A DNA stretch of 64,000 nt from Escherichia phage E26. Of this stretch, positions 1 to 64,000 are shown piece by piece. How positions within the stretch are numbered: the first letter of the stretch is position 1; each line of letters opens with the position of its first letter. The DNA lies in sequence record MN655998.1. One strand, 5' to 3'. The position numbers were made by a program, and so were the translations under genes. The notes below the pieces were generated by a model, which saw only the letters and a program-made list of their open reading frames with translations, was not told the origin of the DNA and did no database searches.

Positions 1-510
1 ACGTGATTCTAATTGGATCATACGGTCGCGCGTTTGCTTATATTCGCGGATAGCACCGATTCGGCTAGGCATACCATCCAGTACGCTCTTAATACCTTCT
101 AGGGTAGTGATTTTAGCAATGCTATTATGCAATCCTGTCTTATCGATCAACTGAATGTCGTAGGCTTCCATAAGCAGACCCAGACGTTCTAAAGTTAGGT
201 CTTCTTCTTTTTCTTCCGATTCTGGAATCTTAGGTTCAATAGTAACTTCGGTAAAGAAACGACGCTCAGCAGCCCAAAACCACACACCGGAACAGCCAAT
301 AGGGGATTCTTTTAACGTCATAGAGTCGAAATCACTACCAATAATAGTAATTTCTCTAACATCACCATCATCGTCAATGTCTTCTACCATAAACGGGCGA
401 CCAGCCAACAAGTCCACAATACATCTGTTAATAGACGACGAAAATTTAGTCAGTTCGGCTTTCGACGCTTCGCATTCAATCTTGTAAGTTTTACCAACTT
501 CCCATTCCAT
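1..510 (-). CDS. hypothetical protein, partial (C-terminus beyond window start)
   Basis: Minus-strand frame open from ATG at 510 to position 1 (checked codon by codon); GGTGA RBS upstream; absent from ORF track because no stop in window. Confidence 0.55.
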   Translation of the reverse strand, partial: MEWEVGKTYKIECEASKAELTKFSSSINRCIVDLLAGRPFMVEDIDDDGDVREITIIGSDFDSMTLKESPIGCSGVWFWAAERRFFTEVTIEPKIPESEEKEEDLTLERLGLLMEAYDIQLIDKTGLHNSIAKITTLEGIKSVLDGMPSRIGAIREYKQTRDRMIQLESR

Positions 511-520
511 AATAATCACC

Positions 521-1024
521 TCAAATAATTTTCACTGGAATACTATTAACAATCTTGTATTGTACTTGATTGTCAGACCCCCGCCACGGCTTCTTCGTTG
601 GCATATCTTTAATATAACGACCATCTATGAACATGTCAACTGATTCTACAATTTTTCTTTGCTCATCATTCAATTGGTCAAGGGTATAACCGGACCATAG
701 CCAAATATCTTTATTTGGCATCCATGATTTTACTTCATCGATGATCCGCTGTACACCCTTTAAATTGCGTTTATACAGCGGATCACCACCTAAGAATGTT
801 AACCCCTGAATAAAATCAGGTCTAAGCAGATCCAGAATCAATCCCATTGTATCATCGGTGAATGGTTCCCCGTTCTTAGGATTGAGTAGGCTAGCATTAA
901 AGCAACCATCACATGCGTGTGAACATCCGGTAACGTAAAGGGAGACTCTCACTCCCTCACCGTTAACCATATCACAATCTTTAATATCGGCATAGCGTAG
1001 TTTGCCGTATGTATCAGAACTCAT
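521..1024 (-). CDS. nrdG: anaerobic ribonucleotide reductase activating protein NrdG (radical SAM)
   Basis: CxxxCxxC cluster (GCSHACDGC) typical of glycyl-radical activases; downstream of nrdD as in T4; ATG at 1024, track start at 1030 is TTG. Confidence 0.88.
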   Translation of the reverse strand: MSSDTYGKLRYADIKDCDMVNGEGVRVSLYVTGCSHACDGCFNASLLNPKNGEPFTDDTMGLILDLLRPDFIQGLTFLGGDPLYKRNLKGVQRIIDEVKSWMPNKDIWLWSGYTLDQLNDEQRKIVESVDMFIDGRYIKDMPTKKPWRGSDNQVQYKIVNSIPVKII

Positions 1025-1166
1025 ATTCAATTACCCCGAACTCGTTTACAATCTGCGCTTTATAGTAACCACCGCGAGATGCTAATAGATAAGCTGGGCT
1101 TAGGTATTCGTATTCACGGATTTCTACTTGTGCGTTTTCAGTTTCCCAAATCAGTAAAGTCCACAT
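1014..1166 (-). CDS. small hypothetical protein (about 50 aa)
   Basis: ATG at 1166 preceded by AGGAGAATCAAA leader shared with other early genes; the longer track ORF would start inside the promoter. Confidence 0.4.
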   Translation of the reverse strand: MWTLLIWETENAQVEIREYEYLSPAYLLASRGGYYKAQIVNEFGVIEYEF

Positions 1167-1208
1167 ATTTGATTCTCCTGTAAAGTTGTATCTCGTCTTG
1201 ATGAATAT

Positions 1209-1237
1209 AGTATAGGGGATCGCGAGATCCCCGTCAA
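1209..1237 (-). promoter_or_regulatory. sigma70-type early promoter (TTGACG-N17-TATACT), palindromic GATC-containing spacer
   Basis: Minus-strand -35 at 1232-1237, -10 at 1209-1214; spacer GGGGATCTCGCGATCCCC is an inverted repeat. Confidence 0.6.
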
Positions 1238-1241
1238 GCAT

Positions 1242-1769
1242 TTATTTTAAATTTTTTCGAATGTATTCAGACCATTCCTTCCCTGTCAGTTCGGTCCCAT
1301 TCTGGAAACTGAAATATTCATACGGCATCGAGTCAAGATAAAACAGGATCATACATCGCGCCATATAATACCAATCACGATTAAAGTAAACTACGTTATC
1401 TCCAGTACCATCAGCACCTTTATCATAACCATCGCGGGTACGGGCGACCCATTGAATGGTATCATTTTTCTCACGGATAGTAACAGGTTCCCAATATCCA
1501 GCACACCCAGCATGACCACACGAACAAGTAAGGAAATATTGACCTTTTGCTTTGTTGTCATCCCATTCACGATGGATTGGTTTGATCTCGTGAAACAGTG
1601 CCAAACAATCATGATTATGCAACACTGGCTTACCATCAATCAATGCATGGAATGTATACAAACGACCCGTAGACAAATAGCTATCCTCACGCTCAACCAG
1701 TTCAATAGCAATCTTTTTAGCTCGTTCTTTGTGTCGTTGTGCTTTACGTTTACGGTTTAATGATTTCAT
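1242..1769 (-). CDS. hypothetical protein
   Basis: ORF with ATG at 1769 and GAGGTGA RBS; track start is GTG two codons upstream. Confidence 0.55.
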   Translation of the reverse strand: MKSLNRKRKAQRHKERAKKIAIELVEREDSYLSTGRLYTFHALIDGKPVLHNHDCLALFHEIKPIHREWDDNKAKGQYFLTCSCGHAGCAGYWEPVTIREKNDTIQWVARTRDGYDKGADGTGDNVVYFNRDWYYMARCMILFYLDSMPYEYFSFQNGTELTGKEWSEYIRKNLK

Positions 1770-1786
1770 AGTCACCTCACATTATT

Positions 1787-2326
1787 TCAAAGATCGCGAT
1801 ATTGTACATTATGAAAATGAGAACTTGCATTACCAATATTGTAGATAACAAATTCTTCATCCGGCGCTTGCGCTACAAATTGAGTATGAGCAACCGCCAC
1901 AACCTTAAAAATACGATCCGTGATCTTGTGTTTAATTTCTGCCCCTACTTCCATAGGAACATATTCATTTGTTTCTGTTTCAGTCGCAAAACAGCCATCT
2001 TCTTCATAAGCACGAACAAATCGGTCGCAATCAGTACGCTTAACAAATTCAAGAGTATATAATTCTCGTGAATTGTCGGTATAGACCAATACAGAATTAT
2101 TATGATAGCGAATCACATACAGGTTATTATCATCGTCAATTACACAAAAGCTACGGATTCCTTCGCCTTGACTCCAGCAGACATTAACCACCGTTCCTCT
2201 AATAAAAAAACTTTCCTTTAAATTAAAACTAGTCAATGTGCTAGCGTGCATTTTAACAACAACACCATCGCCAATTTCCAGTTTACGAAGTTTAACTTCT
2301 TTGCTCAGTACACAAAACATCATCAT
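1787..2326 (-). CDS. hypothetical protein
   Basis: ORF with ATG at 2326 and GAGAGGA RBS, directly downstream of a promoter cassette. Confidence 0.55.
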   Translation of the reverse strand: MMMFCVLSKEVKLRKLEIGDGVVVKMHASTLTSFNLKESFFIRGTVVNVCWSQGEGIRSFCVIDDDNNLYVIRYHNNSVLVYTDNSRELYTLEFVKRTDCDRFVRAYEEDGCFATETETNEYVPMEVGAEIKHKITDRIFKVVAVAHTQFVAQAPDEEFVIYNIGNASSHFHNVQYRDL

Positions 2327-2355
2327 GTTGTCCTCTCGTTGTTTTCGATGTGAGC

Positions 2356-2383
2356 ATTATACATTAGCTAATCAGGTTGTCAA
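2356..2383 (-). promoter_or_regulatory. sigma70-type early promoter (TTGACA-N16-TATAAT)
   Basis: Minus-strand -35 at 2378-2383, -10 at 2356-2361; immediately follows a terminator hairpin (PeSL-like arrangement). Confidence 0.65.
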
Positions 2384-2389
2384 CACCCA

Positions 2390-2420
2390 AAAACGAAAAA
2401 GCCGACCCTTTCGGATCGGC
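2390..2420 (-). terminator. rho-independent terminator after nrdD
   Basis: GC hairpin GCCGATCCGAAAGGGTCGGC followed by U-run on minus strand. Confidence 0.7.
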
Positions 2421-2426
2421 TGAAAA

Positions 2427-4289
2427 TTACATGTGCTTAACGCGGTTTACCATCTCGGAGTGTTTCCCGTGGTTGAATGGACGCAGATCAACAGATCCAA
2501 GATATCCACTAACGCGACGGATAACATTCATCTTTTCCAGATTGTCGTTGCCGCAATCAGGACAAACAAAACCAGACTCGGTCGCTCTCATTTCCTTATT
2601 AGATCCGCATACATGACATACATCAGAAGGAGTATTAACACCGAAGTAGTGCAATTTATCCATTGCATAGTCTACTACAGTTTCAAGACCTTTCAGGTTG
2701 TTTTTCATGTCTGGGAACTCAACATAAGAGATCATGCCACCGGACGCCAGCCAGTGATAATCTTTCTCAAAGTCGATTTTCTCAAATGGTGTGACTTTCC
2801 GGTCTACGTCAAGGTGGAATGAGTTGGTGTACCAGTCTTTATCGGTAGCACCCTTAACAATACCAAATTGCTCTCGATCCAGTCGATTAAATCGATAGCA
2901 AAGGCTCTCGGCTGGCGTACCGTAAAGACTAAACCCAAGTCCGGTTTCATCCTTCCATTTTTCAGTATAATGACGCAAGATCTTAAGAATATGTTTACCG
3001 TATCGCTGCGCATCTTCCGAATCAAACGGATGAACACCAAACAGGACGCTCAATACCTCATGTAAACCAATATATCCAAGAGAGATACTAGCGCGACCAT
3101 CTTTCAACACTTCCAAAATTTCATCGTTTTGATGAATACGGAAAAATGCACCTTCTGTATACAGCACCGGAGCAACATTGGCTTTAGCGCCTTTTAAAGC
3201 GTCTACGCGACTCATGAGCGCATCAAAGCAAATAGGCATACGATTGGCTAGCTCTTGTTCGAATAGCTCAATTCTGCGCATTACAGACGCTTTACCAGCA
3301 CGAAGCGCGGCAATAAGGGCAATACGCGGAAGATTCAGAGTCACAACACCTAAGTTATTACGTCCGTCTAATACTTCTTCGCCTTTCTCATTATGCCACA
3401 CACCCAGGAAGCTACGACAACCCATCGGGCTAACCGGAACACTAGATCCAGTGATGCTACGGTTATTCTTCGCAGAGATATAATCAGGGTAAAGACGCTT
3501 ACTAGAACATTCCAATGCAAGTTGCTTAATGTCGTAGTTCGGATCTTCCGGTTTAAGGTTTAATCCTTCTTCTAAGAACATCACCAGCTTAGGAAACACC
3601 GGAGTTATACCATCTTTACCTAAACCTTTAGTTCGAACTTTCAGGATCGCTTTCTGAATCAGTTTTTCTTCCCAGCTAGTACCCATACCAAAGGTTAAAG
3701 TCACAAAAGGCGTTTGACCGTTGGTGGAGAACAAAGTGTTGATTTCATATTCCAACGCTTGATACCCGTCTAAAGTTTCTTTTTCTGTCTTCTCTTGTGC
3801 ATAGAGAGTATCAGCTTTGATTCCGTAGGTTTCGGCATCAGCAAGGTGTTTATGATATGTTTTCTCAACGTATGGCGCTAAAACCTGATCGATGTTTGCA
3901 ATTGTGGTCCCGCCATATTGATGACTTGCCACCTGTGCGATAATTTGAGCGGTTACAGCACAAGCAACGCCGATTGATTTCGGACTTTCGATTTGTGCGC
4001 TACCCAATTTAAAACCATTCTCTAACATGTCTTTGAGATTAACAAGACAGCAGTTAGTAAACGGCATAGCGGGTGCATAATCCATATCATGATAATGAAT
4101 ATCACCGTCTACATGCGCTTTATAGATGTGCTCAGGTAACACGGTTTTAGCAATCTGTTTAGACACAGCACCAGCAATCAGATCTCGACGTGTCGGGAAT
4201 GTTCGCGCGTCTTTGTTCGCGTTCTCTTTGCTTACTTCGTTTTCTTTACCCGTTGCGATCTCTGTAATGTCTTTGATTAGTTTTTCCAT
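2427..4289 (-). CDS. nrdD: anaerobic ribonucleoside-triphosphate reductase NrdD (glycyl radical enzyme)
   Basis: 620 aa; C-terminal zinc ribbon (CHVCGS...CPDCG) and glycyl radical motif RVSGYLG; ATG at 4289 with AGGTGA RBS. Confidence 0.95.
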   Translation of the reverse strand: MEKLIKDITEIATGKENEVSKENANKDARTFPTRRDLIAGAVSKQIAKTVLPEHIYKAHVDGDIHYHDMDYAPAMPFTNCCLVNLKDMLENGFKLGSAQIESPKSIGVACAVTAQIIAQVASHQYGGTTIANIDQVLAPYVEKTYHKHLADAETYGIKADTLYAQEKTEKETLDGYQALEYEINTLFSTNGQTPFVTLTFGMGTSWEEKLIQKAILKVRTKGLGKDGITPVFPKLVMFLEEGLNLKPEDPNYDIKQLALECSSKRLYPDYISAKNNRSITGSSVPVSPMGCRSFLGVWHNEKGEEVLDGRNNLGVVTLNLPRIALIAALRAGKASVMRRIELFEQELANRMPICFDALMSRVDALKGAKANVAPVLYTEGAFFRIHQNDEILEVLKDGRASISLGYIGLHEVLSVLFGVHPFDSEDAQRYGKHILKILRHYTEKWKDETGLGFSLYGTPAESLCYRFNRLDREQFGIVKGATDKDWYTNSFHLDVDRKVTPFEKIDFEKDYHWLASGGMISYVEFPDMKNNLKGLETVVDYAMDKLHYFGVNTPSDVCHVCGSNKEMRATESGFVCPDCGNDNLEKMNVIRRVSGYLGSVDLRPFNHGKHSEMVNRVKHM

Positions 4290-4301
4290 TGTATCACCTA
4301 T

Positions 4302-4324
4302 GAAAAAGCGGGATTTCTCCCGCT
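4302..4324 (-). other. stem-loop with short U-run immediately upstream of nrdD RBS
   Basis: Inverted repeat AGCGGGA/TCCCGCT at 4307-4324, then TTTTT and RBS on minus strand. Confidence 0.5.
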
Positions 4325-4333
4325 CGTTGATAG

Positions 4334-4828
4334 TTATTTTACCAGTTCTGCTAATTCTTTTTCCGCCGCTTCCAGTTCAGCTTTAAGCTGTTTAATCTCT
4401 TGTCGCTTCTTATTAGCGGCTTCCTGCTTACTATTTCGGATAACCTGATCTAGATACAACTCCCAATCCTGAATATTTTTGATAATGTAGCCGTCAACAT
4501 TAATTGGTCGTAGATTCAGTACAGCTTCCAGTTTAGTCGCAAAAACTTTAATTGCTGGTGTGAAGTATTCATATTCGTTATCTTCAAACCAATAACCTAG
4601 ACTTGCATTATCAATACGAAGACGAAGTTCAAGATCAAGGTCTTTATCTTCGGTGTAAAGATCTTTCACCTGACCCAGCGAACTAACAACAACTTTAAAA
4701 CGAATTTTATCTACACCACCAAACACATCAGTAAGTATACCAGCAATTGAGCTATTAGCGCAAGATTGGTCGCTGAATGCGTCAAGGTTTTCTTTAGTTA
4801 CAGTATACCAAACATCTTGTACCCACAT
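4334..4828 (-). CDS. hypothetical protein
   Basis: ORF with ATG at 4828 and GAGAGGA RBS, behind a promoter cassette. Confidence 0.55.
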   Translation of the reverse strand: MWVQDVWYTVTKENLDAFSDQSCANSSIAGILTDVFGGVDKIRFKVVVSSLGQVKDLYTEDKDLDLELRLRIDNASLGYWFEDNEYEYFTPAIKVFATKLEAVLNLRPINVDGYIIKNIQDWELYLDQVIRNSKQEAANKKRQEIKQLKAELEAAEKELAELVK

Positions 4829-4858
4829 AATATAATCCTCTCGTTGTTAAGTGGGAGT

Positions 4859-4886
4859 ATTATAGCATACTCCCTTCGCATGTCAA
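4859..4886 (-). promoter_or_regulatory. sigma70-type early promoter, -10 inside a hairpin loop
   Basis: TTGACA (4881-4886) N16 TATAAT (4859-4864); GGGAGTA/TACTCCC stem encloses the -10. Confidence 0.6.
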
Positions 4887-6061
4887 GCACTAACTTTTTT
4901 CTTTACTGCTTTCACCTTCTGGCGAATTGCTCGAATCTCTTCGATCTCTTTTTCAGTATCTTTAACAATTTCTTTGCGATTCTGAATATCTTTATCGAGA
5001 TTATCATCAAGTTTAGGCAGCATGTCAATCAAGAACTTTTTAAGGTCTTTCAGGTTGCGAATAACAGTACCTTCACCCATTACCGCCACACCTACACCGT
5101 CCGGCAGATCACCAAACAGTTTAACCAGTTCAGACAGATGATCATGATCTTCTAGTGCTTCTTCCGGTTCAGATGGCAGTTCAACAAAGTTATAACGTTC
5201 ATCATTGCTGATCAAGTGATACCAGCAAAGCCCGAAAGATTTCGGTGTATATTCTACACCATCAATTTCAACCGCGTCAACACTTCCATAATCATCTACT
5301 TTAGTTACCTTAAATCCTTGTCCCAGCTTTTGAACAATTTCAACAACATGACTTGATACAGTTTCAGCGGTAAACCAATATGGCAAATTATGCTGATTTG
5401 GCTTGTAGCGTTCACCTACTTTAAATCTCTGACCATCCGCTTGCATAGAATGAAATTGTTGTTTCGTGATTTCCGCGAAGTATTCAAATTCGCTACCGTC
5501 AAACAAGCAATTCCATTGATCACAAAAACGATCCGCCTTAACAGTTTCACCTTTCGCGGTGATCATGGTAGCTGATCCGTGCAATTCTTCTTCAACTAAA
5601 AAGCCATATTCGACAAAATCAACAAGTTTCATAGCTTCTTTGTGATCTGGATCATGCTCTCCCCAGAATCGCTTAAATTCTTGCAAACCTTCTGGTGTAA
5701 ACGAATAACATTTACCTTTTTCAAAGTAAGTCGGCATTGCATCCTCTTTCTTGTTCATCGCTTCGTATGCCTCTTTTGAGATGCGTTTAAAGTATTTACG
5801 CTCATCGTGCATAATCATAGTAGCCCAATAATAAACGATATCCTCAGCGGAATAAACTACATCTCCAGCTTCAATAGTAATAACATGACCGTTGTCATCT
5901 TTTTCTAATACTTTAAAGCCCTTTTCGACGATTTCAGCAACCCGAATATGACCACGGCGCGAAGCATCGGTCAGAATAATTGAATAGCGAGAAAAGTCTA
6001 GAAACTCATCTTTACCACCTTCACGGAATGCATAGTAATGACCTTCAAAGAATTTAGCCAT
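4883..6061 (-). CDS. hypothetical protein, paralog family A (two copies of a shared domain)
   Basis: 392 aa; shares ERKYFKRIxK and GFKV(L/T) motifs with the next two ORFs; ATG at 6061. Confidence 0.6.
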   Translation of the reverse strand: MAKFFEGHYYAFREGGKDEFLDFSRYSIILTDASRRGHIRVAEIVEKGFKVLEKDDNGHVITIEAGDVVYSAEDIVYYWATMIMHDERKYFKRISKEAYEAMNKKEDAMPTYFEKGKCYSFTPEGLQEFKRFWGEHDPDHKEAMKLVDFVEYGFLVEEELHGSATMITAKGETVKADRFCDQWNCLFDGSEFEYFAEITKQQFHSMQADGQRFKVGERYKPNQHNLPYWFTAETVSSHVVEIVQKLGQGFKVTKVDDYGSVDAVEIDGVEYTPKSFGLCWYHLISNDERYNFVELPSEPEEALEDHDHLSELVKLFGDLPDGVGVAVMGEGTVIRNLKDLKKFLIDMLPKLDDNLDKDIQNRKEIVKDTEKEIEEIRAIRQKVKAVKKKVSA

Positions 6062-6092
6062 AATATAATCCTCTAGTTGTTTAAATGGGAGT

Positions 6093-6121
6093 ATCTTACT
6101 ACTCCCGTTTCATCATGTCAA
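6093..6121 (-). promoter_or_regulatory. sigma70-type early promoter, -10 inside a hairpin loop
   Basis: TTGACA (6116-6121) N17 TAAGAT (6093-6098); GGGAGTA/TACTCCC stem around the -10. Confidence 0.6.
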
Positions 6122-6124
6122 GTG

Positions 6125-6685
6125 TTAAAGTGACTTTTGGATCTCTTTCAGTTCAGCTACTTTATCGGCGCTGAATTTAGCGTAGGTATCATGTCGAATA
6201 ATTTCACTTTCAAGAAAGGTTTCCAGCCGAGATCTATTTTCAATAAGGAACTCTTTCAGGTCTTCCGCGTTCTTGATAAAGATTTTATTGTCAGTAATGT
6301 CATCTTCAATCGCAAAGGAGATAGAGCGAACTTTACCAAACAAGTTAATCAGATCTTCCAGAGATTCTTCTTTCTTAACTGGTTTCATTTCTTCAAACTG
6401 CTTTTTAGTGATGCGTTTAAAGTATTTGCGCTCGCTTGCATCAATCATGATTGACGCACCCTCATAATCATGAGTTTCTACCAAATACACTTTACCCATA
6501 ACATTAACCGTAAGAACTTTAAAGCCCCTGTGAAGCACACCATACAGGAACTTGTTATGTTGTGGATAGCGTTTAACAAATTCCTCTGCGGACTCAGCAT
6601 TACGGAAAGTGTAATAACGACCTCGTTCAAAAACAGCATCATTTGAAGACTTAGCTGGATACAATTTATACGTTTTCTGTACCAT
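6125..6685 (-). CDS. hypothetical protein, paralog family A
   Basis: ATG at 6685 with AGAGGA RBS (track start further upstream lacks RBS); ERKYFKRITK and GFKVL motifs shared with 4883..6061. Confidence 0.55.
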   Translation of the reverse strand: MVQKTYKLYPAKSSNDAVFERGRYYTFRNAESAEEFVKRYPQHNKFLYGVLHRGFKVLTVNVMGKVYLVETHDYEGASIMIDASERKYFKRITKKQFEEMKPVKKEESLEDLINLFGKVRSISFAIEDDITDNKIFIKNAEDLKEFLIENRSRLETFLESEIIRHDTYAKFSADKVAELKEIQKSL

Positions 6686-6699
6686 AATACAATCCTCTA

Positions 6700-6972
6700 T
6701 CATTTCACTAATTGAACAGCACGAAACAGAATGCGGTCACACGGAAGAAGCATAAATTCCCAACGCGGATCAAAGTCTTTAGCGGTATATGTTTTCCCAT
6801 CAACCGAGATTTCACTTACATAACCAATAGGTGACACTTTAAGAACAGTAAATCCATTCTTGATGACTTCGTAGGTATCTTTCAAACCTTCGTAGTCATC
6901 CTCTAAGAAGTCTTTACGTGCTTGCTCAGATTTAAAAACATAGGCAACACCGGATTTAAACATCTTACGCAT
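6700..6972 (-). CDS. hypothetical protein, paralog family A (single domain)
   Basis: 90 aa; GFTVLKV motif resembles N-terminal domain of neighbours; ATG at 6972 with AAGGAG RBS. Confidence 0.5.
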   Translation of the reverse strand: MRKMFKSGVAYVFKSEQARKDFLEDDYEGLKDTYEVIKNGFTVLKVSPIGYVSEISVDGKTYTAKDFDPRWEFMLLPCDRILFRAVQLVK

Positions 6973-7003
6973 TGTTGATTCTCCTTCTTGATTAGATGGG
7001 AGT

Positions 7004-7032
7004 ATTTTACTACTCCCATTTCATGCTGTCAA
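7004..7032 (-). promoter_or_regulatory. sigma70-type early promoter, -10 inside a hairpin loop
   Basis: TTGACA (7027-7032) N17 TAAAAT (7004-7009); GGGAGTA/TACTCCC stem. Confidence 0.6.
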
Positions 7033-7035
7033 CTA

Positions 7036-7509
7036 CTATCTTAATCTTTGTATAAATTGTTTCTTATACTTCTTCGTGATCTCTTCTCTTGTATCAGCGT
7101 CACAATAATCGAAACCTTCTGCGTCCATAATAGCAACCATCTCCGCGCGTGTCAAGCGTGAAAATCGTTTTACTTTATCAACAGCATATTGAGGATGTAA
7201 ATGATTGTTGGTGTAGTCTCCTTTGATGTAATTAACATAGTTTGTCGCCCAAACAACGAAATCAGCACCTAAAGCACCAACACCAAACCGTTTAAAGTCT
7301 CCGGTCAACGATCCTTCTAGGCGGTTGCAACACGAATGAAGCAATCCCCTTACGCGGCCTTGCCCTTTACCATCTAGATCGTGGTCGTGGTCAAGATGGT
7401 TTTTGCTCATATCCTCAAAAAGTGGCAATTGACAAAGGGGGCAAATGCCCCCCTGTTTTTCGAATAGTTCTTGTTTGTACTCTTTAGCACTCTTAGCAGT
7501 CAGTAACAT
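7036..7509 (-). CDS. 49: endonuclease VII (Holliday junction resolvase, T4 gp49-like)
   Basis: Cys-rich zinc motif and HLDHDH motif recalled from T4 endonuclease VII; ATG at 7509 with GGAGGG RBS (track start is TTG). Confidence 0.85.
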   Translation of the reverse strand: MLLTAKSAKEYKQELFEKQGGICPLCQLPLFEDMSKNHLDHDHDLDGKGQGRVRGLLHSCCNRLEGSLTGDFKRFGVGALGADFVVWATNYVNYIKGDYTNNHLHPQYAVDKVKRFSRLTRAEMVAIMDAEGFDYCDADTREEITKKYKKQFIQRLR

Positions 7510-7533
7510 AAATTCACCCTCCAAAGAAGGTAT

Positions 7534-7815
7534 TTAACCATGAATCTTGTTTTTGACTACAAAGGATCGGAACTCATCAAAGCCACCAATATAATCACCA
7601 TCATAGAAAATCTGCGGCATGGTGGCAATAACTTCTACCCCTGCGCGATCCTGAATATCGGCAATGATAGAATCAATCTTTACGGGGCGACCGTTTTCGT
7701 CAACACCATCATTAACCGGAATGTAGATGTAAGGGATCTTACGCGATTCACAAAGGCGCTTTGCATTCTGGCAATACTTACAGTTGTAACCTTCAAAACC
7801 AAAAATTTCTACCAT
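7534..7815 (-). CDS. nrdC: glutaredoxin/thioredoxin NrdC
   Basis: CxxC active site (CKYC) near N-terminus and MPQ(I/V)F...GG motif as in T4 thioredoxin; ATG at 7815. Confidence 0.8.
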   Translation of the reverse strand: MVEIFGFEGYNCKYCQNAKRLCESRKIPYIYIPVNDGVDENGRPVKIDSIIADIQDRAGVEVIATMPQIFYDGDYIGGFDEFRSFVVKNKIHG

Positions 7816-7823
7816 ATTATACC

Positions 7824-8636
7824 TCAATCTACGTTAGTTACATAAACTTCTTGCGTATCAGAAGACTTGCCACCTGAACGGTCTAGGCAATAGGTCTTAT
7901 TCAACAGGACGCAGTTTAAATCATTCCGCTTGATAAAGTCAAGAAGATGATCGTTTACCTTTCCCTTATGATGCGTGACATTACTGATACCAAACTGAAA
8001 ACCACGCGCCATAATAGATTCCACCCACCGATAGAATTTAATCTCTTCCTCGTCACTCCAGAACTTATTATATTCCGCAGAAGTGATAAGGTACGGCGGG
8101 TCCAAATAAACGAAATCACCTGGCAAGATCTCGATCTCGTCATAACGACCAGACGTAAAACTGATTCGACCGTCTTTGTTTTCTTCCTTAAAATTCAGGA
8201 CACGCTCTACCGCGTTTTCGTTAAAAGTCCGGCGACCAAAATTAGCATTAAATTCGCCCTTTCGGTTATGGCGGTTAATGTTGCTAAAACTGTGCTGAAT
8301 CAACACAAACAGCGATAGCGGATCTGGATTCTCGTTATACTTCTTACGGAATGCCATGTAAGCGTCTTTATCATCACGAGACAAACCATTTTCGGAAATA
8401 ATCCGATTGATTGTAGAAACCGGATCAGGACACGCATCAATGGCCTTGTAAGCGTCAATTAAACGATGGTCATAGTCATTAGCCAACACATCACCTTCGA
8501 CGTACAGAGACACGCTCAAACCGCCACAAAAGGCATCAACAAAGCGGTTATAGTGCTTAGGGAAATACTTACTAACACCTGGCAATAGCTTTTCCTTATT
8601 GCCAGTATAGGGAATTAAACCTAATGCTTTCTTCAT
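7824..8636 (-). CDS. dam: DNA adenine methyltransferase Dam (GATC-type, DPPY motif)
   Basis: 270 aa; IPYTGNK, FCGGLSV and DFVYLDPPY motifs matching T4 Dam; ATG at 8636. Confidence 0.88.
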   Translation of the reverse strand: MKKALGLIPYTGNKEKLLPGVSKYFPKHYNRFVDAFCGGLSVSLYVEGDVLANDYDHRLIDAYKAIDACPDPVSTINRIISENGLSRDDKDAYMAFRKKYNENPDPLSLFVLIQHSFSNINRHNRKGEFNANFGRRTFNENAVERVLNFKEENKDGRISFTSGRYDEIEILPGDFVYLDPPYLITSAEYNKFWSDEEEIKFYRWVESIMARGFQFGISNVTHHKGKVNDHLLDFIKRNDLNCVLLNKTYCLDRSGGKSSDTQEVYVTNVD

Positions 8637-9067
8637 TATCCCTTCCTCAAATAAGTTCGCTCAATCTCTACCAGTTCGAAAAAATCTTGCCAGTCGCAAG
8701 GAAAATTGCAGTTTCCGAAATGATCCTCTTTGTAAAGTTCTTTACCGGATGGCAGCTTAATATCTGTTACGCTGTAGTATCCGCAACAATCGCAATCACC
8801 CTCTGTATATTCTGTTTTGGTAGGAATATCCATCATTGCCAGATACAAAGGCACATCGTCTTGCTCAAAGTTCATGTAACCTTCATGGTCGAATGAAACA
8901 AAGTTATCATCACCACCGAAAGGGATATAATGGTCATAATCTGTTACAGGTTGACCGTGTAATTCCCATTCTACAATTTTAACATTACCGCTAAACTTGA
9001 TACCCATAATTTCAACAATAAAATGAGTATCGTCAATGTAAATCTTACCAGGAGTTGGATAAACCAT
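8636..9067 (-). CDS. hypothetical protein
   Basis: ORF with ATG at 9067; operon-like packing with neighbours. Confidence 0.5.
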   Translation of the reverse strand: MVYPTPGKIYIDDTHFIVEIMGIKFSGNVKIVEWELHGQPVTDYDHYIPFGGDDNFVSFDHEGYMNFEQDDVPLYLAMMDIPTKTEYTEGDCDCCGYYSVTDIKLPSGKELYKEDHFGNCNFPCDWQDFFELVEIERTYLRKG

Positions 9068-9077
9068 TATATAATCC

Positions 9078-9371
9078 TCATATCTCAGAGAATAGAATCT
9101 CTGTTAGCTTCACTGACTGCTCTCTGAATGTTAGCGTATACTCGAAAGGAAAGTCAACACCCAATTTCAAAAGAGAATAGCCTACCGCCTCTTTATGCTT
9201 ATCGGTTAGGGCGATCCTAACCAATTCCCGTTGAATCTCTTTAGGCGGTGAATGGATAGTAACACGGGTATCATGTAATGTCCAGTCACCATTACGAATC
9301 AGGATTAACGGTTTATCGTCATTAAAGATCACCGACCCCTTTCCGGTCGGTGAGTGTTTTATACTAATCAT
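9078..9371 (-). CDS. hypothetical protein
   Basis: ORF; first ATG at 9371 (track start is TTG). Confidence 0.45.
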   Translation of the reverse strand: MISIKHSPTGKGSVIFNDDKPLILIRNGDWTLHDTRVTIHSPPKEIQRELVRIALTDKHKEAVGYSLLKLGVDFPFEYTLTFREQSVKLTEILFSEI

Positions 9372-9585
9372 CAAATTCTAAGAAATATTCTGGAACGATA
9401 TAACCGTTAAAGTCATTGCACTTATAAAAATGTGGTGCATTTAATGCTGGATGAGCGTTTGTAAAGAGTTTACCCTCTAGAAACAGAATGTAATTAATAG
9501 GTCTTATACCGACAGAATCAGGGTCTAATCCTTTTTCTCTCAGTTCAGCCAGCGTTAAAACTCGTCCAGATCGTAACTTAGCCAT
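9364..9585 (-). CDS. hypothetical protein
   Basis: ORF with ATG at 9585. Confidence 0.45.
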   Translation of the reverse strand: MAKLRSGRVLTLAELREKGLDPDSVGIRPINYILFLEGKLFTNAHPALNAPHFYKCNDFNGYIVPEYFLEFDD

Positions 9586-9871
9586 GATTTACCCCCAATT
9601 CATCAAGATTGTGTCGCAGCATTTCAGAGTATTTTTCTACTTCCTTAATCTTAGTGTGGATCTCCACGATCTCATCTTCACTATCAGAAAGTTTAATGGC
9701 AATAGCGGTACTGCTTTTACCCGCTTTCATAGTCTCTTTCAGTTCAACCAACAGGTCCGCGTGTTTCAGTAGCAGTTCTTCACGTCGAACATAAGCGACG
9801 GTCAAAGCCTCATCAGCGATTTCTAAAGCATTTTCAGCGACACCAACAACCATTTTACGAGTAGACAGCAT
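9578..9871 (-). CDS. hypothetical protein
   Basis: ORF with ATG at 9871. Confidence 0.45.
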   Translation of the reverse strand: MLSTRKMVVGVAENALEIADEALTVAYVRREELLLKHADLLVELKETMKAGKSSTAIAIKLSDSEDEIVEIHTKIKEVEKYSEMLRHNLDELGVNHG

Positions 9872-9885
9872 AAATTCACCTCACA

Positions 9886-10194
9886 TTATTTCACGTTAAC
9901 GCCGCCATCAATCCAGCCGACGCTATTTGGTTTAACAGTTTTACCATAGGATGCATACTTAATCAAGCATGGTTTAACATCATTATCAAATCTTCCTAAG
10001 CGTACTCCCAAATCAGGAATATCCATGTAAGCGGCTTTATATCCCCATGTACAATATTCAGCATCAATCTCAACCGGACGGCCTTTAAAAGCATACACTA
10101 CACCGTAACGGTCAACGATAACATAGCGATAGCCAGCCGGAAGATACACAGTTTCGCCGTAAACTTTAACTGGAGTAGCAGAAGAGATAAACAT
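9886..10194 (-). CDS. hypothetical protein
   Basis: ORF with ATG at 10194, first gene behind promoter at 10229-10257. Confidence 0.5.
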   Translation of the reverse strand: MFISSATPVKVYGETVYLPAGYRYVIVDRYGVVYAFKGRPVEIDAEYCTWGYKAAYMDIPDLGVRLGRFDNDVKPCLIKYASYGKTVKPNSVGWIDGGVNVK

Positions 10195-10228
10195 AATATA
10201 TTCCTCACATCGTTCATTTGATGCGGCT

Positions 10229-10257
10229 ATTATAGGATAACCGCATTTTCATGTCAA
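10229..10257 (-). promoter_or_regulatory. sigma70-type early promoter (TTGACA-N17-TATAAT)
   Basis: Minus-strand -35 at 10252-10257, -10 at 10229-10234. Confidence 0.6.
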
Positions 10258-10263
10258 CAGTTT

Positions 10264-10572
10264 TTAAAAATCTTCTTCCGGTTTATATCGACCGTCGTCT
10301 TCTTGTTTTGGGCTGAATCCGGTATGTTTGCGCGGCTTCGCTTCCGGTTTACCCGCAATCATCAAACCAAAACATTTCAGCCCCTTATAACACATAACAA
10401 TATAAACTACTGTCCACGTTATAGGCCAGATGATTGCGGCAATACAAAATGCTCCTGTATCGACCTCTTTCGTGTCCTTATCGAATCTGGCATACAAGCA
10501 GAATATAAGATACGAGATCATTGCACCCGTAGGCCAGATATAAAGCACATTAACAATATCTTGTGTTGTCAC
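10264..10572 (-). CDS. hypothetical membrane protein
   Basis: Hydrophobic segments; probable GTG start at 10572 five nt after in-frame AAGGAGG, just past upstream stop; start uncertain. Confidence 0.4.
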   Translation of the reverse strand: MTTQDIVNVLYIWPTGAMISYLIFCLYARFDKDTKEVDTGAFCIAAIIWPITWTVVYIVMCYKGLKCFGLMIAGKPEAKPRKHTGFSPKQEDDGRYKPEEDF

Positions 10573-10582
10573 ATTGTCCTCC

Positions 10583-10861
10583 TTACATGTCTTGCAGTGC
10601 GTAGAAGCATTTTTCTTCATAGTCATAGAAAATGTCAAAGTATGCTTTTTCTACATACTCGCCATTGATCCAAGCGGCAGTAACAATCAGGGTAGTCCAG
10701 TTAGATCCGCTCTCAACGGTAAAGGTTTTAATACCCAGCTTCACAGCAAGGTCACGCGCAAACTGGTCGCAACCACGGCAGGAAGTGATATTGGAAGTTT
10801 TGATTTTGATGCCACCGCGAGTTTTAGAAATTTCTACTTTAGCGAAAGACAGGTTGCTCAT
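10583..10861 (-). CDS. hypothetical protein
   Basis: ATG at 10861 preceded by AAGGAGAATCAAA leader. Confidence 0.5.
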   Translation of the reverse strand: MSNLSFAKVEISKTRGGIKIKTSNITSCRGCDQFARDLAVKLGIKTFTVESGSNWTTLIVTAAWINGEYVEKAYFDIFYDYEEKCFYALQDM

Positions 10862-10904
10862 TTTGATTCTCCTTAAGAAAAGTGTGTTTCGTTTTGATGT
10901 GTGT

Positions 10905-10933
10905 AGTATAGGGGATACGCGATCCCCTGTCAA
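10905..10933 (-). promoter_or_regulatory. sigma70-type early promoter (TTGACA-N17-TATACT), palindromic spacer
   Basis: Spacer GGGGATCGCGTATCCCC inverted repeat containing GATC. Confidence 0.6.
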
Positions 10934-10948
10934 CAACTTTTTATGATT

Positions 10949-11224
10949 TTAGTGAATTAACTCTACACCAAAATGAGGCACAGAGAACGCCTTACGAAAC
11001 ACATATTCATCATGTTTAGGGATCGCCCCTAACCTCTCTATTTCGCTCGCCATAACGATAAACTGTTTATCTGGTGCATATGCCTTGTGTGCTTCAACAA
11101 CGCACGGAAAACGCGTTTTAGAGAGTTCTGGATAGTTTTCTGAATCCAGAAGGACGATGAATACCCTATTACATTGATTGTAGAATCCTGTTTTTGATTT
11201 CATCAAGTTTTTTTCTATGTACAT
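10949..11224 (-). CDS. hypothetical protein
   Basis: ORF; start uncertain, ATG at 11224 has AAGGAAG upstream. Confidence 0.4.
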   Translation of the reverse strand: MYIEKNLMKSKTGFYNQCNRVFIVLLDSENYPELSKTRFPCVVEAHKAYAPDKQFIVMASEIERLGAIPKHDEYVFRKAFSVPHFGVELIH

Positions 11225-11507
11225 TTCGTGCAATCTTCCTTTCATGATTTCGTTGGTTCTTGTCTTCACACTTTACCCACTCAACAAGATCTTTACCTAA
11301 CTCGAAAGCCCATTCTCGGTCTTGCTTTACGTTTTGTAGGTATGGGCTTTCCGACACTCGACGAAGTGATCTTGTCGTAACAAGAATGATCCCAGGAATG
11401 GTCGGATGTTCTTTTCCATATACAATAGGACGCGAGTCACTATCAATACCTTGTAAGAAGGTGTATCCTGAATCACTTAGAATCATATACTTTTTCATTT
11501 CACACAT
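11169..11507 (-). CDS. hypothetical protein
   Basis: ORF; ATG at 11507 overlaps upstream stop (TGATG coupling). Confidence 0.45.
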   Translation of the reverse strand: MCEMKKYMILSDSGYTFLQGIDSDSRPIVYGKEHPTIPGIILVTTRSLRRVSESPYLQNVKQDREWAFELGKDLVEWVKCEDKNQRNHERKIARNVHRKKLDEIKNRILQSM

Positions 11508-11764
11508 CACAGATTCCTCAACCAGTTATTAAAGCGAGCAAACCATGATGCTTTTCGTGCTTCTTTTACTTTATGTGCACGAAAACCACTGAAACACCAT
11601 TCATAATCATCACCGAAACATGATTCAACAGGAACACCCGCATTTCGTAGTTCTCTGGTCTTTATCATGAATCCTTGACATAAGGGTCGACCTTCAACAA
11701 TGATAGGAAGTTTAACTTTTTCCATGAAAGTATACCCAGCACGGTCAATAATTTCAATCTTCAT
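11507..11764 (-). CDS. hypothetical protein, paralog family B
   Basis: MKIEIID...PIIVEGR...AGVP motif shared with 11783..11980 and 14329..14550. Confidence 0.5.
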   Translation of the reverse strand: MKIEIIDRAGYTFMEKVKLPIIVEGRPLCQGFMIKTRELRNAGVPVESCFGDDYEWCFSGFRAHKVKEARKASWFARFNNWLRNL

Positions 11765-11782
11765 AATATAATCCTCAATTAG

Positions 11783-11980
11783 TTATACCGCCCAGGCTTC
11801 ATTTGCACGAAAACACCATTCATACTCAGGAAAATAACCTTTAATTGGCACGCCAGCTTTTTGTAGTTCCTGCGTTTCTACAAGATAATCAAGCCCATAA
11901 CGACGACCTTCCACGATGATAGGAAGTTTAACGCCATTCATGAAAGAAAATCCACCATCATCAATAATTTCAATTTTCAT
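11783..11980 (-). CDS. hypothetical protein, paralog family B
   Basis: N-terminal MKIEIIDxxG(F/Y)xFM motif shared with adjacent ORF. Confidence 0.5.
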   Translation of the reverse strand: MKIEIIDDGGFSFMNGVKLPIIVEGRRYGLDYLVETQELQKAGVPIKGYFPEYEWCFRANEAWAV

Positions 11981-12224
11981 TTACATTGTCTCCATAGATC
12001 TTTCCAGCAATATCAATTTCACCAGCGCGAACATCTAGGATAAGATGCGGTAGGTGTATGCAGTTTTCCCACCCTACGCGCTTCATTTCTTCTACGGTAA
12101 CGTAAGCCCACCCGTTCGCTGTAATAAAGTCTACTTCAACCTTGAGAGGAAAGCAAGACTTTTCTATGTCTTCGAATCCGACAATATGTTTTGTTGTTGA
12201 ATATGGAATATATCCGGTGATCAT
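11970..12224 (-). CDS. hypothetical protein
   Basis: ORF with ATG at 12224. Confidence 0.45.
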   Translation of the reverse strand: MITGYIPYSTTKHIVGFEDIEKSCFPLKVEVDFITANGWAYVTVEEMKRVGWENCIHLPHLILDVRAGEIDIAGKIYGDNVNEN

Positions 12225-12655
12225 TTTGTGATCTCCTTATACTCAACACACCATAAGCGGGTAGCCCATGATAAACGCTCATAACGCTGGCAGAAATCGG
12301 ACCATAGATATTGTGTACCGTCTTGCATAGTTGAAATATGCGTTTTCTCTCCTACTTTCACGAAAGAAGTATTCGATTTTGTGATCTCGACAGGAGTATA
12401 TCCGAAAGCTGGTTCCAAGTCAACATCTGAACTAAATGCCAATTTAACAGAATTTGTTTTTCTGACCGCTGTCCGGTTTCCTTCTGGGTATAGCACAGCA
12501 GGTTTAGCGCCTAAGCGGATAAACTCAGTATTTTTAATGAACAGAATATCATGATAACCGTCATATTCCGACACTTCCATAGTAACAGGAAAATCGATAT
12601 GTGCTAAACCTGGTAGATCTCGCATGTCATGAAATGTAGCCATCAACTTTTTCAT
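12221..12655 (-). CDS. hypothetical protein, paralog family C
   Basis: C-terminal VEITKSNTSFVKVGEKTHI...LSWA segment duplicated in 12666..12911. Confidence 0.5.
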   Translation of the reverse strand: MKKLMATFHDMRDLPGLAHIDFPVTMEVSEYDGYHDILFIKNTEFIRLGAKPAVLYPEGNRTAVRKTNSVKLAFSSDVDLEPAFGYTPVEITKSNTSFVKVGEKTHISTMQDGTQYLWSDFCQRYERLSWATRLWCVEYKEITK

Positions 12656-12665
12656 TTTGTATTCC

Positions 12666-12911
12666 TCACTCTTCTGTAATTACTTCATATTCAATTTTCC
12701 ATACATCAATCGCCCAGCTTAAAAGCTCATACGATTTACAGAAAGATGACCAAATATACTGTTTTCCGTGCATCGTTGTTATGTGTGTACGCTCGCCAAC
12801 CTCAACGAAAGACATATTTGACTTTGTGATAACTATAGGAATGCGACCGAAAGCTGGCGGTATTACTGATTCGTTGGTCTTCATTCTATGTTCCTCACTC
12901 TTCTGTTTCAT
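12666..12911 (-). CDS. hypothetical protein, paralog family C
   Basis: Shares ITKSNMSFVEVGERTHI and LLSWA motifs with 12221..12655. Confidence 0.5.
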   Translation of the reverse strand: MKQKSEEHRMKTNESVIPPAFGRIPIVITKSNMSFVEVGERTHITTMHGKQYIWSSFCKSYELLSWAIDVWKIEYEVITEE

Positions 12912-13131
12912 TTCTTTTATATGGTACTATAACAGGATTAATACAGTAAGCACCAATTACGTTATGAGCACCACAATTTAAGCATTTATAATCATGGAAC
13001 TTATTAAGGAATCGCCCGAACTCATAACCGACTAGCGCCGCATGTACTTGAGTCTCGATCTCATCCATATCAGCCAATGTTTTAACCCTCATATTATAAT
13101 CCTCAAATGGTAGTTTTGCGAAGATGGTCAT
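12895..13131 (-). CDS. hypothetical protein
   Basis: ORF with ATG at 13131. Confidence 0.45.
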   Translation of the reverse strand: MTIFAKLPFEDYNMRVKTLADMDEIETQVHAALVGYEFGRFLNKFHDYKCLNCGAHNVIGAYCINPVIVPYKRNETEE

Positions 13132-13393
13132 TACATGCTTTTAATGCATCAGTCGCGGTGTCATAGCGAGTATTATCATAGCACCAGTAACCATCTGTCA
13201 ACTGATAAATTAATCCATCCTTTTTAGCTTCGATGAAAGATAACTCTTTGAAAGTTTCTACTTTCTTTACGGATACTCCACGGTCACGGCGCTCATAGAG
13301 TTTAGCTAAAATGCGTTCAGCTTGTTCCTCTTTATCACCAGACAGATCCCAAATAATGTTGCGGATATGTTTGATTAATTGTTCAGCGGTCAT
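13103..13393 (-). CDS. hypothetical protein
   Basis: ATG at 13393 preceded by AAGGAGAATCAAAG leader. Confidence 0.5.
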   Translation of the reverse strand: MTAEQLIKHIRNIIWDLSGDKEEQAERILAKLYERRDRGVSVKKVETFKELSFIEAKKDGLIYQLTDGYWCYDNTRYDTATDALKACNDHLRKTTI

Positions 13394-13422
13394 CTTTGAT
13401 TCTCCTTAGTTGGTATGTGTGC

Positions 13423-13450
13423 ATTATAGCACTATGATTTTCATTGTCAA
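13423..13450 (-). promoter_or_regulatory. sigma70-type early promoter (TTGACA-N16-TATAAT)
   Basis: -35 at 13445-13450, -10 at 13423-13428; preceded by terminator hairpin. Confidence 0.65.
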
Positions 13451-13455
13451 CACCC

Positions 13456-13487
13456 AAAAAACAAAAAGGCTATCCCGAAGGATAGCC
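13456..13487 (-). terminator. rho-independent terminator
   Basis: Hairpin GGCTATCC-CGAA-GGATAGCC followed by U-run on minus strand. Confidence 0.7.
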
Positions 13488-13494
13488 CATAAAA

Positions 13495-14274
13495 TTACAC
13501 GCGAGCACCGTAGATCGTGCCTACTTTATCCCAGCGAGGGGCATTGCCAGTAACAGCCTTACCAGCCGCACCGCCATTATATTCCGATCCCTGTCCACGG
13601 ATATTACATTTACCACCAGCACCGCCAGCATCACCACCGTTACCGCCATTATATACACCGTTGACAGACCCTTTACCTGGCGCGGAAATAGTACCAGCAG
13701 TAGCACCCCGTTCCATATTAGCAGACCCACCGGCAGCACCAAACGGACGCCCACCACCACCGCCAAAGGTTAATCTCATTTGTGAAAAAGGAGAATAATA
13801 CCCACCGCCGCCACCACCACCGCCACCACAAATAGCGCCGTTATTTGTGATGCGTAAGCGTGTGCCTATACCGTTGTTAATTGCATTACCACCAGCACCA
13901 CCAGCGGAGTTATTGCCACCATTACCACCACGCCCCCAAACATGAACACCGGGGTTAATGATCAATGTTACATATTCGTTTGTTAACGAGCTAGGGAAGT
14001 CAAGACAAGGAACGCCAGTAGATTGGGAAACAATATTACCCGTGATAGTAATTACTACAGGAGTAGACCCTTGTGCTTTCATCCAGTTAATAAGAGTGTC
14101 TTTATTGTAAGAGTTACTAGCACCAATGCTATAATGAATCTCTTTAGAGCGTCCGACCATTGCCGACATATACGCCGGACGACCTAAGCGTACAGCTTGC
14201 ATTGCGGCGCTCATCCACCGTTGACCAGTCTCGGACACCGCAGATGATCCTACCCATCCAGAAGATATTGCCAT
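13495..14274 (-). CDS. glycine-rich repeat protein of unknown function
   Basis: 259 aa; C-terminal two-thirds dominated by GGxGG/GGNGG repeats, making the DNA locally GC-rich; ATG at 14274 with GAGGAAA RBS. Confidence 0.6.
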   Translation of the reverse strand: MAISSGWVGSSAVSETGQRWMSAAMQAVRLGRPAYMSAMVGRSKEIHYSIGASNSYNKDTLINWMKAQGSTPVVITITGNIVSQSTGVPCLDFPSSLTNEYVTLIINPGVHVWGRGGNGGNNSAGGAGGNAINNGIGTRLRITNNGAICGGGGGGGGGYYSPFSQMRLTFGGGGGRPFGAAGGSANMERGATAGTISAPGKGSVNGVYNGGNGGDAGGAGGKCNIRGQGSEYNGGAAGKAVTGNAPRWDKVGTIYGARV

Positions 14275-14290
14275 AAAATTTCCTCACAAG

Positions 14291-14310
14291 AAAAGCCCCA
14301 ATTAAGGGGC
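14291..14310 (-). other. intergenic stem-loop upstream of glycine-rich gene
   Basis: Hairpin GCCCC-AATTAA-GGGGC followed by short U-run then RBS. Confidence 0.45.
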
Positions 14311-14328
14311 ATTGATTGATAATATTAC

Positions 14329-14550
14329 TTAGATGACCTCGGCTTCACCATCCAGGAAGAAAGACCATGTTTTGTTAGGATAGCGAAGCGCCCAAGATTC
14401 GGCAGTCTTAACACCAGCTTCGAACAATTGACGGCTGGTTACTTTAGCCATACCATCTTCGATGGCAACGTTTTCAATAATCATCGGGTACTTAGCGCCA
14501 CGCATGAAACCGAAACCAGCGGAAGATTTGATAATTTTAACAGTTGCCAT
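14329..14550 (-). CDS. hypothetical protein, paralog family B
   Basis: KIIKSSAGFGFM...PMIIE...AGV resembles 11507..11980 pair. Confidence 0.5.
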   Translation of the reverse strand: MATVKIIKSSAGFGFMRGAKYPMIIENVAIEDGMAKVTSRQLFEAGVKTAESWALRYPNKTWSFFLDGEAEVI

Positions 14551-14593
14551 TTTTTTGATTCTCCTAGAAAGTGTATCTCGTTTCGATGGATGT

Positions 14594-14622
14594 ATTATGC
14601 ATTAACACCGGATCGCTGTCAA
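14594..14622 (-). promoter_or_regulatory. sigma70-type early promoter (TTGACA-N17-CATAAT)
   Basis: -35 at 14617-14622, -10 at 14594-14599; conserved ATCGAAACGA leader downstream. Confidence 0.6.
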
Positions 14623-14640
14623 CACTTTCTAAGAAAAATT

Positions 14641-14925
14641 TTAAATTAATCGAATATATCCCAGAATTTCAGCACCTTTAGCCAGTCCTAAAACCTCCCA
14701 TTCAAGGTCGCCGTAGTCATAATTTGCAACCATCAGTTCACCATTTTTCATGCAGCAATCATGAGAGAAAATTTGCCCCGCATAAACTACGATAGTAATA
14801 AACTTTCCTGATTCTGGCGGTGTGGAAGACAAAGCGACCATATGACCATTCAGCTTAGTCACCAGTGATGGAACAATAAAATTCGGGCTTACCTGAATGC
14901 AGTTAAATTCGTTTGTGTCTTTCAT
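14641..14925 (-). CDS. hypothetical protein
   Basis: ORF with ATG at 14925. Confidence 0.45.
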   Translation of the reverse strand: MKDTNEFNCIQVSPNFIVPSLVTKLNGHMVALSSTPPESGKFITIVVYAGQIFSHDCCMKNGELMVANYDYGDLEWEVLGLAKGAEILGYIRLI

Positions 14926-15272
14926 GCCATACCTCGCAAAACACTAATAGCATAATCATGCTGGTTATTCATAATATCAATTGCATTGTGATAACGAGCT
15001 AAACCATCAAGGATAAATTCTTGTTTATCCTGTTTCAGTTTGGTATCACGCGCAGCCATAAGAGCATCAAGAACAGGTCCAAAGTGATTATCTAATTCAT
15101 CTTCGGTTGCAATGTTTCCTATTGCCTCGTCGATCCGTGATTCTAATGCTTGCTTTTCGTTGATCACTTGCTGGGTATATTCCAACACATCAAGAATATC
15201 GCGGGTAACGTCGCCATGATAAGGTATTCCCGCATGAAGATGATCAATTAATCGTTGAATGTCAATGTTCAT
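14922..15272 (-). CDS. hypothetical protein
   Basis: ORF with ATG at 15272, overlapping neighbours by 4 nt. Confidence 0.45.
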   Translation of the reverse strand: MNIDIQRLIDHLHAGIPYHGDVTRDILDVLEYTQQVINEKQALESRIDEAIGNIATEDELDNHFGPVLDALMAARDTKLKQDKQEFILDGLARYHNAIDIMNNQHDYAISVLRGMA

Positions 15273-15607
15273 TTGTAACCCTCCTCTGAAAGCACATCCC
15301 AGATAATCGGATCAAGGTGCATTAAATTCCACATAATAGAGTCATAACTACCGAAGCCAGAAGTAAAAATTACATCACACTGGCGATATGTCTTATGAAA
15401 ATCGGTGGCTGTCTCTGCATCAATCGGCATATCGTCACCGGAAAGCACCAGACATTTAAGAATCATAACCCTGTTAGCCGTTGGCGCTTGCTTAGTCTTT
15501 TCAGCATATTTTTCGATGATCCGTTTTGCCTTTTCTTCTTTGATACGTCCAGACCAAATCCGGTTTCGGTATTGATTCATAATAATTTCAATCACATCAT
15601 TTTGCAT
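15269..15607 (-). CDS. hypothetical protein
   Basis: ORF with ATG at 15607. Confidence 0.45.
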   Translation of the reverse strand: MQNDVIEIIMNQYRNRIWSGRIKEEKAKRIIEKYAEKTKQAPTANRVMILKCLVLSGDDMPIDAETATDFHKTYRQCDVIFTSGFGSYDSIMWNLMHLDPIIWDVLSEEGYK

Positions 15608-15806
15608 TCTTCACGGTCTCCATAATTGTTTTGTAAGCCAGTTTAAGATGATCACCGAAAAACTTTGCAGTGTTACCATTCGGATCGCGGAGCATGGTTT
15701 CTACGATCTCATCGGCAGTAACAATTTCTCCTTTCTTTGCTGCATGTTCTACCATATACTTCAAAGTTTCTTCGGAAGCAAGTGCTGCGGCTACTGGATT
15801 AATCAT
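15597..15806 (-). CDS. hypothetical protein
   Basis: ATG at 15806 preceded by AAGGAGAATCAAA leader. Confidence 0.5.
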   Translation of the reverse strand: MINPVAAALASEETLKYMVEHAAKKGEIVTADEIVETMLRDPNGNTAKFFGDHLKLAYKTIMETVKNAK

Positions 15807-15835
15807 TTTGATTCTCCTTTGTTGTCGATGTGTGC

Positions 15836-15864
15836 ATTATGCTATACCCTATTCCGGTTGTCAA
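15836..15864 (-). promoter_or_regulatory. sigma70-type early promoter (TTGACA-N17-CATAAT)
   Basis: -35 at 15859-15864, -10 at 15836-15841; preceded by terminator hairpin. Confidence 0.65.
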
Positions 15865-15869
15865 CACCT

Positions 15870-15900
15870 AAAAACAAAAAAGCCACCCTTTCGGATGGCT
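15870..15900 (-). terminator. rho-independent terminator
   Basis: Hairpin AGCCACCC-TTTC-GGATGGCT followed by U-run on minus strand. Confidence 0.65.
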
Positions 15901-16133
15901 TTTGATTATATTTTATTCACGTCCATTTGTATAGTAGTGTTTGAATCGACCTTTGCTAAACTAGTTAAACATAGTAACCAATTCACCATCCCTTTCCAAT
16001 GATAACCCTTCCTCGTCTTAGACGGGTCTTCCGATTCGGCAGTAATTGAACACGCGAAAGTATGAGGAAACCAAATAGTTGTGTTAATGCTAGTATTCTT
16101 TTACTTATGGTATGCATCCCACGGTGACTAACA

Positions 16134-23859: not shown

Positions 23860-24044
23860 AATAAAACACATTCACCAAACAAATAAGAAAAAAGCCATAT
23901 CAACAGAAACGAGGCAATTGATCCGGCAAGCAAAATGATATTAGAGAATCCACCGTCTATCCATGCAACAAAACAGAATACGCTAGTATAGAAGCATAAA
24001 CCCATTACAAAGCATACTATAAGCAACCATAGATAAAACGCCAT
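23856..24044 (-). CDS. small hydrophobic membrane protein
   Basis: 62 aa, hydrophobic; ATG at 24044. Confidence 0.4.
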   Translation of the reverse strand: MAFYLWLLIVCFVMGLCFYTSVFCFVAWIDGGFSNIILLAGSIASFLLIWLFSYLFGECVLL

Positions 24045-24255
24045 AGAAAGGATAAATTAGTGCGGGTAGGGTAATGTACTACCCGCTTTGTTAATCAACG
24101 CAGAGCTTGTTCTAGCGCGATCCCAAACCATCCACAAACAACGCCCATACAGACAGCTACAAGAAGATTCATTCTCTCTTTAGGGATCATTGCAATCATA
24201 ACAACAACCATACAGAAAGCCATTACCATTGAAGTTAACATTTGTTCAACCATTA

Positions 24256-24588
24256 TCACACCTTTAAAGTCATAGACGCATAAACATTAATGCCAGGCCA
24301 GTTAGGATCGCAATTATACTCAACATCCCACAAATAAAGCGGTTTAGATGTATCAGCCAAGTTTTTAAAATCTTCTACCCACATTTCAAGGCTATATGAT
24401 GGATAAACTAGGCTATCATATCCGCCGTAACGTTGGCCTACTGGTCGGTCAGTAAAAACTACCTCAAGATCAGGTAATTCTTTTTCAAGGATAACCGCCA
24501 GCGCATAAATCAGACGGTCTTCCTTGTTACGCTGCCGTAGGACCGTTGTCAGTTGGTTTTTCTGGTTCACTAGCAAGCACCTCCACAT
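24256..24588 (-). CDS. hypothetical protein
   Basis: ORF; overlaps upstream ORF by about 60 nt, start uncertain. Confidence 0.35.
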   Translation of the reverse strand: MWRCLLVNQKNQLTTVLRQRNKEDRLIYALAVILEKELPDLEVVFTDRPVGQRYGGYDSLVYPSYSLEMWVEDFKNLADTSKPLYLWDVEYNCDPNWPGINVYASMTLKV

Positions 24589-24847
24589 TTTCACAGAATG
24601 AAATTTTCACAGACACAATTTTACCATAAGTGAAGAATGAATATACATTATCGAGATATTCAACGTCACCTACAATCACATCAAACTGCGGGTCAGCAAC
24701 CGCCGCAACATATTCTACCAGTTCATCAAGAGAATGCAACTTAATTTCATCAATTCGGCTGTATTTGGTTGCATCTTTAATTTTAAAACCACGTTCTTTC
24801 AGCTTGTCAATCAGAATTTCACGCGGCGTTTCAAACAGTTTGCTCAT
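24527..24847 (-). CDS. hypothetical protein
   Basis: ORF with ATG at 24847. Confidence 0.45.
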   Translation of the reverse strand: MSKLFETPREILIDKLKERGFKIKDATKYSRIDEIKLHSLDELVEYVAAVADPQFDVIVGDVEYLDNVYSFFTYGKIVSVKISFCENVEVLASEPEKPTDNGPTAA

Positions 24848-24868
24848 AATATAATCCTCACATTAAAT

Positions 24869-25066
24869 CTAAAATTTGTTAACGACGAATTGCATAATTA
24901 GACTAATCATAAACATTGCAAACCAAGTATAAATGCAACAGATAAAAGCTACATACAATTCAATCTGGTCAGAGAATACACCGGGTAAAAGCATTAGCAA
25001 AATAACAACAGTAAAGACGCTAGCGATACCCGCAACAAAACCAATATCATTTTTACTAATCGTCAT
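24869..25066 (-). CDS. small hydrophobic membrane protein
   Basis: ATG at 25066 overlapping upstream stop (ATGA); hydrophobic. Confidence 0.4.
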   Translation of the reverse strand: MTISKNDIGFVAGIASVFTVVILLMLLPGVFSDQIELYVAFICCIYTWFAMFMISLIMQFVVNKF

Positions 25067-25263
25067 CAAGTCACCGTTTTGTAAAGAAACACAATAAAAT
25101 CCAAGACAAGAAAGACAGTGTAAATGATCATCGTCAAGACAGTAAACACTGTCAGATTTTCATCGTTAGTTAATTCATAGTCGCCCATCCATACAATAAC
25201 AAGATATAGCATTGAAAGAATGGAAGCACCTACGAAGTTAAAAAACATATTCTTGAGCGTCAT
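25066..25263 (-). CDS. small hydrophobic membrane protein
   Basis: ATG at 25263 one nt past upstream stop; hydrophobic. Confidence 0.4.
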   Translation of the reverse strand: MTLKNMFFNFVGASILSMLYLVIVWMGDYELTNDENLTVFTVLTMIIYTVFLVLDFIVFLYKTVT

Positions 25264-25264
25264 A

Positions 25265-25447
25265 TTAACAACCATCGCGGCTTAAGTCAACAGCAATTGC
25301 ATACAGCATAATGAATATGCTAGCAGATCCAAGAATCAATGCACCGTCACATTTTGAAACTCGCTCATCAAAATGCAACATTATCCATCCGAGGATGTTA
25401 AAGGCGCACACCGCGCCTATGTTATCTAACCAATTAATCTTTTTCAT
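25265..25447 (-). CDS. small hydrophobic membrane protein
   Basis: 60 aa, hydrophobic; ATG at 25447. Confidence 0.4.
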   Translation of the reverse strand: MKKINWLDNIGAVCAFNILGWIMLHFDERVSKCDGALILGSASIFIMLYAIAVDLSRDGC

Positions 25448-25455
25448 AATATACC

Positions 25456-25782
25456 TTAGAAAGAAACAGTTTTCAAGAAATCCAGATTTTCAGTACCGAA
25501 AACAGAAAAGTAGTGTTTTCCTTTTTCGGTTTTAGAGAAAGCGATTGTCTTCTCTACATGGTGACGGAAGCCAGACAGACGATCACCCAGGTCAAGGCGG
25601 CAAGCGTAAGTAGTACCGTCTTCGAAAGTAACCTCGATTTGAGTTTTGTCATATTCGCTTTCATAGGCTTTTTCTGCCGCTTCCAGTGCTTTACGCTCGA
25701 AGTCTTCGAAGTGGAATACTTCGTTTGCGTTAGCGAATACAGAAGATTCAGAGAAGATAACTTTAACAGATACTGGTTTCAT
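25456..25782 (-). CDS. hypothetical protein
   Basis: ATG at 25782 behind AGGAGTATCAAA leader and promoter cassette. Confidence 0.5.
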   Translation of the reverse strand: MKPVSVKVIFSESSVFANANEVFHFEDFERKALEAAEKAYESEYDKTQIEVTFEDGTTYACRLDLGDRLSGFRHHVEKTIAFSKTEKGKHYFSVFGTENLDFLKTVSF

Positions 25783-25824
25783 TTTGATACTCCTTAGTAG
25801 TTCGTGTTTCGTTTCGATGGGTGT

Positions 25825-25853
25825 ATTATGCTATACACCCTCTCGTGTGTCAA
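25825..25853 (-). promoter_or_regulatory. sigma70-type early promoter (TTGACA-N17-CATAAT), -10 in hairpin
   Basis: -35 at 25848-25853, -10 at 25825-25830; GGGTGTA/TACACCC stem around -10. Confidence 0.6.
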
Positions 25854-25861
25854 CAACTTTT

Positions 25862-26050
25862 TTAGTCTTTTTTCATAATTTCTAGAGCAGTTTCTACAGC
25901 ACCTTTCCAACCCTCCCACATAATGGACATAGTAATGAAGTTAAAGCACCCGCAGGAATCAACCTTTTTAGATATAAACCACTCTACAAACGCTTCGCTC
26001 ATACCATGCTCTTTAGCTGATTCGCGTAATTGTTCAATTTGGTCTTCCAT
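25862..26050 (-). CDS. hypothetical small protein
   Basis: ORF with ATG at 26050. Confidence 0.4.
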   Translation of the reverse strand: MEDQIEQLRESAKEHGMSEAFVEWFISKKVDSCGCFNFITMSIMWEGWKGAVETALEIMKKD

Positions 26051-26059
26051 AGTATCACC

Positions 26060-26248
26060 TCAACACTTAACGTTATTCAACCTATTGTAAAAGTACATAT
26101 AACAAGCATAATTTTGCTTTGGCTGTACCGTATCAGATAGACACGCTTTTACAGCCTCGCGGTCCGATGGATCTACACCCTCAGCTTTAAGTAATGCTAA
26201 AATCTGGTTATAGCGTACTCTTAGTTGTACTAATGGTTTATCCCCCAT
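26060..26248 (-). CDS. hypothetical small protein
   Basis: ORF with ATG at 26248. Confidence 0.4.
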   Translation of the reverse strand: MGDKPLVQLRVRYNQILALLKAEGVDPSDREAVKACLSDTVQPKQNYACYMYFYNRLNNVKC

Positions 26249-26257
26249 ATTACCCCC

Positions 26258-26485
26258 TTATAGTTGATCAGCAATGTATGCGGTGCATTTGCGGAGTTTA
26301 GCCATAGCACCACCTTTCATGTCGCTTACGCCTACAATGTTCATGATCTCTAAGCGATCAGCCGGATTCAGTCTAGTAGCCCAGATCTGGTTAGCCAGTT
26401 CCATTTTACCCATCTGCGGTTCCATCTCAAACAGTTCGCGCTCAAAGTCGATAATTTCTTTTGCTGCGTCTTTAAAGTTAATCAT
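26258..26485 (-). CDS. hypothetical small protein
   Basis: ATG at 26485 preceded by GGGAGAATCAAA leader. Confidence 0.45.
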   Translation of the reverse strand: MINFKDAAKEIIDFERELFEMEPQMGKMELANQIWATRLNPADRLEIMNIVGVSDMKGGAMAKLRKCTAYIADQL

Positions 26486-26514
26486 TTTGATTCTCCCGTT
26501 TCGTTGATGGTTGT

Positions 26515-26543
26515 ATTGTAGGGGAGTTATCCTCCCCTGTCAA
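26515..26543 (-). promoter_or_regulatory. sigma70-type early promoter (TTGACA-N17-TACAAT), palindromic spacer
   Basis: Spacer GGGGAGGATAACTCCCC is a near-perfect inverted repeat. Confidence 0.55.
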
Positions 26544-26551
26544 CACTTTTA

Positions 26552-26737
26552 TCAGAAATATGCAATATAGTTTGCCAGTCCTACAGAGTCATCATTCGGC
26601 ATTGCTTTTACTGCCAGTTCAAACCCTGCTTCAACTTTCTGTTTAGCGGATTCTTCGTTATAACCCCAGATTACCAGAATAGCTACTACGTTTTCTTTGC
26701 TTACTGCTTTCAGTGCTTTAGTGATGCGACGTGCCAT
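26552..26737 (-). CDS. hypothetical small protein
   Basis: ORF with ATG at 26737 behind GGAGAATCAA leader. Confidence 0.4.
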   Translation of the reverse strand: MARRITKALKAVSKENVVAILVIWGYNEESAKQKVEAGFELAVKAMPNDDSVGLANYIAYF

Positions 26738-26783
26738 AATTTGATTCTCCGTTTAAGAAAGTGTGTTTCGTTTCGATGGGTGT

Positions 26784-26812
26784 ATTATGCTATAGGCCGG
26801 ATCTGGTGTCAA
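26784..26812 (-). promoter_or_regulatory. sigma70-type early promoter (TTGACA-N17-CATAAT)
   Basis: -35 at 26807-26812, -10 at 26784-26789; spacer contains GATC. Confidence 0.6.
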
Positions 26813-26837
26813 CAACTTTTTTAAAAAAATTTTAGGC

Positions 26838-26866
26838 AATAAAAAAGCCACTCCGAAGAGTGGCTT
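26838..26866 (-). terminator. rho-independent terminator
   Basis: Hairpin AGCCACTC-TTCG-GAGTGGCT followed by U-run on minus strand. Confidence 0.7.
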
Positions 26867-27015
26867 ATAGGGAAGGTAGCGAATCTTCCTTGTCTCCAAC
26901 CTGCTAGCGGCCTAGCAAGTGAATGCTTTAGCGTACCGGATCGCCCACATACGCTGTAATAAATGCGGCTAGGTGACGTCCAAATCATTCTAACCGCGCT
27001 GTCTTTAGTTCACTG

Positions 27016-27234
27016 TTATTTATATCGCTTTCTCTCGCGACGTTTTTGATCTTCTTCCTTGATAGAGTTAAACGCATCAAAAAGACACATGACACTGATA
27101 ATGAACATAACCGTATTTTCTACGATATCCCACGGCTTCGCATCAGTACAGATCCCCCAAACGGTAAGAAATGCAAATAATGCAGAAGAGATCACAAGCA
27201 TGATACTTGCTAAGATATAAAAAGTCATTTTCAT
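27016..27234 (-). CDS. small hydrophobic membrane protein
   Basis: 72 aa, two hydrophobic helices and basic C-terminus; ATG overlaps upstream stop (ATGA). Confidence 0.4.
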   Translation of the reverse strand: MKMTFYILASIMLVISSALFAFLTVWGICTDAKPWDIVENTVMFIISVMCLFDAFNSIKEEDQKRRERKRYK

Positions 27235-27413
27235 GGTTTTACCTCAATTCTTCGATATTCATCACACATCCACGCAGTAAGCAAGAATCCCAACACATAA
27301 GCAACAAAATACGTTAATGCTTCTTCTGGTTCCGTGCTATGTATCATCAGTAAACCAGCGAGAACAGTCTTAATAATTACATTTAAAATAATTAGCCACG
27401 CAAATAGTTTCAT
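27231..27413 (-). CDS. small hydrophobic membrane protein
   Basis: ATG at 27413 overlapping upstream stop (ATGA). Confidence 0.4.
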   Translation of the reverse strand: MKLFAWLIILNVIIKTVLAGLLMIHSTEPEEALTYFVAYVLGFLLTAWMCDEYRRIEVKP

Positions 27414-27634
27414 CGTATACCCCATTTCGGTCGAGTCTTTTCAAACTTATACATTCCGTAACAATCTAGAATCATCCACGTAACAAGAGCACCAGTCAAC
27501 ACAGACAACACACAGAAGAAGTAAAACGGTCCGGTTGCATTATCAACATGAGCAAGCCATGTAAAGAATACACATGCTAAGAATGTAAAGAACATCATAA
27601 AACACAAGAAAGCAAAATATTTTATGCTACTCAT
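27410..27634 (-). CDS. small hydrophobic membrane protein
   Basis: ATG at 27634 with GGTGG RBS; hydrophobic. Confidence 0.4.
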   Translation of the reverse strand: MSSIKYFAFLCFMMFFTFLACVFFTWLAHVDNATGPFYFFCVLSVLTGALVTWMILDCYGMYKFEKTRPKWGIR

Positions 27635-27741
27635 AGCGCCACCATACAACAAATCATAAGAAACCCAAACGCAATTAGAATTGCATCAAATTTAGTGAAC
27701 TCAGGTCCACCTATCAACATCATTCGTTCTATTTCGTTCAT
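27631..27741 (-). CDS. very small hydrophobic ORF (about 36 aa)
   Basis: ATG at 27741 overlaps upstream stop and its stop overlaps the next ATG; below ORF-track size cutoff. Confidence 0.3.
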   Translation of the reverse strand: MNEIERMMLIGGPEFTKFDAILIAFGFLMICCMVAL

Positions 27742-27935
27742 AGCGTACAAAGCCATTTAAAAGCACCACATAAAGCGAGCAGAATACTAGGTATAAACGA
27801 GACCATAACAAGTTTGCAAAAATCATCTAAGGTAACACCGGAATAGCTACCTACTGTAACAACACCGATCATCAGACACAGAAAGAAAACAAATGCAATC
27901 ATAAACAAAGTATTGCTAAACAGTTTAGTGATCAT
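27738..27935 (-). CDS. small hydrophobic membrane protein
   Basis: Hydrophobic; probable ATG at 27935 with GTGGGG RBS (longer alternative starts at 27977). Confidence 0.35.
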   Translation of the reverse strand: MITKLFSNTLFMIAFVFFLCLMIGVVTVGSYSGVTLDDFCKLVMVSFIPSILLALCGAFKWLCTL

Positions 27936-28128
27936 TAGACACCCCACGACGATCAATTTCAAAAACTTTTTTACCATCAACGAAGCATGTCACAACTGCC
28001 TCGTTGACTTCCGCAAATTGTTGTGTTACCCACTTAAGGTCAGAGCGAAACAATGTTCTATTAATAACAAATGTTTTACCGCTCTTATCCTTACCCATAA
28101 ATTTTGCTTTAACCATATCAAATTCCAT
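27925..28128 (-). CDS. hypothetical small protein
   Basis: ATG at 28128 with AAGGTGA RBS. Confidence 0.45.
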   Translation of the reverse strand: MEFDMVKAKFMGKDKSGKTFVINRTLFRSDLKWVTQQFAEVNEAVVTCFVDGKKVFEIDRRGVSNDH

Positions 28129-28137
28129 ATTATCACC

Positions 28138-28295
28138 TTATTTGCTAATCGCTAAACCCAATCCGAAGAGAGCACCCGACGCTACAGTATACCCGAAAGT
28201 TTCAAATGCAGTAAAGATATCCAACCCACCAGCTAACAGAGTTGCAGTAAACAGAGTACCAGCTACGAACATAAAAGTTTTACCGATAAATTTCA
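28138..28295 (-). CDS. small hydrophobic membrane protein (52 aa)
   Basis: ATG at 28295 behind AAGGAGAATCAAG leader and promoter; below ORF-track cutoff. Confidence 0.45.
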
Positions 28296-28327
28296 TCTTG
28301 ATTCTCCTTTCGTTTGTTTGTGGGGGT

Positions 28328-28356
28328 ATCTTACTACCCCCGTTTCATGTTGTCAA
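28328..28356 (-). promoter_or_regulatory. sigma70-type early promoter, -10 inside a hairpin loop
   Basis: TTGACA (28351-28356) N17 TAAGAT (28328-28333); GGGGGTA/TACCCCC stem. Confidence 0.6.
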
Positions 28357-28363
28357 CTATTTT

Positions 28364-28741
28364 TTAAGAATATTTTACTTCGTCTACAATGTCTTTCATG
28401 ACATTGATTTCCATTCCGGTCAGAACACGTTGGAACATGTGCTGCACATACGCTTTCAGGTATTCATTTGATGGCTTGCTATCGAAAGTCTTTTTAGTGT
28501 AGTAGTCATCACCGAAAGCTACTGTAATTACATTTTCGTCGTCGTTCCAAGCGATATAAGCAAATTTGCCGTTATCCCAGAAGCGAGCACTAATTGCTAC
28601 TTTTGTTGAATCGAATCCTACTTCGCTGTGAGATTCAAGAACTACTTGCGTACCAGTTTCTTTATGAATGTAGTAGCGGGATACTAAGTCAAAGTTACGG
28701 GTGTAGTGACATTCGAATTTATCTTTAAACATCATCATCAT
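28364..28741 (-). CDS. hypothetical protein
   Basis: ATG at 28741 behind AGGAGAATCAAA leader; track start lies further upstream. Confidence 0.5.
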   Translation of the reverse strand: MMMMFKDKFECHYTRNFDLVSRYYIHKETGTQVVLESHSEVGFDSTKVAISARFWDNGKFAYIAWNDDENVITVAFGDDYYTKKTFDSKPSNEYLKAYVQHMFQRVLTGMEINVMKDIVDEVKYS

Positions 28742-28778
28742 TTTGATTCTCCTAAGTGTGTTTCGTTTCGATATGTGC

Positions 28779-28807
28779 ATTATGCTATAGTAGTTTATGG
28801 TTGTCAA
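28779..28807 (-). promoter_or_regulatory. sigma70-type early promoter (TTGACA-N17-CATAAT)
   Basis: -35 at 28802-28807, -10 at 28779-28784; preceded by terminator hairpin. Confidence 0.65.
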
Positions 28808-28808
28808 C

Positions 28809-28841
28809 ACCTAAAAACAAAAAACCCCGAAAAATTTTCGG
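28809..28841 (-). terminator. rho-independent terminator after 57B/Acb1
   Basis: Hairpin CCCCGAAAA-TTTTCGGGG followed by long U-run on minus strand. Confidence 0.7.
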
Positions 28842-28850
28842 GGTATAAAA

Positions 28851-29315
28851 TTACAGTTTGGTCGTCCACTCCAGGTCTAGATCTTCGACATACTCATGAG
28901 ATCGGACAATCTCTAAATCAAACTCTAGGTCAGTGCCAAATTTACGCGCACCAACATCATAAGAAAGCGTGATATGCGGTACATATTCAGGATAATCCCA
29001 CGTCGCACCTAAAGCAGTGCCGATATCGTGTCTGAATTGCATGTAGTCGCTTTCAAATGCCAGCACAAGCGCATTAGTACCGGATTGAGTTTCAAACACT
29101 TTCAGATGGCATAGAGAGCCTAAGAACTTCTCCCCTTCTTCTGGGATAAACGGAACATAGACACGAGAATATAAGATAGTGCTATGCAGTTTATCACGAG
29201 GAACAGCATTAGGCAGATCGTAAAACTCCTGCAATTTTTCAATGCGGTCTAGTGTATCCTCAGTGAATTTAACCGCAGCATATGTACCTTTAACGGATTC
29301 TCGAAACGGGGTCAT
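28851..29315 (-). CDS. 57B: 2H phosphoesterase, Acb1 (gp57B)-like anti-CBASS cyclic-oligonucleotide phosphodiesterase
   Basis: Two H-x-T/S motifs (LHSTI and PHITLS) of the 2H fold; sits downstream of 57A and gene 1 as T4 57B; ATG at 29315. Confidence 0.65.
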   Translation of the reverse strand: MTPFRESVKGTYAAVKFTEDTLDRIEKLQEFYDLPNAVPRDKLHSTILYSRVYVPFIPEEGEKFLGSLCHLKVFETQSGTNALVLAFESDYMQFRHDIGTALGATWDYPEYVPHITLSYDVGARKFGTDLEFDLEIVRSHEYVEDLDLEWTTKL

Positions 29316-29317
29316 AA

Positions 29318-29578
29318 TCAAGCCTCCGTGATCAGTTCTACTTCCTCTTTAGCGTCTTCCGCTGCTTCGTCTTTAGGGAGAAGTGCTTTCACTTCTTCGA
29401 CAATAGCATCAAGGGAAACAGTCCCGTTTTCGTCTGGCTGAATACCCAGAATGCGTACCAGTTCCATCAATACACGCTCACGATCTTTCAGTTGGCCTTC
29501 TAAGAATGCGGCCTTTTCTTGAGTGTCAAACAGACGTACTTTCAGGACATTAATCATTTGTTCATGCTGATTGGACAT
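29318..29578 (-). CDS. 57A: tail fiber assembly chaperone gp57A
   Basis: 86 aa coiled-coil with acidic C-terminus, next to gene 1 as in T4; ATG at 29578 with AGGAG RBS. Confidence 0.65.
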   Translation of the reverse strand: MSNQHEQMINVLKVRLFDTQEKAAFLEGQLKDRERVLMELVRILGIQPDENGTVSLDAIVEEVKALLPKDEAAEDAKEEVELITEA

Positions 29579-29610
29579 ATTCACATCTCCTACTTGTTGA
29601 TAACTTTTTA

Positions 29611-30267
29611 TTAAATGTTCGCGAGAATCGCGCTTTCAAATTCTTCTAATGTACCATTATTTATGATAATGGTTTCACCGTCAATAGGCAAAATTCCTTT
29701 TTCGGTGGAGTGAGTCGATACAATACCAGTATCACGCTGAATATGCAACACCTTAGCACCCATAGCACGCATAAGAGCAATTTCAATAGGCTGACGCACA
29801 TCAACCACTACAAAATACCCTTCTTCATTTTTGCGCTTCATAAACTCATTCACGAAGAGATTACACCAATAAAGCGGATTGATCAAGTTAACCATTATAT
29901 CAGTACCGAGAGTGGTTAACATGAGACGAATAGACCAGACGTTATTATGTTTTTCGCCGATCTCATTAACGACCTTGTAAATCTCAGCCAGACTATCACA
30001 AGTAAAGGAACTACCGCCATACTTCGAATCTAGCATAAGCAGACACTGAATAAACCACTTATGCGCGGTATAGGTATCAATACCTAGATCGGCTTCTCTG
30101 TCACGCCCTAACCCGTCAAAGTCAAGATAAGTCAGACCTAAGTCTGGTTGACATTCGCATAAGATTTCTTTGATCGGTGCTGCCAGTTGATAACTGTGTC
30201 CATCAATGATTAACGCGGCAGTGTCTTTTCCTACTCGCTTTTTACCACAAAGTGCAATCAATTTCAT
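29611..30267 (-). CDS. 1: deoxynucleoside monophosphate kinase gp1
   Basis: P-loop GKKRVGKDT and overall similarity to T4 gp1 as recalled (RLM..LGTD, YW..LF). Confidence 0.85.
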   Translation of the reverse strand: MKLIALCGKKRVGKDTAALIIDGHSYQLAAPIKEILCECQPDLGLTYLDFDGLGRDREADLGIDTYTAHKWFIQCLLMLDSKYGGSSFTCDSLAEIYKVVNEIGEKHNNVWSIRLMLTTLGTDIMVNLINPLYWCNLFVNEFMKRKNEEGYFVVVDVRQPIEIALMRAMGAKVLHIQRDTGIVSTHSTEKGILPIDGETIIINNGTLEEFESAILANI

Positions 30268-30282
30268 AATATAAGCCTCTTA

Positions 30283-30873
30283 TTACTTTCTAAAAGCAGG
30301 ATGCATAGCTTTAATTCCTTCCACTCGCTGACGATCCGCCGCCTGAATTGCAGGGCGAGGAACGATCAGCTGACCATCACGTTCAATGCTCATCGTTTTA
30401 AATGGAAGAATTGCAGTACACACCAGAGATTCATGCATATCATCGGTGTATGTTAACTCAAGTTCCCCCAATTGTGAACACCAACAACCATAAAAGTTAA
30501 AAGTGCACACAATGTTACGGCGTTCGTTGTCCATCATGTGAACTTGAACGGCTTCCGGCATTGAATCCTTCCACGCTGTGGAGTTACCGTTATTGTAGTC
30601 TACTATAGAAAGCATCCATGTGTAAAGGTTTAGATAGCTTTCCAAATGCTCATCGACAATAAACCGGACTACCAACGGGTCAAACTCTACATGACTAGAC
30701 GGATAATCAGCTACTGCCAAACCATATTGACCAGCAACTTGTTTAGTCGGTGGAATGGTTATAGCCGGAAGTGTAACACCTTGACAGTTTAAAGTAAAGC
30801 CTTTTGTTAGTTGACCATCTGGAATGGCAATCTGCCAGTTGCTGGGGTTAGCATAGTTAAAGAGATTAGACAT
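30283..30873 (-). CDS. 3: tail tube terminator / tail completion protein gp3
   Basis: Assigned by synteny (between gene 1 and gene 2) and size (196 aa). Confidence 0.6.
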   Translation of the reverse strand: MSNLFNYANPSNWQIAIPDGQLTKGFTLNCQGVTLPAITIPPTKQVAGQYGLAVADYPSSHVEFDPLVVRFIVDEHLESYLNLYTWMLSIVDYNNGNSTAWKDSMPEAVQVHMMDNERRNIVCTFNFYGCWCSQLGELELTYTDDMHESLVCTAILPFKTMSIERDGQLIVPRPAIQAADRQRVEGIKAMHPAFRK

Positions 30874-31062
30874 TACTGATTCCTCAAATGAAAATATTTA
30901 TTAACAATTGTCGCTTTGCGACGTGCCGGAGGCACTGACTACTTTTTAACCGAAACAAATTTTTATTATTCTAAAGATCTTTCTTCGTTTTGGTTATGTT
31001 TTAACCAATAACTATATTTTTATACAGTAATAAATAAAACGGGTACTATACGAGGACTTCTT

Positions 31063-31317
31063 ATGACAGAAGACATTTTGTTAAAACTCTATGATCGTTT
31101 GGATAACGAATTGGCAACATTGCGGGGTGAAGTTCTCTATTTGTCTAAATGCAATACAGATCTGCTTAAGCAGATTGCAGAAAGGGATGATCAAATAAAA
31201 TCCCTTTCAGGTGCATTACGTGATCGCGACAAGGCATTAGAGATTTTACAGCGTGTTACCAATAAGGAAGAATTAAAAGACTTCTTACATGGTTATGCTC
31301 ATGCCATCGATCTATAA
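31063..31317 (+). CDS. hypothetical coiled-coil protein encoded opposite to flanking late genes
   Basis: 84 aa ORF with GAGGA RBS, heptad-like hydrophobic pattern, followed by a hairpin terminator. Confidence 0.45.
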   Translation: MTEDILLKLYDRLDNELATLRGEVLYLSKCNTDLLKQIAERDDQIKSLSGALRDRDKALEILQRVTNKEELKDFLHGYAHAIDL

Positions 31318-31324
31318 TAAAAAA

Positions 31325-31343
31325 GCCCGTCAATGACGGGCTT
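31325..31343. terminator. bidirectional hairpin terminator between convergent genes
   Basis: Hairpin AGCCCGTC-AAT-GACGGGCT flanked by A-run upstream and T-rich downstream. Confidence 0.6.
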
Positions 31344-31347
31344 AATC

Positions 31348-32169
31348 TTATGCATCCTTCCAAACTTTCCTTGCGTCGTATTTCTTGCCTTTTGACATAA
31401 ACTGATATGTAGGCATATAGATAATATTGCTCCAGTCTTTCGGGCTAATCTCAACAAGTTTTGTTTTAATGTGTCCCGGTAGATATGCTTTGATCATGTG
31501 GTCACTACCACGCATACCTTTTACATCGCTCCATTTGATTTTTAAGCGTGTTTTATTGCTCAAGGTAGGAGTAGATGCATATTGCTTTAAAAGTGCCTCT
31601 AAAAACTGCTGACGGGCTTTAGGAGTTACATAGTGTAAGTTAAGACCCAGCATCACAGTATTACCCGCCTTTGTCTTAGAATCACCCAGACAAATGATCA
31701 GCGGGAAAACATCCCAATATGGCAAAGTGTCTTTATACTTAGCATCATACATAAAGGTATAGATTCGCCCTACTTGCGGTTTTACAATCTGGTGTCCCTT
31801 TATTCCAGCTTTTATTGTTTTAGTAAACCACTCCTGTGATTTTTCTTTAGGACGACTCTTTGATACAGCACGCATAGACGCACGAAAATCATTAATCATC
31901 ATCATTGCGCGTTGCTGCTTATTGAGACCCTTTGCGCCTTTCCCTTTTAGTTTTTCAACTTCTATTGCTGTTTTAATTTCGCTGGCATAACGAGACATAC
32001 TTTTAGTGAAAGTCGCATAGGCTATTCCCTTAGAATCTGCAAATGCTTTAGCTGTCATGCCTTTGGCTTTTGCCTTCGCAAATTCTACACCCAATTCGAC
32101 CCACTGTTTAGACTTTCGTTTTTGGGGAGACGGCTTTTCGTCTTCTGTGATTATTTCAAATACGCTCAT
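31348..32169 (-). CDS. 2: DNA end protector protein gp2
   Basis: Assigned by synteny (between 3 and 4) and size (273 aa). Confidence 0.65.
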   Translation of the reverse strand: MSVFEIITEDEKPSPQKRKSKQWVELGVEFAKAKAKGMTAKAFADSKGIAYATFTKSMSRYASEIKTAIEVEKLKGKGAKGLNKQQRAMMMINDFRASMRAVSKSRPKEKSQEWFTKTIKAGIKGHQIVKPQVGRIYTFMYDAKYKDTLPYWDVFPLIICLGDSKTKAGNTVMLGLNLHYVTPKARQQFLEALLKQYASTPTLSNKTRLKIKWSDVKGMRGSDHMIKAYLPGHIKTKLVEISPKDWSNIIYMPTYQFMSKGKKYDARKVWKDA

Positions 32170-32180
32170 AATATTATCCT

Positions 32181-32654
32181 CTATTTGTTAAGCCCTTTAA
32201 AGCCAAATACTTTCTTTAATGCGTGTTCAGTTATGATCTTAAACTCCATGTTATACTTTTGGCATAATTTCACGGCAGCCAACCATTTTTCGGTATTTTT
32301 TGTGTACGTCCATACTTCATGCATATACCGTTGCTTTGTCTTCGCGGTCATTCTTTTTGGCTTTTCCGGTGGCCTTGTCTCTTTAGCTGGTTTAACTTCC
32401 CATAAATGCTCCTTGCCATCATCAAACTTAACGTAAAAATCCATAAAGTATCTGTGTCTTTTTCCGTCTGTTGATGACTCATAAGGAATTACTACGGTCT
32501 CAGATCCCCATTTTGCAACTCTAGGATTGCGGTCTAGCCACTGCATGATCCATCTTTCCCAGCTTGAACGGTATGTGATTTTCCGTATATCCCCTTTATA
32601 TTTTTCCTTATTCTCAGGAACATACTTGCCCTTATAAGTGTTAGATCCTCCCAT
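32181..32654 (-). CDS. 4: head completion protein gp4
   Basis: Assigned by synteny (divergent from gene 53) and size (157 aa). Confidence 0.6.
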   Translation of the reverse strand: MGGSNTYKGKYVPENKEKYKGDIRKITYRSSWERWIMQWLDRNPRVAKWGSETVVIPYESSTDGKRHRYFMDFYVKFDDGKEHLWEVKPAKETRPPEKPKRMTAKTKQRYMHEVWTYTKNTEKWLAAVKLCQKYNMEFKIITEHALKKVFGFKGLNK

Positions 32655-32669
32655 TTTAGCACCCTTTAT

Positions 32670-32677
32670 TATAAATA
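32670..32677 (+). promoter_or_regulatory. T4-type late promoter (TATAAATA)
   Basis: Exact TATAAATA 33 nt upstream of gene 53 start. Confidence 0.65.
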
Positions 32678-32709
32678 CATAATACTATTTATCAATTGAG
32701 GGTGATAAA

Positions 32710-33264
32710 ATGCTCTTTTCTTTCTTCCCTGCCATAGAATACAACGGCAAGATGATTACTGACATTGTGCGCAATTACCGCGCATATTTCAACGCAATAA
32801 TTTCTGATTATAACATACAAACATATTACATTCAAGGTAGTCCACGACCGGAACAAGTTGCATATGAAGTATACGGAAACCAGCAACTTTATTGGATCTT
32901 GCTGATGCTTAATGACGTATACGATCCGTTTCATGACTGGATCACCGATCAAGAGACAGCATATGAATCAGCCGAACAACGATATGCAAATGTAGGAGGA
33001 AATCAAGTATTATACCACGTTGATATTGACGGAAACAAGTATTGGAATCTTACCGAATATCCGAAAGGATCAAGCAACTGGTATGATAAAGGGGATATTC
33101 ATCATCGTCATTTGCAGTTTCAAGGTGCATTATCGGCAGTAGACACACTGGAAGATGCGATCCTCCGTAATGAGGAACGACGCAAGATCAAGATCATAGA
33201 TCCTACACAAATTAAACAATTTATTAACGCATTCATTCGAGAAATGGAAAAGGCTGATGTGTAA
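32710..33264 (+). CDS. 53: baseplate wedge protein gp53
   Basis: Assigned by position immediately upstream of gene 5 and size (184 aa). Confidence 0.65.
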   Translation: MLFSFFPAIEYNGKMITDIVRNYRAYFNAIISDYNIQTYYIQGSPRPEQVAYEVYGNQQLYWILLMLNDVYDPFHDWITDQETAYESAEQRYANVGGNQVLYHVDIDGNKYWNLTEYPKGSSNWYDKGDIHHRHLQFQGALSAVDTLEDAILRNEERRKIKIIDPTQIKQFINAFIREMEKADV

Positions 33265-33275
33265 GGTGATTAATT

Positions 33276-35075
33276 ATGCTAATGTTTAATAACTCCGTTA
33301 AATGGTTTACCGGAATTGTAGAAAACAGGGAAGACCCATTAATGCTGGGGCGTGTTCAGGTTAGGATTCATGGTATACATCCTTCGCTATCCGCACACGG
33401 TGACATTCAAGGTCTTCCAACCGAAGATCTATTATGGATTACGCCAGTACAAGATATTACAAGCGCGGCGATCTCCGGTATAGGTCAAAGCCCTACTGGT
33501 ATTGTTGAAGGTTCAATGGTATTTGGTTTGGCTTTAGATGAACGTTATTTAAACTGCGTTATTCTGGGTACTATTGCCGGACAATATACAGAGAAACCAC
33601 TCACTACAGAAGGTTTTTGCGACCCTTCCGGTGCATATCCGCGTTATATCGGTAATGATGTTAATATTCTTGCCCGTGGCGGTATTAACCCAGAAACCGG
33701 ACAAACAACAAAACCTGATAGTGTCTATATTCGAGATGAAAACACTGGAGTTGCAGTAAATCCAGACGACGAGCCATTAGATCAAATTCCGGTTGATGAT
33801 AATCCTGATTTTACAATAGAAAAAATGCTTCGTGGCGATGAGGGATATCGTGAGAAATGGTATCTTGATTCAGAAGGATATCCGACAATAGGCATCGGGC
33901 ATTTGATCATTTATAAGAAAACCAGTGATCTGGGTATTATCAATAATGAACTTTCTAAGCTGGTAGGGCGTGAAGTTACAAACGGAAGACTTACCGCCGA
34001 AGAAGTTAGTAAAGTATTTGCCGACGATATAGAAAAGACTCGTCGTGATATGCGCAAACATCCACGAATTGCACCTGTCTATAATAAATGTAATGCCTCA
34101 CGTCGTATGGCATTAGAAAATATGGCGTTTCAAATGGGTGTTGGTGGATTGGGTAAATTTAAGAATAGTCTTGCTGCGATGTTAGCGGAAGAATGGAAAC
34201 AAGCCTATGATGGATTACGTCAATCGGTATGGGCTAACCAAACTCCAGGACGTTCAAGCCGTGTTTCTAAAATTATTTTAACTGGTAACTTAGAATCATA
34301 TGGCGTAATTGCTCCTAAGAAAGAGGAAACTGTTTCAGATGATCCGAGAGCACGTTTGAGAAATGCCCGTATTGCTGCCTATAAGACGCAGAGAGCAGAA
34401 GAAGACCCAGAAGCACCGTTTACCCCACAAGACACACGAATCATGTTTAAAGAGCCTAAGAGTTCGTATTCTGCGAGGTATCCTTATAACCATGTGTACG
34501 AGTCAGAGAGCGGTCATATTATCGAGATTGATGATACTCCTTCTCATGAGCGATATCATCGCAAACATCCTTCTGGTACATTTGAAGAAACCAGACCGGA
34601 CGGAACGAGGGTAGAAAAGATTGAAGGTGATGATTATCTGATCGTTAAACAAGGCCGGAAAGTAAACGTTAAGGGTAATTTGCAAGTTGTTGTTGAAGGT
34701 GACGCGCAAGTTTATTATATGGGTAATGTGATGCAAACCGTTGATGGTAACGTCACTGAATTTATTCGTGGCAATGTTAATCAGACCGTTGAAGGTACTG
34801 CTAACATGCATGTTGTTGGTGATGTTATCGCACAGCTTGACGCTAATTTGACGGCTAACGTCAAGGGTAATGCTGAATTAATGATCGAGGGTAACACTAC
34901 AGAGACAATTAAAGGTAACTATGATTTAACCGTTGAGGGTAATTTTAATATGACCGTCAATGGCACTAAATCAGATCAGGTTAATGGTGACTGGTCCCGT
35001 AATTGTGGTGCAAGCGTTAAAGATATTGCATCTGGTACAGTTAAAATTGATGGTAGCCGTATTGATCTTGGGTGA
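33276..35075 (+). CDS. 5: baseplate hub and tail lysozyme gp5
   Basis: 599 aa; internal T4-lysozyme-like segment (YLDSEGYPTIGIGHL) and C-terminal VxGxxxxxV beta-helix repeats. Confidence 0.9.
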   Translation: MLMFNNSVKWFTGIVENREDPLMLGRVQVRIHGIHPSLSAHGDIQGLPTEDLLWITPVQDITSAAISGIGQSPTGIVEGSMVFGLALDERYLNCVILGTIAGQYTEKPLTTEGFCDPSGAYPRYIGNDVNILARGGINPETGQTTKPDSVYIRDENTGVAVNPDDEPLDQIPVDDNPDFTIEKMLRGDEGYREKWYLDSEGYPTIGIGHLIIYKKTSDLGIINNELSKLVGREVTNGRLTAEEVSKVFADDIEKTRRDMRKHPRIAPVYNKCNASRRMALENMAFQMGVGGLGKFKNSLAAMLAEEWKQAYDGLRQSVWANQTPGRSSRVSKIILTGNLESYGVIAPKKEETVSDDPRARLRNARIAAYKTQRAEEDPEAPFTPQDTRIMFKEPKSSYSARYPYNHVYESESGHIIEIDDTPSHERYHRKHPSGTFEETRPDGTRVEKIEGDDYLIVKQGRKVNVKGNLQVVVEGDAQVYYMGNVMQTVDGNVTEFIRGNVNQTVEGTANMHVVGDVIAQLDANLTANVKGNAELMIEGNTTETIKGNYDLTVEGNFNMTVNGTKSDQVNGDWSRNCGASVKDIASGTVKIDGSRIDLG

Positions 35076-35083
35076 GGTAACTA

Positions 35084-35650
35084 ATGGTTGAAATTCTTCC
35101 GATGAGTTCAAAATTGGAGGATATCAGCGAGCGAGAAATCTTTGAGGTGGTGTTCTCTTATAAAGCAACGCCACCGGATGCAAATACCACATACACGATT
35201 AAAGAGTTTAAGATCAGCGAGTATCGCCCTAATAAGGGCGTTACCGTTGAAGAAACTAAAATATCTGGTGAGTATAGGGATAGTTTTTCGCTTGGCGCGG
35301 ATTCTCTTAAATATATAACGAAAGATCGAATTAAAAAATCTGCCGGAAGTTTTGATGATTTACCAGATCCAACTACCGCAGATCTATATTATTTTAACGC
35401 TCCTACACGTCTACAGGAGGTTTATACTTATAAAGTAACCCTAACCTATATCCAATCTGTTTCAGAGTCTTCTGGTGGTTCTGGTGAAGGAAATAGTGGT
35501 GGTTCCAATAGCCGAGAGGGTTCTGGTGAAACTAATCCTCCTCCGGTAGTAACCGAGCACACAATAGAGAAAGTTTATACTCAAACCGTTTTTGGAAATT
35601 GGGATGTGTGGGCGCAGCAACTAAGAGATTATGTACATAGGGGTGTTTAA
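35084..35650 (+). CDS. 5.1: hypothetical protein at gp5.1 position
   Basis: Position after gene 5. Confidence 0.5.
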
Positions 35651-35943
35651 TGGCTGGATTATCCTACGATAAAGCTAAAACTACAGGGCACGGAAACTAC
35701 CCACCTACGGTAATTAATGCAACTCAATCTAAGGTATTTGTTGAGGGTATCCCTGTATTAGTCGAAGGAGACCCAATTACACCACACACAAAAACAACAA
35801 AGCCTTATGATACACACGGGGGAACTACGGTCGCCAGTACCCCGAAAGTATTTGTTACCGGAAAGAAAGCAATTCAAATGGCAGATCGTATTAGCTGTGG
35901 CGATACCGTCGCTATGGCATCACCGAAGGTATTCATAAAATGA
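35650..35943 (+). CDS. 5.4: PAAR-repeat spike tip protein gp5.4
   Basis: 97 aa with repeated PxxVEGxP / KVFV motifs typical of PAAR proteins, after gene 5. Confidence 0.7.
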
Positions 35944-37844
35944 CAAAGCAAAAGATTACACAAATTCCTGATATTTTTAATGCTGCTACATTCGATGAAA
36001 TTAAAAGCGCATTAACAGACTGGATGAGAAACCAGGAAGAATTTAAAGATTTTGATTTTAATGGTGCTGGTATTAACGTATTGATGGACTTGCTCGCATA
36101 TAACACTCTGTATATTCAGCAATTCGCTAACGCCGCGCTATATGAATCTTTTATCAGAACGGCAATTAAGCGTAGTTCAGTTGTTCAAGCCGCGCAAGAT
36201 TTAGGATATTTGCCAGCAAGTAAAACTAGTGCATCGACTACAATTATGTTGCACGTAACACATCCGCGAAATCCGGCAAGTATTCGAATCCCACGAGGAA
36301 CTAAATTTATTGCAAGTGTGGATCGCCAGACGTCTTATCCGTTTGTGACTACCGAAGACGTTGTGAGCGTTTTAGGTTCAAATGGTTTATATACGCCTAT
36401 GCTTAAAGTCGCACAAGGTCGTATTGTTCGTACAGAAATGTTATTTGATCCGAAGAAACAAATTCTGATCCGCGATCCTGATATTGACCGCGCTCAGGTT
36501 AAATTGTGGGTAGACGGTGCTGAATGGAAAGACTGGACGCGAGAAAGCATTGTTAATGCAACTGGCGCTAGTAATATTTTCTATATGCGTGAAACCGTAG
36601 ACGGTCATACAGAAATCTTCTTTGGTGAGGGTGAATCAACTTTATCTGCTGCTGGCGGTGCACTGGAAGCAAATTATATTGGTGGACTTAAGCCGTCAAC
36701 TGGCGCTAATATTGTTATCGAATATATCAGCACTAAAGGCGCGGAAGCAAACGGTTCAGTTAATTTCACATACGCGGATACCCTTGCATCTATCTCTATT
36801 GTTAAAATTATTGAGAATCCGACAAATGATCGTGATTATGTCGGTGCGGATGGTGGTGGTGATCCTGAATCAATCGAACGTATCCGTGAACTTGCTCCGG
36901 TAATGCGTGAATCTCAGCGTCGTTGTGTAACTGCTTCCGACTATGAGGCTTTTGTGTCTAGCCGTTTTGGTAGTATTGTTCAGGCGGTACAATGTTTCAC
37001 CGACCGAGAAAAACCGGGTTATGCTTTTGTTGCTGTTAAGCCTAAATCTGGCTTGCGCTTGACAACCGTTCAAAAAGAAGATATGCGGGATTATCTGGCA
37101 AAATATAACCTTGCCCCTATCACGCCGAGCATCATTGACCCTAACTATCTGTATATTAAACAGAATATTAAAGTTTCCTATTCAATCAACGACTTGTCAG
37201 AATCAGAGCAGTGGTTGCGCGGTGCGGTTATTGATCAGATTGATGCATATTATACCGACGAAGTGGAAATTTTTAACCAGACCTTTAGTAAGTCTAAAAT
37301 GCTTGCGCGTATTGACAAAGCTGATGTATCTGTGATAGGTTCTAGTGCAGAAATCGAGATGGTGCGAGAGATCGACAACTTCTATAAAGCACCGATGGCT
37401 GGAATCAAGTTTTTAAACCAGTATAAGAGCGGAATCAAGTCTAGTTCATTCAACTTCGAAAAGGACGACAAGCAATATCCGATCCATTATGTAAGTACAG
37501 AAATGAACAAAGAATCCGGTTTAGCTAAATTGCTGGTTGGACCTTTCCCTGTTGATTCTACAATCGCTTTACCGCACTATTCCGGCACTGATTTTGATAA
37601 AGAGGTTATCGACGGTGCGGACCTATACTTTGAGGTTGGAGAGGTTAAGCATTATGACGACCTTATTTCATGGGATCTGGGTAAACTGAATATCAATAGC
37701 GATCGCTTTACTGGTTCATATATTGAGTTGACAGCTAAACCGATTGCTGATAACATCTTTACTAAAGACGGTTCTTTGATCGTGTTTGAAAACGATCTCC
37801 GTCCTCAGTACACAACTATTAGTCTGGAGGCAATTGCTCAATGA
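35940..37844 (+). CDS. 6: baseplate wedge protein gp6
   Basis: Synteny and size (634 aa vs about 660 in T4). Confidence 0.75.
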
Positions 37845-40800
37845 TTAAAGCGCCTAGTGTAACTAGCTTGACAATAGAAAAATTGTCTGCTAATCAGGCG
37901 TATATCACATGGGATGACGTAGGCGAAAACTTCTTTTATTTTGTGGAGTTAGCCGAAACCAGAACACGAGACGGGGAGATCATCCCCGTCGATGAGTTAA
38001 GCTGGGTAAACCTGGGATATACTGCCGAACAAAACTGGTTTGAGGATAAAAACCTTTTTCCAGAATATTATTACAAGTTTCGTGTAGCAGTAGCCGCAGA
38101 AGGATTTGAACAAAGTAAATGGGTTGAAACAGAAGAGTTTCAGACATTTAAAACAAACGCATATAATTTTTCTATGATGCGAGAGTTCAACCTTGCAAAT
38201 GAGTTTATAAAGGAAAAATTTACATACGATAATCGAGAGTATGTCAAGTTTAATACTGACCTGATTCAAGCATCATTGATGAAGGAAGATTTTGTCTTTA
38301 GTCCTGAATATGCAAACATGACAAATATCTCAAACTACATTGTAGTTGATGAGAACTTTCATGAAATACAGGATCACATAGAAAAAGTTTGTATTGATAT
38401 AAACCGCACTATGTTAGCGGAAATGAACGGTGTTTTGTACCTTTTCGAACGGTTCCAGCCGATCGTGAAAGTGTCAAATGATAAAGGTCAATCATGGAAA
38501 GCATACAAGGCTTTTAATGACCGTGTAGGCAATCCGGTTTCCCGTACATGCGTTTATCAGTCTAAAACAACTACTTACGTTTTAGGTTATGACCGAATCT
38601 TTTACGGACGACAAGCGAGCGATACTCGATGGAGCGCGGACGATGTTCGATTTAGTGATGATACGATCACTTTTGCAAAGGTTGGTGACGAGAACGATTT
38701 AGGGTTTGATGTTGAGGTATTTGGCGTATTTTCCCGATTAACAGGCGACACCACAAAATACGCCGAAGCGATGGCGTGTAGTGACGATTATTTGTGGGTT
38801 GGTGCTAAGGATGTTATTCGCAGGATTCGCCTTAAGAATACTCCGGTCGATACCGTACAGGGTTCGCCTACGTTTGGAGAAAAAATATTCGATCCTGATG
38901 TTATCAGAGTAACAGGAAATGATAAAGCTGTCATTCAGAAAATGGATGTGATCGACGGTAAATTGCTTGTATTTGTTACGGGTGAAGTTAAACAGCGTTA
39001 TCAAGATCCAACTAAACCAGAAAACGTTGTTCCGTCAGATGATGCGGGTGTATACTTAATAGGGAGTGATGGTCTGTCTTTTCAGAGAGTATTTGGCAAC
39101 ACTCCGCAGGAAAGGGAATATATTCAGCATGGGTTCAGTAATATGTCAACCAATGGTGATGAGGTGTTCATAAGCCATTATAATCATCACTTCGAAAGCA
39201 TTTTACCTGATCCAGAAACTGCCGCGAAATATGAATTAGGCGAAGCTGTGAAATATTCTCAGGAGCCAACTTATCTAACTGATAAGAAAATACATCAAAC
39301 TACTTTCAGAGCAAGTTATGATGATTTGCGTATTTGGGAGTTAGGACCGCAAGCGTATTATAATGAGGCTGATTATACATGGATGCGTCGAAACGGTGTC
39401 CGTGTGTGGATCACAAATGATAATCGCCCGTTGGTTGTTTATCCAGAGGTTATCTATACTCAAGAAGTTGATACGTCCGGCATTCTTGATCAAAATAGGG
39501 TCAACCGAGAAGTTTATGATAAAGGGACCGTGACCTGTTATCTTAACAATGTTAAATTTGAAGGATTCAAACAATATGCATCCGGTGTAATGTTCCATAA
39601 AAACACGGGAGAGATCATAGGATTCTATCAATTTAACTATCGCGTTCGTGATCAGGTTGGTGTATATTGGAAACCTACAAATGTAGCATTTGTTGCTGAA
39701 TTGCAAAATCAGGTTCGAGAGGTTCCCTGGGTTCCGGTTCACTACGATCGAGAGCAAGATCCAGATTTGCGACCTTTACTGAATAAGATGACACCTGATA
39801 GCTTTTTACTTGAGAACGAAAATTTCAGAAAATTCTCTGAATATTATCTGCAATTCTTAAGTGATGGTTCAGGAACATATTATAATAAACTAAAAAATCT
39901 GATTAAAAACAAATATCCACGCGAGCAAGATGCATATGAGTATCTTTGGTCAGAGATGAACAAACGAAACATCTATGCAGATAAAAACAAGCGAGATGCG
40001 GTAGTAAGATTCTTTGAATCCCGCAAATCAGATTTTTATTCCACTAAGGGCGTGGAGGCTTCTTATAAGTTCTTGTTTAAGTTACTTTATAATGAAGATG
40101 TGGAAATTGAGGTTGAATCACAAGCCGGACTAGAGTATGATATTGTTGTTAGTTCAACGAACATTGACGAGGATATCGTAGGTCGCACGATTTATACTCC
40201 AACCGGACGGGCTAACGTGACTTATCTTGAAAGGGAATATGAAGGTGGTCGCCTACGCTGGCGAGTAACCATTCATAACCTGATCGGGCGGTTCGAAGAA
40301 GGTCAAGTGATCAAATCAGAGAAAACAGCGTTTGAAGGGATGATCCTTGTTGGTGTACGTGGTAAAGAGTTGTTGAGTAGTTCAATCGACTATATCAACC
40401 GCTCACGAAGCCAATACACCATGAAGATTAAAAGTGCATTGCCAGTTTCTCGCTATGCAAATGATGTAATGCGATTCGTTCATCCTGTCGGCTTTGGGTT
40501 TATCGGTGTTACCCTGCTTACGATGTTCATTAACAGCGGGTTAAGCATGAAACACACAGAGACGATAATTCAATCTCTAAAAAATTATAAGTTTGACAGC
40601 GGATTGCCTAGCGTGTATCCTGATCGGGTGGCAGACCTTGACGTTGACGGAAACATTAAGAAAGACCCGCTTACCGGAAAAGCATTATATTTGACTTCAC
40701 CTTTAATTGGTGAAGAATTTCCGGTTCCCCCTGAATATGATCAGGAGAACAGCGAATTGTTCCACGGACTTAAAGCAAGCGAACGAAGATTTGCAATGAG

Positions 40801-40927
40801 TCCACTGTTTGACCAGTCGGCGGTAACATTCTCTATGTTCCGTGAACTTGTAGATAAACGGTTGAAGGATAATATAGGGAATCCACGCGATCCGAAGAAT
40901 CCGACACAGAGGAAAATTAATGGCTAA
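37841..40927 (+). CDS. 7: baseplate wedge initiator gp7
   Basis: Synteny and size (1028 aa vs about 1032 in T4). Confidence 0.8.
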   Translation: MIKAPSVTSLTIEKLSANQAYITWDDVGENFFYFVELAETRTRDGEIIPVDELSWVNLGYTAEQNWFEDKNLFPEYYYKFRVAVAAEGFEQSKWVETEEFQTFKTNAYNFSMMREFNLANEFIKEKFTYDNREYVKFNTDLIQASLMKEDFVFSPEYANMTNISNYIVVDENFHEIQDHIEKVCIDINRTMLAEMNGVLYLFERFQPIVKVSNDKGQSWKAYKAFNDRVGNPVSRTCVYQSKTTTYVLGYDRIFYGRQASDTRWSADDVRFSDDTITFAKVGDENDLGFDVEVFGVFSRLTGDTTKYAEAMACSDDYLWVGAKDVIRRIRLKNTPVDTVQGSPTFGEKIFDPDVIRVTGNDKAVIQKMDVIDGKLLVFVTGEVKQRYQDPTKPENVVPSDDAGVYLIGSDGLSFQRVFGNTPQEREYIQHGFSNMSTNGDEVFISHYNHHFESILPDPETAAKYELGEAVKYSQEPTYLTDKKIHQTTFRASYDDLRIWELGPQAYYNEADYTWMRRNGVRVWITNDNRPLVVYPEVIYTQEVDTSGILDQNRVNREVYDKGTVTCYLNNVKFEGFKQYASGVMFHKNTGEIIGFYQFNYRVRDQVGVYWKPTNVAFVAELQNQVREVPWVPVHYDREQDPDLRPLLNKMTPDSFLLENENFRKFSEYYLQFLSDGSGTYYNKLKNLIKNKYPREQDAYEYLWSEMNKRNIYADKNKRDAVVRFFESRKSDFYSTKGVEASYKFLFKLLYNEDVEIEVESQAGLEYDIVVSSTNIDEDIVGRTIYTPTGRANVTYLEREYEGGRLRWRVTIHNLIGRFEEGQVIKSEKTAFEGMILVGVRGKELLSSSIDYINRSRSQYTMKIKSALPVSRYANDVMRFVHPVGFGFIGVTLLTMFINSGLSMKHTETIIQSLKNYKFDSGLPSVYPDRVADLDVDGNIKKDPLTGKALYLTSPLIGEEFPVPPEYDQENSELFHGLKASERRFAMSPLFDQSAVTFSMFRELVDKRLKDNIGNPRDPKNPTQRKING

Positions 40928-41915
40928 TGAAAATAGTGTGATCTATCGCTCAATCATTACTAGTAAATTCAGAACGGAAAAACTTCTGAATTTCTATAAT
41001 TCTGTAGGCGATGAGGCAAATCAAATTACAATTTATGGAACGTTTGGACGTTCGGAGCCGTGGTCAGAAAACGAAAAAGAGGTGGGCTTTGCCCCACCTT
41101 ATCCGACCGATTCAACGGCTGGTGTTGTTGACATGTGGACCCATATGATGGGGGCGGTTAAGATTAACAAATCACTTCTTGATGCGGTTATCCCTCGTAA
41201 AGATTGGGGTGATACCGGACAGGATAACCCGCGCACATTCTTTATCAATGACATTGTTGTTGTCAACTCAGCACCATATAACCGAACTGATGTTGGTAGC
41301 GGCTGGATGGTGTATCGCGTAACCGATGTTCCTGATCGCGGTTACTGCTCGATTTCAAGCATTGATGCTAAAGTAGAGTGTTTGAAGTTGGGCGGAAAGT
41401 GGACCCCCACTCATGAATCAATTGCGCCACCTGTAGGAAAGGGCGATTCTATTGATATGGGTGATGGGTATCGTTGGGAATATCTGTACACAATTCCACC
41501 TGATGCGGCGATCAACCGTTGCACCAATGAACATATTGTTGTACCGTTCCCCGATGAACTGCGACAAGATCCGGCGCGTTGGGGCTATGACAATGTGATC
41601 ACCTGGTATAATGACTATAATCTGCTTTATCGGCTGAAAGTAGTAACTTTGCGTTTTCAGGCTTATATGGACTCTGCGCAATTCCCAACTACCGCGTTAG
41701 TGGGTAATACTGGTTTCCGTCAGTTAAGCATTATCCTTAACCCATTGGAAAAGAAAGCACGCCCTAGCGATCCAGACGTTAAAGCGGTTAACGATAAGTA
41801 CCGACCGCAAGACTTAGAGCCACACTCAGGAGAAATGATCTACATGGAAAACCGACAACCTATCGTTCGGTCATTAGATCAAACAGAACTTGTTTCTGTA
41901 TTGTTTGAGTTCTAA
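40920..41915 (+). CDS. 8: baseplate wedge protein gp8
   Basis: Synteny and size (331 aa). Confidence 0.75.
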   Translation: MANENSVIYRSIITSKFRTEKLLNFYNSVGDEANQITIYGTFGRSEPWSENEKEVGFAPPYPTDSTAGVVDMWTHMMGAVKINKSLLDAVIPRKDWGDTGQDNPRTFFINDIVVVNSAPYNRTDVGSGWMVYRVTDVPDRGYCSISSIDAKVECLKLGGKWTPTHESIAPPVGKGDSIDMGDGYRWEYLYTIPPDAAINRCTNEHIVVPFPDELRQDPARWGYDNVITWYNDYNLLYRLKVVTLRFQAYMDSAQFPTTALVGNTGFRQLSIILNPLEKKARPSDPDVKAVNDKYRPQDLEPHSGEMIYMENRQPIVRSLDQTELVSVLFEF

Positions 41916-41929
41916 GTGTATGATTTAAA

Positions 41930-41957
41930 AAGCCAATTCGAGAGAGTTGGCTTTTTC
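41930..41957 (+). terminator. rho-independent terminator after gene 8
   Basis: Hairpin AAGCCAA...TTGGCTT followed by TTTTT. Confidence 0.6.
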
Positions 41958-41968
41958 TATTTTGGGTG

Positions 41969-41997
41969 TTGACAGTCTTGTCTGGTAAAGGTATAAT
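41969..41997 (+). promoter_or_regulatory. sigma70-type promoter (TTGACA-N17-TATAAT) on plus strand inside late region
   Basis: Perfect -35 and -10 hexamers with 17-nt spacer 30 nt upstream of the inserted ORF at 42027. Confidence 0.7.
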
Positions 41998-42026
41998 GCT
42001 CACATCTAAACAACGGAGGATAAATT

Positions 42027-42284
42027 ATGGCACGTCGTAAATTTACAGATAATTGTGAAGCAATTCAGGTATCCCCTTGCGGTTGGGATGTGATCGCGAA
42101 CGGTGAAAAGATCGGCGAGATCATCGATCATACTCATTCATCACTAGCCGATTACACCGATGAACTATGGGAGGGTATCAACTTCATGAATGACACTAAA
42201 CGATTCAAGACTATCGACGAAGCTATCTATTTTGTGTATAATCCAACTTTCGGTATGTGGGGAACTAGAAAATGGCACGCGTAA
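42027..42284 (+). CDS. hypothetical protein (first gene of inserted cassette)
   Basis: 85 aa ORF with strong GGAGGA RBS directly downstream of the promoter. Confidence 0.5.
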   Translation: MARRKFTDNCEAIQVSPCGWDVIANGEKIGEIIDHTHSSLADYTDELWEGINFMNDTKRFKTIDEAIYFVYNPTFGMWGTRKWHA

Positions 42285-42601
42285 ATATTAAATTGCATTA
42301 CACAATGGGTAAACCAAAACATCCAATGCATAAAGTGTTTTGGGGCTTGCATCTTCAAGAAAAATGGCATGATAACTATTGGTTTTGTGACCATGATAAG
42401 AAGTGGCATTCTCAAGATGAAGTTAATGCGATGATGGAACAGGGTATAAAATTTAATTACTCTAATTATGACCATAGCATTACTTGTATTCGAAAATTGA
42501 AACGGTTTATTCGAAAGAATCCGCAATTTAAAAACTTTGTGTTCTTTATGTCTCATGTTTATTTGGGGCATAGCGTTACAGTAACAGCAAAGGTTAAATA
42601 A
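42272..42601 (+). CDS. hypothetical His/Trp-rich protein (second gene of inserted cassette)
   Basis: 109 aa ORF overlapping upstream gene; stop overlaps next start (TAATG). Confidence 0.45.
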   Translation: MARVNIKLHYTMGKPKHPMHKVFWGLHLQEKWHDNYWFCDHDKKWHSQDEVNAMMEQGIKFNYSNYDHSITCIRKLKRFIRKNPQFKNFVFFMSHVYLGHSVTVTAKVK

Positions 42602-43440
42602 TGGCACGACTTTCTAAACAAGAACAAAAATTACACGATCGGGTGATGGAGTTGATTAATTCAGATCGCCCATTGACATATGAAGAAAAAGAATTTTGCT
42701 ATAATAACTATCATGGCGATGGGCTAGGTGGTTCCGGTGCATTCTTTACCCCAGAAGGGCTTGCATGGGATTTTACCATCGATGCACATTGCACAGGAAA
42801 AGTATTAGATCTTTGTGCTGGGATCGGTCGCTTATCTTTTTGTATGTTACATCGTTGTAAGTCAGAAAAGATCGTATGCGTCGAACTCAATCCAGAATTT
42901 GCGCGGATTGGCAAGCGACTATTACCGGAAGCAGAATGGATCACCAGCGATGTATTCGAATTTGAGTCAAACGAAAAATTCGATGTTGTAATTAGCAATC
43001 CACCTTTCGGGAAAATCAATACAACCGACACAAAGGATGTATTTGAGTACACTGGCGGCGAATTTGAATTTAAGGTTATGACGCTAGGGCAAAAGTTTGC
43101 CGATGTTGGCTATTTTATTGTTCCTGTGGGTTCCGCTGGTTTTGCTTATTCCGGCAGACCTTATTATGACGGGACCATGAAGTCTAATAAATATCTAAAA
43201 TGGAGCAAACAAACTGGTTTGGTGACTTATGCCGGATGTGGGATCGATACATCAATCTATCGCGATGAATGGCACAGTACCAACGTTTTAACAGAAGTGG
43301 TTGAGGTTCGGTATTACGAGAAAGAAGCCGTAGAAGCGCCTAAATCGCGTCCTAACAAACAAATAGAAGAAAGTAAGGAGATTACCTTACCGAAACAGGA
43401 AAGCGAGTCTGGGACGCTCTCAGATTTGTTTGGCATTTAA
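42601..43440 (+). CDS. orphan N6-adenine (amino) methyltransferase, gamma-class
   Basis: Motifs FFTP, VLDLCAGIGR (SAM binding) and VVISNPPFG (catalytic NPPF) in N6_Mtase-like order; no adjacent restriction gene. Confidence 0.7.
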   Translation: MARLSKQEQKLHDRVMELINSDRPLTYEEKEFCYNNYHGDGLGGSGAFFTPEGLAWDFTIDAHCTGKVLDLCAGIGRLSFCMLHRCKSEKIVCVELNPEFARIGKRLLPEAEWITSDVFEFESNEKFDVVISNPPFGKINTTDTKDVFEYTGGEFEFKVMTLGQKFADVGYFIVPVGSAGFAYSGRPYYDGTMKSNKYLKWSKQTGLVTYAGCGIDTSIYRDEWHSTNVLTEVVEVRYYEKEAVEAPKSRPNKQIEESKEITLPKQESESGTLSDLFGI

Positions 43441-43445
43441 TTATA

Positions 43446-43470
43446 AGCCGTCCTTGTGGGCGGCTTTTTT
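43446..43470 (+). terminator. rho-independent terminator closing the inserted cassette
   Basis: Hairpin GCCGTCC-TTGT-GGGCGGC followed by TTTTTT. Confidence 0.75.
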
Positions 43471-43480
43471 GTATGTATTT

Positions 43481-43488
43481 TATAAATA
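43481..43488 (+). promoter_or_regulatory. T4-type late promoter (TATAAATA)
   Basis: Exact TATAAATA 28 nt upstream of gene 9 start. Confidence 0.65.
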
Positions 43489-43515
43489 ATACATCATAAC
43501 ATGAGGAATTAAACA

Positions 43516-44370
43516 ATGGCACAAGTTCCAAAGAAAAGAATAGACACCGGTACTGTCGGCAATCCATCGACTGGCGATATCTTATATGATGGCGGCAATA
43601 AAATTAACGATAACTTTGATTCAATATATGACGCATTTGCTGATCAGCGGTTTAAAGACGTAGACCACGGTGTGGGAAGAATGGTTATTCATGCAACCGG
43701 ATACTATCAGAAGCATCCACGTCAAAGCTACGCGGGTTCCGCTGTTGAGATTGGGAGTCTACACGATATCGATACAACTCAAGGCGCACTTATTGCTATT
43801 CTACCTAAAGCAAAGGTCGGCGAGGGTGTTGTATTCATAAATAGTAACGGTAGCCTTTCAACGACGACACCGCTCAATATTCGAACTCAAGCAGGTGATT
43901 CTATTAGCGGTTATTCCGGTGATGCTACAATAACACAACCATTTTCAAAAGTCACTGTTTGGTGTACTGCCGTTGAAGGTAGTCGCGTAACGTGGCGATT
44001 GGGTATCGAAAGTATGTTTACCGATACAACAACGCCATTAGATAAAACAGTTAACGTAACTGGAGTAGCAACAAACGTTGCTATTGCCGCAAAAACAGAA
44101 TACGTTTCCATCAAATTATTAACTACCGCTAGCAATACATCCGGTTCAAAAATGCGTTCAAGTGAAACGCTACTGATGATTGATTCTAAAGCCGGAAAAG
44201 TTTATGCGACGGAATATGCAGTTTTGCAGAAGACAGAAGATGAACTATACATGGTTCGTTATTTCATCGGTTCCGGCGATAAAGTATATGCAGAGTATAA
44301 GGCTACTGGCGAAAATATTCGTTTAGCAGTTAAAGCCGTAGACACTATTAAAATCGGGGTTGCTACATGA
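43516..44370 (+). CDS. 9: baseplate wedge tail fiber connector gp9
   Basis: Synteny and size (284 aa vs about 288 in T4). Confidence 0.75.
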   Translation: MAQVPKKRIDTGTVGNPSTGDILYDGGNKINDNFDSIYDAFADQRFKDVDHGVGRMVIHATGYYQKHPRQSYAGSAVEIGSLHDIDTTQGALIAILPKAKVGEGVVFINSNGSLSTTTPLNIRTQAGDSISGYSGDATITQPFSKVTVWCTAVEGSRVTWRLGIESMFTDTTTPLDKTVNVTGVATNVAIAAKTEYVSIKLLTTASNTSGSKMRSSETLLMIDSKAGKVYATEYAVLQKTEDELYMVRYFIGSGDKVYAEYKATGENIRLAVKAVDTIKIGVAT

Positions 44371-46169
44371 AACAATTAATTAATATCGGTAACGTTGTTG
44401 ATGACGGTACAGGTGATTATTTAAGAAAAGGTGGTCAAAAGATTAATGACAACTTTTCTGAACTTTATACTAAGCTGGGGGATGGTGATATCCCTCATGC
44501 ATCCGGCGCGTGGAAAACTCACACACAACCAGTATTAAAACCAAATTTTGGTGATGCATGGGCGATTAATACAACGAACAACTCTGTTTCTGTTGAATTG
44601 CCTAAAGGAAGCGCGAGTGATTACAATAAAACAATTAAACTTCGTGATGTTTGGCGCTCATGGGCTGCACATAACGTAACATTGAAGCCAGCACAAGGTG
44701 ATACCATTAAGGGATCTCCAATCGACCGTGAGTTGTATAAAGATTTCATGGATGTTGAATTGGTTTATTGTGCTCCTGGACGTTGGGAATATGTCGAAAA
44801 TAAACGAGTAGATACTATCACCACTTCCGATTTAAGCACAGTCGCCAAAGAAGTTTATATTGCAACCGAAGGACAAACAGACTTCCCCAATGTGTTTGGT
44901 TCCAATACTTACAATATTCGAAATGTTGAAGTGTATTATCGCGGTAACTTGCTTTATTATGGCAAGGATTTAACCGATGATTCTAACTATGGTTCAATCG
45001 GTGAAAACGGTGATATTGTTCCGCTGGACGGTAAAAGCATTAAATTACGCTTCCCTTGTTCGGCGGGTGATACCATTCAAATCATAACTTATATGGACGG
45101 TATCGCATCCTTCCGGTCAAGCTATATTACTCATACAATCCGCGTTTATGAAACAGGAATGACCACTTTGGAATCCATCCCTGGTGAAGTTTGGGTTGGT
45201 GAACTAGCTAATAAGAAAGAATTTACTAATGCTGAATTAGGCGTAAGTAAGCGAGATCTTATTAATCCAAATTCATTTGAATTGCTAATCAACGGCACAC
45301 AAATGATTAAAGCGGGTGATGCGGATTTACCTTCCTTTATTTGTGAAGGCGCTGACGGTGAAACGGAAGAAACCTGCGTACTTGCTGGCGGTCAATGGGT
45401 GGAATCTGGGGAAGATTATTCATTGATGTTCGACGAAAACAGCGTGGTGACTGGTATTAAATTATCTAAAGCACTAGATAACCGAGATACTATCACAATT
45501 CGCTGGTTTAATAATGATATCGGAACATTAATGGAATGGGACGGTGTAGGCGGTATTAAAGAAAAAGCAGATAAAATCTATCTTAATAACGAAGATGAAG
45601 TTACTCTGACAAATCGAATTGAATATACCGATTTCCAGAATCCAAGCCAAGCAACTAAACGCCCAATGGAAGATTATACAGGTCGTGTGATGGATATCTA
45701 TTCCATATTCGATATTTTCTATCCTATAGGCACAATTTATGAAAATGCGCATAACCCAGCTAACCCAGCGACCTATATGGGATTTGGTACATGGGTACGG
45801 TATGCGGAAGGTGAATTTTTGGTTGGTTGGTCATCCGATGCAAGCGATCAAAACTTCGCACTAAACAATAACGATCTTGATACACATGGTCAACCTACAC
45901 ACACCGCAGGTGGTAACGGTGGTGATGTTGCATATCAGATCAAGAAAAATATGATTCCTGAATTACAGAGCAGCGATCGAGTTCTTGTAAAAGATGATAA
46001 CGGAAATATTATTATCGGTGGTTGTCAGGTAGATCCTGATGCAGTAGGTCCAGCGTTTACCAAATATCGCGAAGATAATGTTAAAGTTAATCAGGGAAAT
46101 ACTGACCCATCAATGATGGGTATTCTTCCTCCATACAGAACTGTCTATCGTTGGCTAAGGGTAGGTTAA
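44367..46169 (+). CDS. 10: baseplate wedge subunit and tail pin gp10
   Basis: Synteny and size (600 aa). Confidence 0.8.
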   Translation: MKQLINIGNVVDDGTGDYLRKGGQKINDNFSELYTKLGDGDIPHASGAWKTHTQPVLKPNFGDAWAINTTNNSVSVELPKGSASDYNKTIKLRDVWRSWAAHNVTLKPAQGDTIKGSPIDRELYKDFMDVELVYCAPGRWEYVENKRVDTITTSDLSTVAKEVYIATEGQTDFPNVFGSNTYNIRNVEVYYRGNLLYYGKDLTDDSNYGSIGENGDIVPLDGKSIKLRFPCSAGDTIQIITYMDGIASFRSSYITHTIRVYETGMTTLESIPGEVWVGELANKKEFTNAELGVSKRDLINPNSFELLINGTQMIKAGDADLPSFICEGADGETEETCVLAGGQWVESGEDYSLMFDENSVVTGIKLSKALDNRDTITIRWFNNDIGTLMEWDGVGGIKEKADKIYLNNEDEVTLTNRIEYTDFQNPSQATKRPMEDYTGRVMDIYSIFDIFYPIGTIYENAHNPANPATYMGFGTWVRYAEGEFLVGWSSDASDQNFALNNNDLDTHGQPTHTAGGNGGDVAYQIKKNMIPELQSSDRVLVKDDNGNIIIGGCQVDPDAVGPAFTKYREDNVKVNQGNTDPSMMGILPPYRTVYRWLRVG

Positions 46170-46170
46170 T

Positions 46171-46815
46171 ATGATTTCGAAAACACGTTCAAAAGCTAGT
46201 GTATTTTCCAGCGATGCGGCGTTTATTTCATACGATCCAGGATCGAAAGATCCTGTTATCGGTGGTTCTCGTCCAATTGGTGGCGTTAATGTCGATCAAT
46301 CAAGAAAAGGTTCCTATGTGAGCAACGTTCAATCTGCAATTGATGACCTTTATTCATTGTCAATGATCCGAATTGGTGATGTGTTGGTTACAACCAACTC
46401 AACTCCACCACAAGCCGCAGGACAGATTGAAACTCTGTCATTTTCTGGTTCTGTTAACAATCAGCATAATCCAGACGCAAACAAAGTATTAATTGATGTT
46501 TTGGGTTATCCATTTATTGTTGATGTTGGGTCTTCCGGCGTTTCTCTATGTGAGAAAGTAACGGAAAAATTTACCGAACTAATGAATAAAAACATTATGT
46601 TCAAAGAAGTAAAAAGAAAAGGAAGTAGCAACGACCAATTAGAAATTCATTATATCGATTCTCTTGAACATCCACCAACCGATATTAACAAGTACGGAAT
46701 TACAATCACAGGAAATGTTGATTCTCCTGCTCGTGTTGGTTATGGTTCATGGTCTCGAATGGGTACAGAAGAGAAATTTGGAACTACCCTATATTATTTC
46801 AAACGTATTGCATAA
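46171..46815 (+). CDS. 11: baseplate wedge subunit and tail pin gp11
   Basis: Synteny and size (214 aa). Confidence 0.75.
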   Translation: MISKTRSKASVFSSDAAFISYDPGSKDPVIGGSRPIGGVNVDQSRKGSYVSNVQSAIDDLYSLSMIRIGDVLVTTNSTPPQAAGQIETLSFSGSVNNQHNPDANKVLIDVLGYPFIVDVGSSGVSLCEKVTEKFTELMNKNIMFKEVKRKGSSNDQLEIHYIDSLEHPPTDINKYGITITGNVDSPARVGYGSWSRMGTEEKFGTTLYYFKRIA

Positions 46816-46826
46816 GGTGATGTATA

Positions 46827-48227
46827 ATGGCAAACAATACTATTAACCATGTAAAAGACGATGCTCAATACGTCAAGTTTAACCCTGTAAATGATTGGCC
46901 TCAAAGCATTACCAACGTACAAGCGGCTTTAGCCGCTATTAATGGCTTTGCCGTAAATGGATTACCGGACGCTACGGAAGATACAGCCGGGATCGCTGCA
47001 ATCGCAACTCAGGAAGAAGTAAACGACGGGACAGTAGACAATAAGATCGTGACTCCAAAAACACTGGCTGTTAAAATGTCACGTCCAGATGCCACAAAAG
47101 AAGTAAAAGGCATTACCCGATTTGCCACGATGGAAGAATCGCTGCAAGAGAGCAACGAGAACATAGCAATCGGTCCAGACACACTAAACCATTACTTCAC
47201 CACTAAAAAGGCGTCAGAGAGCGTTCAGGGGACTATTAAGATATGTTCTCTTGAGGCGGCAAAGATTGGCAGTGATGACACAATGGCAGTAACACCGAAA
47301 AAGATGCACACTGCCATTGCACAGATTGTACCTGGATTAATTCCAGATCAAAACACAGCAACCGAAAGCGCACAGGGTTTAGTTCAGTTAGCAACCAATG
47401 CGCAAGTTTTACAAGGCCAGATTCGAGAAGGTTTTGCAATTAGTCCTTATGCATTTGCAAATGCTCGCGCCAATGAGAATCAGGCGGGTACTGTTAAGAT
47501 CGCCAGTCAGTCACAGATGAATGCTGGTTCAGATGATACTGTAGTTGTTTCTGCTAAGAAGTTTGCAAGCACTAAGGCAACAACGTCTCAATACGGTATT
47601 GTTAAACTACGAGACACCGTGGGAAGTGAGGCTAACGCTGCACTATCAGCAAATGCTAAGGTTCTTCCTAGCACTGGCGGTACGGTAAGCGGAAACGTCT
47701 ATAAAGGTTCAAACTCAGACGGCAACCAGTTTGTTACTAAAAATGAATTAGCGAATCACGCAATGCCAATTGGTGGTATTATCCTTTCTGGATTCAATGC
47801 CGATCGAGGTGACTTTCTGATCTGTAATGGTCGTTCGCTGAATAAAAATCAATATCCGCAATTATTTTCTGCGATTGGTTATACCTTTGGTGGTTCAGGT
47901 GACAATTTTAACATTCCTGATATGCGCGGTTTAGTTGCTCGTGGTTGCGATCATGGAAGAAACCTTGATCCAGGTCGTCGATTTGGTTCTTATCAAGAAG
48001 ACGCAATGCAGAGAATTACTGGTAAATTCCCTGTAGCTGACCGCTGGCGCGGTTGGTATGGTGGAGCATTTACTGCACAGCGCGGTCAATGGAGCACGAA
48101 CTATAAAAACGGTGGTGGTGATGATTGGGGTACTACTGTTAACTTTGACTCAGGAAGATCCGTAAGAACGGCTAACGAGACTCGCGTCAAGAGTCTGGCA
48201 TTAAACTATATCATAAGGGTGCGCTAA
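46827..48227 (+). CDS. 12: short tail fiber gp12
   Basis: Repeated (Q/K)GxVx(L/I)A(T/S)xxE/Q motifs in N-terminal half typical of gp12; synteny. Confidence 0.75.
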   Translation: MANNTINHVKDDAQYVKFNPVNDWPQSITNVQAALAAINGFAVNGLPDATEDTAGIAAIATQEEVNDGTVDNKIVTPKTLAVKMSRPDATKEVKGITRFATMEESLQESNENIAIGPDTLNHYFTTKKASESVQGTIKICSLEAAKIGSDDTMAVTPKKMHTAIAQIVPGLIPDQNTATESAQGLVQLATNAQVLQGQIREGFAISPYAFANARANENQAGTVKIASQSQMNAGSDDTVVVSAKKFASTKATTSQYGIVKLRDTVGSEANAALSANAKVLPSTGGTVSGNVYKGSNSDGNQFVTKNELANHAMPIGGIILSGFNADRGDFLICNGRSLNKNQYPQLFSAIGYTFGGSGDNFNIPDMRGLVARGCDHGRNLDPGRRFGSYQEDAMQRITGKFPVADRWRGWYGGAFTAQRGQWSTNYKNGGGDDWGTTVNFDSGRSVRTANETRVKSLALNYIIRVR

Positions 48228-49996
48228 TGATTGAACAATTAAACATCCACGAGATCCCACATGTTGACGGTGTACCAAGCGAAGGACAGCACCGTATTAA
48301 CTGGATCAAGAATGGCGAATGTTTAAGCGCAGCAACGACACAGACTGGCAATGACGGGACGCTTAACCGCGCCCCTGTTGCAATTCAAGAAAACGTTGCA
48401 CGCGTAAACGAAAACGCAAAATCAACCGTCGCTAAAGTTAACGAGGTTGTAACGGCGGTTAACGATATTAAAACAACTTTAGGGGTAATTTCTGACGGAA
48501 GTATCATTGATGTGGTTAACCAGACTGTCGCAAAAGTTGAATCCGTCGAAGAGAACTTAGGAGAAACAGCAAGAACTCTGCAAACAACGGTAGACGCTGT
48601 GTCAGAACTTAACATCAAGATTGGTGATCGCCCCGCTGCCGATCCGAGCACAAGAACAATCTATGATGACATTTCTTTCATCAAACAAGAAATGGGTTCT
48701 TATCCTAACTTTAATATCAATGGTTCCCCTGATGCTGGCAGTTCCGGTTCTGGCATCAAATACCGAGTTATTCAGAATACCGCAGCATTAAATGACCACG
48801 GTCGCCGAATCGTTCAGCTTGAAAACGACTGGCAAGATTCTGACGTAGGCGAGTTAACAAGACAAGTTAACAAAATGCGCAGTGAGATCGGAGACACGTC
48901 TCTTGCCACACAAGAAAATGTGTATGTTCGTCTCCGCACCAACGCAAGAAACATTGCTAACTTATCAAACGAAGTTCTAGAAGTCAAGAAAGCAATTTTG
49001 TTTGATTCAATCCCTGATATCGGGACTAAAGTCACTACGCTGGGAACTAATTATGAACGTCTAAACAATGATGTTAATGGTGTAGATTCCGGTATTCGTC
49101 CTCGTCTTCTGGCTGTCGAGAATAAGATCGGAACGCCTCAATCGGCTGGAAGCATTGATTATCGATTAACCAACACAGAGCGAGAATTTTTAGATCTTAA
49201 ACAGGTTGTTGGTGTAAGCGGTGCTGACGGTTTGCGCGGTGAAGTTGTTCGACTTTCCAATGAGATTGGCACTGACAGCGATCGACATACTCTAGCCGGA
49301 CGTATTAAAGTTGTAGAAAACACTCAGGGTCGGTTAGAAGCAAGCGTACAGGACATGGAACAGATTGTAGGTGATCGCGAATCAGGTTTGACCGCTGGCG
49401 TTATTAAACTATCAAGTGATATCTATGGCGATGATGGTTCAGAAGATCCATTTACTCAGAAAGGCGTGATTAAAATCGTCAAAGAGCTACAAACATCTAA
49501 CGGAAACAAAGTAGATGATGTACCTGATGACGGTTTTCATTATCTGCGTAAGCACGGCGAATGGGTGCAAGTTGCATATGCTGCTGGAGCATTTAAAAAT
49601 ACCGCAGATATTACGGTTGAACTTGACGAACAGGATGTTTATAAACCGATTCCGCTAAACGATATGACCGAAGAAGTTCCTGCGCGTGGAATGGTTAAGA
49701 GCGAATCTCTTGTTACGGTTAACGACAAAGGCTTATTCCGTTGTGATTTCCGTTGTTCTGTAAATGCGGCACATAACGCTACTTTCGTAGTCGGTATTGC
49801 TAAAAATGGTCTGATTGTACATGAGGTACGAAATGGTCATTATGGAGCTGATGATTTAATTAGCTATTCTACCAGTGCTTTCCTAAATATTGAAAAGGGC
49901 GACCGGATCGATATTCGCATTAAGGGCGTATCCGAAGAAGCATTAGCGCAACAGCTACAAATTAAAGAGTTCCTCTTTGGGATTTCTCCGGTATAA
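48227..49996 (+). CDS. wac: fibritin (whisker) Wac
   Basis: 589 aa, long coiled-coil-like repeats, between gene 12 and gene 13. Confidence 0.7.
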   Translation: MIEQLNIHEIPHVDGVPSEGQHRINWIKNGECLSAATTQTGNDGTLNRAPVAIQENVARVNENAKSTVAKVNEVVTAVNDIKTTLGVISDGSIIDVVNQTVAKVESVEENLGETARTLQTTVDAVSELNIKIGDRPAADPSTRTIYDDISFIKQEMGSYPNFNINGSPDAGSSGSGIKYRVIQNTAALNDHGRRIVQLENDWQDSDVGELTRQVNKMRSEIGDTSLATQENVYVRLRTNARNIANLSNEVLEVKKAILFDSIPDIGTKVTTLGTNYERLNNDVNGVDSGIRPRLLAVENKIGTPQSAGSIDYRLTNTEREFLDLKQVVGVSGADGLRGEVVRLSNEIGTDSDRHTLAGRIKVVENTQGRLEASVQDMEQIVGDRESGLTAGVIKLSSDIYGDDGSEDPFTQKGVIKIVKELQTSNGNKVDDVPDDGFHYLRKHGEWVQVAYAAGAFKNTADITVELDEQDVYKPIPLNDMTEEVPARGMVKSESLVTVNDKGLFRCDFRCSVNAAHNATFVVGIAKNGLIVHEVRNGHYGADDLISYSTSAFLNIEKGDRIDIRIKGVSEEALAQQLQIKEFLFGISPV

Positions 49997-50004
49997 GAAA
50001 TTAA

Positions 50005-50026
50005 AGGGGCGTTAAGCCCCTTTTTC
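50005..50026 (+). terminator. rho-independent terminator after wac
   Basis: Hairpin AGGGGC-GTTA-AGCCCCT followed by TTTTT. Confidence 0.7.
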
Positions 50027-50042
50027 GTTTATAGGTGATATT

Positions 50043-50975
50043 ATGTCAGGATATGTAACCAATAACCCAAGAGAATTAAAAGACGCTATTCTGCGTCGTT
50101 TAGGCGCACCAGTAATTAACGTAGAAGTAACAGAAGACCAGATTTACGATTGTATTCAGAGAGCATTAGAACTCTATGGGGAATATCATTTCGATGGTGT
50201 GAATAAAGGATATAAAGTATTTCGTGTCAGTGCAGAGCAAGCGCAACATGGGGTATTTGATTTAAGCGATTCTGGAGTATTCGCAGTAACTAAAATAATT
50301 AGAACAAACGTAGGTAGCGCGGCTACGATGGATGGCACTGCCGTTTATCCGTGGTTTACTGACTTTCTGTTGGGTTTAGCGGGTGTAAATGGCGGTTTAG
50401 GATCTGGCTGTAGTAAATTTTATGGACCAAATGCAATGGGCGGTGATCTGGGATATTTCGAACAGCTTATGAGCTATCGAGCCACTATGCAAAATATGCT
50501 TAATCCGCTGCCAGATTATTGGTATAATAGCGCAAACGGACAACTTAAGATCACAGGAAACTTCCGAGAAGGCGATCTCATTGTTGTTGAATTGTATGTT
50601 AAAAGTTATGTTGATGTACCGGACATGATGGGGGCGGTTGCTGGTTATGCTCATGCGGGAGGATGTTCTACCGCTGGCGGGATTAGCGCCGTTTATGATA
50701 ATCCAACCGCCGGATTGAGCGGTATTGTTGCTGGCATGGGTCCGATCAGCGAGAACAAACAGGGCGCATATAATAACCGCTGGGTTAAAGACTGCGCGAC
50801 CGCGTTTACTCGTGAGCTATGGGGGCAGATCTTAGCTAAACATCAAGGGTTGCAATTACCAGGTGGTGTAACAGTTGATGGTGTCAGAATCATCGAAGAA
50901 GCACGCGCGGATATTGAGAAATTACGACAAGAATTGGAATTACTAGACCCACCGTTTGGGATCATTATGGTTTAA
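50043..50975 (+). CDS. 13: neck protein gp13
   Basis: Synteny and size (310 aa vs 309 in T4). Confidence 0.8.
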
Positions 50976-50984
50976 TGTTTACAA

Positions 50985-51021
50985 TCCGTTCTCGTTTATG
51001 TATAATCAAGGCGAGAACGGA
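50985..51021 (+). promoter_or_regulatory. 10-bp stem-loop upstream of homing endonuclease start
   Basis: TCCGTTCTCG/CGAGAACGGA stem; loop contains TATAAT-like hexamer; RBS lies just 3' of stem. Confidence 0.5.
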
Positions 51022-51036
51022 TATAGGAGTTTAACA

Positions 51037-51933
51037 ATGAATCATTATGTGTATAAAATAACCAACAAATTAAATGGTAAAATCTATATCGGCGTCCGTA
51101 GCTGTGATTGCGATATCGACAAAGATCCTTATATGGGTAGTGGGGTATTAATTAAAAAAGCTATCCATACTCATGGAGTTGAAAATTTTCACAAAGAAAT
51201 TCTCGAAACATTTGAAACAAGAGAAGAAGCTAATCAAGAAGAAGCCAGATTAGTGACACTAGATTTTGTTAACCGACAAGACACATACAATCTAATTGAA
51301 GGTGGTCTGGGTGGTTGCTACTGGAATACATTTTCAGAAGAAAAAAAGGAAGAGATCAAGAACAAATTAAGACAACATAAACCAGATCCAGAACAATTAA
51401 GAAAATTACATGAATCAAATAGAGGCGTTCCGCGTTCGGAAGAGACTAAATTGAAAGTTAGCCGAGCAAATAAAGGAAGAATCCACACGGAGCAGTCAAG
51501 AAAAAACATGTCCGAAGGGCGAAAAGGTATGGTGTTTTCAGAAGAACACAGAAAAAATATATCAAAAGCAAATGTAGGACGTGTACATTCTCCAGAAACA
51601 TTGGAAAAAATAAGATTAGGGAATTTAGGAAAAAAATTAAAACCAGAAACAATAGAAAAACTAAGAGAGGTTGCCAAGAATCGTCCTCCTGTCTCAGAAG
51701 AAACAAGAAGAAAACTATCAGAGGCAGCAAAGAAACAAATAAGAAACTTCGGGGATAAAATAAGTAAAGGGAAAATAGATAAACCTATATCAACGAGCAA
51801 AACAGTGTATGCGGAAGGTGTTGAATATCCTTCTGTTAGTGTTTGTGCAAGGGCATATGGGATTTCAAACACATCAATATTGAAGAGAATTAATTCAACG
51901 TCAGAAAAATGGAAGGAGTTTTATTATGTTTGA
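51037..51933 (+). CDS. GIY-YIG homing endonuclease (Seg-like) with tandem NUMOD3-type repeats
   Basis: N-terminus [17 protein letters not shown] is a GIY-YIG motif; repeated ExxKxKxS/R units; ATG at 51037 with AGGAG RBS. Confidence 0.8.
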
Positions 51934-52666
51934 TAATACCCTATTTGCTCGCCTTGAATCGCAAAAGGATTATGAGAATACACGACAATCAGAGATTCTT
52001 AATCCTTATGTGAACTTTCACAAATATACAAATACTCAGACGTTAGCCGACGTTATGGTCGCCGAAGCTATTCAGATGCGAGGTGTAGAATTATATTACA
52101 TCCCTCGTGAATTTGTCAAACCAGACATGATCTTTGGCGAGGATGTTCAAAGCAAATTTACTAAAGCATGGAAATTTGCTGCTTATATTAACTCATTTGA
52201 TGGGTATGAAGGCGCGGGTAATTTCTTCTCTAGTTTCGGTTATCAAGCCAATGATGAACTAACTTTTACGGTTAATCCTAACCTATTCAAACATCAAGTA
52301 GATGATCAAGAGCCAAAATCAGGTGACTTGATTTATATTCCAATGAGTAATGATTTATTTGAAATCAATTACGTCGAGCCATATCAGCCGTTTTTTCAGG
52401 CTGGCAAAAATGCCATGCGTAAAATTATTGCAGAGAAATTCGTATATAGCGGCGAGGAATTGCGACCAGAATTACAACGCAATGAGGGAATTAATGTTGA
52501 TGAGTTTGCGGATCTGGATCTTGCACCGATCACTAATCTGGACGGGTTAACAGATATCAACTTAGATCAGTACAAAGAAGATAAGCAATTCAGAAGCGAA
52601 GGACAAGATTTTATTGATCCGTTTGATCCTATTAATGGCAAGGGTTCACCTTTCGCCGATTTTTGA
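51926..52666 (+). CDS. 14: neck protein gp14
   Basis: Synteny and size (246 aa). Confidence 0.75.
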
Positions 52667-52692
52667 TAAATACTCATAAACAAGGGGGTCAA

Positions 52693-53526
52693 ATGTTCGG
52701 TTGGCACTATAATTCGTCAATTAGAAGGTATATTGTATTGCTGGGTAATTTATTCTCCGGCGTACAAATTAAAAGGGTGCGTAGTGACGGTGAGCGGTTT
52801 ATTAAAGTTCCTATCACCTACGCAAAGAAAGAAAAATTCATGATGAGTCTGGACAAATATAACAATATCTCAAGCGAGGAAGACGTAGCAAAGGTAGAAA
52901 CTATTTTACCGCGTATGTGTCTTTCTTTGATTGATATGACATACGCCCAGAACTTTAAAACAAATATTGCAAATAAGACAGTACCAAAATATACGGCTGA
53001 TGGAATCAGGAGCGTAACACAATATAATCCTGTACCATATAAGTTTACTTTCGAGTTAGGGATTTATACGCGTAACGAAGATGATATGTTTCAGATAATT
53101 GAACAGATTCTTCCTTACTTCCAGCCTCATTTTAACTGCAAGATTAAAGAACTACACGGTAATGATGTATGGATTGACCGAGATATTCAGGTCACAATTA
53201 GTTCTATTACTCCAGATGAACAGGTAGGCGAAGATAAGTTTTCTCGTCGTCGTCTTGAGTGGACCATTATGTTCGAATTTATCGGGTTTATATATCCTCC
53301 AGCTACCGACGTTAAGGGGGAAATTAGAACGATTTATCTTGATTTTCATGCCAATTCTCGTGAATTGAATCCTAGCGGTAATTTTGAATCAGTGGACCAC
53401 GAGGTCGTTAAACGTGACGTCGAGCAAGAAGATTGGGACGGAACAATCAAAGAATCATATTCTAGTGATATTCCAATACCAGTTGCACCAACTCCACCGG
53501 GTCCACGTATTGTAAGAGAATTTTAA
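52693..53526 (+). CDS. 15: tail sheath stabilizer / tail terminator gp15
   Basis: N-terminus MFGWHYNSSIRRY and internal motifs match T4 gp15 as recalled; ATG at 52693 with AGGGGG RBS (track start is TTG at 52663). Confidence 0.85.
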   Translation: MFGWHYNSSIRRYIVLLGNLFSGVQIKRVRSDGERFIKVPITYAKKEKFMMSLDKYNNISSEEDVAKVETILPRMCLSLIDMTYAQNFKTNIANKTVPKYTADGIRSVTQYNPVPYKFTFELGIYTRNEDDMFQIIEQILPYFQPHFNCKIKELHGNDVWIDRDIQVTISSITPDEQVGEDKFSRRRLEWTIMFEFIGFIYPPATDVKGEIRTIYLDFHANSRELNPSGNFESVDHEVVKRDVEQEDWDGTIKESYSSDIPIPVAPTPPGPRIVREF

Positions 53527-53539
53527 GAGGTATTTTATT

Positions 53540-55860
<2,321 letters not shown>

Positions 55861-55891
55861 CGATAATGCATAAAAAGATGAGGAAATTCTA

Positions 55892-57892
55892 ATGACTCTA
55901 TTATCACCGGGTTTCGAAACGAAAGAAACTACTCTCTCCACTACCATTGTGCAATCTGCGACTGGTCGCGCGGCACTGGTGGGTAAATTCCAATGGGGTC
56001 CAGCTTTCCAGATTATTCAAGTAACTAATGAAGTTGAATTAGTTAATAAATTTGGTCAGCCGGATAATAACACCGCAGACTATTTCATGAGCGGGGCTAA
56101 CTTCCTCCAGTACGGTAATGATCTGCGTGTTGTTCGTGTACTCAATAAAGAAAAAGCAAAAAACGCAACTGCCCTAGCTGGTAACGTCGAGTTTGAAATC
56201 ACAAACGAAGGTTCAAACTATGAAGTAGGCGATACTATCAAGATTAAACATAACCGTCAAGATATTGAAACGGCGGGTAAAGTAACTAAAGTTGATGGTG
56301 ATGGTAAAGTTAAGGGCGTATTTATCCCAACTGGTAAAATTATCGCTCACGCTAAAGCAATCGGTGTATATCCAGAACTCGATGGCGGTTGGACGGCAGA
56401 GTTCACTTCTTCGTCAGGTAACGGTAGTGCGGCGCTGTCAGTAACTAAAATTGTCACTGATTCCGGTCTTCTGTTAACGGATCTGGAAACTTCCCGCGCC
56501 AATATCACAAATCAAACTTTCTTGACTAAACTCAAGAAATATGATATGCCAGCGGTAAGCGCGATCTATGCTGGTGAGATTGGAAACTCGCTGGAAGTTG
56601 AAATTCTGGCGCGTAGTGCGTTTAAGAACACTGCACCGGATCTGACCATGTATCCTTATGGTGGCGAGCGCACCGCAGCACGCAACCTGATTCCATATGC
56701 ACCGCAGAATGATAATCAATATGCGTTTATTGTTCGTCGTGATGGTGTTGTGGTAGAATCCTATGTACTGTCTACTCTGAAAGGGGATAAAGACGTATAC
56801 GGCAATTCTATCTATATGGACGACTTCTTTGCTCGTGGTTCTAGCCAGTACATCTATGCAACCGCTCAAGGGTGGGTAGATGGTTTCAGTGGTATTATCT
56901 CTCTTGCTGGTGGTGTTTCTGCTAACGAAGCAACGACTGCTGGTGTTGGTGCTGATCCGTTCATCGGTGCGATGATGCAAGGATGGGATCTGTTTGCTGA
57001 ACGTGAATCTATTCACGTAAACCTGTTGATTGCTGGTGCATGTGCTGGCGAAGGCGATGCGTTCTCTACCGTACAGAAACATGCTGTTTCCATCGGTGAT
57101 GAGCGTCAGGATTGCTTAGTAATGGTTTCTCCGCCGCGTAGCACTGTTGTTAATATTCCGGTGACTACTGCAATTGATAACCTGATTGCATGGCGCGAAG
57201 GTTCAGGAAACTATAATGAAAACAACATGAACATTAATACCACTTACGCGGTTATTGATGGTAACTACAAATATCAGTATGACAAATACAACGACGTAAA
57301 CCGTTGGGTTCCGTTGGCTGCTGATATTGCTGGTTTGTGCGCTCGTACTGATGCTGTATCCCAGCCGTGGATGAGTCCGGCAGGTTATAACCGTGGTCAG
57401 ATCATGAACGTGGTTAAACTGGCAATTGAGCCTCGCAAGGCGCACCGCGATCGTCTGTATCAGGCCGCAATTAACCCGGTGATCGGTGCTGGTGGTGAAG
57501 GGTTTATCCTGATGGGTGATAAAACCGCTACGACTGTTCCCAGCCCGTTTGACCGCATTAACGTTCGTCGTCTGTTTAACATGCTGAAAAAGAATATCGG
57601 CGATTCAAGCAAATACAAACTGTTTGAAAACAACGATAACTTTACTCGCGCTTCCTTCCGTATGGAGGTTTCGCAATATCTCAGCACGATTCGCTCTCTG
57701 GGTGGAATTTATGACTTCCGAGTACAATGCGACACCACGAATAACACGCCGGATGTAATTGATCGTAACGAATTTGTTGCTAGTATGTTCATCAAACCAG
57801 CAAAATCGATCAACTATATCATGCTCAATTTCACTGCTGTTGCAACTGGTTCTGATTTTGACGAAATTATCGGTCCAGCTAACCAGGCATAA
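55892..57892 (+). CDS. 18: tail sheath protein gp18
   Basis: 666 aa, synteny and size match T4 gp18. Confidence 0.93.
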   Translation: MTLLSPGFETKETTLSTTIVQSATGRAALVGKFQWGPAFQIIQVTNEVELVNKFGQPDNNTADYFMSGANFLQYGNDLRVVRVLNKEKAKNATALAGNVEFEITNEGSNYEVGDTIKIKHNRQDIETAGKVTKVDGDGKVKGVFIPTGKIIAHAKAIGVYPELDGGWTAEFTSSSGNGSAALSVTKIVTDSGLLLTDLETSRANITNQTFLTKLKKYDMPAVSAIYAGEIGNSLEVEILARSAFKNTAPDLTMYPYGGERTAARNLIPYAPQNDNQYAFIVRRDGVVVESYVLSTLKGDKDVYGNSIYMDDFFARGSSQYIYATAQGWVDGFSGIISLAGGVSANEATTAGVGADPFIGAMMQGWDLFAERESIHVNLLIAGACAGEGDAFSTVQKHAVSIGDERQDCLVMVSPPRSTVVNIPVTTAIDNLIAWREGSGNYNENNMNINTTYAVIDGNYKYQYDKYNDVNRWVPLAADIAGLCARTDAVSQPWMSPAGYNRGQIMNVVKLAIEPRKAHRDRLYQAAINPVIGAGGEGFILMGDKTATTVPSPFDRINVRRLFNMLKKNIGDSSKYKLFENNDNFTRASFRMEVSQYLSTIRSLGGIYDFRVQCDTTNNTPDVIDRNEFVASMFIKPAKSINYIMLNFTAVATGSDFDEIIGPANQA

Positions 57893-57926
57893 TCAGTAAA
57901 TTAGCATAGATTAAAAGTTAAATCAA

Positions 57927-57945
57927 GCGGGGAGAAAATCCCCGC
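57927..57945 (+). other. conserved intergenic stem-loop (GCGGGGA-loop-TCCCCGC) after gene 18
   Basis: 7-bp GC-rich stem with 5-nt loop; same stem repeats after gene 19. Confidence 0.55.
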
Positions 57946-57965
57946 TCTATTAAGGAATATCAATT

Positions 57966-58460
57966 ATGGCACTCGATTTGAATGATATTACACGCGGTTT
58001 CGAGTCTGGCGATTTTGCTCGTCCTAACCTGTTTGAAGTTGAGATCCCGTATCTGGGGCAAAACTTTAAGCTGATGTGTAAGGCTGCGACTGTCCCGGCT
58101 GCTACCGTAGAAAAAATTGCTATAGGCTATCAAAACCGTAAAATTAACATCGCTGGCGACCGTGTATACGACGACTGGACCATCACTGTATTCAACGATG
58201 ACGCACACAAGATCCGTGATGCTATCGTTGCATGGAGCGATCAGACACACGGCACTGGTTCGGCGATCACTGGTGCAACTCCTGCACAATATAAGAAACA
58301 AGCTATTGTTCGTCAACTTAACCGTAACACCGAATCAACTAGCGAAAAAACATTGTACGGTATTTTCCCTACCAACGTTGGTGAAGTAACCCTCGATTGG
58401 GAACAAAACAACGAAGTTGAAACGTTTGAAGTTACTTTTGCTATCGATTGGGTAGAATAA
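57966..58460 (+). CDS. 19: tail tube protein gp19
   Basis: 164 aa, directly after sheath gene. Confidence 0.9.
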   Translation: MALDLNDITRGFESGDFARPNLFEVEIPYLGQNFKLMCKAATVPAATVEKIAIGYQNRKINIAGDRVYDDWTITVFNDDAHKIRDAIVAWSDQTHGTGSAITGATPAQYKKQAIVRQLNRNTESTSEKTLYGIFPTNVGEVTLDWEQNNEVETFEVTFAIDWVE

Positions 58461-58472
58461 ATATATTATCAT

Positions 58473-58491
58473 GCGGGGAGAAGTTCCCCGC
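58473..58491 (+). other. conserved intergenic stem-loop (GCGGGGA-loop-TCCCCGC) after gene 19
   Basis: Same 7-bp stem as 57927..57945. Confidence 0.55.
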
Positions 58492-58518
58492 CTAATTTCT
58501 CCCAATTCGAGGTGAATA

Positions 58519-60084
58519 ATGTTTAGTAGATTAAAAATGCTTGCGCGTTGGGCTGATTTTGACAACGACAAATACGAAGAACAAATTAAAGATAAAGCAG
58601 AGTCTATCGCCGCACCTAAAAACAATGATGGTGCTACGGAAGTAGAAATTAACGATAATTCACCTGCTAGCTCGTGGAACTCTCTTACCCAGCAATTTTA
58701 CAGCACAGACCAGAAAATCAGCACAACTAAGCAATTAGTTAACACATATCGCGGTTTGATGAATAACCATGAAGTCGAAAACGCTGTACAAAATATCGTT
58801 AACGATGCGATTGTATTTGAAGAAGGTCATGAAGTTGTTTCATTAAATCTTGAGGCGACTGGCTTTAGTGAATCTGTAAAAGAGCGCATTCATGAAGAAT
58901 TTAAAGATCTTTTAAACACTATCCAGTTTGATAGGCGCGGTCAGGATATGTTCCGCCGCTGGTATGTCGATTCGCGTATTTTCTTCCATAAAATCATCGG
59001 CAAAAATCCAAAAGATGGTATCGTAGAATTACGCCAGCTTGATCCACGAAATCTTGAATATGTTCGCGAGATCATTACAGAAGACACACCGGAAGGTAAA
59101 ATTTATAAAGCAACGAAAGAATATTTCATTTACACTGTAGGCAATAGCTCTTATTGCGCAGGTGGTCAAGTATTCTCTCCTAACAGTCGCGTTAAAATCC
59201 CGCGTAGTGCTATTACATACGCTCACAGCGGCTTGATGGATTGCGATGATAAATATATCATTGGTTATTTGCATCGGGCGGTTAAGCCAGCAAACCAGCT
59301 TAAATTGTTGGAAGACGCAATGGTCGTTTATCGTATCACGCGTGCACCGGAACGCCGAGTGTTCTTTATTGATACCGGAAACATGAACAACCGCAAGGCT
59401 GCACAGCACATGAACTCAGTGGCACAGTCTTTTAAAAACCGCGTTGTTTATGATGCATCGACTGGTAAACTTAAAAACCAGCAAGCAAATCTATCAATGA
59501 CAGAGGACTACTGGTTACAGCGTCGAGATGGTAAAGCAATCACCGACGTTACTACTTTACCTGGTGCATCCGGTATGAGTGATATCGATGATATTCGCTA
59601 CTTTAACCGTAAGTTGTATGAAGCGTTGCGTGTGCCATTGTCACGTAGTAATCTCTCCGATGCTAATATGGTGATCGGTGGTGACGGTTCAGAAATTACT
59701 CGCGATGAGTTGGAATTTTCGAAATTCATTAGAACTCTGCAATCACAGTTTTCGGAAGTATTGCGCGATCCTCTGAAATATAATCTGATTCTCAAAAATG
59801 TAATTACGGAAGACGATTGGGATCGTGAAATAAATAATATCAAGGTGGTTTTCCATCGGGACTCTTACTATACAGAAGTTAAAGACGCGGAAATTTTAGA
59901 ACGTCGAATCGGTCTAATCGAACGTATTACACCTTACATTGGTAAATATTTCTCTAACCAGACAGTGATGCGTGACATTCTGAAATATACCGATGACCAG
60001 ATGGACACCGAGAAGAAACAGATCGAAGAAGAAGCGAACGATCCGCGCTTTAAACAAACTCCCGATGAAATAGAGGATTTTTAA
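58519..60084 (+). CDS. 20: portal vertex protein gp20
   Basis: 521 aa, synteny and size match T4 gp20. Confidence 0.93.
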   Translation: MFSRLKMLARWADFDNDKYEEQIKDKAESIAAPKNNDGATEVEINDNSPASSWNSLTQQFYSTDQKISTTKQLVNTYRGLMNNHEVENAVQNIVNDAIVFEEGHEVVSLNLEATGFSESVKERIHEEFKDLLNTIQFDRRGQDMFRRWYVDSRIFFHKIIGKNPKDGIVELRQLDPRNLEYVREIITEDTPEGKIYKATKEYFIYTVGNSSYCAGGQVFSPNSRVKIPRSAITYAHSGLMDCDDKYIIGYLHRAVKPANQLKLLEDAMVVYRITRAPERRVFFIDTGNMNNRKAAQHMNSVAQSFKNRVVYDASTGKLKNQQANLSMTEDYWLQRRDGKAITDVTTLPGASGMSDIDDIRYFNRKLYEALRVPLSRSNLSDANMVIGGDGSEITRDELEFSKFIRTLQSQFSEVLRDPLKYNLILKNVITEDDWDREINNIKVVFHRDSYYTEVKDAEILERRIGLIERITPYIGKYFSNQTVMRDILKYTDDQMDTEKKQIEEEANDPRFKQTPDEIEDF

Positions 60085-60327
60085 ATGAAACAATTTATCG
60101 AAGCAATTAAAACTCGCGATCTAACGCTGATCGAAAAAGAATTTGATAAGATCATGGAGGCTAAAAAAGCCCAGATCATCGAATCCCAGCGTGTCGAAAT
60201 CGCATCCAGTATCATGATCGAAGGTGAAGAAGAAAAAGACCGCGATGATGAAGAAGATATGGAAGATGAGGACGACGAAGACGAAGATCGCAAAGACGAT
60301 AAAAAAGACAAAGAAGACGACGAATAA
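60085..60327 (+). CDS. 67: prohead core protein gp67
   Basis: 80 aa with highly acidic C-terminal tail, after portal gene. Confidence 0.75.
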   Translation: MKQFIEAIKTRDLTLIEKEFDKIMEAKKAQIIESQRVEIASSIMIEGEEEKDRDDEEDMEDEDDEDEDRKDDKKDKEDDE

Positions 60328-60339
60328 TAGGAAGCCAAC

Positions 60340-60747
60340 ATGATTAAAGATTTTACTCCTAAAGCTGACTTAGAAACTTTTCTGCCGGAAGCACAGGAAA
60401 AATTGGACATGTTGGCTATGTTTGAGTCAGAAGAACTATTGAAAATCGTTGAAGGTATCTCCGAGGATGAGCCTGAACTGGCGGTAGCAATGCTGTCTAT
60501 CATCGACGGAATTACTGTAAATGAAGCAATGGTTAAACATGTAAACTCACGCGGGGAAGTTGCACGTAAGAAAGATCGCAAAACCCGTGAGCGTAATGCT
60601 TACATGACTACTGGCCTAAGCAAAGCTAAACGCCGTCAAATTGCCCGTCGTGCTGCAAAAACCAAACGTGCAAATCCATCTATCGAACGTCATGCGGAAC
60701 GTAAGCGCAAAAAAGCAATGCGTAAACGTAAGGCGTTAGGATTATAA
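60340..60747 (+). CDS. 68: prohead core protein gp68
   Basis: 135 aa with basic C-terminus; synteny. Confidence 0.7.
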   Translation: MIKDFTPKADLETFLPEAQEKLDMLAMFESEELLKIVEGISEDEPELAVAMLSIIDGITVNEAMVKHVNSRGEVARKKDRKTRERNAYMTTGLSKAKRRQIARRAAKTKRANPSIERHAERKRKKAMRKRKALGL

Positions 60748-60758
60748 CAGGAAACAAC

Positions 60759-61454
60759 ATGGAAAAGAACGAATTACTGATCGAACAATGGGGCGTTCCT
60801 TGTGCTCGCGGTAGTTCGTCATTGCTTGAATCATTTGATGATAAGGCTACAGGAAATCTCTATATTCAAGGGATTTTCCTGCAAGCCGAAACAGTAAACC
60901 GCAATAAACGCTGGTATCCTCGCAGTGTTCTAGAAAATGCGGTTACTAAATACATACATGAACAAGTTGAGACACATCAAGCTCTAGGCGAACTTAATCA
61001 CCCAGCAAGAGCAATGCCAGATCCATCTAATGCTTGCATCATAATTGAAAAATTATGGTGGGAAGGTAATAACGTGATGGGTAAAGCCCGTGTTATTGAA
61101 GGGGATAAAGGCGCAGGTGATAAACTTGCTGCACTGATTCGCGCTGGCTGGATTCCTGGCGTTTCCTCCCGTGGGTTGGGTCGGTTGAAAGACTCTGGTC
61201 GCGGATACAATATTGTACAGGAAGGTTTTGTGTTGACGGTTGGTGTTGATGTTGTATGGGGTCCGAGCGCACCAGATGCGTGGGTAACTCCGGTGGTTGA
61301 GTCAACGGATAGCGATTCTAGCGCGTCAGACGCACCAGAAAGCGATAAAACCGAAAATGTGACTAACCCTACAGCCTCACAACAAAACATCGTAGAATCG
61401 AATAATAGCGCGTTTATGGCGCTCGCAGAAGCGTTATCTAAACGCTATAAATAA
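60759..61454 (+). CDS. 21: prohead core scaffold protease gp21
   Basis: 231 aa; synteny between 68 and 22. Confidence 0.8.
   Translation: MEKNELLIEQWGVPCARGSSSLLESFDDKATGNLYIQGIFLQAETVNRNKRWYPRSVLENAVTKYIHEQVETHQALGELNHPARAMPDPSNACIIIEKLWWEGNNVMGKARVIEGDKGAGDKLAALIRAGWIPGVSSRGLGRLKDSGRGYNIVQEGFVLTVGVDVVWGPSAPDAWVTPVVESTDSDSSASDAPESDKTENVTNPTASQQNIVESNNSAFMALAEALSKRYK
61446..61453 (+). promoter_or_regulatory. T4-type late promoter (TATAAATA)
   Basis: Exact TATAAATA overlapping gene 21 stop, upstream of gene 22. Confidence 0.65.
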
Positions 61455-61485
61455 TAACGTCGTTATCAACAAGAAGGTTATAACC

Positions 61486-62280
61486 ATGCTTAAAGAAATG
61501 CTGCTCGAAGAAGCAAAACAGATCACCGTAGACGTTGCTCTCGATGACCTGTTTGAATCCGTCGAACTGTCGCCGGAAGTAAAAGAAAATTTTGGTGCTA
61601 TCTACGCTCAGGCGGTAAAAGCTAATGCTGTTGCTCTGGCAGAAAGCCACATTGAAAAAATCGCCGCTAAAGCCGATGAACTGGTAGAATCAAAGGTCGA
61701 AGAAGCACGCACCGAGATTGAAACCAAACTGTACGAAGATGCAGATAAATTCCTGAATCACTTAGGCGCTAAATGGCTGGCAGAAAATAAAGAAGCCGTC
61801 ACCCGTAATATTAAAGCGGATCTGTGCGAATCCCTGATTGGTTCTCTGAAAGATGTTTTCGTTACTCACAATGTTGTAGTACCGGAAGAATCTGTGGACG
61901 TTGTTGCTGAACTGGACGAAGCACTCAAAGAAGAAAAAGAAAAAACCTCTGAACTCTTTGATGCCAAACTGCAACTCGAAAGCGAAATTCGCGGCATGAA
62001 GCGTGAACAAGCGATCAATGAAAGCACTCGCGATCTTTCCGATACTCAGAAAGAAAAAGTAACCGCGCTGATTGAAGGTCTGGAATATAGCGAAACTTTC
62101 GATAAGAAATTAACTGCAATTGTCGAAATGGTTGCTAAGAAAGAAGACAAACCAGCGAAGATTGAAGAATCACTAAATACTGATGCCGACAAGCTGAATG
62201 TTATTGCAGAAAATGTCGAAAAATCAGATAAAAAGGCAACTGTAGATTCCGGCGTATCCCGCTACCTGAATTTCATCTAA
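61486..62280 (+). CDS. 22: prohead core scaffold protein gp22
   Basis: 264 aa, acidic coiled-coil-like, immediately upstream of major capsid gene. Confidence 0.8.
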   Translation: MLKEMLLEEAKQITVDVALDDLFESVELSPEVKENFGAIYAQAVKANAVALAESHIEKIAAKADELVESKVEEARTEIETKLYEDADKFLNHLGAKWLAENKEAVTRNIKADLCESLIGSLKDVFVTHNVVVPEESVDVVAELDEALKEEKEKTSELFDAKLQLESEIRGMKREQAINESTRDLSDTQKEKVTALIEGLEYSETFDKKLTAIVEMVAKKEDKPAKIEESLNTDADKLNVIAENVEKSDKKATVDSGVSRYLNFI

Positions 62281-62298
62281 TGTAATTCAAATCTACTT

Positions 62299-62306
62299 TA
62301 TAAATA
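62299..62306 (+). promoter_or_regulatory. T4-type late promoter (TATAAATA) for major capsid gene
   Basis: Exact TATAAATA 34 nt upstream of gene 23 start. Confidence 0.75.
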
Positions 62307-62339
62307 CTTTAGGTTAACAACAAACAAGGTTTAAAGAAC

Positions 62340-63926
62340 ATGAAAACTACCAAAGAACTGATGGAAAAATGGTCCCCGCTGCTGGAAAACGAAAAACTGC
62401 CGGAAATCGCAACTGCGTCTAAGCAGAAACTGGTTGCTAAAATTCTGGAATCTCAGGAAGCGGACTTTGCTGTAGACCCGATCTATAAGGATGAAAAAGT
62501 TGTTGAAGCATTCGGTGGCTTTATCGCAGAAGCCGAAGTTGCTGGCGACCACGGTTATGACGCATCTAATATCGCGGCTGGTCAGACTACCGGTGCAATC
62601 ACCAACGTAGGTCCGGCTGTTATCGGTATGGTTCGCCGTGCTATCCCTAACCTGATCGCATTTGATATTTGTGGTGTTCAGCCGATGAGCACTCCGACTA
62701 GCCAGATCTTTGCAATCCGTTCTGTATACGGTGGCGACCCGCTGAAATCCGGTGCTCGCGAAGCATTCCATCCGATGTATGCACCTGATGCGTTCCATAG
62801 CTCTCTTGCTGCTAAAGAGGCAACTGTAGGTTCACCAACTGGTACTGCATTCGCTAAACTAACTCTTTCCCAGGCTATCGCTGCTGGTGATATCGTATAT
62901 CACACCTTCGCAGAAACTGGTATTGCTTATCTGCAAAACGTAACTGGTGATTCTGTAACACCACAGAAAGTAGGTAGCGAATCCGAAGATGAAGTAGTAA
63001 TGAAGCTGATTGAAGAAGGTAAATTGGCTGAAATCGCTTTCGGTATGGCTACTTCCATTGCCGAAATTCAGGAAGGCTTTAACGGTTCCAGCAATAACCC
63101 GTGGGCTGAAATGTCAATGCGTATTGACAAACAGGTTGTTGAAGCGAAATCTCGCCAACTGAAAGCCCGTTATTCTATCGAAGTTGCGCAGGATCTGCGT
63201 GCTGTACACGGTATGGATGCTGATGCCGAACTGAATGCTATCCTGGCTAACGAAGTTCTGCTGGAAATCAACCGTGAAATCGTTGACGTTATCAACTTTA
63301 CCGCTCAGGTTGGTAAAACTGGTATGACTCAGACCGTTGGTTCTAAAGCTGGTGTATTTGACCTGCAAGACCCGATCGATACTCGCGGTGCTCGTTGGGC
63401 TGGTGAATCCTTCAAATCTCTGATCTACCAGATCGACAAAGAAGCTGCTGAAATCGCTCGTCAGACTGGTCGCGGTGCTGGTAACTTTGTTATCGCTTCC
63501 CGTAACGTTGTAAACATTCTGGCTTCTGCTGATCAGGGTATCAGTCTTGCTATGCAGGGTGCTGCAAAAGGTCTGAATACCGACACCACTAAAGCTGTTT
63601 TCGCTGGTGTTCTGGCTGGTAAGTACAAAGTATTCATCGACCAGTATGCTCGTCAGGACTACTTCACCGTAGGTTACAAAGGCGACAACGAAATGGATGC
63701 TGGTATCTACTATGCTCCGTATGTTGCTCTGACTCCGCTGCGTGCAACTGATCCGCAGTCTTTCCACCCGGTTCTGGGCTTCAAGACTCGCTACGGCATC
63801 GGTATTAACCCGTTTGCAGACAGCAAATCCCAGGCACCGTCCGCTCGCATCACCTCCGGTATGTTGAGCAAAGACAGCGTAGGTAAAAACGCATACTTCC
63901 GTCGTGTATGGGTTAAAGGTTGCTAA
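62340..63926 (+). CDS. 23: major capsid protein gp23
   Basis: 528 aa; long identical stretches to T4 gp23 as recalled (GPAVxGMVRRAIPNLIAFDICGVQPM, MDAGIYYAPYVALTPLR). Confidence 0.96.
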   Translation: MKTTKELMEKWSPLLENEKLPEIATASKQKLVAKILESQEADFAVDPIYKDEKVVEAFGGFIAEAEVAGDHGYDASNIAAGQTTGAITNVGPAVIGMVRRAIPNLIAFDICGVQPMSTPTSQIFAIRSVYGGDPLKSGAREAFHPMYAPDAFHSSLAAKEATVGSPTGTAFAKLTLSQAIAAGDIVYHTFAETGIAYLQNVTGDSVTPQKVGSESEDEVVMKLIEEGKLAEIAFGMATSIAEIQEGFNGSSNNPWAEMSMRIDKQVVEAKSRQLKARYSIEVAQDLRAVHGMDADAELNAILANEVLLEINREIVDVINFTAQVGKTGMTQTVGSKAGVFDLQDPIDTRGARWAGESFKSLIYQIDKEAAEIARQTGRGAGNFVIASRNVVNILASADQGISLAMQGAAKGLNTDTTKAVFAGVLAGKYKVFIDQYARQDYFTVGYKGDNEMDAGIYYAPYVALTPLRATDPQSFHPVLGFKTRYGIGINPFADSKSQAPSARITSGMLSKDSVGKNAYFRRVWVKGC

Positions 63927-63951
63927 TATAAGCCATTCCTGAAAACTCCTG

Positions 63952-63976
63952 TCGGGTGCAATGCCCGACTTATCAT
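63952..63976 (+). terminator. rho-independent terminator after gene 23
   Basis: Hairpin GTCGGG-TGCAATG-CCCGAC followed by T-rich tract. Confidence 0.6.
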
Positions 63977-64000
63977 AAACCTTATGACAGTGTAAAGTGT

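Follow-up and report, generated by a model that had tools for sequence, protein, structure and literature searches.

What holds together a run of very short, mostly hydrophobic ORFs on one strand of a T4-type phage genome, and what could their products do early in infection? The window analysed here, a stretch of 64,000 nucleotides from Escherichia phage E26 (MN655998.1), carries such a run of seven. Its source is a Krischvirus, an RB49-like T4-type coliphage, with 99.6% identity to phage ELT4; the nearest isolates are ELT4 and 011D4. The array lies in a variable region, with acb1 (gene 57B) on one side and the endolysin gene on the other. We consider it probable, at about 0.6, that the array is one PeSL-bounded early Krischvirus operon that encodes Dmd and six putative inner-membrane accessory proteins and whose translation is coupled.

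The genes themselves are known. They have been in GenBank as hypothetical proteins since 2003, and the transmembrane segments, early promoter and terminator of the RB49 orthologues were tabulated in the supplements of Nolan et al. 2006 (PMC1524935). The array was found with identical gene content in 58 of 58 Krischvirus records, and in RB49 (AY343333 / NC_005066), phi1, JSE, GEC-3S and other members of the genus the genes, their order, the overlaps, the promoter and the terminator are all as in the window. These orthologous loci share 93.6-99.6% nucleotide identity with the window and differ from it in nothing substantive. A tblastn search with all six membrane proteins against 50,697 phage records returned sequences of the Krischvirus type alone and found no array outside the genus. 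In the W115 record, 'putative membrane protein' is the label of four ORFs of the array, and none of the Krischvirus orthologue records gives a function label for the array genes. A search of the literature on Krischvirus transcriptomes and superinfection exclusion returned nothing relevant.

The seven ORFs and their junctions

An earlier note on this DNA had counted at least six minus-strand ORFs of 36-74 aa between 27016 and 28295. They are present there, and the full count is seven, running from 28296 to 27016 and named here g1 to g7. All lie on the minus strand. g1 (28296-28138), the orthologue of RB49ORF124c, encodes a Gly/Ala-rich protein of 52 aa that is predicted to form a two-helix membrane hairpin; it has a strong Shine-Dalgarno sequence, AAAGGAGAA, with a duplex energy of -8.7 kcal/mol. 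g2 (28128-27925) is dmd, which codes for a soluble antitoxin of 67 aa, the discriminator of mRNA degradation. It is followed by the orthologues of RB49ORF122c (g3, 27935-27738, 65 aa), RB49ORF121c (g4, 27741-27631, 36 aa), RB49ORF120c (g5, 27634-27410, 74 aa), RB49ORF119c (g6, 27413-27231, 60 aa) and RB49ORF118c (g7, 27234-27016, 72 aa). Two-helix hairpins are predicted for g3, g5, g6 and g7, and a single C-terminal transmembrane helix for g4, whose 36-aa form is matched exactly by its PHROG profile. g5 has a basic C-terminal tail, and that of g7 is highly charged and basic (EEDQKRRERKRYK).

The description of these ORFs as mostly hydrophobic holds for six of them, with maximal 19-residue Kyte-Doolittle means of 1.64-2.92, and fails for g2, which reaches 0.66. 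Their proposed targeting to the membrane agrees with the hydropathy scan and with the published TMHMM segments of the RB49 orthologues (g1, residues 7-29 and 33-50; g3, 5-27 and 42-64; g5, 7-29 and 33-55; g6, 5-27 and 32-49; g7, 5-27 and 37-59). It also agrees with an AlphaFold2 model of g7, a two-helix hairpin with helices at residues 2-29 and 34-71 (pLDDT 80.6). The predicted inner-membrane set thus comprises five two-helix hairpins (g1, g3, g5, g6 and g7) and one single-helix protein (g4). For the coupled hairpins within g3-g7 the predicted topology places both ends in the cytoplasm, with interhelix loops of 3-14 residues. A Foldseek search of viral structures with the g7 model gave no match at E <= 0.001 and returned just non-significant hairpins; judged by this model, the helical-hairpin fold is not discriminating for annotation.

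The earlier note also described successive genes as overlapping by ATGA. Of the six junctions, four follow this pattern (g3/g4, g4/g5, g5/g6 and g6/g7) and two do not: a gap of 9 nt lies between g1 and dmd, and g3 shares 11 nt with the end of dmd (ATGATCACTAA). Open frames are often joined by ATGA in this genome, with 25 such junctions on the window's minus strand, against 7.4 in shuffled sequences. When all 164 kb of RB49 were scanned without recourse to annotation, the run of four junctions was the single longest chain, followed by two chains of three. Among 13 genomes, in a comparison that reaches down to 87% overall identity, the four junctions are invariant except for GTGA at g4/g5 in loci L010 and L011. 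The translational coupling put forward in the note is in keeping with this conservation, in which ATGA became GTGA in one lineage with the overlap kept. Overlaps of four bases occur throughout the genomes of these phages, and neither a common function nor a complex need follow from coupling. g4 has no usable Shine-Dalgarno sequence (duplex energy just -1.5 kcal/mol), and it is the one gene for which this suggests a dependence on translation of the upstream gene.

ORFs this short, for which databases hold no homologues, could be non-functional, either chance open frames or the remnants of a single larger gene for a multi-pass membrane protein that frameshifts have broken up, and the frame indeed moves by -1 at every junction, as expected from frameshift decay. 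Selection tells against this. Frames, starts and stops are intact in all 13 genomes, substitutions in the array are in excess at third codon positions, and pN/pS is 0.33 for g1, 0.49 for g3, 0.29 for g4, 0.10 for g5, 0.25 for g6 and 0.17 for g7, with dmd at 0.27 as the comparison value. The range of 0.10-0.49 indicates purifying selection and bears out the seven ORFs as genuine genes. The presence of the array in every one of the 58 genomes also speaks against decay. A broken ancestral gene is further opposed by the 307-aa concatenation, which has no Pfam family at E <= 1, and by an exhaustive HMMER search with g5 among 1.84 billion representatives, which gave no longer homologue: it recovered its own cluster only, together with two spurious long repetitive proteins. 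The non-functional reading is largely refuted by the selection analysis, and we hold it to be extremely improbable.

Transcription boundaries and the setting of dmd

Upstream of g1, the promoter reported in the note at 28328-28356 is indeed present. It is of the early sigma-70 type, on the minus strand (28356-28328), with a -35 box TTGACA at 28356-28351, a 17-nt spacer and a -10 box TAAGAT at 28333-28328. It scores 10/12 in a consensus scan, its core is invariant in the 13 genomes, and it was independently annotated in GEC-3S and predicted in RB49 as Pe:60244. The position of the genes behind such a promoter supports the view that they encode early proteins. The -10 box lies within a G+C-rich stem-loop (28343-28320, minus strand; GGGGGTA-GTAAGA-TACCCCC), and a Shine-Dalgarno sequence, GGAG, follows. 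The cassette has the architecture of a PeSL as described by Arbiol et al. 2010 (PMC2839356): in a hyperplastic region, a sigma-70-like early promoter is combined with a stem-loop, placed between, across or beside its -35 and -10 boxes, and a Shine-Dalgarno sequence and start codon come after it. For other PeSLs, reporter assays of promoter and attenuator or terminator activity in vivo have been published.

That this promoter alone feeds the array is plausible. Read-through from an upstream promoter at 28807-28779 is possible, as the intervening stem-loop has no U-tract. A weak published promoter inside dmd, Pe:59849, was considered as a source for g3 and rejected: with a -10 box that runs into the g3 start codon, it would be unable to drive that gene.

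At the far end, the operon is closed by an intrinsic terminator (26866-26845, minus strand) with a 9-bp stem, AAGCCACTC / GAGTGGCTT, a TTCG loop and a following TTTTTT. The terminator is invariant in the 13 genomes, is annotated in GEC-3S, G2494 and the Makalu phages, and has a TransTerm score of 100 in RB49, where it lies between ORF118c and ORF117c. Beyond it stands the promoter of the next early module (26812-26784, minus strand; TTGACA-17-CATAAT, 11/12 consensus), which is Pe:58699 in RB49, with a score of 43.6, and is also annotated in GEC-3S. Terminator and promoter together form the downstream PeSL boundary.

The array therefore resembles the PeSL-bounded ORFan modules in its sigma-70-like promoter with stem-loop, Shine-Dalgarno sequence and start, in the terminator-plus-promoter at its far end and in its orphan ORFs. 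It differs from them in two respects. PeSL modules were described as the portion of the genome that varies and is shuffled (PMC2839356; Comeau et al. 2014, PMC4122927), whereas the array is fixed, being present in all 58 Krischvirus genomes; and it also holds one gene of known function, dmd.

By its sequence, g2 is the Dmd antitoxin, a soluble and not a membrane protein. It matches Pfam PF17587 with 54.5 bits (cut-off 27), residues 4-62 covering profile positions 2-60 of 60, and phrog_2102 with E = 2.2e-30; it aligns end to end with 'Antitoxin Dmd' of PDB entry 5HY3_B (E = 2.5e-12) and is 46% identical (tblastn) to T4 Dmd, a protein characterised by experiment and of solved structure. We take Dmd to be the known antitoxin against the host RNase toxins RnlA and LsoA. 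In T4 (41 - dmd - 61.4 - sp - 61.2 - 61.1 - 61), as in the window, dmd is first or second in a string of small early genes, and in T4 one early gene of this string, sp, acts at the cell envelope. The two settings otherwise differ. In T4 and JS98 dmd lies between genes 41 and 61, an interval that in RB49 holds neither dmd nor sp, and its neighbours there are soluble or, in the case of Sp, periplasmic; none is a membrane hairpin. No sequence similarity was found between g1 or g3-g7 and these neighbours (61.4, sp, 61.2 and 61.1). Because the neighbourhood differs in T4 and JS98, the link between Dmd and membrane genes is genus-specific and may be incidental.

If the array works as one operon, host RNA polymerase would transcribe it immediately after infection into a polycistronic mRNA of about 1.5 kb. 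Ribosomes would enter at g1, with its strong Shine-Dalgarno sequence, and at dmd, and from g3 to g7 they would be passed on wherever a stop codon overlaps the next start. At least for g4, which lacks a Shine-Dalgarno sequence, such a transfer would be obligatory.

Possible roles of the six putative membrane proteins

The six membrane proteins do not form the family that the earlier note saw in them: in all-against-all BLASTP and phmmer comparisons none matched another better than E = 0.1, which was also the best value when the comparison was extended to the region's 13 mini membrane ORFs. They fall into six different PHROGs, all genus-specific and of unknown function, among them phrog_16462 (g1), phrog_17225 (g3) and phrog_15717 (g6). 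Searches of Pfam, NCBIfam and PADLOC with the six gave sub-threshold noise alone and no match to a defence or anti-defence family. When g7 was searched by word index among 5.8 billion proteins, no relatives came up beyond those at 83-93% identity, all of the Krischvirus type. Small two-helix membrane ORFs are common in the variable regions of T4-like phages; in RB43 and Aeh1, for example, novel ORFs of about 50-70 aa, each with one or two helices by TMHMM, stand side by side, and their sequences are unrelated to the array.

One or more of the hairpin proteins might be a functional analogue of Imm, or they might jointly replace Sp, and block the entry of secondary phage DNA at the inner membrane. 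T4 Imm is likewise early, has 83 aa and two transmembrane segments, and shares with g1, g3, g5, g6 and g7 the small two-helix inner-membrane architecture predicted here, and with g3, g5, g6 and g7 its size as well, with no sequence or profile similarity. The array genes are early and conserved across all members of the genus, and RB49 has no annotated Imm or Sp and none detectable genome-wide (best tblastn E with T4 Imm, 8.8), so a functional replacement is conceivable. Against this, neither the six proteins nor their concatenation match PF14373 (Imm_superinfect) at E <= 1, whereas the T4 Imm control scores 58.2 bits. None of the six is similar to Sp, a secreted protein with a signal peptide, or has a soluble periplasmic domain like that of Sp, their interhelix loops being too short for one; the architecture is generic, as the non-significant Foldseek hairpins illustrate; and six proteins exceed the known need of superinfection exclusion. 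We regard an Imm- or Sp-like function as rather unlikely. A single hetero-oligomeric membrane complex of g3-g7, with or without g1, in which the overlaps fix the stoichiometry, appears improbable as well. It would account for the length of the overlap chain and for its maintenance in 13 genomes, including the compensating change from ATGA to GTGA, and g3-g7 are always present together with a predicted topology common to all; yet functionally unrelated genes in this genome are also often joined by four-base overlaps. Distinctly improbable is the wider proposal that such a fixed-stoichiometry complex forms, with Dmd, an early immunity cassette that acts against membrane-acting abortive-infection effectors, replaces Imm and Sp, or both; if true, this would be a phage machine for counter-defence at the membrane of a new kind, peculiar to the genus.

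A part in lysis timing, with g7 and g5 resembling class II holins or antiholins, seems very unlikely. Class II holins cross the membrane with two helices, keep both termini in the cytoplasm and carry a charged C-terminal tail. g7, with its 72 aa, two helices and tail EEDQKRRERKRYK, and g5 fit this architecture, which is itself generic, and the endolysin at the end of the region is of an unusual type, Peptidase_M15_4. Against such a role stand the early promoter and the distance to the endolysin gene, which lies about 3.8 kb downstream of the array, past several terminators and promoters. RB49 moreover encodes the T holin, rI and spanins at other sites already, and the best holin match in Pfam, PF07332 with g5, reaches E = 0.24 and 11.9 bits against a cut-off of 28.4.

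In the early operon of Dmd and accessory proteins that we prefer, the products would form hairpins in the inner membrane, whose basic N-termini and C-terminal tails lie in the cytoplasm and whose periplasmic loops are short and acidic. There they could protect the infected host against membrane-acting abortive-infection effectors, superinfecting phage DNA, or both. An accessory early role in the host inner membrane is the most likely one for the six proteins, with neighbourhood and architecture as its sole grounds, and superinfection exclusion or counter-defence is a plausible function for them. Protection would fit co-transcription with Dmd, the position of the anti-CBASS gene acb1 two genes upstream of the array (Acb1, PF23474, 174 bits) and a genus without homologues of Imm and Sp.

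What the present analysis adds to the tabulated genes is that they form a module which, unlike typical PeSL orphans, is fixed in every examined Krischvirus and which is under purifying selection as strong as that on Dmd, and that they contain the longest overlap chain of the genome, in an apparent counter-defence neighbourhood (Acb1, Dmd) of a genus without Imm or Sp. The fixed module, the chain and this setting make the six genes reasonable and cheap targets for a deletion or expression screen. The use of RB49-like phages in therapy cocktails lends the question some practical relevance.

An untranslated element downstream of the array

Between g7 and the terminator, about 150 nt (27015-26867, minus strand) are untranslated, structured and unusually conserved. 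This element has a G+C content of 50%, against 37% in the array, and 91% invariant columns, against 72-82% in the genes; its mean pairwise difference is 0.026, compared with a pS of 0.065-0.26 in the flanking genes. Four hairpins are predicted, with a minimum free energy of -63.8 kcal/mol (z = -3.4). Substitutions fall in loops or yield G-U pairs, and there is one compensatory pair; pattern scans of viral and metagenome collections brought in only four further loci, not enough for real covariation statistics. A 55-aa ORF within the element was rejected as coding, as indels of 1 and 2 nt break its frame. The element contains no tRNA or tmRNA and matches no Rfam family at the gathering score, the best sub-threshold hits being generic hairpin-plus-terminator matches. 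It has no similarity to T4 rnaC or rnaD, which lie in the syntenic tRNA region, and RB49 holds no second copy of it.

The element starts at a T4-type late promoter consensus, TATAAATA (27024-27017, minus strand), which shares bases with the final codons of g7 at the element's 5' edge and is not among the 17 late promoters listed as predictions for RB49 in the literature. Copies of TATAAATA number 14 in RB49, and 12 of them lie 20-42 nt upstream of known late-expressed genes.

Genomic setting and anatomy of the operon

A megablast search with positions 26700–28700 matched 58 phage records, all of them from RB49-like phages of Escherichia or Shigella in the genus Krischvirus (Straboviridae). Every record covered 100% of the query at 93.6–99.6% identity, the closest being phage ELT4 (99.6%). 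The complete array of seven minus-strand genes, g1 to g7, was found in 58 of 58 Krischvirus records, a number obtained independently by counting those in which the major capsid gene was matched over its full length. In the reference phage RB49 the array is annotated as RB49ORF124c, dmd, RB49ORF122c, 121c, 120c, 119c and 118c, and the gene order is 4, 2, 3, 1, 57A, 57B, ORF125c, the array, ORF117c to ORF103c and endolysin. T4 carries ipI, tRNA genes and rnaC/rnaD at this position instead. Krischvirus has no tRNA genes (our own search; PMC11162368). The array genes are genuine. They had been annotated before, and the literature already covers the membrane character of their products as well as the promoter and terminator.

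An earlier note described at least six consecutive ORFs here that encode mostly hydrophobic peptides. The ORFs are present, but they number seven, six of them strongly hydrophobic: g1 (28296–28138, 52 aa), g3 (27935–27738, 65 aa), g4 (27741–27631, 36 aa), g5 (27634–27410, 74 aa), g6 (27413–27231, 60 aa) and g7 (27234–27016, 72 aa), all on the minus strand. The remaining gene, g2 (28128–27925, minus, 67 aa), encodes Dmd, an established antitoxin against the host toxins RnlA and LsoA, in keeping with the PDB entry name. Its product is non-hydrophobic, matches Pfam PF17587 (Dmd) with 54.5 bits against a cut-off of 27, and can be aligned over its entire length with T4 Dmd, the structure of which is solved (PDB 5HY3_B, E = 2.5e-12).

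The promoter proposed at 28328–28356 was located as TTGACA-17-TAAGAT at 28356–28328. Its core is invariant across the 13 genomes that we compared (this window together with nine phages from GenBank and three metagenomic contigs of 87–91% identity). It is annotated in the relative GEC-3S, and Pe:60244 is its counterpart among the predicted RB49 promoters. The -10 box is covered by a G+C-rich stem-loop, one of the arrangements that define the promoter/stem-loop (PeSL) cassettes of RB49 and phi1 (PMC2839356). PeSL-associated orphans are described as shuffled, whereas the array genes are fixed in the Krischvirus genome. A strong intrinsic terminator at 26866–26845 (RB49 TransTerm score 100) closes the unit, and the next early promoter follows at 26812–26784. 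We assign this anatomy, namely promoter, terminator and seven conserved genes comprising dmd and six of membrane type with conserved overlaps, with high confidence. The Shine-Dalgarno sequence of g1, AAAGGAGAA (28297–28310, minus), includes GGAG, the motif cut by the endoribonuclease RegB in T4 early mRNAs. RB49 encodes regB, and by analogy RegB cleavage could possibly shut off g1 translation early.

Gene junctions and selection

Successive genes had been said to overlap by ATGA. This is true of g3/g4, g4/g5, g5/g6 and g6/g7, but g1 and dmd are separated by a 9-nt gap and the dmd/g3 overlap measures 11 nt. Overlaps of four bases are common throughout the genome: the minus strand of the window has 25 qualifying ATGA junctions, whereas shuffles give 7.4. 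In an annotation-free scan the array's run of four was nevertheless the longest chain in the whole RB49 genome, which elsewhere holds only two chains of three junctions.

Across the 13 genomes all seven frames are intact and the four-base overlaps are kept (4/4); pN/pS is 0.33 for g1, 0.49 for g3, 0.29 for g4, 0.10 for g5, 0.25 for g6 and 0.17 for g7, and 0.27 for dmd. Two metagenomic Krischvirus-like contigs (L010 and L011) have GTGA in place of ATGA at the g4/g5 junction, with a start codon still over the stop; g5 is then overlooked by gene callers. A 1-nt insertion in SSG23 and the Makalu phages (L007–L009) leaves Dmd only 64 aa long and makes a TAATG junction of the 11-nt dmd/g3 overlap. 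The Shine-Dalgarno sequence of g4 is unusable (-1.5 kcal/mol), those of the remaining genes ranging from -4.9 to -8.7 kcal/mol; translation of at least g4 is therefore probably dependent on re-initiation after g3.

The membrane proteins, their neighbourhood and possible roles

Two hydrophobic helices each were found in g1, g3, g5, g6 and g7, and a single C-terminal one in g4. These calls match the TMHMM table published for the RB49 orthologues (Nolan et al. 2006, Additional file 2; PMC1524935). AlphaFold2 models g7 as a hairpin of two helices (mean pLDDT 80.6). The six proteins resemble one another in architecture, with basic N-termini and C-tails and a short acidic loop; under the positive-inside rule they would be hairpins whose two ends both lie on the cytoplasmic side.

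No match to the six proteins was found outside Krischvirus records by tblastn against 50,697 phage genomes, and none above noise in Pfam, NCBIfam or PADLOC. A word-index search of 5.8 billion proteins returned only relatives of g7 at 83–93% identity, on contigs of unchanged gene order. When g5 was searched exhaustively with HMMER against 1.84 billion cluster representatives, only its own cluster came back, apart from two spurious hits to long repetitive proteins. The six fall in separate PHROGs, each without an assigned function. On these searches, the genes are therefore genus-restricted orphans. The suggestion that they form a family did not hold: no pair scored better than E = 0.1 in all-against-all BLASTP and phmmer, either among the six or among the 13 mini membrane ORFs between endolysin and acb1. 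A decayed multi-pass transporter gene was also rejected, since concatenated g3–g7 matches no Pfam family.

The 57B homologue two genes upstream of the array (28851–29315, minus) is the anti-CBASS protein Acb1 (PF23474, 174 bits), labelled "57B" or "RNA ligase" in several records. Together with Dmd, this places at least two counter-defence genes in the neighbourhood. The dmd gene of T4 and JS98 has a different location, between genes 41 and 61, where its neighbours are soluble, plus the periplasmic Sp, and unrelated to g1 and g3–g7; the RB49 41–61 interval has neither dmd nor sp. No homologue of T4 Imm or Sp was detectable in the whole RB49 genome. According to the TMHMM table and our own scan, 13 of the 20 novel RB49 ORFs for which TMHMM predicts helices lie in one stretch of about 5.5 kb (ORF103c–124c), six of them in the operon; RB43 and Aeh1, other T4-like phages, also have runs of small transmembrane ORFs.

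The other seven (40–71 aa, ~25447–23403, minus), orthologues of RB49ORF112c, 111c, 110c, 107c, 106c, 104c and 103c, lie between the array and endolysin. Their ORF111c/110c part (~25300–24900) is variable, unlike the fixed array, in comparisons with contig L024, RB49, W115 and G2494 (identity to L024 0–0.5), and the ORF111c orthologue is 40, 48, 65 or 69 aa long in different Krischvirus annotations. The most conserved small gene of the neighbourhood is the ORF117c orthologue (26552–26737, minus; Pfam DUF7421), identical in amino-acid sequence in 13/13 genomes (pN = 0, pS = 0.065).

We propose that host sigma-70 RNA polymerase would transcribe a polycistronic early mRNA of about 1.5 kb, that ribosomes would load at g1 and at dmd and be relayed through g3–g7, and that the products would insert in the inner membrane as tiny hairpins. 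There they may have an accessory early role, for example in shielding the cell from abortive-infection effectors that act on membranes, in superinfection immunity, or in both. We hold this role with low confidence: it is suggested by the neighbourhood (Dmd, Acb1), the timing and a genus without Imm and Sp, and the searches returned no homology in its favour.

A specific Imm-like exclusion role, which would suit that same absence of Imm, is rather unlikely. Somewhat less likely again is a hetero-oligomer of fixed stoichiometry, a reading compatible with the others. A part in lysis timing as holin-like or antiholin-like proteins is improbable, because the promoter is early, endolysin is distant, and T holin, rI and spanins are present elsewhere. 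That the ORFs are non-functional is contradicted by the selection analysis and is very improbable indeed.

A conserved 3' untranslated element

The 150 nt from the g7 stop codon to the terminator (27015–26867, minus) also stand out. Across the 13 genomes, 91% of columns are invariant, against 72–82% in genes, and the mean pairwise difference is 0.026, while synonymous diversity is 0.15–0.26 for g5 and g7 and 0.065 for ORF117c, which lies downstream. The stretch is richer in G+C than the array (50% and 37%). Its predicted fold has four hairpins besides the terminator (-63.8 kcal/mol, z = -3.4); its few substitutions fall in loops or give G-U, one pair passing from G-C through G-U to A-U, in a sequence diversity too low for real covariation statistics. 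It was found in Krischvirus only, with no Rfam family match and no similarity to T4 rnaC or rnaD. An internal 55-aa ORF was dismissed because indels of 1 and 2 nt disrupt it. The divergent contigs show a mosaic pattern of identity, and the element lies within a 500-nt high-identity block that includes ORF117c, so recent recombination could account for part of the conservation.

A perfect T4-type late promoter motif, TATAAATA, lies at 27024–27017, exactly at the 5' edge of the element. Of the 14 copies of this motif in RB49, 12 sit 20–42 nt upstream of known late-expressed genes; the copy at 27024–27017 is not among the 17 late promoters that have been published as predictions for RB49. We tentatively suggest that the element may be a functional RNA. 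Positions 26867–27024 (minus) would then form either a structured, stabilising 3' end or a separately transcribed late small RNA with a length of about 165 nt. On one assembly contig (L023, MAVA01000028.1, 3330–3960) the array is present with g5 frameshifted, and a 14-nt deletion has taken out both the stop codon of g7 and TATAAATA; this may reflect either a degenerate variant or a mistake in the assembly, and the conserved element downstream is intact.

Follow-up and report, generated by a model that had tools for sequence, protein, structure and literature searches.

In phage T4, the cGAMP-degrading activity of infected lysates was shown to be Acb1, the product of gene 57B, and the "RNA ligase" label attached to the protein is a legacy of its superfamily (PMC9117128). 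The catalytic HxT/HxT tetrad of the T4 enzyme is formed by H44, T46, H113, and T115 (H44A/H113A is inactive), Y12, W74, F107, and W147 are the base-stacking residues, E141 contacts adenine N6, and residues 145-152 make up the C-terminal lid (PMC9117128). In Hobbs et al. 2022 (PMC9117128), all of the nine further Acb1 homologues tested were active, the substrate range and the roles of the residues were defined, and vB_EcoM-G2494 was included in the lysate screen. Two crystal structures represent the closest solved relative, Acb1 of Erwinia phage FBB1, one apo (7T26) and one with 3'3'-cGAMP (7T27); we assigned the PDB sequence to FBB1 by tblastn. In RB49, gene 57B has been annotated since the original record. 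Both the gene and the family described below are thus already known, the family having been characterised in 2022 and given its own Pfam entry. A literature search for papers with both "Acb1" and "RB49" in the main text returned none.

The DNA analysed here is a stretch of 64,000 nucleotides of Escherichia phage E26 (MN655998.1), referred to as the window. The source genome is a Krischvirus (RB49-like) one, and in RB49 coordinates the window begins near position 32,099. The 5.5-kb stretch around acb1 is 97.5-98.7% identical to 57 Krischvirus-group records, with phage ELT4 as the best match and RB49 at 97.7%. An intact copy of acb1 is present in 58 of 58 Krischvirus-type records, in 55 of them at an amino-acid identity of at least 99%. 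The protein of the window is 100% identical to RB49 gp57B (AAQ15381.1) and shares 153 of 154 residues with Acb1 of the RB49-type phage vB_EcoM_G2494.

An initial annotation, made from the sequence without database searches, had placed an open reading frame at 28851-29315, and the ORF listing gives exactly those coordinates from an in-frame ATG at 29315 to a TAA stop (28853..28851). The mechanically delimited frame is slightly longer (28851..29321, minus strand), as it opens at a TTG (29321) two codons before the ATG. Because a GGAGG motif precedes the ATG by 7 nt, within the end of gene 57A, and because the 57A stop codon (29320..29318) falls between the TTG and the ATG, the ATG is preferred and is the likely start. 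Comparison with the RB49 counterpart revealed 11 nucleotide differences, every one of them synonymous: ten fall on third codon positions, and the other is a Leu CTG/TTG exchange. That all 11 are silent in the 57B frame identifies this frame as the coding one and shows purifying selection. The ORF is real. The same pattern rules out two overlapping frames, at 28706..28972 on the plus strand and at 29120..29242 in another frame of the minus strand, as mechanical. The features of the locus are collected in Table 1.

Table 1. Positions of acb1, its functional motifs, and the neighbouring features in the window.
Feature	Position	Strand	Basis or remark
Gene 2	31348..32169	minus	Family scans of neighbours
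Gene 3 (tail completion / tube terminator)	30283..30873	minus	Pfam gp19-like E=1.8e-7, PHROG 45 E=8.4e-44, RB49 annotation
Gene 1 (dNMP kinase)	29611..30267	minus	Pfam DNMK E=3.5e-68
Gene 57A (tail fibre chaperone)	29318..29578	minus	Pfam GP57 E=2.9e-6, PHROG 1002 E=7.9e-26, RB49 annotation
Shine-Dalgarno GGAGG	29323..29327	minus	Sequence reading; upstream of acb1 ATG
acb1 (gene 57B) CDS	28851..29315	minus	154 aa, TAA stop included; ORF list, Pfam, PDB, RB49 match
First catalytic motif H44-S45-T46	29178..29186	minus	Aligns with T4 H44/T46 and FBB1 HTT
Second catalytic motif H114-I115-T116	28968..28976	minus	Aligns with T4 H113/T115
C-terminal lid segment E144...W150...L154	28854..28886	minus	E144 = T4 E141, W150 = T4 W147 by alignment
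Intrinsic terminator-like stem-loop (ACCCCGAAAATTTTTCGGGGT then TTTTTTGTTTT)	28824..28844	minus	Terminator scan; 6 nt past acb1 stop
Strong sigma-70-type early promoter TTGACA-17-CATAAT, 11/12	28779..28807	minus	Promoter scan; boundary, not part of acb1
ORF125c (RB49 name)	28364-28738	minus	PHROG 15253, function not assigned
ORF124c (RB49 name)	28138-28296	minus	PHROG 16462, function not assigned
dmd (antitoxin against RnlA/LsoA toxins)	27925..28128	minus	Pfam Dmd E=1.5e-14

The protein is a member of the Acb1 family. It matched the Pfam profile of anti-CBASS protein Acb1 (PF23474) with E=1.5e-51 and 174.4 bits against a cut-off of 27, with protein residues 9-152 spanning profile positions 1-143 of 144. 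Among PDB chain sequences at E≤1, the sole match was FBB1 Acb1 (7T26/7T27, E=1.8e-43), to which residues 10-153 align on positions 2-143 of 144, so that 142 of the 144 residues of the structure are covered, the lid segment included. These two matches and that to PHROG 755 (E=1e-54) go far past what chance would give. Identity amounts to 52-53% with FBB1 Acb1 and to 47-48% with T4 gp57B (BLASTP E=3e-47); an NCBIfam scan of the protein matched no family. Since the AlphaFold2 model built from the single sequence was uninformative for the fold (pLDDT 37.5, pTM 0.36), the assignment to the 2H fold rests on identity to the solved FBB1 structure, by which a compact 2H fold with a C-terminal lid is strongly implied. 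The ORF had initially been called an Acb1 (gp57B)-type 2H phosphodiesterase, a reading that both the full-length PF23474 match and the sole PDB match support. With a probability of about 0.93, we take it to encode the Krischvirus (RB49-type) orthologue of T4 gp57B, that is, Acb1, predicted to act as a small metal-independent 2H phosphodiesterase.

Alignment with T4 and FBB1 Acb1 showed the catalytic tetrad to be intact as H44, T46, H114, and T116. The two H-x-T/S motifs reported in the initial annotation are those at H44-S45-T46 and H114-I115-T116, and the histidines that it singled out for comparison with T4 Acb1 are conserved, as are the threonines. All four residues, together with Y12 and E144, proved invariant across eight aligned sequences whose identity to the window protein spans 27-52% (the window protein, T4, FBB1, the Acinetobacter, Aeromonas, Vibrio, and Klebsiella phage orthologues, and a Pseudomonas phage domain). 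The base-stacking aromatic residues (Y12, F74, Y108, and W150) and the adenine-reading E144 are all kept, and at these five ligand-contact positions (Y, F, Y, E, W) the residues agree with those of FBB1 Acb1, which was crystallised and is active. The one structural novelty against T4 and FBB1 is an insertion of two residues at 133-134, just ahead of the last strand and the lid.

Some of the more distant homologues differ in architecture. The Acb1 homologue of the Slopekvirus Klebsiella phage vB_KpnM_05F (L006 2459-3082) has a C-terminal extension of ~55 residues and is without the lid tryptophan, and its lid or its regulation may differ. In Pseudomonas phage psageK9, gp70 (L007 1052-2854) is a protein of 600 amino acids with an Acb1-like 2H domain, including both HxT motifs, at its C-terminus, and its gene adjoins the terminase gene; gp70 would be the nuclease fused to a larger, possibly virion-associated, protein.

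By analogy with the characterised T4 and FBB1 enzymes, we infer the catalysis, substrate range, and in vivo anti-CBASS effect of the window protein as follows. During infection, it would bind 3'-5'-linked cyclic di- and trinucleotides with at least one adenosine (3'3'-cGAMP, cUA, cAA, cAAA, and cAAG) and hold them in a U-shaped pocket over which the C-terminal lid closes, with the bases stacked on Y12, F74, Y108, and W150 and with E144 reading adenine N6; the substrate range that characterises the family does not include cGG or cA4. The adenosine would be strained such that its 2'-OH attacks the adjacent 3'-5' phosphodiester bond, and the H44/T46/H114/T116 tetrad would provide metal-independent acid-base catalysis. 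A 2',3'-cyclic phosphate would form as the intermediate and linear 3'-phosphates as the products. Once the second messenger is gone, effectors of CBASS, and perhaps also type III CRISPR effectors that depend on cA3, would stay inactive. The earlier view that this phage most likely carries the counter-defence function of Acb1 is in line with the family, the residues, and the genomic position.

The make-up of the pocket also bears on what the target of the enzyme would be. A protein of the Acb1 family might have its main target outside CBASS, either because it acts on the cA3 of type III CRISPR or because the Krischvirus-specific two-residue insertion has shifted its specificity. Acb1 does degrade cA3 in vitro, cA3 being also a signal of type III CRISPR and Panoptes (PMC13577387), and the insertion, which sets the protein apart from both T4 and FBB1 Acb1, is placed ahead of the lid; yet at every position known to determine specificity, the residue is that of the active FBB1 enzyme. 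Nothing in the sequence indicates a different pocket. Furthermore, CBASS is common in E. coli and type III CRISPR is rare there, which counts against a target outside CBASS, and we give such a target only a slim chance.

The weakest of the readings concerns the family itself. The PHROG profile scan matched the protein to PHROG 755 (E=1e-54), which is named "RNA ligase", as is the orthologue in many RefSeq records, and Pfam returned partial, sub-threshold matches to 2_5_RNA_ligase2 (19.4 bits against a cut-off of 27, E=0.0011) and LigT_PEase (14.1 bits against a cut-off of 23.3, E=0.057). A LigT/ThpR-type RNA 2',3'-cyclic phosphodiesterase or 2'-5' RNA ligase, engaged for example in tRNA repair with phage Pnk and Rnl, would share the 2H fold and the HxT/S motifs, but it is slightly less probable still, given that both LigT-type matches stay below the curated cut-offs and take in ~20-57 residues around the second motif only, that the Acb1 model matches over the full length, that no LigT, ThpR, or CPDase structure was matched among PDB chains at E≤1, that the base-stacking residues and the lid specific to Acb1 are conserved, and that the T4 orthologue is the cGAMP-degrading activity, with "RNA ligase" a legacy name (PMC9117128). 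The closest homologs are therefore not RNA-repair enzymes of the LigT type, the case named in the initial annotation as speaking against Acb1: the Acb1 model scores 174 bits and the LigT-type models 14 and 19 bits.

The genomic position of the gene agrees with its assignment to Acb1. In the window, the genes are ordered 2–3–1–57A–57B, as they are in T4, and the same order was found in four other Straboviridae genera, represented by Acinetobacter phage Mokit, Aeromonas phage AsFcp_4, Vibrio phage K571, and Klebsiella phage 05F. Gene 57A is located directly upstream of acb1, with its stop codon 2 nt before the acb1 ATG. The conserved 57B-57A-1 position proposed from the sequence thus stands, the same-strand neighbours having been recognised as 57A, 1, and 3 by family scans. 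Between genes 3 and 2, an ORF of 84 amino acids is inserted on the plus strand (31063-31317; RB49 ORF130w, PHROG 17832, function not assigned), which is oriented against the block around it and is not part of the T4 gene order.

On the downstream side, the GC-rich stem-loop that follows the acb1 stop codon has a CCCC...GGGG stem and a T-run, and the annotation of phage G2494 shows a terminator equivalent to it. Given this terminator, acb1 and 57A probably share a transcript, on which acb1 would be the final gene of the 3-1-57A-57B block. The T4 late-promoter motif TATAAATA was found nowhere upstream of genes 3, 1, 57A, and 57B on the minus strand, and its window-wide count was at the level of chance. 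Transcription of 57A-57B could start from a sigma-70-like site within gene 1 (29684..29656, 10/12), which is no more than a consensus match.

The sigma-70-type promoter beyond the stem-loop is predicted to restart transcription into the downstream variable region. Cassettes of this kind, a stem-loop with an early promoter, have been described as PeSL for RB49 and phi1 (PMC2839356), and by its sequence the pair that follows acb1 is a PeSL-type cassette. The promoter and leader (28754-28790) are 92% identical to 26759-26795, 2 kb downstream, where the copy has its own stem-loop. PeSL-type cassettes were also observed at 26784-26866 and 28328-28356, both on the minus strand, flanking small genes downstream of acb1, and a 16-nt RBS/start motif (the reverse complement of ATCATTTTGATTCTCC) occurs three times, at 26481, 28292, and 28737.

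With acb1, the conserved core block ends, and the gene adjoins a hyperplastic region with ORF125c, ORF124c, and dmd. ORF125c and ORF124c are lineage-restricted ORFans between acb1 and dmd, the former being restricted to the 58 Krischvirus-type records. ORF125c gave no Pfam match above threshold (best gp30.7, E=0.004) and only chance-level matches in the PDB; its position makes it a candidate anti-defence gene. The dmd gene lies ~0.7 kb downstream of acb1, whereas in T4 dmd (annotated synonym 61.5) is found elsewhere in the genome, and this closeness suggests that Krischvirus has a small cluster of counter-defence genes. Further along, five very small, strongly hydrophobic ORFs of 41-80 amino acids (27016-27980, minus strand; RB49 ORF118c-122c) overlap end to end and look like small membrane proteins. 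The whole 64-kb window contains no tRNA genes and no Rfam families at the gathering score. A tblastn search of the window and of two RB49 segments (1-50 kb and 95-164 kb) for a homologue of T4 Vs.4/Acb2 gave only noise, at the low sensitivity that goes with a small and divergent family. Broader scenarios can be drawn from this arrangement, namely that Acb1 is the sole cyclic-oligonucleotide countermeasure of Krischvirus and that the adjoining region, shuffled through PeSL cassettes, would be an exchangeable anti-defence island with ORF125c and ORF124c as new counter-defence genes, or else that the insertion would shift the substrate range of Acb1; we regard them as unlikely, if less so than the alternative functions weighed above.

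The Acb1 of RB49-type coliphages is intact and maintained by selection, and these phages are, as a consequence, predicted to resist CBASS signalling with adenosine-containing cyclic di- or trinucleotides. They are also predicted to be sensitive to guard systems that sense when such nucleotides are lost; type II Panoptes restricts T4-like BASEL phages whose acb1 is intact (PMC13577387). The acb1 result itself opens no new question. Its practical use is in re-annotation, as many records still give "RNA ligase" or "hypothetical protein", and in the choice of phages for therapy or for studies of defence systems.

Compared with T4 Acb1 (gp57B, NP_049750.1), the window protein aligns over the full length with two small gaps only and shares the HxT/HxT tetrad, Y12, and the counterparts of E141 (here E144) and W147 (here W150), and its gene likewise directly follows 57A on the same strand of the 2-3-1-57A-57B block. 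The T4 protein is 152 amino acids long, against 154 here, and is without the insertion at 133-134. W74 and F107 of T4 are replaced by F74 and Y108, both still aromatic and both as in FBB1. While 57A and 57B overlap by 4 nt in T4, here they are 2 nt apart, and in place of ipI and then a tRNA cluster downstream of 57B, the window has the PeSL cassette, an ORFan confined to Krischvirus, and dmd, and it contains no tRNAs.

The LigT/ThpR 2H phosphoesterases (PF02834, PF13563) have in common with the Acb1 family the two HxT/S motifs and metal-independent transesterification via a 2',3'-cyclic phosphate. In contrast, they act on RNA ends rather than on cyclic oligonucleotides and are without the aromatic cage and C-terminal lid of Acb1; the window protein matches both profiles only in part and below threshold and has no PDB match among them. 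FBB1 Acb1, from a phage of another host genus, is far closer, with all four catalytic and all five base-contacting residues identical, although the crystallised chain is without the 9 N-terminal residues and the two-residue insertion. The nearest counterparts of all are RB49 gp57B and the other Krischvirus orthologues: in RB49, the flanking genes are identical, and acb1 itself differs from the copy in the window by the 11 synonymous nucleotides only.

Follow-up and report, generated by a model that had tools for sequence, protein, structure and literature searches.

The gene 3–gene 2 junction of phage E26

We analysed a 64,000-nt stretch of the Escherichia phage E26 genome (MN655998.1; hereafter the window), which comes from a member of Krischvirus (Straboviridae), the RB49-like "pseudo-T-even" T4-type phages. 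The 2-kb stretch around the open reading frame considered here shares 97–98.5% identity with RB49 and with about 50 further Krischvirus phages, and by the RB49 annotation the local gene order is 57B, 57A, 1 and 3 on the minus strand, RB49p130 on the plus strand, 2 and 4 on the minus strand, and 53, 5 and onward on the plus strand. The plus-strand frame, which we call ORF130, and its immediate surroundings comprise the following features.

30283..30873, minus strand: gene 3, tail completion/sheath stabiliser, left neighbour; 196-aa ORF corresponding to RB49p129, 98% DNA identity
31052..31056, plus strand: ribosome-binding site GAGGA, 6 nt 5' of the ORF130 ATG, found by sequence inspection
31063..31317, plus strand: ORF130, equal to RB49ORF130w, an acidic, predicted coiled-coil protein of 84 aa and 9.7 kDa (ORF list, RB49 annotation and PHROG match)
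31197..31200, plus strand: A4 run within ORF130; some metagenomic contigs have A5 or A6 here, which yields shortened products
31348..32169, minus strand: gene 2, DNA end protector, right neighbour; 273-aa ORF corresponding to RB49p131

An earlier note on this DNA had described an 84-aa plus-strand ORF with a good ribosome-binding site between minus-strand genes, preceded by an AT-rich gap of about 190 nt on the 5' side of gene 3, and both descriptions hold: the gap (30874-31062) is 189 nt long, with a GC content of 30% versus about 40% in the flanks. ORF130 ends in two TAA codons in succession, and gene 2, for which the Pfam family Phage_T4_gp2 was found in orthologous loci, has its stop at 31348. 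A purine-rich ribosome-binding site is retained in relatives, as AGAGGA in L003, AAGGAG in L007 and GGAGG in L008. The suggestion that the ORF is novel fails, since it is the same gene as RB49ORF130w (RB49p130, NP_891701; phrog_17832), which has been labelled "hypothetical protein" in databases ever since deposition of the RB49 sequence and whose product is 100% identical in most Krischvirus records; the hairpin 3' of it already figures as a terminator in Nolan et al. 2006 (PMC1524935).

Conservation of ORF130

The match between ORF130 and phrog_17832 is full-length (E = 2e-57), and tblastn recovered an intact protein in 58 of 58 phage records, all of them Krischvirus, with at least 99% identity in 52. 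Few orthologues lie beyond this genus: searches of 5.8 billion proteins and 1.84 billion cluster representatives yielded P0004 (73% identity), P0005 (67%) and P0009 (43-44%). On T4-like contigs, the latter two are encoded between genes 3 and 2 on the opposite strand, and P0004 lies on a 1-kb contig on which only the gene 2 side is visible. These contigs represent metagenomic sister lineages of Krischvirus (three or four lineages), in which gp2, gp3, gp4 and gp53 are 72-85% identical to those of the window, the corresponding values for CC31 and Lw1 being 49-59%. Scans of IMG/VR and JGI metagenomes for diverse relatives returned Krischvirus-level copies only, and no paralogue of ORF130 was found within the window. 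The comparison of the 3-2 junction across relatives that the earlier note had proposed thus found ORF130 conserved throughout the RB49 clade.

It could be argued that ORF130 is a chance frame and that the 470-nt interval serves gene 3 as a regulatory spacer. In so AT-rich a genome, ORFs of 80-150 aa often arise by chance, and our literature search found no paper on RB49ORF130w or on a Krischvirus transcriptome or virion proteome, and no transcript, protein or phenotype data for ORF130. However, dN/dS in the plus-strand frame was 0.11-0.16 relative to the diverged orthologues, with synonymous sites close to saturation, and we count this as a refutation. The frame is moreover intact in all 58 isolates and remains so in relatives with as little as 44% identity, its ribosome-binding site is conserved, and the strand composition changes with it, the GC skew flipping sign over ORF130. 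No minus-strand ORF of at least 40 aa occurs within the interval, and ORF130 has diverged at about the same rate as gp57A and gp1 of the same loci. We therefore give the chance-frame reading practically no weight; on the comparative evidence, ORF130 is a real, conserved gene.

Loss of ORF130 was never seen among the isolates (58 Krischvirus records), and disrupted alleles came from metagenomic contigs in which the A-run is lengthened. The A5 allele occurs in three contigs with two SNP haplotypes and the A6 allele in three contigs from one project; they give 53- and 59-aa products, the remainder of ORF130 being intact. In the A5 contigs, the A-run 5' of the terminator is also one base shorter. 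Sequencing error in the homopolymer may account for these frameshifts, and it is also possible that they are a sign that ORF130 is dispensable.

Insertion at a variable junction

The absence of a gene between 3 and 2 in T-even phages, which the earlier note had supposed for T4, was checked on T2, in which the junction is empty. CC31, Aes508 and Vibrio phage D490 likewise have no gene between 2 and 3, so that ORF130 is missing at this place in Tequatrovirus, Karamvirus, Tulanevirus and a Vibrio T4-like phage. This distribution, restricted to the RB49 clade, points to a clade-specific insertion, and relative to other T4-type phages ORF130 is, as judged from these junctions, the inserted small gene that the earlier note had supposed.

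The junction also takes other cargo. In an Acinetobacter phage it carries a homing endonuclease, and within Krischvirus endonuclease genes lie between the ORF130 terminator and gene 2 in ECD7, Phi1 and JSE, and between the gene 3 promoter and the first of two gap hairpins in AV108, phiS and an IMG/VR contig. In the Pseudotevenvirus Lw1, the junction holds an opposite-strand gene, Lw1_gp190, which like ORF130 converges on gene 2 and diverges from gene 3 and is preceded by the motif AATAAATA and by GC-rich GCGAAGC/GCTTCGC elements. Its product, however, is 261 aa long and unrelated in sequence to ORF130, which makes it independent cargo at one hotspot. On these comparisons, the 3|2 junction is a recurrent insertion hotspot.

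Transcription signals

Three elements relate to the transcription of ORF130 and its two neighbours.

30895..30902, minus strand: AATAAATA, predicted late-promoter motif of gene 3, whose ATG lies 21 nt further on; the block is identical in L003
31029..31036, plus strand: predicted late-promoter motif AATAAATA for ORF130, 26 nt 5' of its ATG, based on motif, spacing and conservation
31323..31343, either strand: terminator hairpin AAGCCCGTC-AAT-GACGGGCTT with a 9-bp stem, between convergent ORF130 and gene 2; fold z = -4.7 (plus) and -3.7 (minus)

The motif upstream of ORF130 is present at the same place as TATAAATA in L003, L007 and L025, in flanking sequence that has diverged. In L008, the most distant relative, a terminator is followed by CTAAATA 17 nt 5' of the orthologue's ATG, and the distance from motif to ATG in ORF130 and its relatives ranges from 17 to 38 nt, in agreement with the spacing at clear late genes of the window. 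RB49 late promoters have A or T at -13, and CTAAATA is a variant late-promoter consensus of Aeh1 (PMC1524935). Across the window, WATAAATA is not over-represented (12 copies observed, 13.5 expected), and it is therefore position and conservation that carry the late-promoter argument: nine of the 12 copies lie 21-55 nt (mostly 21-33) 5' of substantial ORFs, including genes 53 and 3. The hidden Markov model of Nolan et al. 2006 placed no late promoter at ORF130; it reported only 17 RB49 sites and also missed gene 3 (PMC1524935). From motif, spacing and conservation, we infer that ORF130 transcription is late and gp55-dependent.

Novel ORFs of RB49 are usually served by PeSLs, which combine a near-consensus sigma-70 promoter with a stem-loop (PMC2839356), and ORF130 might accordingly be an early ORFan cassette driven by a strong sigma-70 promoter. 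The PeSL and ORFan cassettes of RB49 and phi1 (Arbiol et al. 2010, PMC2839356) resemble the present locus in that a small clade-specific ORF has its own promoter and adjacent stem-loops in an indel-prone region; each of the two phages has about 50 PeSLs, of which a few lie within virion modules beside genes of unknown function, and the gap studied here is AT-rich, contains stem-loops and has a readable, weak plus-strand site (TTGGTT-17-TATATT, 8/12). That site, however, is the best on the plus strand of the gap, which has no sigma-70 match of 9/12 or better, and it is not kept in L003, L007 or L025, whereas PeSL promoters fit the sigma-70 consensus, as do the 11/12 TTGACA-17-(C/T)ATAAT promoters of the hyperplastic region at 22-29 kb of the window. 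The conserved element is instead the late motif; for the RB49 interval 62.7-63.3 kb, Nolan et al. 2006 give no promoter of the early class (PMC1524935). The gap hairpins sit 94 nt 5' of the late motif and are without the polyG/polyC stems described for PeSLs. ORF130 also differs from these cassettes in lying within a conserved virion module and in being held at one position, with stable rather than shuffled synteny, across lineages with 72-85% core-protein identity. We consequently rejected an early or PeSL promoter for ORF130, since the gap has no near-consensus plus-strand sigma-70 site, and regard the cassette reading as improbable.

Late transcription from the conserved motif, our preferred reading, would end near the 3' end of gene 2. 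The earlier note had proposed a terminator shared by the two convergent genes, and here the evidence is divided. The 9-bp hairpin is present, L003 and L007 retain its stem, and Nolan et al. 2006 give the TransTerm entry "RB49ORF130w-><-2" in their supplement (PMC1524935). In the window, the U-tract, TTTTTTATTATA, follows the stem on the gene 2 strand only, and the ORF130 strand has AATCTTAT after the stem; in L008 the polarity is reversed, with the U-tract on the strand of the ORF130 orthologue. The U-tract is thus poor on the ORF130 strand, which counts against the shared-terminator step.

Tandem hairpins and other elements of the gap

Further elements lie in the gap between gene 3 and ORF130.

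30910..30922, either strand: hairpin 1, GTCGC-TTT-GCGAC, 5-bp stem and 3-nt loop (sequence, folding and covariation)
30923..30935, either strand: hairpin 2, GTGCC-GGA-GGCAC, directly adjoining hairpin 1 (sequence, folding and covariation)
30968..30996, minus strand: weak, speculative sigma-70-like site TAACCA-17-TAGAAT, located upstream of the hairpins and directed at gene 3; 8/12, below the scan threshold
30990..31008, either strand: inverted repeat TTGGTTA-N5-TAACCAA, with no second perfect copy in the window

The two palindromes proposed earlier are real and remain paired in six distinct sequences. Folded as RNA, either strand would give a pair of neighbouring 5-bp stems (-13.5 kcal/mol; z = -2.0 and -3.0). 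All five pairs of hairpin 1 are kept in the six sequences, three of them through double compensatory changes, and its loop is TTC in most relatives; the five pairs of hairpin 2 are also kept, with the outer pair changed from G-C to A-T in L003 and L007 and with GGA, GTA, GAA and TAC as loop variants. Watson-Crick pairing was found in 59 of 59 scorable cells, four of the ten pairs had changed on both sides and none on one side only, and the covariation score was reached by 0 of 500 shuffles, pairing collapsing when the partners were slid. The sample (the window, RB49/AV108, L017/L026, L025, L003 and L007) is small, representing about four lineages, and on the strength of its compensatory changes the tandem hairpins are a selected structure.

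Because the hairpins lie between the divergent late motifs of gene 3 and ORF130, they fall outside both predicted late transcripts. Of the regulatory region of its own that the earlier note had attributed to the ORF, there are a ribosome-binding site, a conserved late motif and a hairpin 3' of the ORF, and the signal of importance is the predicted late promoter rather than the palindromes. That the tandem hairpins act as canonical terminators is doubtful, since on neither strand does a U-tract directly follow either stem. The minus-strand gap region corresponding to the weak sigma-70-like site scores 9/12 in L003 and 10/12 in L007, and from the position of this site upstream of them, the hairpins may lie in the leader of a minor early transcript or attenuate it. 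They contain no G-U pairs and have a GCGAAGC-type loop in most relatives, and a DNA-level or protein-binding role would fit equally well. In AV108, a 0.6-kb endonuclease insertion parts the hairpins from gene 3 and leaves them undisturbed. With low confidence, we consider it their most likely role to insulate weakly against transcription entering from outside, or to attenuate it. The mini-hairpin motif GCNWWGC is not enriched in the window (92 copies, 91.6 expected), and no known RNA family came near its gathering score in the interval. The inverted repeat was considered as a conserved operator and set aside; it is kept in L007 and not in L003 or L025, and is probably incidental.

The ORF130 protein

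The product of ORF130 has a pI of 5.1 and a mass of 9.7 kDa. An AlphaFold2 model built on a seven-sequence alignment (pLDDT 89.6) consists of helices at residues 2-64 and 68-83, and pLDDT in the first of these is 81-98 and mostly above 95. The coiled coil anticipated earlier is borne out by this model, in which a continuous amphipathic helix carries a heptad register unbroken from L6 (d) to L62, that is, eight heptads or about 57 residues. The a positions are Y10, L17, V24, N31, I38, I45, L52 and L59, and the d positions L6, L13, L20, L27, L34, R41, L48, R55 and L62, seven of nine being Leu. Parallel dimers classically have Leu at d together with beta-branched side chains and a single Asn at a, and from these residue types and established coiled-coil rules, the coiled coil is most likely a parallel dimer. 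It shares with GCN4-like leucine zippers the Leu at d, the beta-branched residues and single Asn at a, and the register of about 57 residues, and differs from them in having no basic DNA-binding region; the likeness is compositional and structural and does not reflect homology. Invariant residues cluster in LRDR-KA-E-L-R (52-64) and in FL-GYAH (74-80), with GYAHA present in all but one relative, and the C-terminal FL-GYAH helix is a probable partner-binding surface.

No homologue of known function was found in Pfam, PHROGs, NCBIfam, PADLOC or PDB profile searches, by phmmer over 1.84 billion representatives, or in searches of 5.8 billion proteins. Family and PDB profile matches were low-scoring coiled coils only (NEMO, Sir4, Rad50, SMC and LmuB arms), the top PDB sequence hits being the NEMO and Sir4 coiled coils; Foldseek returned nothing from the PDB and only the protein's own orthologue from BFVD. 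The sequence contains no signal peptide or membrane segment, and no PADLOC or anti-defence-related family was matched. A capsid-targeting or gp21 cleavage motif was considered at I-A-E, residues 38-40, and rejected, as it is not kept in relatives.

The T4 gp57A chaperone (PF17594, phrog_1002) resembles the ORF130 product in that both are small (about 80-90 aa), acidic and all-helical and share the 57B-57A-1-3-2-4 neighbourhood. ORF130 might then be a diverged copy of this nearby tail-fibre chaperone, of similar size and likewise helical and oligomeric: the proteins are 84 and 88 aa long, their genes are about 1.5 kb apart, and there is a local likeness between L..LRDRDKAL and L..LKDRERVL. However, hhalign gave a probability of 2.9% over only 18 aligned columns, and ORF130 hits neither Pfam GP57 nor phrog_1002, whereas the window's true gp57A hits both. 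The two also differ in strand, promoter type and C-terminal motif, with no detectable homology. Paralogy with gp57A is effectively refuted at the sequence level, and we consider this origin very improbable.

Possible function and significance

The explanation that we favour as a whole, with moderate confidence, is that ORF130 is a clade-restricted accessory gene, made late and helping virion completion. In an RB49-like ancestor, it would have been inserted on the opposite strand between the gene 2 terminator and the gene 3 promoter, to be transcribed late from its own gp55-type promoter (AATAAATA, 31029-31036), translated from the GAGGA site and, perhaps, terminated at the hairpin common to convergent gene 2. 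Residues 6-62 of the product would zip as an eight-heptad coiled coil, leaving the C-terminal FL-GYAH helix to bind a partner, and the protein could act as a non-essential helper, or as a minor or packaged component, of the 3/2/4 head-tail completion cluster. The several parts of this account are not equally secure: the analysis shows that ORF130 is a real, conserved and syntenic gene with a helical heptad structure in its product, a conserved late motif and no strong early promoter, and its late timing, dimeric state and part in morphogenesis are predictions. ORF130 is a known, uncharacterised, lineage-restricted accessory gene, probably expressed late; its role in virion completion, which is suggested by predicted late timing, position in the 3-2-4 cluster and fold type, is tentative and falls well short of an even chance. 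No homology backing a morphogenesis role emerged from the gp57A comparison (2.9%) or the fold searches, which recovered the protein's own orthologue only.

A non-structural late role, in regulation or counter-defence, is about as defensible. ORF130 could be a real late gene whose product regulates the late phase (lysis timing, transcription or translation), counters host defence or is injected, a reading that we consider unlikely but credible. Neither PDB profiles nor Foldseek nor the gp57A comparison linked it to a structural partner; its neighbours include counter-defence genes (57B is Acb1 in orthologous loci, and gp2 protects DNA ends); and a clade-restricted, possibly dispensable gene fits an accessory host-interaction gene. 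On the other hand, the protein matches no PADLOC or anti-defence-related family, has neither a signal peptide nor a membrane segment, and lacks a conserved capsid-targeting or protease motif, I-A-E 38-40 being lost in relatives.

More ambitious is the combination in which ORF130 would be a late leucine-zipper addition to the T4 completion machinery, partnering gp2, gp3 or gp4 or co-packaged with them, with slippage at the A-run acting as a switch and the hairpins as a new DNA- or RNA-level control of late transcription. We judge this combination quite improbable. The consequences of ORF130 as a late accessory gene are modest, and no new mechanism has been demonstrated. What the present analysis adds to the existing annotation is a predicted late promoter, orthologues in sister lineages with purifying selection, a leucine-zipper architecture, the insertion-hotspot context and covarying tandem hairpins. 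On these grounds phrog_17832 could be annotated as a late coiled-coil protein if the inferred timing is right, and they present ORF130 as a small, probably non-essential target for the study of accessory head-tail completion steps.

In the comparison by Nolan et al. 2006, late promoters were found only 5' of orthologues of T4 late genes, and the authors' conclusion was that novel ORFs share the expression of early genes (PMC1524935). If our inference of late transcription is true, ORF130 would be one of few predicted late novel ORFs in a T4-type genome, and a conserved virion module would be able both to gain and to keep a lineage-specific late gene at the 3|2 hotspot.

Insertions at the gene 2/gene 3 junction

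The junction between genes 2 and 3 is a recurrent insertion hotspot. In several Krischvirus isolates homing-endonuclease genes lie on one or other side of ORF130, the 84-aa predicted coiled-coil ORF of this junction, and a T4-like Acinetobacter phage carries one there as well. The AV108 endonuclease itself brings in a TTGACA-17-TAGATT promoter.

Features at the gene 2/gene 3 junction of related phages
L002 (ECD7), 2650-3684: homing-endonuclease insertion beside ORF130
L010 (AV108), 1245-1778 and 2282-3424: homing-endonuclease insertions beside ORF130
L015 (Acinetobacter phage Morttis), 2337-3005: homing-endonuclease gene
L012 (Escherichia phage Lw1, a Pseudotevenvirus), 2372-3157, minus strand: 261-aa hypothetical gene
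L008 (168-kb T4-like contig), 4620-4960, 5072-5266 and 5327-5941: extra-ORF region, plus-strand ORFs

The Lw1 gene also lies between genes 2 and 3 and, like ORF130, runs opposite to them; the two are unrelated. Its upstream region (to L012:3427) contains AATAAATA and repeated GCGAAGC/GCTTCGC elements, and a TTTTGGTATGGTTTTTAACCAA block at this gene is similar to window 30988-31008. L008, the most distant relative, has two additional plus-strand ORFs of 64 and 204 aa between gene 3 and its ORF130 orthologue, each followed by a hairpin; the 64-aa product looks helix-turn-helix-like. Ahead of these ORFs are a TTGACA promoter and at least nine copies of a AGCGATTAC-like 9-11-mer in both orientations, which look like an operator or iteron array.

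Promoter-like sites and repeats

A perfect inverted repeat, TTGGTTA-N5-TAACCAA, lies at window 30990-31008 and is the sole perfect copy in the 64 kb. It is also perfect in the relative L007, and is absent from the relatives L003 and L025. Promoter-like sites were located in the gap between gene 3 and ORF130 and in the 55 nt that separate the divergent genes 4 and 53.

Promoter-like sites in the window
30968-30996, minus strand: sigma-70-like TAACCA-17-TAGAAT, situated upstream of the tandem hairpins and directed at gene 3
32668-32695, minus strand (that of gene 4): sigma-70 site TTGATA-16-TATAAT, 11/12
32670-32677, plus strand: canonical late promoter TATAAATA of gene 53

The first may give gene 3 a minor early promoter; under sigma-70 scoring the matching gap region gave 9/12 in L003 and 10/12 in L007, with a perfect TATAAT. 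The 11/12 site overlaps gene 53's late promoter, which is on the opposite strand.

The numbering of three deposited Krischvirus genomes, MN850615 (kvi), OP114734 (pEJ01) and MW748999 (Skers), begins at one common base, window 31027, which is at the late-promoter motif; this base is 36 nt ahead of the ORF130 ATG. This common start is presumably a copied convention, not a physical end.

Variation within ORF130 and its neighborhood

An internal A4 run of ORF130 (window 31197-31200) is A5 or A6 in metagenomic assemblies (L017:601-762, L018, L019, L020:601-780, L021 and L022). The A5 allele occurs in three contigs with two SNP haplotypes, and the A6 allele in three contigs, all from one project. 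With these alleles the product is cut short at 53 or 59 aa and the remainder of the ORF is intact; the A-run ahead of the terminator is also one base shorter in the A5 contigs. The variants could be genuine slippage alleles or homopolymer errors.

Toward ORF130 the gene order is 57B, 57A, 1, 3, ORF130. Gene 57B carries a Pfam Acb1 (anti-CBASS nuclease) domain in the L003 and L008 phages.

Gene 57B orthologues
L003, 862-1317
L008, 2449-2889
Window, about 28851-29321

ORF130 is thus only four genes away from a counter-defence gene.

Follow-up and report, generated by a model that had tools for sequence, protein, structure and literature searches.

A methyltransferase with a predicted sliding-clamp tail in a putative early transcription unit that separates baseplate genes 8 and 9 of Krischvirus phages

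In the window analyzed here, that is, the whole 64,000-nucleotide stretch of Escherichia phage E26 DNA (MN655998.1), which was assigned to the RB49-like coliphages of the genus Krischvirus, the baseplate genes 8 and 9 are separated by an insert of 1.5 kb that reads as an early transcription unit of three ORFs with its own regulatory elements (Table 1). Genes 8 and 9 are contiguous in T4-type phages: with gp8 and gp9 as a joint query, a single stretch of 1.85-2.05 kb was matched in 1402 of the 1485 records compared, and the match was split in two in Krischvirus records only. The first-pass annotation had taken the locus for an insert that T4 lacks, equipped with an early promoter and terminators of its own, which is borne out by the sites read in the sequence; the sequence features that it had listed, including the hairpin, the consensus sigma70 promoter, the strong terminator and the late promoter for gene 9, were all located at or close to their positions. 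The genes at this junction were previously annotated in RB49 as ORF140w-143w, the promoter and terminators of the unit are already annotated in the GEC-3S record, and, of 58 matching Krischvirus records, 57 carried the same cassette. Since every Krischvirus already has this cassette annotated, it is in itself no novelty.

Table 1. Genes, regulatory elements and protein motifs at the gene 8-gene 9 junction (positions in the window)
Feature	Position	Strand	Evidence
Gene 8, baseplate wedge subunit, 5' flank	40920..41915	+	Pfam Phage-Gp8 PF09215 2e-143; PHROG 977
PeSL-type regulatory unit: stem-loop, T-tract, early promoter, conserved leader, Shine-Dalgarno	41917..42026	+	Alignment with other copies in the window
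Predicted stem-loop and intrinsic terminator for late transcription out of gene 8	41927..41956	+	13-pair hairpin, T-run; GEC-3S annotation
Predicted sigma70-type early promoter TTGACA-N17-TATAAT	41969..41997	+	12/12 match; GEC-3S annotation
ORF1, 85 aa, acidic, pI 5.2	42027..42284	+	Full-length match to PHROG 16603 (function unknown)
ORF2, 109 aa, basic, pI 9.8, His-rich (10 His, 2 Cys)	42272..42601	+	Match to PHROG 12630 (function unknown)
Hypervariable/mosaic patch within ORF2	42316..42512	+	48-88% nucleotide identity to JSE
ORF3, 279-aa SAM-dependent methyltransferase, predicted N6-adenine-type and DNA-acting	42601..43440	+	PHROG 3820 5.9e-117; Pfam MTS 4.5e-10, Eco57I 3.4e-6; PADLOC Mad2 4e-17
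Motif X FFTP, residues 48-51	42742..42753	+	GAFFTP invariant in 25 diverse homologs
Motif I VLDLCAGIGR, SAM binding, residues 68-77	42802..42831	+	CAGIG (72-76) invariant; within Pfam MTS and Methyltransf_25 matches
Motif IV NPPFG, catalytic, residues 133-137	42997..43011	+	Invariant; 3' of motif I, the gamma-class order
Disordered linker, residues about 249-271	43345..43413	+	pLDDT < 50 for residues 249-273
C-terminal peptide TLSDLFGI, predicted gp45 sliding-clamp-binding motif	43414..43437	+	Likeness to gp43 C-terminus
Predicted intrinsic terminator closing the early unit	43445..43466	+	9-pair hairpin, 6 GC pairs, T-run; GEC-3S annotation
T4-type late promoter TATAAATA before gene 9	43481..43488	+	Direct sequence reading
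Gene 9, baseplate wedge and tail-fibre connector, 3' flank	43516..44370	+	Pfam T4_gp9_10_N PF07880 1.4e-40; PHROG 967

Judged by its sequence, the hairpin-promoter element at the head of the unit is a member of the PeSL repeat family described in RB49 and phi1 (Arbiol et al., 2010, PMC2839356; Comeau et al., 2014, PMC4122927). It combines a sigma70 promoter, a stable stem-loop and a T-rich tract, and it is repeated and lies 5' of ORFans, like the PeSL cassettes of those phages, in which a stem-loop terminator adjoins a consensus sigma70 early promoter and many genomic copies each precede ORFans. Four further copies were found on the minus strand of the window, with -35 hexamers at 2383, 13450, 15864 and 28807, and the five aligned copies share a mean column identity of 73% across about 115 nt. 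For other PeSLs, both promoter and terminator activity has been demonstrated experimentally in vivo (PMC2839356). PeSLs mostly occur in hyperplastic regions and mark variable loci, whereas the copy in the cassette is fixed at one site of the baseplate operon throughout the genus and beyond, and only the cargo between promoter and methyltransferase varies.

The other regulatory sites are also shared with relatives. A counterpart of the hairpin was seen in three metagenomic relatives, the TTGACA hexamer of the promoter, which is the only perfect sigma70 match between 40800 and 44500, is kept in metagenomic relatives, the position of the closing terminator is conserved, and the TATAAATA box is found ahead of gene 9 in relatives L098, L100 and L101 as well. 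The totals of promoter-like and terminator-like matches in the region were not above the shuffled expectation, so the case for these elements rests on the quality and placement of the sites and on their conservation in relatives. A scan of 41500-43900 with Rfam gave nothing near any gathering score.

Comparison with these relatives revises the earlier picture of the insert in two respects. A recent or unusual acquisition is not supported, for the cassette is fixed across the genus and also present in more divergent relatives, in which the frame of hairpin, promoter, methyltransferase, terminator and late promoter is retained where gp8 identity falls to 80-89%. Nor do the three genes form a self-contained unit: in some uncultured relatives the 8-9 junction has the promoter, the methyltransferase and the terminator without ORF1 and ORF2, in others an unrelated 154-aa ORF lies 5' of the methyltransferase instead, and the adjacent ORF1-ORF2 pair exists without the methyltransferase in rV5-like phages. 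The first-pass annotation had considered that the same three genes might occur here in well-characterized relatives with a known role; the genes are indeed at the junction in RB49, phi1 and JSE, but a known role for them was not found, and the literature searched for RB49, RB43, KP15 and KP27 yielded no functional data for the ORF3-type methyltransferase.

The translational coupling proposed for the three ORFs agrees with their spacing, the ATG of ORF2 lying 13 nt 5' of the ORF1 stop and a TAATG being common to ORF2 and ORF3. No nuclease or other domain was detected in ORF1 or ORF2 with Pfam, NCBIfam and PADLOC, in which ORF1 had no match at all, and the homology search returned one cluster for ORF1 and five for ORF2. 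Homologs of ORF1, which is broken in the RB49 record, were found only in Krischvirus and in rV5-like phages, with about 68-70% identity in the latter. A profile search with ORF2 among 1.84 billion representatives gave only six matches at E <= 0.001, of which one was a cluster covering the full length, three were short fragments and two, of ~104 aa, were marginal, and its AF2 model (pLDDT 53) was of too low confidence to use. The GC content of ORF2 is 33%, compared with 41-45% in neighboring genes; its variable patch is represented by at least three alleles in Krischvirus, and the DNA around the patch is mostly 92-100% identical to JSE. This hypervariability suggests a role of ORF2 in host interaction or counter-defense. 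RB43 and KP27 share the three-gene layout, with two small ORFs 5' of the methyltransferase; these ORFs were considered as remote homologs of ORF1 and ORF2 and rejected, as no similarity was seen with BLASTP and one of the pair is a membrane protein.

ORF3 had been described from its motifs as a gamma-class amino-methyltransferase with no restriction partner, and both statements stand. FFTP, VLDLCAGIGR and NPPFG are all present, in the order X-I-IV, and invariant across the family, for which 1729 homologs were found; among 25 of these, with identities down to 46% and tailless ones included, ~50 further positions are invariant, indicative of selection on enzymatic activity. The AF2 model has a Rossmann-type fold, and the motif order points to an enzyme of the N6-adenine type. 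Its neighbors are gp8, ORF1, ORF2 and gp9, and in relatives the methyltransferase can stand alone. It is also a second methylase beside Dam, as proposed earlier: Dam is encoded at 7827-8660 on the minus strand (PF02086, 1.6e-29), and ORF3 has no Pfam match to PF02086, that is, it is not of the Dam/D12 class. Like T4 Dam, ORF3 is phage-encoded, has no cognate nuclease, is presumed to act on phage DNA and would be expressed early, as its sigma70-type promoter suggests; T4 Dam, however, belongs to the D12/alpha class, whereas ORF3 has the gamma order and a clamp-type tail. Compared with Type I HsdM, M.TaqI, M.BseCI and Mad2 of MADS systems, ORF3 is far smaller, with a core of about 238 aa, and has no TRD-like Pfam match and no evident specificity-subunit partner; its C-terminal half is particular to the family, in which residues 140-238 form a conserved subdomain. 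RB49 p189, the third annotated "DNA methyltransferase," was considered as a paralog and rejected, being unrelated to ORF3 and without a Pfam match.

The C-terminus of ORF3 resembles that of the phage DNA polymerase. In RB49, gp43 ends in ...ASLTDLFDI, and the methyltransferases end in ...TLSDLF[GD]I; the RB49 tails themselves, TLSDLFDI and SLTDLFDI, agree at 6 of 8 positions, and the tail of relative L101 (TLTDLFDI) agrees with gp43 at 7 of 8. Among 671 genome ORFs, only two, gp43 and the ORF3-type methyltransferase, end in [ST]L[ST]DLF[DG]I, and a looser tail pattern adds gp55, a known clamp binder, along with two unannotated short ORFs. The linker differs among Krischvirus copies (PKQESESG, PEQETASG, PEDKSPSG), and the end motif is constant. 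The likeness exists at the peptide level only; a copied DNA segment was rejected as its source, as the two tails use different codons and have unrelated flanks.

It has been established that gp43, gp55 and gp33 bind the sliding clamp gp45 by interchangeable hydrophobic and acidic peptides, located at the extreme C-terminus on unstructured, sequence-variable linkers (PMC2988020), and the ORF3 tail has both of these sequence traits. We predict that it is a clamp-binding motif, copying the gp43 C-terminus at the position of the gp45-binding peptide. This putative motif sits on a methyltransferase, an enzyme not among the gp45 clients named in that review, and in the literature searched, no methyltransferase of bacteria or phages was described as a client of the sliding clamp. 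The methyltransferase tail of RB43 and KP27-type phages (...NLFTFTIE) is only loosely like the gp43 tail of the same phages (...SLNTLFGDDW), and exact co-variation of the two tails was looked for in RB43 and was absent.

Homologs on elements that rely on the host replisome for their replication, including temperate phages, megaplasmids and bacterial genomes, end in the beta-clamp motif QL[SD]LF, a consensus given as QL(S/D)LF in PMC9690074. For example, a lambdoid phage copy ends in QQLDLFGEAA, the copy on the megaplasmid pTTS12 ends in AQLSLFDAA after a long Pro/Ala linker, and copies from Alpha- and Betaproteobacteria have ...QLSLF or ...QLDLFAMAA at the end. Beta-type tails were observed at 32 of 41 mid-size viral loci, compared with 1 of 1690 control ORFs from the same loci. 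The closest non-phage relatives, which are enterobacterial island copies with 53-61% identity, are tailless, and so are jumbo-phage copies. From these termini, the tail type appears to follow the replisome that copies the element, being of the gp45 type or the beta-clamp type. There is perhaps an even chance that ORF3 represents a large, uncharacterized family of mobile-element DNA adenine methyltransferases that ride the sliding clamp of the replisome by which their element is copied, by means of a polymerase-tail copy in T4-type phages and of QL[SD]LF in temperate phages, megaplasmids and chromosomal elements. The arrangement predicted for ORF3 resembles that of DNMT1 and PCNA, in which a DNA methyltransferase with a short clamp-interaction motif methylates newly replicated DNA (PMC9690074). 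DNMT1, however, is a C5-cytosine maintenance enzyme of another family with an internal PIP box, whereas ORF3 is of the N6-adenine type, has its motif at the C-terminus and is carried by mobile elements, and its family, unlike DNMT1, exchanges the motif between clamp types. The clamp-type tail on a methyltransferase and its switch with replisome type appear to be new here.

We propose that the PeSL element would halt late read-through from gene 8 and fire the sigma70 early promoter, that the terminator would close the early unit, and that the late promoter would then restart gene 9. The conserved cargo would be a small orphan gamma-type SAM-dependent N6-adenine methyltransferase with a disordered linker and an eight-residue peptide, which may be produced from the onset of infection, dock on the gp45 clamps that are loaded onto phage DNA during replication and methylate adenines co-replicatively, such that the cytosine-unmodified genome would be modified before packaging. 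Escape from host restriction would be the most plausible gain, and family members on elements copied by the host replisome would have their tail swapped for the beta-clamp motif. The anti-restriction or epigenetic role put forward in the first-pass annotation remains an inference. The cytosines of RB49 are unmodified (PMC4041780), which we count as a need for protection, and its DNA is cut by DraI, NheI and HpaII (PMC4041780, Fig. S1), so methylation, if present, is not blanket, or these enzymes are insensitive to it. We favor, with moderate confidence, the joint reading that the insert forms an early transcription unit of its own within the late baseplate operon of Krischvirus, that ORF1 and ORF2 constitute a separate, exchangeable two-gene ORFan module between the promoter and a methyltransferase that does not need them, and that clamp-recruited, co-replicative methylation of phage DNA is the likely function of ORF3. 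Counted against this reading are the cleavage of RB49 DNA by these three enzymes, the Dam already encoded, the target-recognition domain not recognized in ORF3, the loose tails of RB43 and KP27, and the tailless relatives.

The same biochemical evidence would fit a clamp-tethered DNA adenine methylation that does not serve restriction evasion, and instead provides a self mark against those phage nucleases by which host DNA is degraded or tunes replication, late transcription or packaging. RB49 has denA (EndoII) and several HNH endonucleases, and its cytosine is unmodified, leaving no hmC for discrimination (PMC4041780); moreover, gp45 is also an activator of late transcription (PMC2988020), so a clamp client could affect this process. 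However, the beta-tailed members belong to temperate phages and plasmids, which do not break down host DNA and for which general anti-restriction fits better, and we consider this alternative rather unlikely.

It is less likely still that ORF3 methylates adenines in RNA, as METTL5, Erm/KsgA or TrmN would, acting early on host or phage rRNA or tRNA, with an incidental tail likeness. PH1948 was the best match of the methyltransferase profile among PDB chains, all of which matched weakly (E >= 1e-4), NCBIfam gave weak matches to RsmC and TrmN, that to RsmC scoring far under its cut-off, and the RB49 depositors noted a likeness to rRNA guanine-N2 methyltransferase. Nevertheless, alignments to HsdM-type DNA methyltransferases extend over 206-218 residues, compared with 171 for METTL5, and take in the N-terminal helices and the FFTP motif of ORF3, while the N-terminal motif of METTL5 differs from GAFFTP, and no TRMT112-like partner is evident for ORF3, in contrast to METTL5/PH1948. 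The PADLOC matches, which include Type II MTase profiles, are to DNA methyltransferases, with alignments that begin at FFTP. Clamp-type tails, which switch type with the replisome of the element, would be sensible only for a DNA-associated enzyme, and carriage of the family in our survey by phages, plasmids, prophage-like contigs and one chromosomal island likewise points to DNA. With the clamp-type tails and the PADLOC profiles, a predicted DNA substrate is better supported than the first-pass annotation could tell.

A third alternative holds that the tail is the functional part, ORF3 being mainly a competitor or regulator at gp45, for example in the timing of replication versus late transcription, with methylation secondary or lost. 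The tail closely reproduces that of the polymerase, and gp43, gp55 and gp33 compete for common clamp sites (PMC2988020). We nevertheless regard it as very improbable, given the invariance of the catalytic core in tailed and tailless homologs alike. Least credible of all is a PrmC/HemK-like protein glutamine methyltransferase, the name "release factor glutamine methyltransferase" that several phage records use, since the top NCBIfam match, to PrmC (7.5e-10), reaches 38.7 bits against a cut-off of 199, ORF3 has NPPF where HemK has NPPY, and clamp-type tails speak against a protein substrate.

Phage-therapy collections include Krischvirus phages, which gives determinants of restriction sensitivity practical weight. 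If the reading of a clamp-riding methyltransferase family is true, prokaryotes and viruses would have their own counterpart of DNMT1-PCNA, and mobile DNA that replicates fast would have a route to complete co-replicative methylation, hence to restriction evasion. Confirmation would also add a new client class to the gp45 and beta-clamp "tool-belts" and would explain full methylation during rapid replication in cytosine-unmodified T4-type phages, temperate phages and megaplasmids. In addition, a small methyltransferase with a terminal clamp motif would serve as a sequence signature for replication-coupled modification enzymes, and would point to a DNA substrate for a family that is at present variously labeled as DNA methyltransferase, RNA methylase, PrmC or hypothetical.

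The 1.5-kb cassette is flanked by the baseplate genes gp8 and gp9, whose identities were confirmed with Pfam, and all features named in the first-pass annotation are present in the sequence. ORF1 and ORF2 overlap by 13 nt, ORF2 and ORF3 share TAATG, and of all plus-strand sites in the window only the cassette promoter fits the sigma70 consensus perfectly, with a one-mismatch site at 50978-51006. All three ORFs start with ATGGCACG (Met-Ala-Arg; 42027, 42272 and 42601), and gene 9 (43516) starts with ATGGCACA.

Features of the cassette and related elements in the window
Feature	Position	Strand	Remark
gp8	end at 41915	+	Pfam-confirmed identity
Hairpin with T-run	41927-41956	+	13 pairs
sigma70 promoter	41969-41997	+	12/12
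ORF1	42027-42284	+	
ORF2	42272-42601	+	
ORF2 divergent patch, sharp bounds	42316-42512	+	nucleotide identity to JSE 48-88%
ORF3	42601-43440	+	
Terminator	43445-43466	+	strong
TATAAATA, late promoter before gp9	43481-43488	+	
gp9	start at 43516	+	Pfam-confirmed identity
Dam, D12-class	7827-8660	-	PF02086, 1.6e-29; early region, beside nrdC/gene 49 equivalents
PeSL-like copies (-35 hexamers)	2383, 13450, 15864, 28807	-	alignment with cassette unit; GC hairpin directly upstream

The window derives from a Krischvirus, an RB49-like "pseudo-T-even" coliphage, and a 2.4-kb query over the cassette region matched 58 phage records at 90-99% identity, including RB49, phi1, JSE and GEC-3S, with phage ELT4 as the top match (99.4%). 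The cassette genes are named ORF140w-143w in RB49, and the GEC-3S annotation already has a terminator, a promoter and a terminator at the matching places. As first described, the cassette is therefore ordinary, being already annotated and genus-wide. The observation itself was confirmed, including the insertion between genes 8 and 9 relative to T4: a joined gp8+gp9 query found 1485 T4-type records, 1402 of which matched in one place of 1.85-2.05 kb, indicating that gp8 and gp9 are adjacent there as in T4, and the records in which the query was split over two places were those of Krischvirus. In addition, the Krischvirus SAP is reported to carry modified cytosines of unknown pathway, whereas in TB34, to which it is 99.96% identical, the cytosines are canonical (PMC13390438); both carry the cassette, which thus does not explain their difference.

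The regulatory unit of the cassette is a promoter-early stem-loop (PeSL), a strong sigma70 promoter combined with a terminator stem-loop (PMC2839356). About 50 of these elements each were reported in RB49 and phi1 by Arbiol et al. (PMC2839356), mainly in hyperplastic regions, with "a few" in virion modules beside genes without known function. The window holds four minus-strand copies that align with the cassette unit over ~115 nt (73% mean column identity) and share with it the hairpin, T-tract, GGGTGTTGACA, TATAATGCnCACATCGAAAC and a Shine-Dalgarno sequence. The early region has many PeSL-like early promoters on its minus strand, with further near-consensus sites between 600 and 32700.

The first-pass annotation was supported only in part: its reading of the insert as a "self-contained three-gene cassette" did not hold, since the cassette proved to be composite, with ORF1/ORF2 separable from the methyltransferase. 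Outside Krischvirus, ORF1 and ORF2 occur as an adjacent pair (~68-71% identity), overlapping as in the cassette, in the rV5-like coliphages FV3, FFH2 and HMD-6. In HMD-6 (2756-3330 of the compared locus) the pair is followed by unrelated small ORFs, among which no methyltransferase was found, and no rV5-like phage was listed among the matches of the methyltransferase search. Conversely, three metagenomic relatives (gp8 80-89% and methyltransferase 57-67% identical to the window) carry the methyltransferase at the gp8-gp9 junction within the hairpin, TTGACA promoter, terminator and TATAAATA frame. ORF1/ORF2 are missing from that junction in two of them (L098/L099 and L101), and the third (L100) has an unrelated 154-aa ORF. 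Thus, the methyltransferase module is old and conserved, with ORF1/ORF2 as exchangeable cargo behind the promoter and ahead of the methyltransferase; the pair looks like a two-gene module traded between unrelated Escherichia coli myovirus lineages.

Both small proteins have full-length matches to PHROGs without known function and none in Pfam, NCBIfam or PADLOC. They are near-ORFans, with one cluster for ORF1 and five for ORF2 in a search of 5.8 billion proteins, and an ORF2 profile search of 1.84 billion representatives gave only six matches at E <= 0.001, one of them a full-length cluster. At least three ORF2 alleles (>=95%, 87% and ~73% protein identity) are present in Krischvirus; the gene is AT-rich (33% GC), and its hypervariable patch lies in DNA mainly 92-100% identical to JSE, which suggests either allelic replacement or diversifying selection. 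In the RB49 type record AY343333 (2026-2272 of the compared locus), ORF1 is broken up into the short ORFs 140w and 141w, and ~11-13 nt present in other Krischvirus genomes are missing from the region, which points either to a dispensable ORF1 in that stock or to a sequencing error in the record.

The assignment of ORF3 as a methyltransferase with FFTP, VLDLCAGIGR and NPPFG motifs was borne out by motifs and fold: GAFFTP, CAGIG and NPPFG do not vary within the family and follow the gamma order, and no nuclease partner is present. The AF2 model is good (pLDDT 84.5, pTM 0.80), with figures of ~14 for KsgA/Erm, 12.5 for PrmC and 12.2 for RsmC; the NCBIfam scores for PrmC and RsmC are far under their cut-offs, and the PADLOC matches are DNA methyltransferases (Mad2, 4e-17, and several Type II profiles beginning at GAFFTP). 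Homologues (n=1729) were found in other T4-type genera (RB43/RB16 and KP27, where the gene lies between 41 and 61.1, and GAP161), in jumbo phages, in Sinorhizobium, Dickeya and Aeromonas phages, on Pseudomonas megaplasmids and Streptomyces and Agrobacterium plasmids, and in an island of Citrobacter and other Enterobacterales. No experimental work on the family was found in the literature. The phage does already encode Dam, whose RB49 counterpart is annotated dam and whose map position differs from that of T4 dam.

Several relatives deserve mention. On the Citrobacter freundii chromosome (L003-L006) a tailless 238-aa homologue lies by bssR/yliH at the edge of an island that holds small unannotated ORFs, IS elements and an HNH protein; this homologue is very common in Citrobacter (1645 blocks of the collection listed), and some strains have a second ORF of 238-242 aa head-to-head with it. 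The 389-aa member of Dickeya phage JA29 (A0A384ZXJ6, a BFVD match), for which a DNA methylase N-4/N-6 domain is annotated, may combine an ORF3-type methyltransferase with another DNA methyltransferase domain in one fused protein. RB49p189 (20891-21607 (-) of locus L013, NC_005066; record 115890-116606), is a "DNA methyltransferase" according to RefSeq, but it does not resemble ORF3 and gave no Pfam match, so that the label may be unfounded.

Phage members of the family have a C-terminal extension that chromosomal members of 236-242 aa lack, and residues 249-273 of ORF3 are predicted to be disordered. ORF3 ends in ...ESGTLSDLFGI, other Krischvirus copies in ...TLSDLFDI, the methyltransferase of a 67%-identical relative in ...TLTDLFDI, and the RB49 DNA polymerase gp43 in ...VASLTDLFDI. 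The C-terminal pattern [ST]L[ST]DLF[DG]I is found in just two of the 671 ORFs (>=40 aa, all frames) that cover one Krischvirus genome equivalent, namely gp43 and the methyltransferase; with a looser pattern, gp55 (...PSLDQFYEIEN) and two short ORFs lacking annotation also qualify. A duplicated DNA segment of gp43 was ruled out as the source of the tail, because the two sequences use different synonymous codons and have unrelated flanks; the similarity is at the peptide level. The proteins gp43, gp55 and gp33 bind the sliding clamp gp45 through interchangeable C-termini, carried on unstructured linkers that tolerate sequence change, and the RB69 clamp has been co-crystallised with 11 C-terminal polymerase residues (PMC2988020). 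Separately, a 108-aa ORF (25456-25782 (-)) ends in ...TENLDFLKTVSF, where LDFL recalls clamp-binding tails but falls short of the extreme C-terminus.

The distribution of tails suggests that tail type follows the replisome. Among 80 IMG/VR loci surveyed, three of Krischvirus type end in DLF[DG]I (150-165 kb contigs and one 12-kb fragment), nine of RB43/KP27 type in F.F.IE (142-180 kb contigs and two short fragments), and 32 on 12-90 kb contigs in QL[SD]LF or a close variant of it (for example QASLFGDAA or QADLFGVAA); tails are absent from Enterobacterial ~30-kb contigs and jumbo phages. QL(S/D)LF is the published consensus for binding the bacterial beta clamp (PMC9690074), and a beta-type motif lies within the 16 C-terminal residues of 32 of 41 methyltransferases versus one of 1690 control ORFs from the same 41 loci. 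Similarly, a lambdoid-phage homologue, with the O/P replication genes on one side and NinB on the other, ends in ...QQLDLFGEAA, and that of megaplasmid pTTS12 in a Pro/Ala-rich linker of ~80 residues and ...AQLSLFDAA. In bacterial genomes, ...QLSLF is the exact end of Alphaproteobacterial copies, those of Burkholderiales end in ...QLDLFAMAA and a Devosia copy in ...QLTLDLLA, and Enterobacterales copies are tailless as well. The weakest link of the clamp argument is RB43, whose methyltransferase tail (...NLFTFTIE) matches that of its gp43 (...SLNTLFGDDW) only loosely. An RB43-type methyltransferase with the tail ...AQNLFTFTIE was also seen on a 178-kb contig, the size of a T4-type genome, in an assembly labelled Flagellimonas marina (L115), which is probably a phage contig within a bacterial assembly. 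In the 45.9-kb contig L096, the locus of the beta-tailed methyltransferase holds a further 289-aa ORF that likewise ends in a motif of this kind (...PDQLDLFGAAA) and is possibly another clamp client of that phage.

The clamp-type tails are the strongest argument on hand that the substrate would be DNA, not RNA or protein. DNMT1-PCNA is the known analogue of a clamp-coupled methyltransferase; searches of an incomplete literature collection turned up no methyltransferase of bacteria or phages that had been presented as a clamp client, and an earlier description may exist. The clamp-type tail and the replisome-matched tails of the family are apparently an undescribed and easily testable feature. 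RB49 is without hmC (PMC4041780). We propose that the methyltransferase tail binds gp45 and that the clamp-bound enzyme would therefore act on replicating DNA, so that progeny genomes would be methylated and a cytosine-unmodified phage may be shielded from restriction.

Follow-up and report, generated by a model that had tools for sequence, protein, structure and literature searches.

Free-standing GIY-YIG endonuclease genes are standard in T4-like genomes. The T4-type Seg genes (those of SegA–G, and of SegH in RB3-like phages) lie between conserved phage genes and spread by double-strand-break repair with co-conversion (PMC2988022); T4 segC, for example, is located between 5.1 and 5.3 (PMC2988022 Table 1). 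Many of the T4 seg genes lack their own promoter. I-TevI, encoded in the T4 td intron, has an N-terminal GIY-YIG domain, an extended linker with a zinc finger, and a C-terminal DNA-binding domain made of a minor-groove helix and a helix-turn-helix (1LN0, 1MK0 and 1I3J). Its control involves a late promoter, a hairpin that sequesters the ribosome-binding site (RBS) and autorepression (PMC2988022). A hairpin has also been described with seg43(25) of Aeromonas phage 25 (PMC2988022). In RB49 and Phi1, the PeSL architecture places a stem-loop in an early promoter (PMC2839356). The PeSLs of these two phages have G-tract/C-tract stems, lie in hyperplastic regions and are followed by ORFans.

We analysed a 64,000-nucleotide stretch of Escherichia phage E26 (MN655998.1), called the window below, in which an ORF separates the neck genes 13 and 14. 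The evidence makes it likely that this ORF belongs to a free-standing, Seg-like GIY-YIG homing-endonuclease cassette with its own early promoter, which was inserted in the Krischvirus gene 13/14 spacer and spreads by homing. The identification alters no concept, as elements of this kind are ordinary in T4-like phages, but it corrects the E26 record, which labels the product (QHB48747.1) a ‘hypothetical protein’. The features of the locus are as follows.

50043–50975, plus strand: gene 13, the upstream neighbour, encoding neck protein gp13 (310 aa; PHROG 211 head-tail adaptor Ad2, 6.8e-40)
50500–50975, plus strand: divergent tract at the 3′ end of gene 13, core 50803–50975 (mismatch scan against ELT4/RB49)
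50978–51006, plus strand: putative sigma-70-type early promoter (TTTACA 50978–50983, 17-nt spacer, TATAAT 51001–51006; 11/12 consensus matches)
50984–51022, plus strand: stem-loop with 11-bp arms (50984–50994 and 51012–51022), spanning the promoter spacer and the −10 box
51025–51029, plus strand: Shine–Dalgarno (SD) sequence AGGAG of the endonuclease gene, read from the sequence; the ATG lies 7 nt further on
51037–51933, plus strand: free-standing GIY-YIG homing endonuclease gene, 298 aa (ORF map, Pfam, PHROG, TIGR01453, AlphaFold2 model)
51037–51321, plus strand: GIY-YIG catalytic domain, residues 1–95 (homologue profile, Foldseek, conserved columns)
51331–51738, plus strand: eight NUMOD3-like units of 17 residues, residues 99–234 (Pfam NUMOD3, autocorrelation, model helices)
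51796–51930, plus strand: C-terminal beta-beta/helix-turn-helix/beta DNA-binding domain, residues 254–298 (profile, Foldseek, model)
51913–51933, plus strand: gene 14 translation-initiation region within the 3′ end of the endonuclease gene (AAGGAG 51913–51918, ATG 51926)
51926–52666, plus strand: gene 14, encoding neck protein gp14 (246 aa; Pfam T4_neck-protein, 1.7e-101)

A GIY-YIG endonuclease between neck genes 13 and 14 had been predicted from the sequence, and the ORF map confirms it together with matches to Pfam SegE_GIY-YIG (PF19835; 34.2 bits, cut-off 25) and NUMOD3 (34.6 bits, cut-off 20.4), PHROG 314 ‘homing endonuclease’ (9e-62) and TIGR01453 (78.9 bits, cut-off 56). The upstream gene is also annotated as gp13 in RB49 and Phi1. 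The ORF, which runs from an ATG at 51037 to a TGA at 51931–51933, was originally thought to overlap both of its neighbours. The overlap with gene 14 stands (8 nt, ATGTTTGA, 51926–51933), but gene 13 is separated from the ORF by a 61-nt spacer. The sole reading that runs into gene 13 uses a mechanical start at TTG-50956; homologues begin at the MNHY/MEHY position. A 311-aa reading produced by some gene callers, starting at ATG 50998 in the hairpin loop, was rejected: it has no SD sequence, its ATG precedes the predicted start of transcription, and in Phi1 the extension is closed. On the ORF map the gene lies between genes, outside any intron or intein, and an Rfam scan of 49900–52800 detected no group I intron and no other RNA family, so that an intron-encoded reading was dropped. 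The GC content of the gene is 34.7%, compared with 38–44% in the neighbouring genes.

The protein combines a GIY-YIG domain of the I-TevI type with eight NUMOD3-like helices of 17 residues each and a C-terminal helix-turn-helix (AlphaFold2 model, mean pLDDT 89.5). A homologue profile matched the I-TevI catalytic domain in the PDB (1LN0/1MK0, E = 4e-9) across the whole domain (residues 1–92), whereas a search of the PDB with the single sequence returned no match at E ≤ 1; I-TevI is thus reached by the profile only. Foldseek supports the same relationship (probability 1.00, TM 0.64), and the modelled domain has a beta-beta-alpha-beta-alpha fold (pLDDT >93). Among 39–41 homologues there is no variation at Y6, Y17, G19 and N85, and E69 is kept in at least 90%; in the alignment with I-TevI these five residues correspond, in this order, to Y6, Y17, G19, N90 and E75. 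The segment from the YIG motif to the second helix lies in a gap of the alignment and is six residues shorter than its I-TevI counterpart; because the domain thus has a shortened first helix, an equivalent of the catalytic Arg27 of I-TevI is not confidently placed. R21 is invariant only within the set of four junction endonucleases that were compared.

The central repeats had initially been counted as about six. Their 17-residue register, with autocorrelation peaks at offsets of 17 and 34, and the helices of the AlphaFold model instead give eight units, which are predicted to form a string of short helices. Tandem Repeats Finder detected no DNA-level tandem repeat under these units, and a recent repeat expansion was rejected on this basis. 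The C-terminal domain matches the DNA-binding domain of I-TevI (1I3J) by profile (E = 0.004) and by Foldseek (probability 0.98). The NUMOD3 helices and the helix-turn-helix together make up a separate C-terminal DNA-binding module of the kind that characterizes the I-TevI/Seg type. The E26 protein shares with I-TevI the N-terminal GIY-YIG domain, the extended linker and the DNA-binding end, but its gene is free-standing rather than intron-encoded, has eight NUMOD3 helices and no CxxC pairs where I-TevI has a zinc finger, and is preceded by a sigma-70-type promoter. It resembles the T4-type Seg genes in standing free between conserved phage genes, and beyond Krischvirus its best matches carry SegH or SegD-like labels (35% identity, with 98% of the protein covered). 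However, the loci differ: T4 segC occupies 5.1/5.3 (PMC2988022) and the SegH-like homologue that we checked lies beside nrdD. Unlike many T4 seg genes, the gene in the window is predicted to carry its own promoter.

That promoter follows directly on the gene 13 stop codon (TAA, 50973–50975), with a predicted transcript start near 51013. Counterparts occur in L006 (TTTACA-17-TACAAT) and Phi1 (TTGACT-18-TATGAT), and the assignment as a putative early promoter is judged by consensus match and conservation only. The window contains 23 sites at the 11/12 stringency compared with 2.3 expected, and many of its early promoters share the promoter/stem-loop layout. An endonuclease gene would have its own host-type early promoter within a late structural operon.

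The 10-bp stem with a TATAAT-like loop that had been noticed upstream of the gene was recovered as a perfect duplex (50985–50994 with 51012–51021) and extends to 11 bp with A50984–T51022; its arms are ATCCGTTCTCG and CGAGAACGGAT, and TATAAT lies in the loop. The RNA fold has an energy of -22.8 kcal/mol (z = -5.16), and none of 200 shuffled sequences folded as well. Relative to the Phi1 cassette, two stem pairs have changed in a compensatory manner (C-G and C-G versus A-T and T-A). The suggested resemblance to hairpin-regulated seg and intron endonuclease genes needs adjusting: the arrangement is not of the I-TevI/segB type, with its sequestered RBS and a late promoter inside the hairpin. The core stem ends at 51022, 3 nt short of the SD sequence, and RNA folds gave no sequestration of the RBS by the core stem. 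In the minimum-energy fold the SD sequence is contacted by only three weak pairs, of which two are G-U; in read-through RNA it pairs weakly (G-U) with the gene 13 stop region, and in RNA that starts at 51013 it is predicted to be open. The late promoter TATAAATA is absent from the plus strand of 43481–55853, and no copy with up to one mismatch occurs inside 50976–51933. The sigma-70-type promoter occupies the place that the late promoter takes in control of the I-TevI/segB/mobE(Aeh1) type. Because the SD sequence is outside the stem and TATAAATA is not found nearby, we rejected a model of late transcription and RBS sequestration in the style of I-TevI.

Two other readings of the hairpin were rejected. 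It is not followed by a T-run and was not listed by the terminator scan, which argues against a terminator. An operator-like 7-mer, TCCGTTC, is shared by a hairpin arm and the end of RB49 gene 13; we estimate that this is likely by chance, and the Phi1 hairpin lacks the 7-mer. The element is PeSL-like rather than a typical PeSL, because its stem is not built of a G-tract and a C-tract and because it is located in the conserved late neck/terminase cluster. Whereas the PeSLs of RB49 and Phi1 lead into ORFans, this element fronts a homing endonuclease gene in a conserved late structural cluster. The nearest case described is seg43(25) of Aeromonas phage 25 (PMC2988022).

At the other end of the cassette, the endonuclease stop codon falls inside codons 2–3 of gene 14, and the gene 14 initiation region within the ORF replaces the native spacer of RB49, which has a hairpin and GGAG. 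The endonuclease gene hence supplies the RBS of an essential neck gene. The ATGTTTGA overlap is common to Phi1, L006 and every carrier of the window’s gene. Codons 3–6 of gene 14 are recoded (GAT AAT ACC CTA, compared with AAC AAC ACT CTT in endonuclease-free alleles), and all carriers have this recoded 5′ end.

Relatives do not all carry an ORF at this site. In 41 Krischvirus records of INPHARED the 13/14 junction is uninterrupted, with a 36-bp spacer (96.8–100% identity). One of them is ELT4, with 98.7% identity to the window along 24 kb. RB49, the type member of Krischvirus, likewise has genes 13 and 14 side by side. Other records have junctions of the Makalu (7), Phi1 (6) and Brandy (1) types. 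The window’s gene (≥99% amino acid identity) occurs in phage E26 and in more than 30 metagenome contigs; of the 33 contigs examined, every locus displayed has it between gp13 and gp14.

Divergence from endonuclease-free relatives rises towards the insertion. Compared with ELT4 and RB49, mismatches increase from a background of 0–5 per 250 nt to 20/250 and then 38/224 towards the end of gene 13; divergence reaches 17% next to the insertion, whereas the background does not exceed 2%. The changes in this tract are mostly synonymous. Positions 50803–50932 are identical in the window, L005 and PHB13 but are only 81–83% identical to RB49/ELT4. We consider the tract probably co-converted. Further patches of local divergence occur in the window at 40500, 45750 and 49500–49999, and the gene 13 haplotype could therefore derive in part from ordinary mosaic recombination.

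The gene itself is much more uniform than its surroundings. The window and L005 differ at 5 of 1,162 nt across 50802–51963, whereas they diverge by about 8% immediately before this segment and about 5% immediately after it, and all five differences within it are synonymous (100% amino acid identity) although the backgrounds have diverged. In 100-nt windows across 16 carriers, diversity is 0–1.4% in the gene (about 0.6% on average) and 3–5% in the flanks. Among the full-length cluster members listed, only three residues vary. The original prediction of a mobile insertion is thus supported by presence/absence polymorphism, the gradient in the flank, low diversity of the gene and differences that are exclusively synonymous.

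What the analysis shows is the architecture and family of the protein, the anatomy and conservation of the promoter and hairpin, the polymorphism of the site and the population-genetic signatures; that the protein cuts DNA, where it does so, when the gene is expressed and what the hairpin does are inferred, as follows. Host RNA polymerase would transcribe the gene early from the cassette’s own sigma-70-type promoter. With a transcript start inside the 3′ stem arm, the RNA would lack the hairpin and leave the RBS free. The endonuclease would bind DNA through its helix-turn-helix domain and the string of NUMOD3 helices, and the GIY-YIG domain would cut the 13/14 junction of a co-infecting, endonuclease-free relative. 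In recombinational repair from the endonuclease-carrying genome, the cassette would then be copied along with a little of the adjoining gene 13 and the initial codons of gene 14. Carrier genomes have the cassette in place of the 36-bp spacer and recoded bases next to it, which may protect them, and simple deletion of the cassette would be costly because it supplies the RBS of gene 14 and overlaps its start codon.

The dependence of gene 14 on the cassette would also suit an immobile relic that has lost cleavage, is kept as the RBS and start context of gene 14, and is inherited vertically and through ordinary recombination. The catalytic arginine that is not confidently identified and the decayed Brandy occupant at the same site point in this direction. 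We nevertheless regard a relic as unlikely, given that the ORF is intact with Y6, Y17, G19, E69 and N85 conserved, that so few residues vary within the cluster, that every difference from L005 is synonymous and that the gene is 5–8 times less diverse than its flanks among carriers, which is not expected from ordinary linkage.

Still less probable is modular shuffling by PeSLs, in which homologous recombination at promoter/stem-loops, possibly through mini-circles (Arbiol et al. 2010), would move the endonuclease gene as cargo. The cassette does open with a PeSL-type promoter/stem-loop, and the empty site holds a G5-loop-C5 stem-loop typical of PeSLs (PMC4122927); left junctions vary by endonuclease type, and that of phage Brandy falls inside the loop of this native spacer element. 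However, the cassette lacks a PeSL at its 3′ end, which falls inside gene 14, and the stem is unlike the G/C-tract stems, so it would offer little homology. The gradient of flank divergence and the recoded bases on the target side are what homing with co-conversion predicts. Homologous ORFs at the same place in several relatives might suggest an ancestral Krischvirus gene that was lost repeatedly rather than inserted, but this is barely credible with 41 records sharing a nearly identical 36-bp spacer that has its own hairpin and RBS (repeated precise deletions restoring it are implausible), with occupants that differ in their left junctions and in most of their protein sequence, and with the uninterrupted arrangement in the type member.

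At least six types of endonuclease gene occupy the junction, and the proteins of the others are 37–47% identical to that of the window. One close counterpart is ‘SegC’ of Phi1 (ABR24660, 194 aa; copies in ECD7, kvi and phiS), at the same 13/14 site and with the same 8-nt overlap. Its C-terminal helix-turn-helix is homologous (58%, 25/43 identical, with the same ending ...EKWKEFYYV) and it follows a homologous promoter/stem-loop cassette bearing the two compensatory stem changes. It differs in having an overall identity of only about 40% and about two NUMOD3 units instead of eight, and in Phi1 the 3′ end of gene 13 remains of the RB49 type, while it is the 5′ region of gene 14 that diverges. 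Despite the name SegC, the genes at this junction do not share the genomic position of T4 segC.

The endonuclease of Makalu_001, KFS-EC, PHB13 and MIZ4-5 (271 aa) combines GIY-YIG, NUMOD3 and C-terminal domains at the same junction and, with 37.5% identity overall and about 63% within the catalytic domain, is the best full-length match from the phage collection. Unlike the window’s gene, it sits upstream of the native spacer hairpin and leaves it in place, does not overlap gene 14 and follows a different hairpin with no match to the sigma-70 consensus; the C-terminal domains of the two proteins are unrelated by sequence (10/43 identical). The allele of phage Brandy is a decayed remnant, which indicates that not every occupant of the junction is active.

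Three of the junction types have a near-identical upstream promoter/stem-loop and first 35 codons, and then fall abruptly to about 50% identity at one breakpoint (window position 51140). In PHB13, a gene 13 flank of the window type adjoins an endonuclease gene of the Makalu type. The breakpoint and this combination would fit intragenic recombination in which a conserved expression module stays in front while the catalytic, linker and DNA-binding modules are exchanged. It is conceivable, but we think it doubtful, that the junction has been a long-lived contest site for one GIY-YIG endonuclease lineage. If so, module swaps could yield new specificities, and one variant could super-invade alleles that are occupied and immunised by another. 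A single 36-bp spacer has in any case been colonised by this set of related but divergent genes, some of them chimeric at codon 35, and offers a compact natural system for homing-endonuclease diversification, replacement and local mosaicism in therapeutic coliphages.

Gene 14 also contains a perfect antisense sigma-70 consensus. It is conserved only where the coding sequence is conserved, and by this pattern probably reflects chance.

The window belongs to an RB49-like, T4-type Krischvirus phage, and its last 24 kb share 98.7% identity with phage ELT4 and 98.1% with RB49. As originally predicted, a 298-amino-acid GIY-YIG open reading frame lies between genes 13 and 14:

50043-50975: gp13 gene, upstream neighbour; gp13 matches the PHROG head-tail adaptor
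51037 (ATG) to 51933 (TGA): endonuclease ORF, 298 amino acids, with AGGAG 7 nt 5' of the start
51926-52666: gp14 gene, downstream neighbour; gp14 matches Pfam T4_neck-protein (1.7e-101)

The ORF had been described as overlapping both neighbours. The overlap with gene 14 is real (8 nt, ATGTTTGA), whereas a 61-nt spacer separates the ORF from gene 13; the only version that overlaps gene 13, opened at TTG-50956, is a mechanical reading, and ATG 51037 is the credible start. The GC content of the endonuclease gene is 34.7%, compared with 38-44% in neighbouring genes, and no intron RNA was found at the locus. Between wac and gene 13 there is a bidirectional terminator-like hairpin (50003-50023; AAAGGGGC-loop-GCCCCTTT, then a T-run), with no canonical late promoter between it and gene 13.

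The family assignment is supported by Pfam matches to SegE_GIY-YIG and NUMOD3, both exceeding curated cut-offs, by PHROG 314 'homing endonuclease' (9e-62) and by TIGR01453 'group I intron endonuclease' (78.9 bits; cut-off, 56). A PDB search with the single sequence gave no match; a profile built from 41 homologues matched I-TevI in both its catalytic domain (1LN0/1MK0, over the full domain; E = 4e-9) and its DNA-binding domain (1I3J; E = 0.004). In the AlphaFold2 model (mean pLDDT 89.5), a beta-beta-alpha-beta-alpha domain (residues 1-95) is followed by eight short helices and then by a C-terminal beta-beta/helix-turn-helix/beta unit. The model's only confident Foldseek matches in the PDB are the two I-TevI domains. 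The domain organization is I-TevI-like. Y6, Y17, G19 and N85 do not vary across homologues, and E69 is nearly invariant; the position equivalent to I-TevI Arg27 could not be assigned, owing to a shortened first helix in the catalytic domain. The repeats recur with a strict period of 17 residues (autocorrelation maxima at 17 and 34) and number eight (residues 99-234) rather than the six or so NUMOD3-like units first proposed. No tandem repeat was found beneath them at the DNA level.

Comparison of the 13/14 junction among relatives in the INPHARED collection revealed endonuclease-free alleles and several other occupants:

Empty junction, 41 records: 36-bp spacer with GGGGGAGTATTCCCCC hairpin and GGAG; 96.8-100% identity to RB49
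Makalu type (271 amino acids), 7 records
Phi1 'SegC' type (194 amino acids), 6 records
Brandy type, 1 record: frameshifted remnant

The window-type endonuclease is absent from INPHARED (best match, 37.5% identity). Proteins with at least 99% amino acid identity were found in GenBank for phage E26, annotated 'hypothetical protein' (QHB48747.1), and in a cluster of 13 sequences; at every locus shown, among 33 contigs read, the gene is flanked by gp13 and gp14 and has the identical 8-nt overlap.

Three signatures, together with this site polymorphism, support the predicted mobile insertion and point to spread by homing. First, mismatches to the endonuclease-free ELT4 and RB49, which across most of the 24 kb number 0-5 per 250 nt, rise near the insertion to 20/250 (50500-50749) and 38/224 (50750-50973); downstream they number 6/75 and thereafter modestly exceed background (6-13 per 250 against ELT4). 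Second, genes 13 and 14 of the window and of the related phage contig L005 differ by 5-8% near the junction, and across 50802-51963 only 5 of 1,162 nt differ, all synonymously. Third, pairwise diversity among 16 carriers of the window-type gene is 0-1.4% per 100-nt window within the gene (mean, approximately 0.6%), compared with 3-5% in the 400-500 nt that flank it on each side.

Where RB49 has the native spacer, with its hairpin and Shine–Dalgarno (SD) sequence, the window carries the cassette instead, up to codon 3 of gene 14. The gene 14 SD (AAGGAG, 51913-51918) and ATG sit within the last codons of the endonuclease gene, whose TGA stop codon changes gp14 residue 3 from N to D. A shared recoding of the final 18 nt of gene 13 and the initial 18 nt of gene 14 is present in all carriers. 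We infer that the target spans the empty junction, such that the replaced spacer and the recoded bases on both sides would confer immunity to cleavage. Enclosing the initiation region of essential gene 14, which parallels the embedded promoters of T4 seg genes (PMC2988022), would penalize deletion.

Metagenome contigs add two further types, P0002 (304 amino acids, contig L006) and P0003/P0004 (263 amino acids, contig L008), so that at least six endonuclease types, with 37-47% identity to the window's protein, occur at the junction. Their left junctions vary: the Makalu type lies upstream of the spacer hairpin, which is retained, the Brandy type lies within its loop, and all others replace it. 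The promoter/stem-loop and codons 1-35 share 88-98% nucleotide identity among the window, L006 and L008, and all drop to approximately 51% at a single point, window position 51140. In PHB13, a Makalu-type gene is joined to the window-type gene 13 haplotype (130/130 nt identical, 50803-50932). Judged from these sequences, endonuclease genes and flanks at the junction are recombinant; we speculate that recombination makes new specificities that enable super-invasion. Full-text searches on homing endonucleases in these phages yielded no paper that treats the junction as a multi-type hotspot. Occupancy of the site in Phi1 is already known, on record since the annotation of that genome, and Arbiol et al. 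2010 mention the Phi1 segC gene.

Two occupants have features of their own. The GIY-YIG remnant of Brandy (MZ504876.1; L026 1088-1748), in the native GGGGGAGTATTCCCCC hairpin, is apparently decaying and shares 14 nt with a divergent gene 14. The hairpin ahead of the Makalu-type gene (GGGTATATG-loop-CATATACCC; 2440-2466 in both L001, Makalu_001, and L002, PHB13) has an inverted loop, ATAA in Makalu_001 and TTAT in PHB13, in otherwise near-identical cassettes.

The predicted 10-bp stem upstream of the window's gene is exact and in full comprises 11 bp (50984-50994 / 51012-51022; -22.8 kcal/mol, z = -5.16). It is embedded in a sigma-70-type promoter with 11/12 consensus matches (TTTACA, 50978-50983; 17-nt spacer; TATAAT, 51001-51006). 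The window holds 23 sites at this stringency (2.3 expected), nearly all on the minus strand within the early region (600-33000). The approximately twenty near-consensus promoters there include many promoter-early stem-loops (PeSLs), in which the stem-loop occupies the spacer or covers the -10 box. A 12/12 plus-strand promoter at 41969, ahead of a small ORFan cluster between genes 8 and 9, forms a second early-promoter cassette within the late module.

Arbiol et al. 2010 (PMC2839356) described PeSLs in RB49 and Phi1. The 13/14 cassette shares their stem-loop embedded in a sigma-70-type promoter, but we term it PeSL-like because its stem is not G-tract/C-tract and it lies in the conserved late cluster. 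The arrangement is kept upstream of three other endonuclease genes at the junction (L006, L008 and Phi1), and relative to Phi1 two stem pairs are changed on both sides. Transcripts are predicted to start at approximately 51013, within the 3' arm; promoter-initiated RNA would therefore lack the hairpin and have an unstructured leader. In read-through RNA from gene 13, the hairpin forms 3 nt before the SD, which makes only weak G-U contacts. It is not terminator-like, as no T-run follows the stem.

A resemblance to hairpin-regulated endonuclease genes had also been proposed. The I-TevI/segB scheme combines a sequestered ribosome-binding site with an internal late promoter (PMC2988022); given the position of the hairpin, the weak SD contacts and the lack of any TATAAATA late promoter on the plus strand from 43481 to 55853, we reject it here. 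Among described cases, the seg43(25) hairpin of Aeromonas phage 25 comes closest (PMC2988022). Antisense within gene 14, a perfect 12/12 consensus (TTGACA-18-TATAAT; 52090-52119, minus strand) is conserved without change in RB49 and Makalu_001 and degraded in Phi1 and L006, which makes a chance match within coding sequence probable.

By every criterion that sequence can address, this is a free-standing GIY-YIG homing endonuclease gene that appears to work like a T4 Seg gene; the original finding was correct and its interpretation is supported. The name SegC is unsuitable, because T4 segC is located between 5.1 and 5.3 (PMC2988022) and the closest matches outside the genus are SegH-labelled genes (35% identity) beside nrdD.

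Other differences lie elsewhere in the window. Divergence from ELT4 and/or RB49 is also raised at 40500-40749, 45750-45999 and 49500-49999 (12-50 mismatches per 250 nt; background, 0-5), in patches associated with no insertion examined. Identity to L005 is 68-82% across 47916-49650 (the gene 12 3' end and most of wac) and 98-99% from 49694 onward, which looks like a swapped short-tail-fibre/whisker module. The large terminase (gene 17) of L005 carries an in-frame insertion of approximately 330 amino acids (L005 7529-8518) directly after the Walker-A 'SRQLGK', equivalent to window position 54525 and absent from the window. Its ...THN|T end and LAGLIDADG-like motifs (LGYWLGDGH and IMDSDGC) mark it as an apparent intein containing a homing endonuclease.
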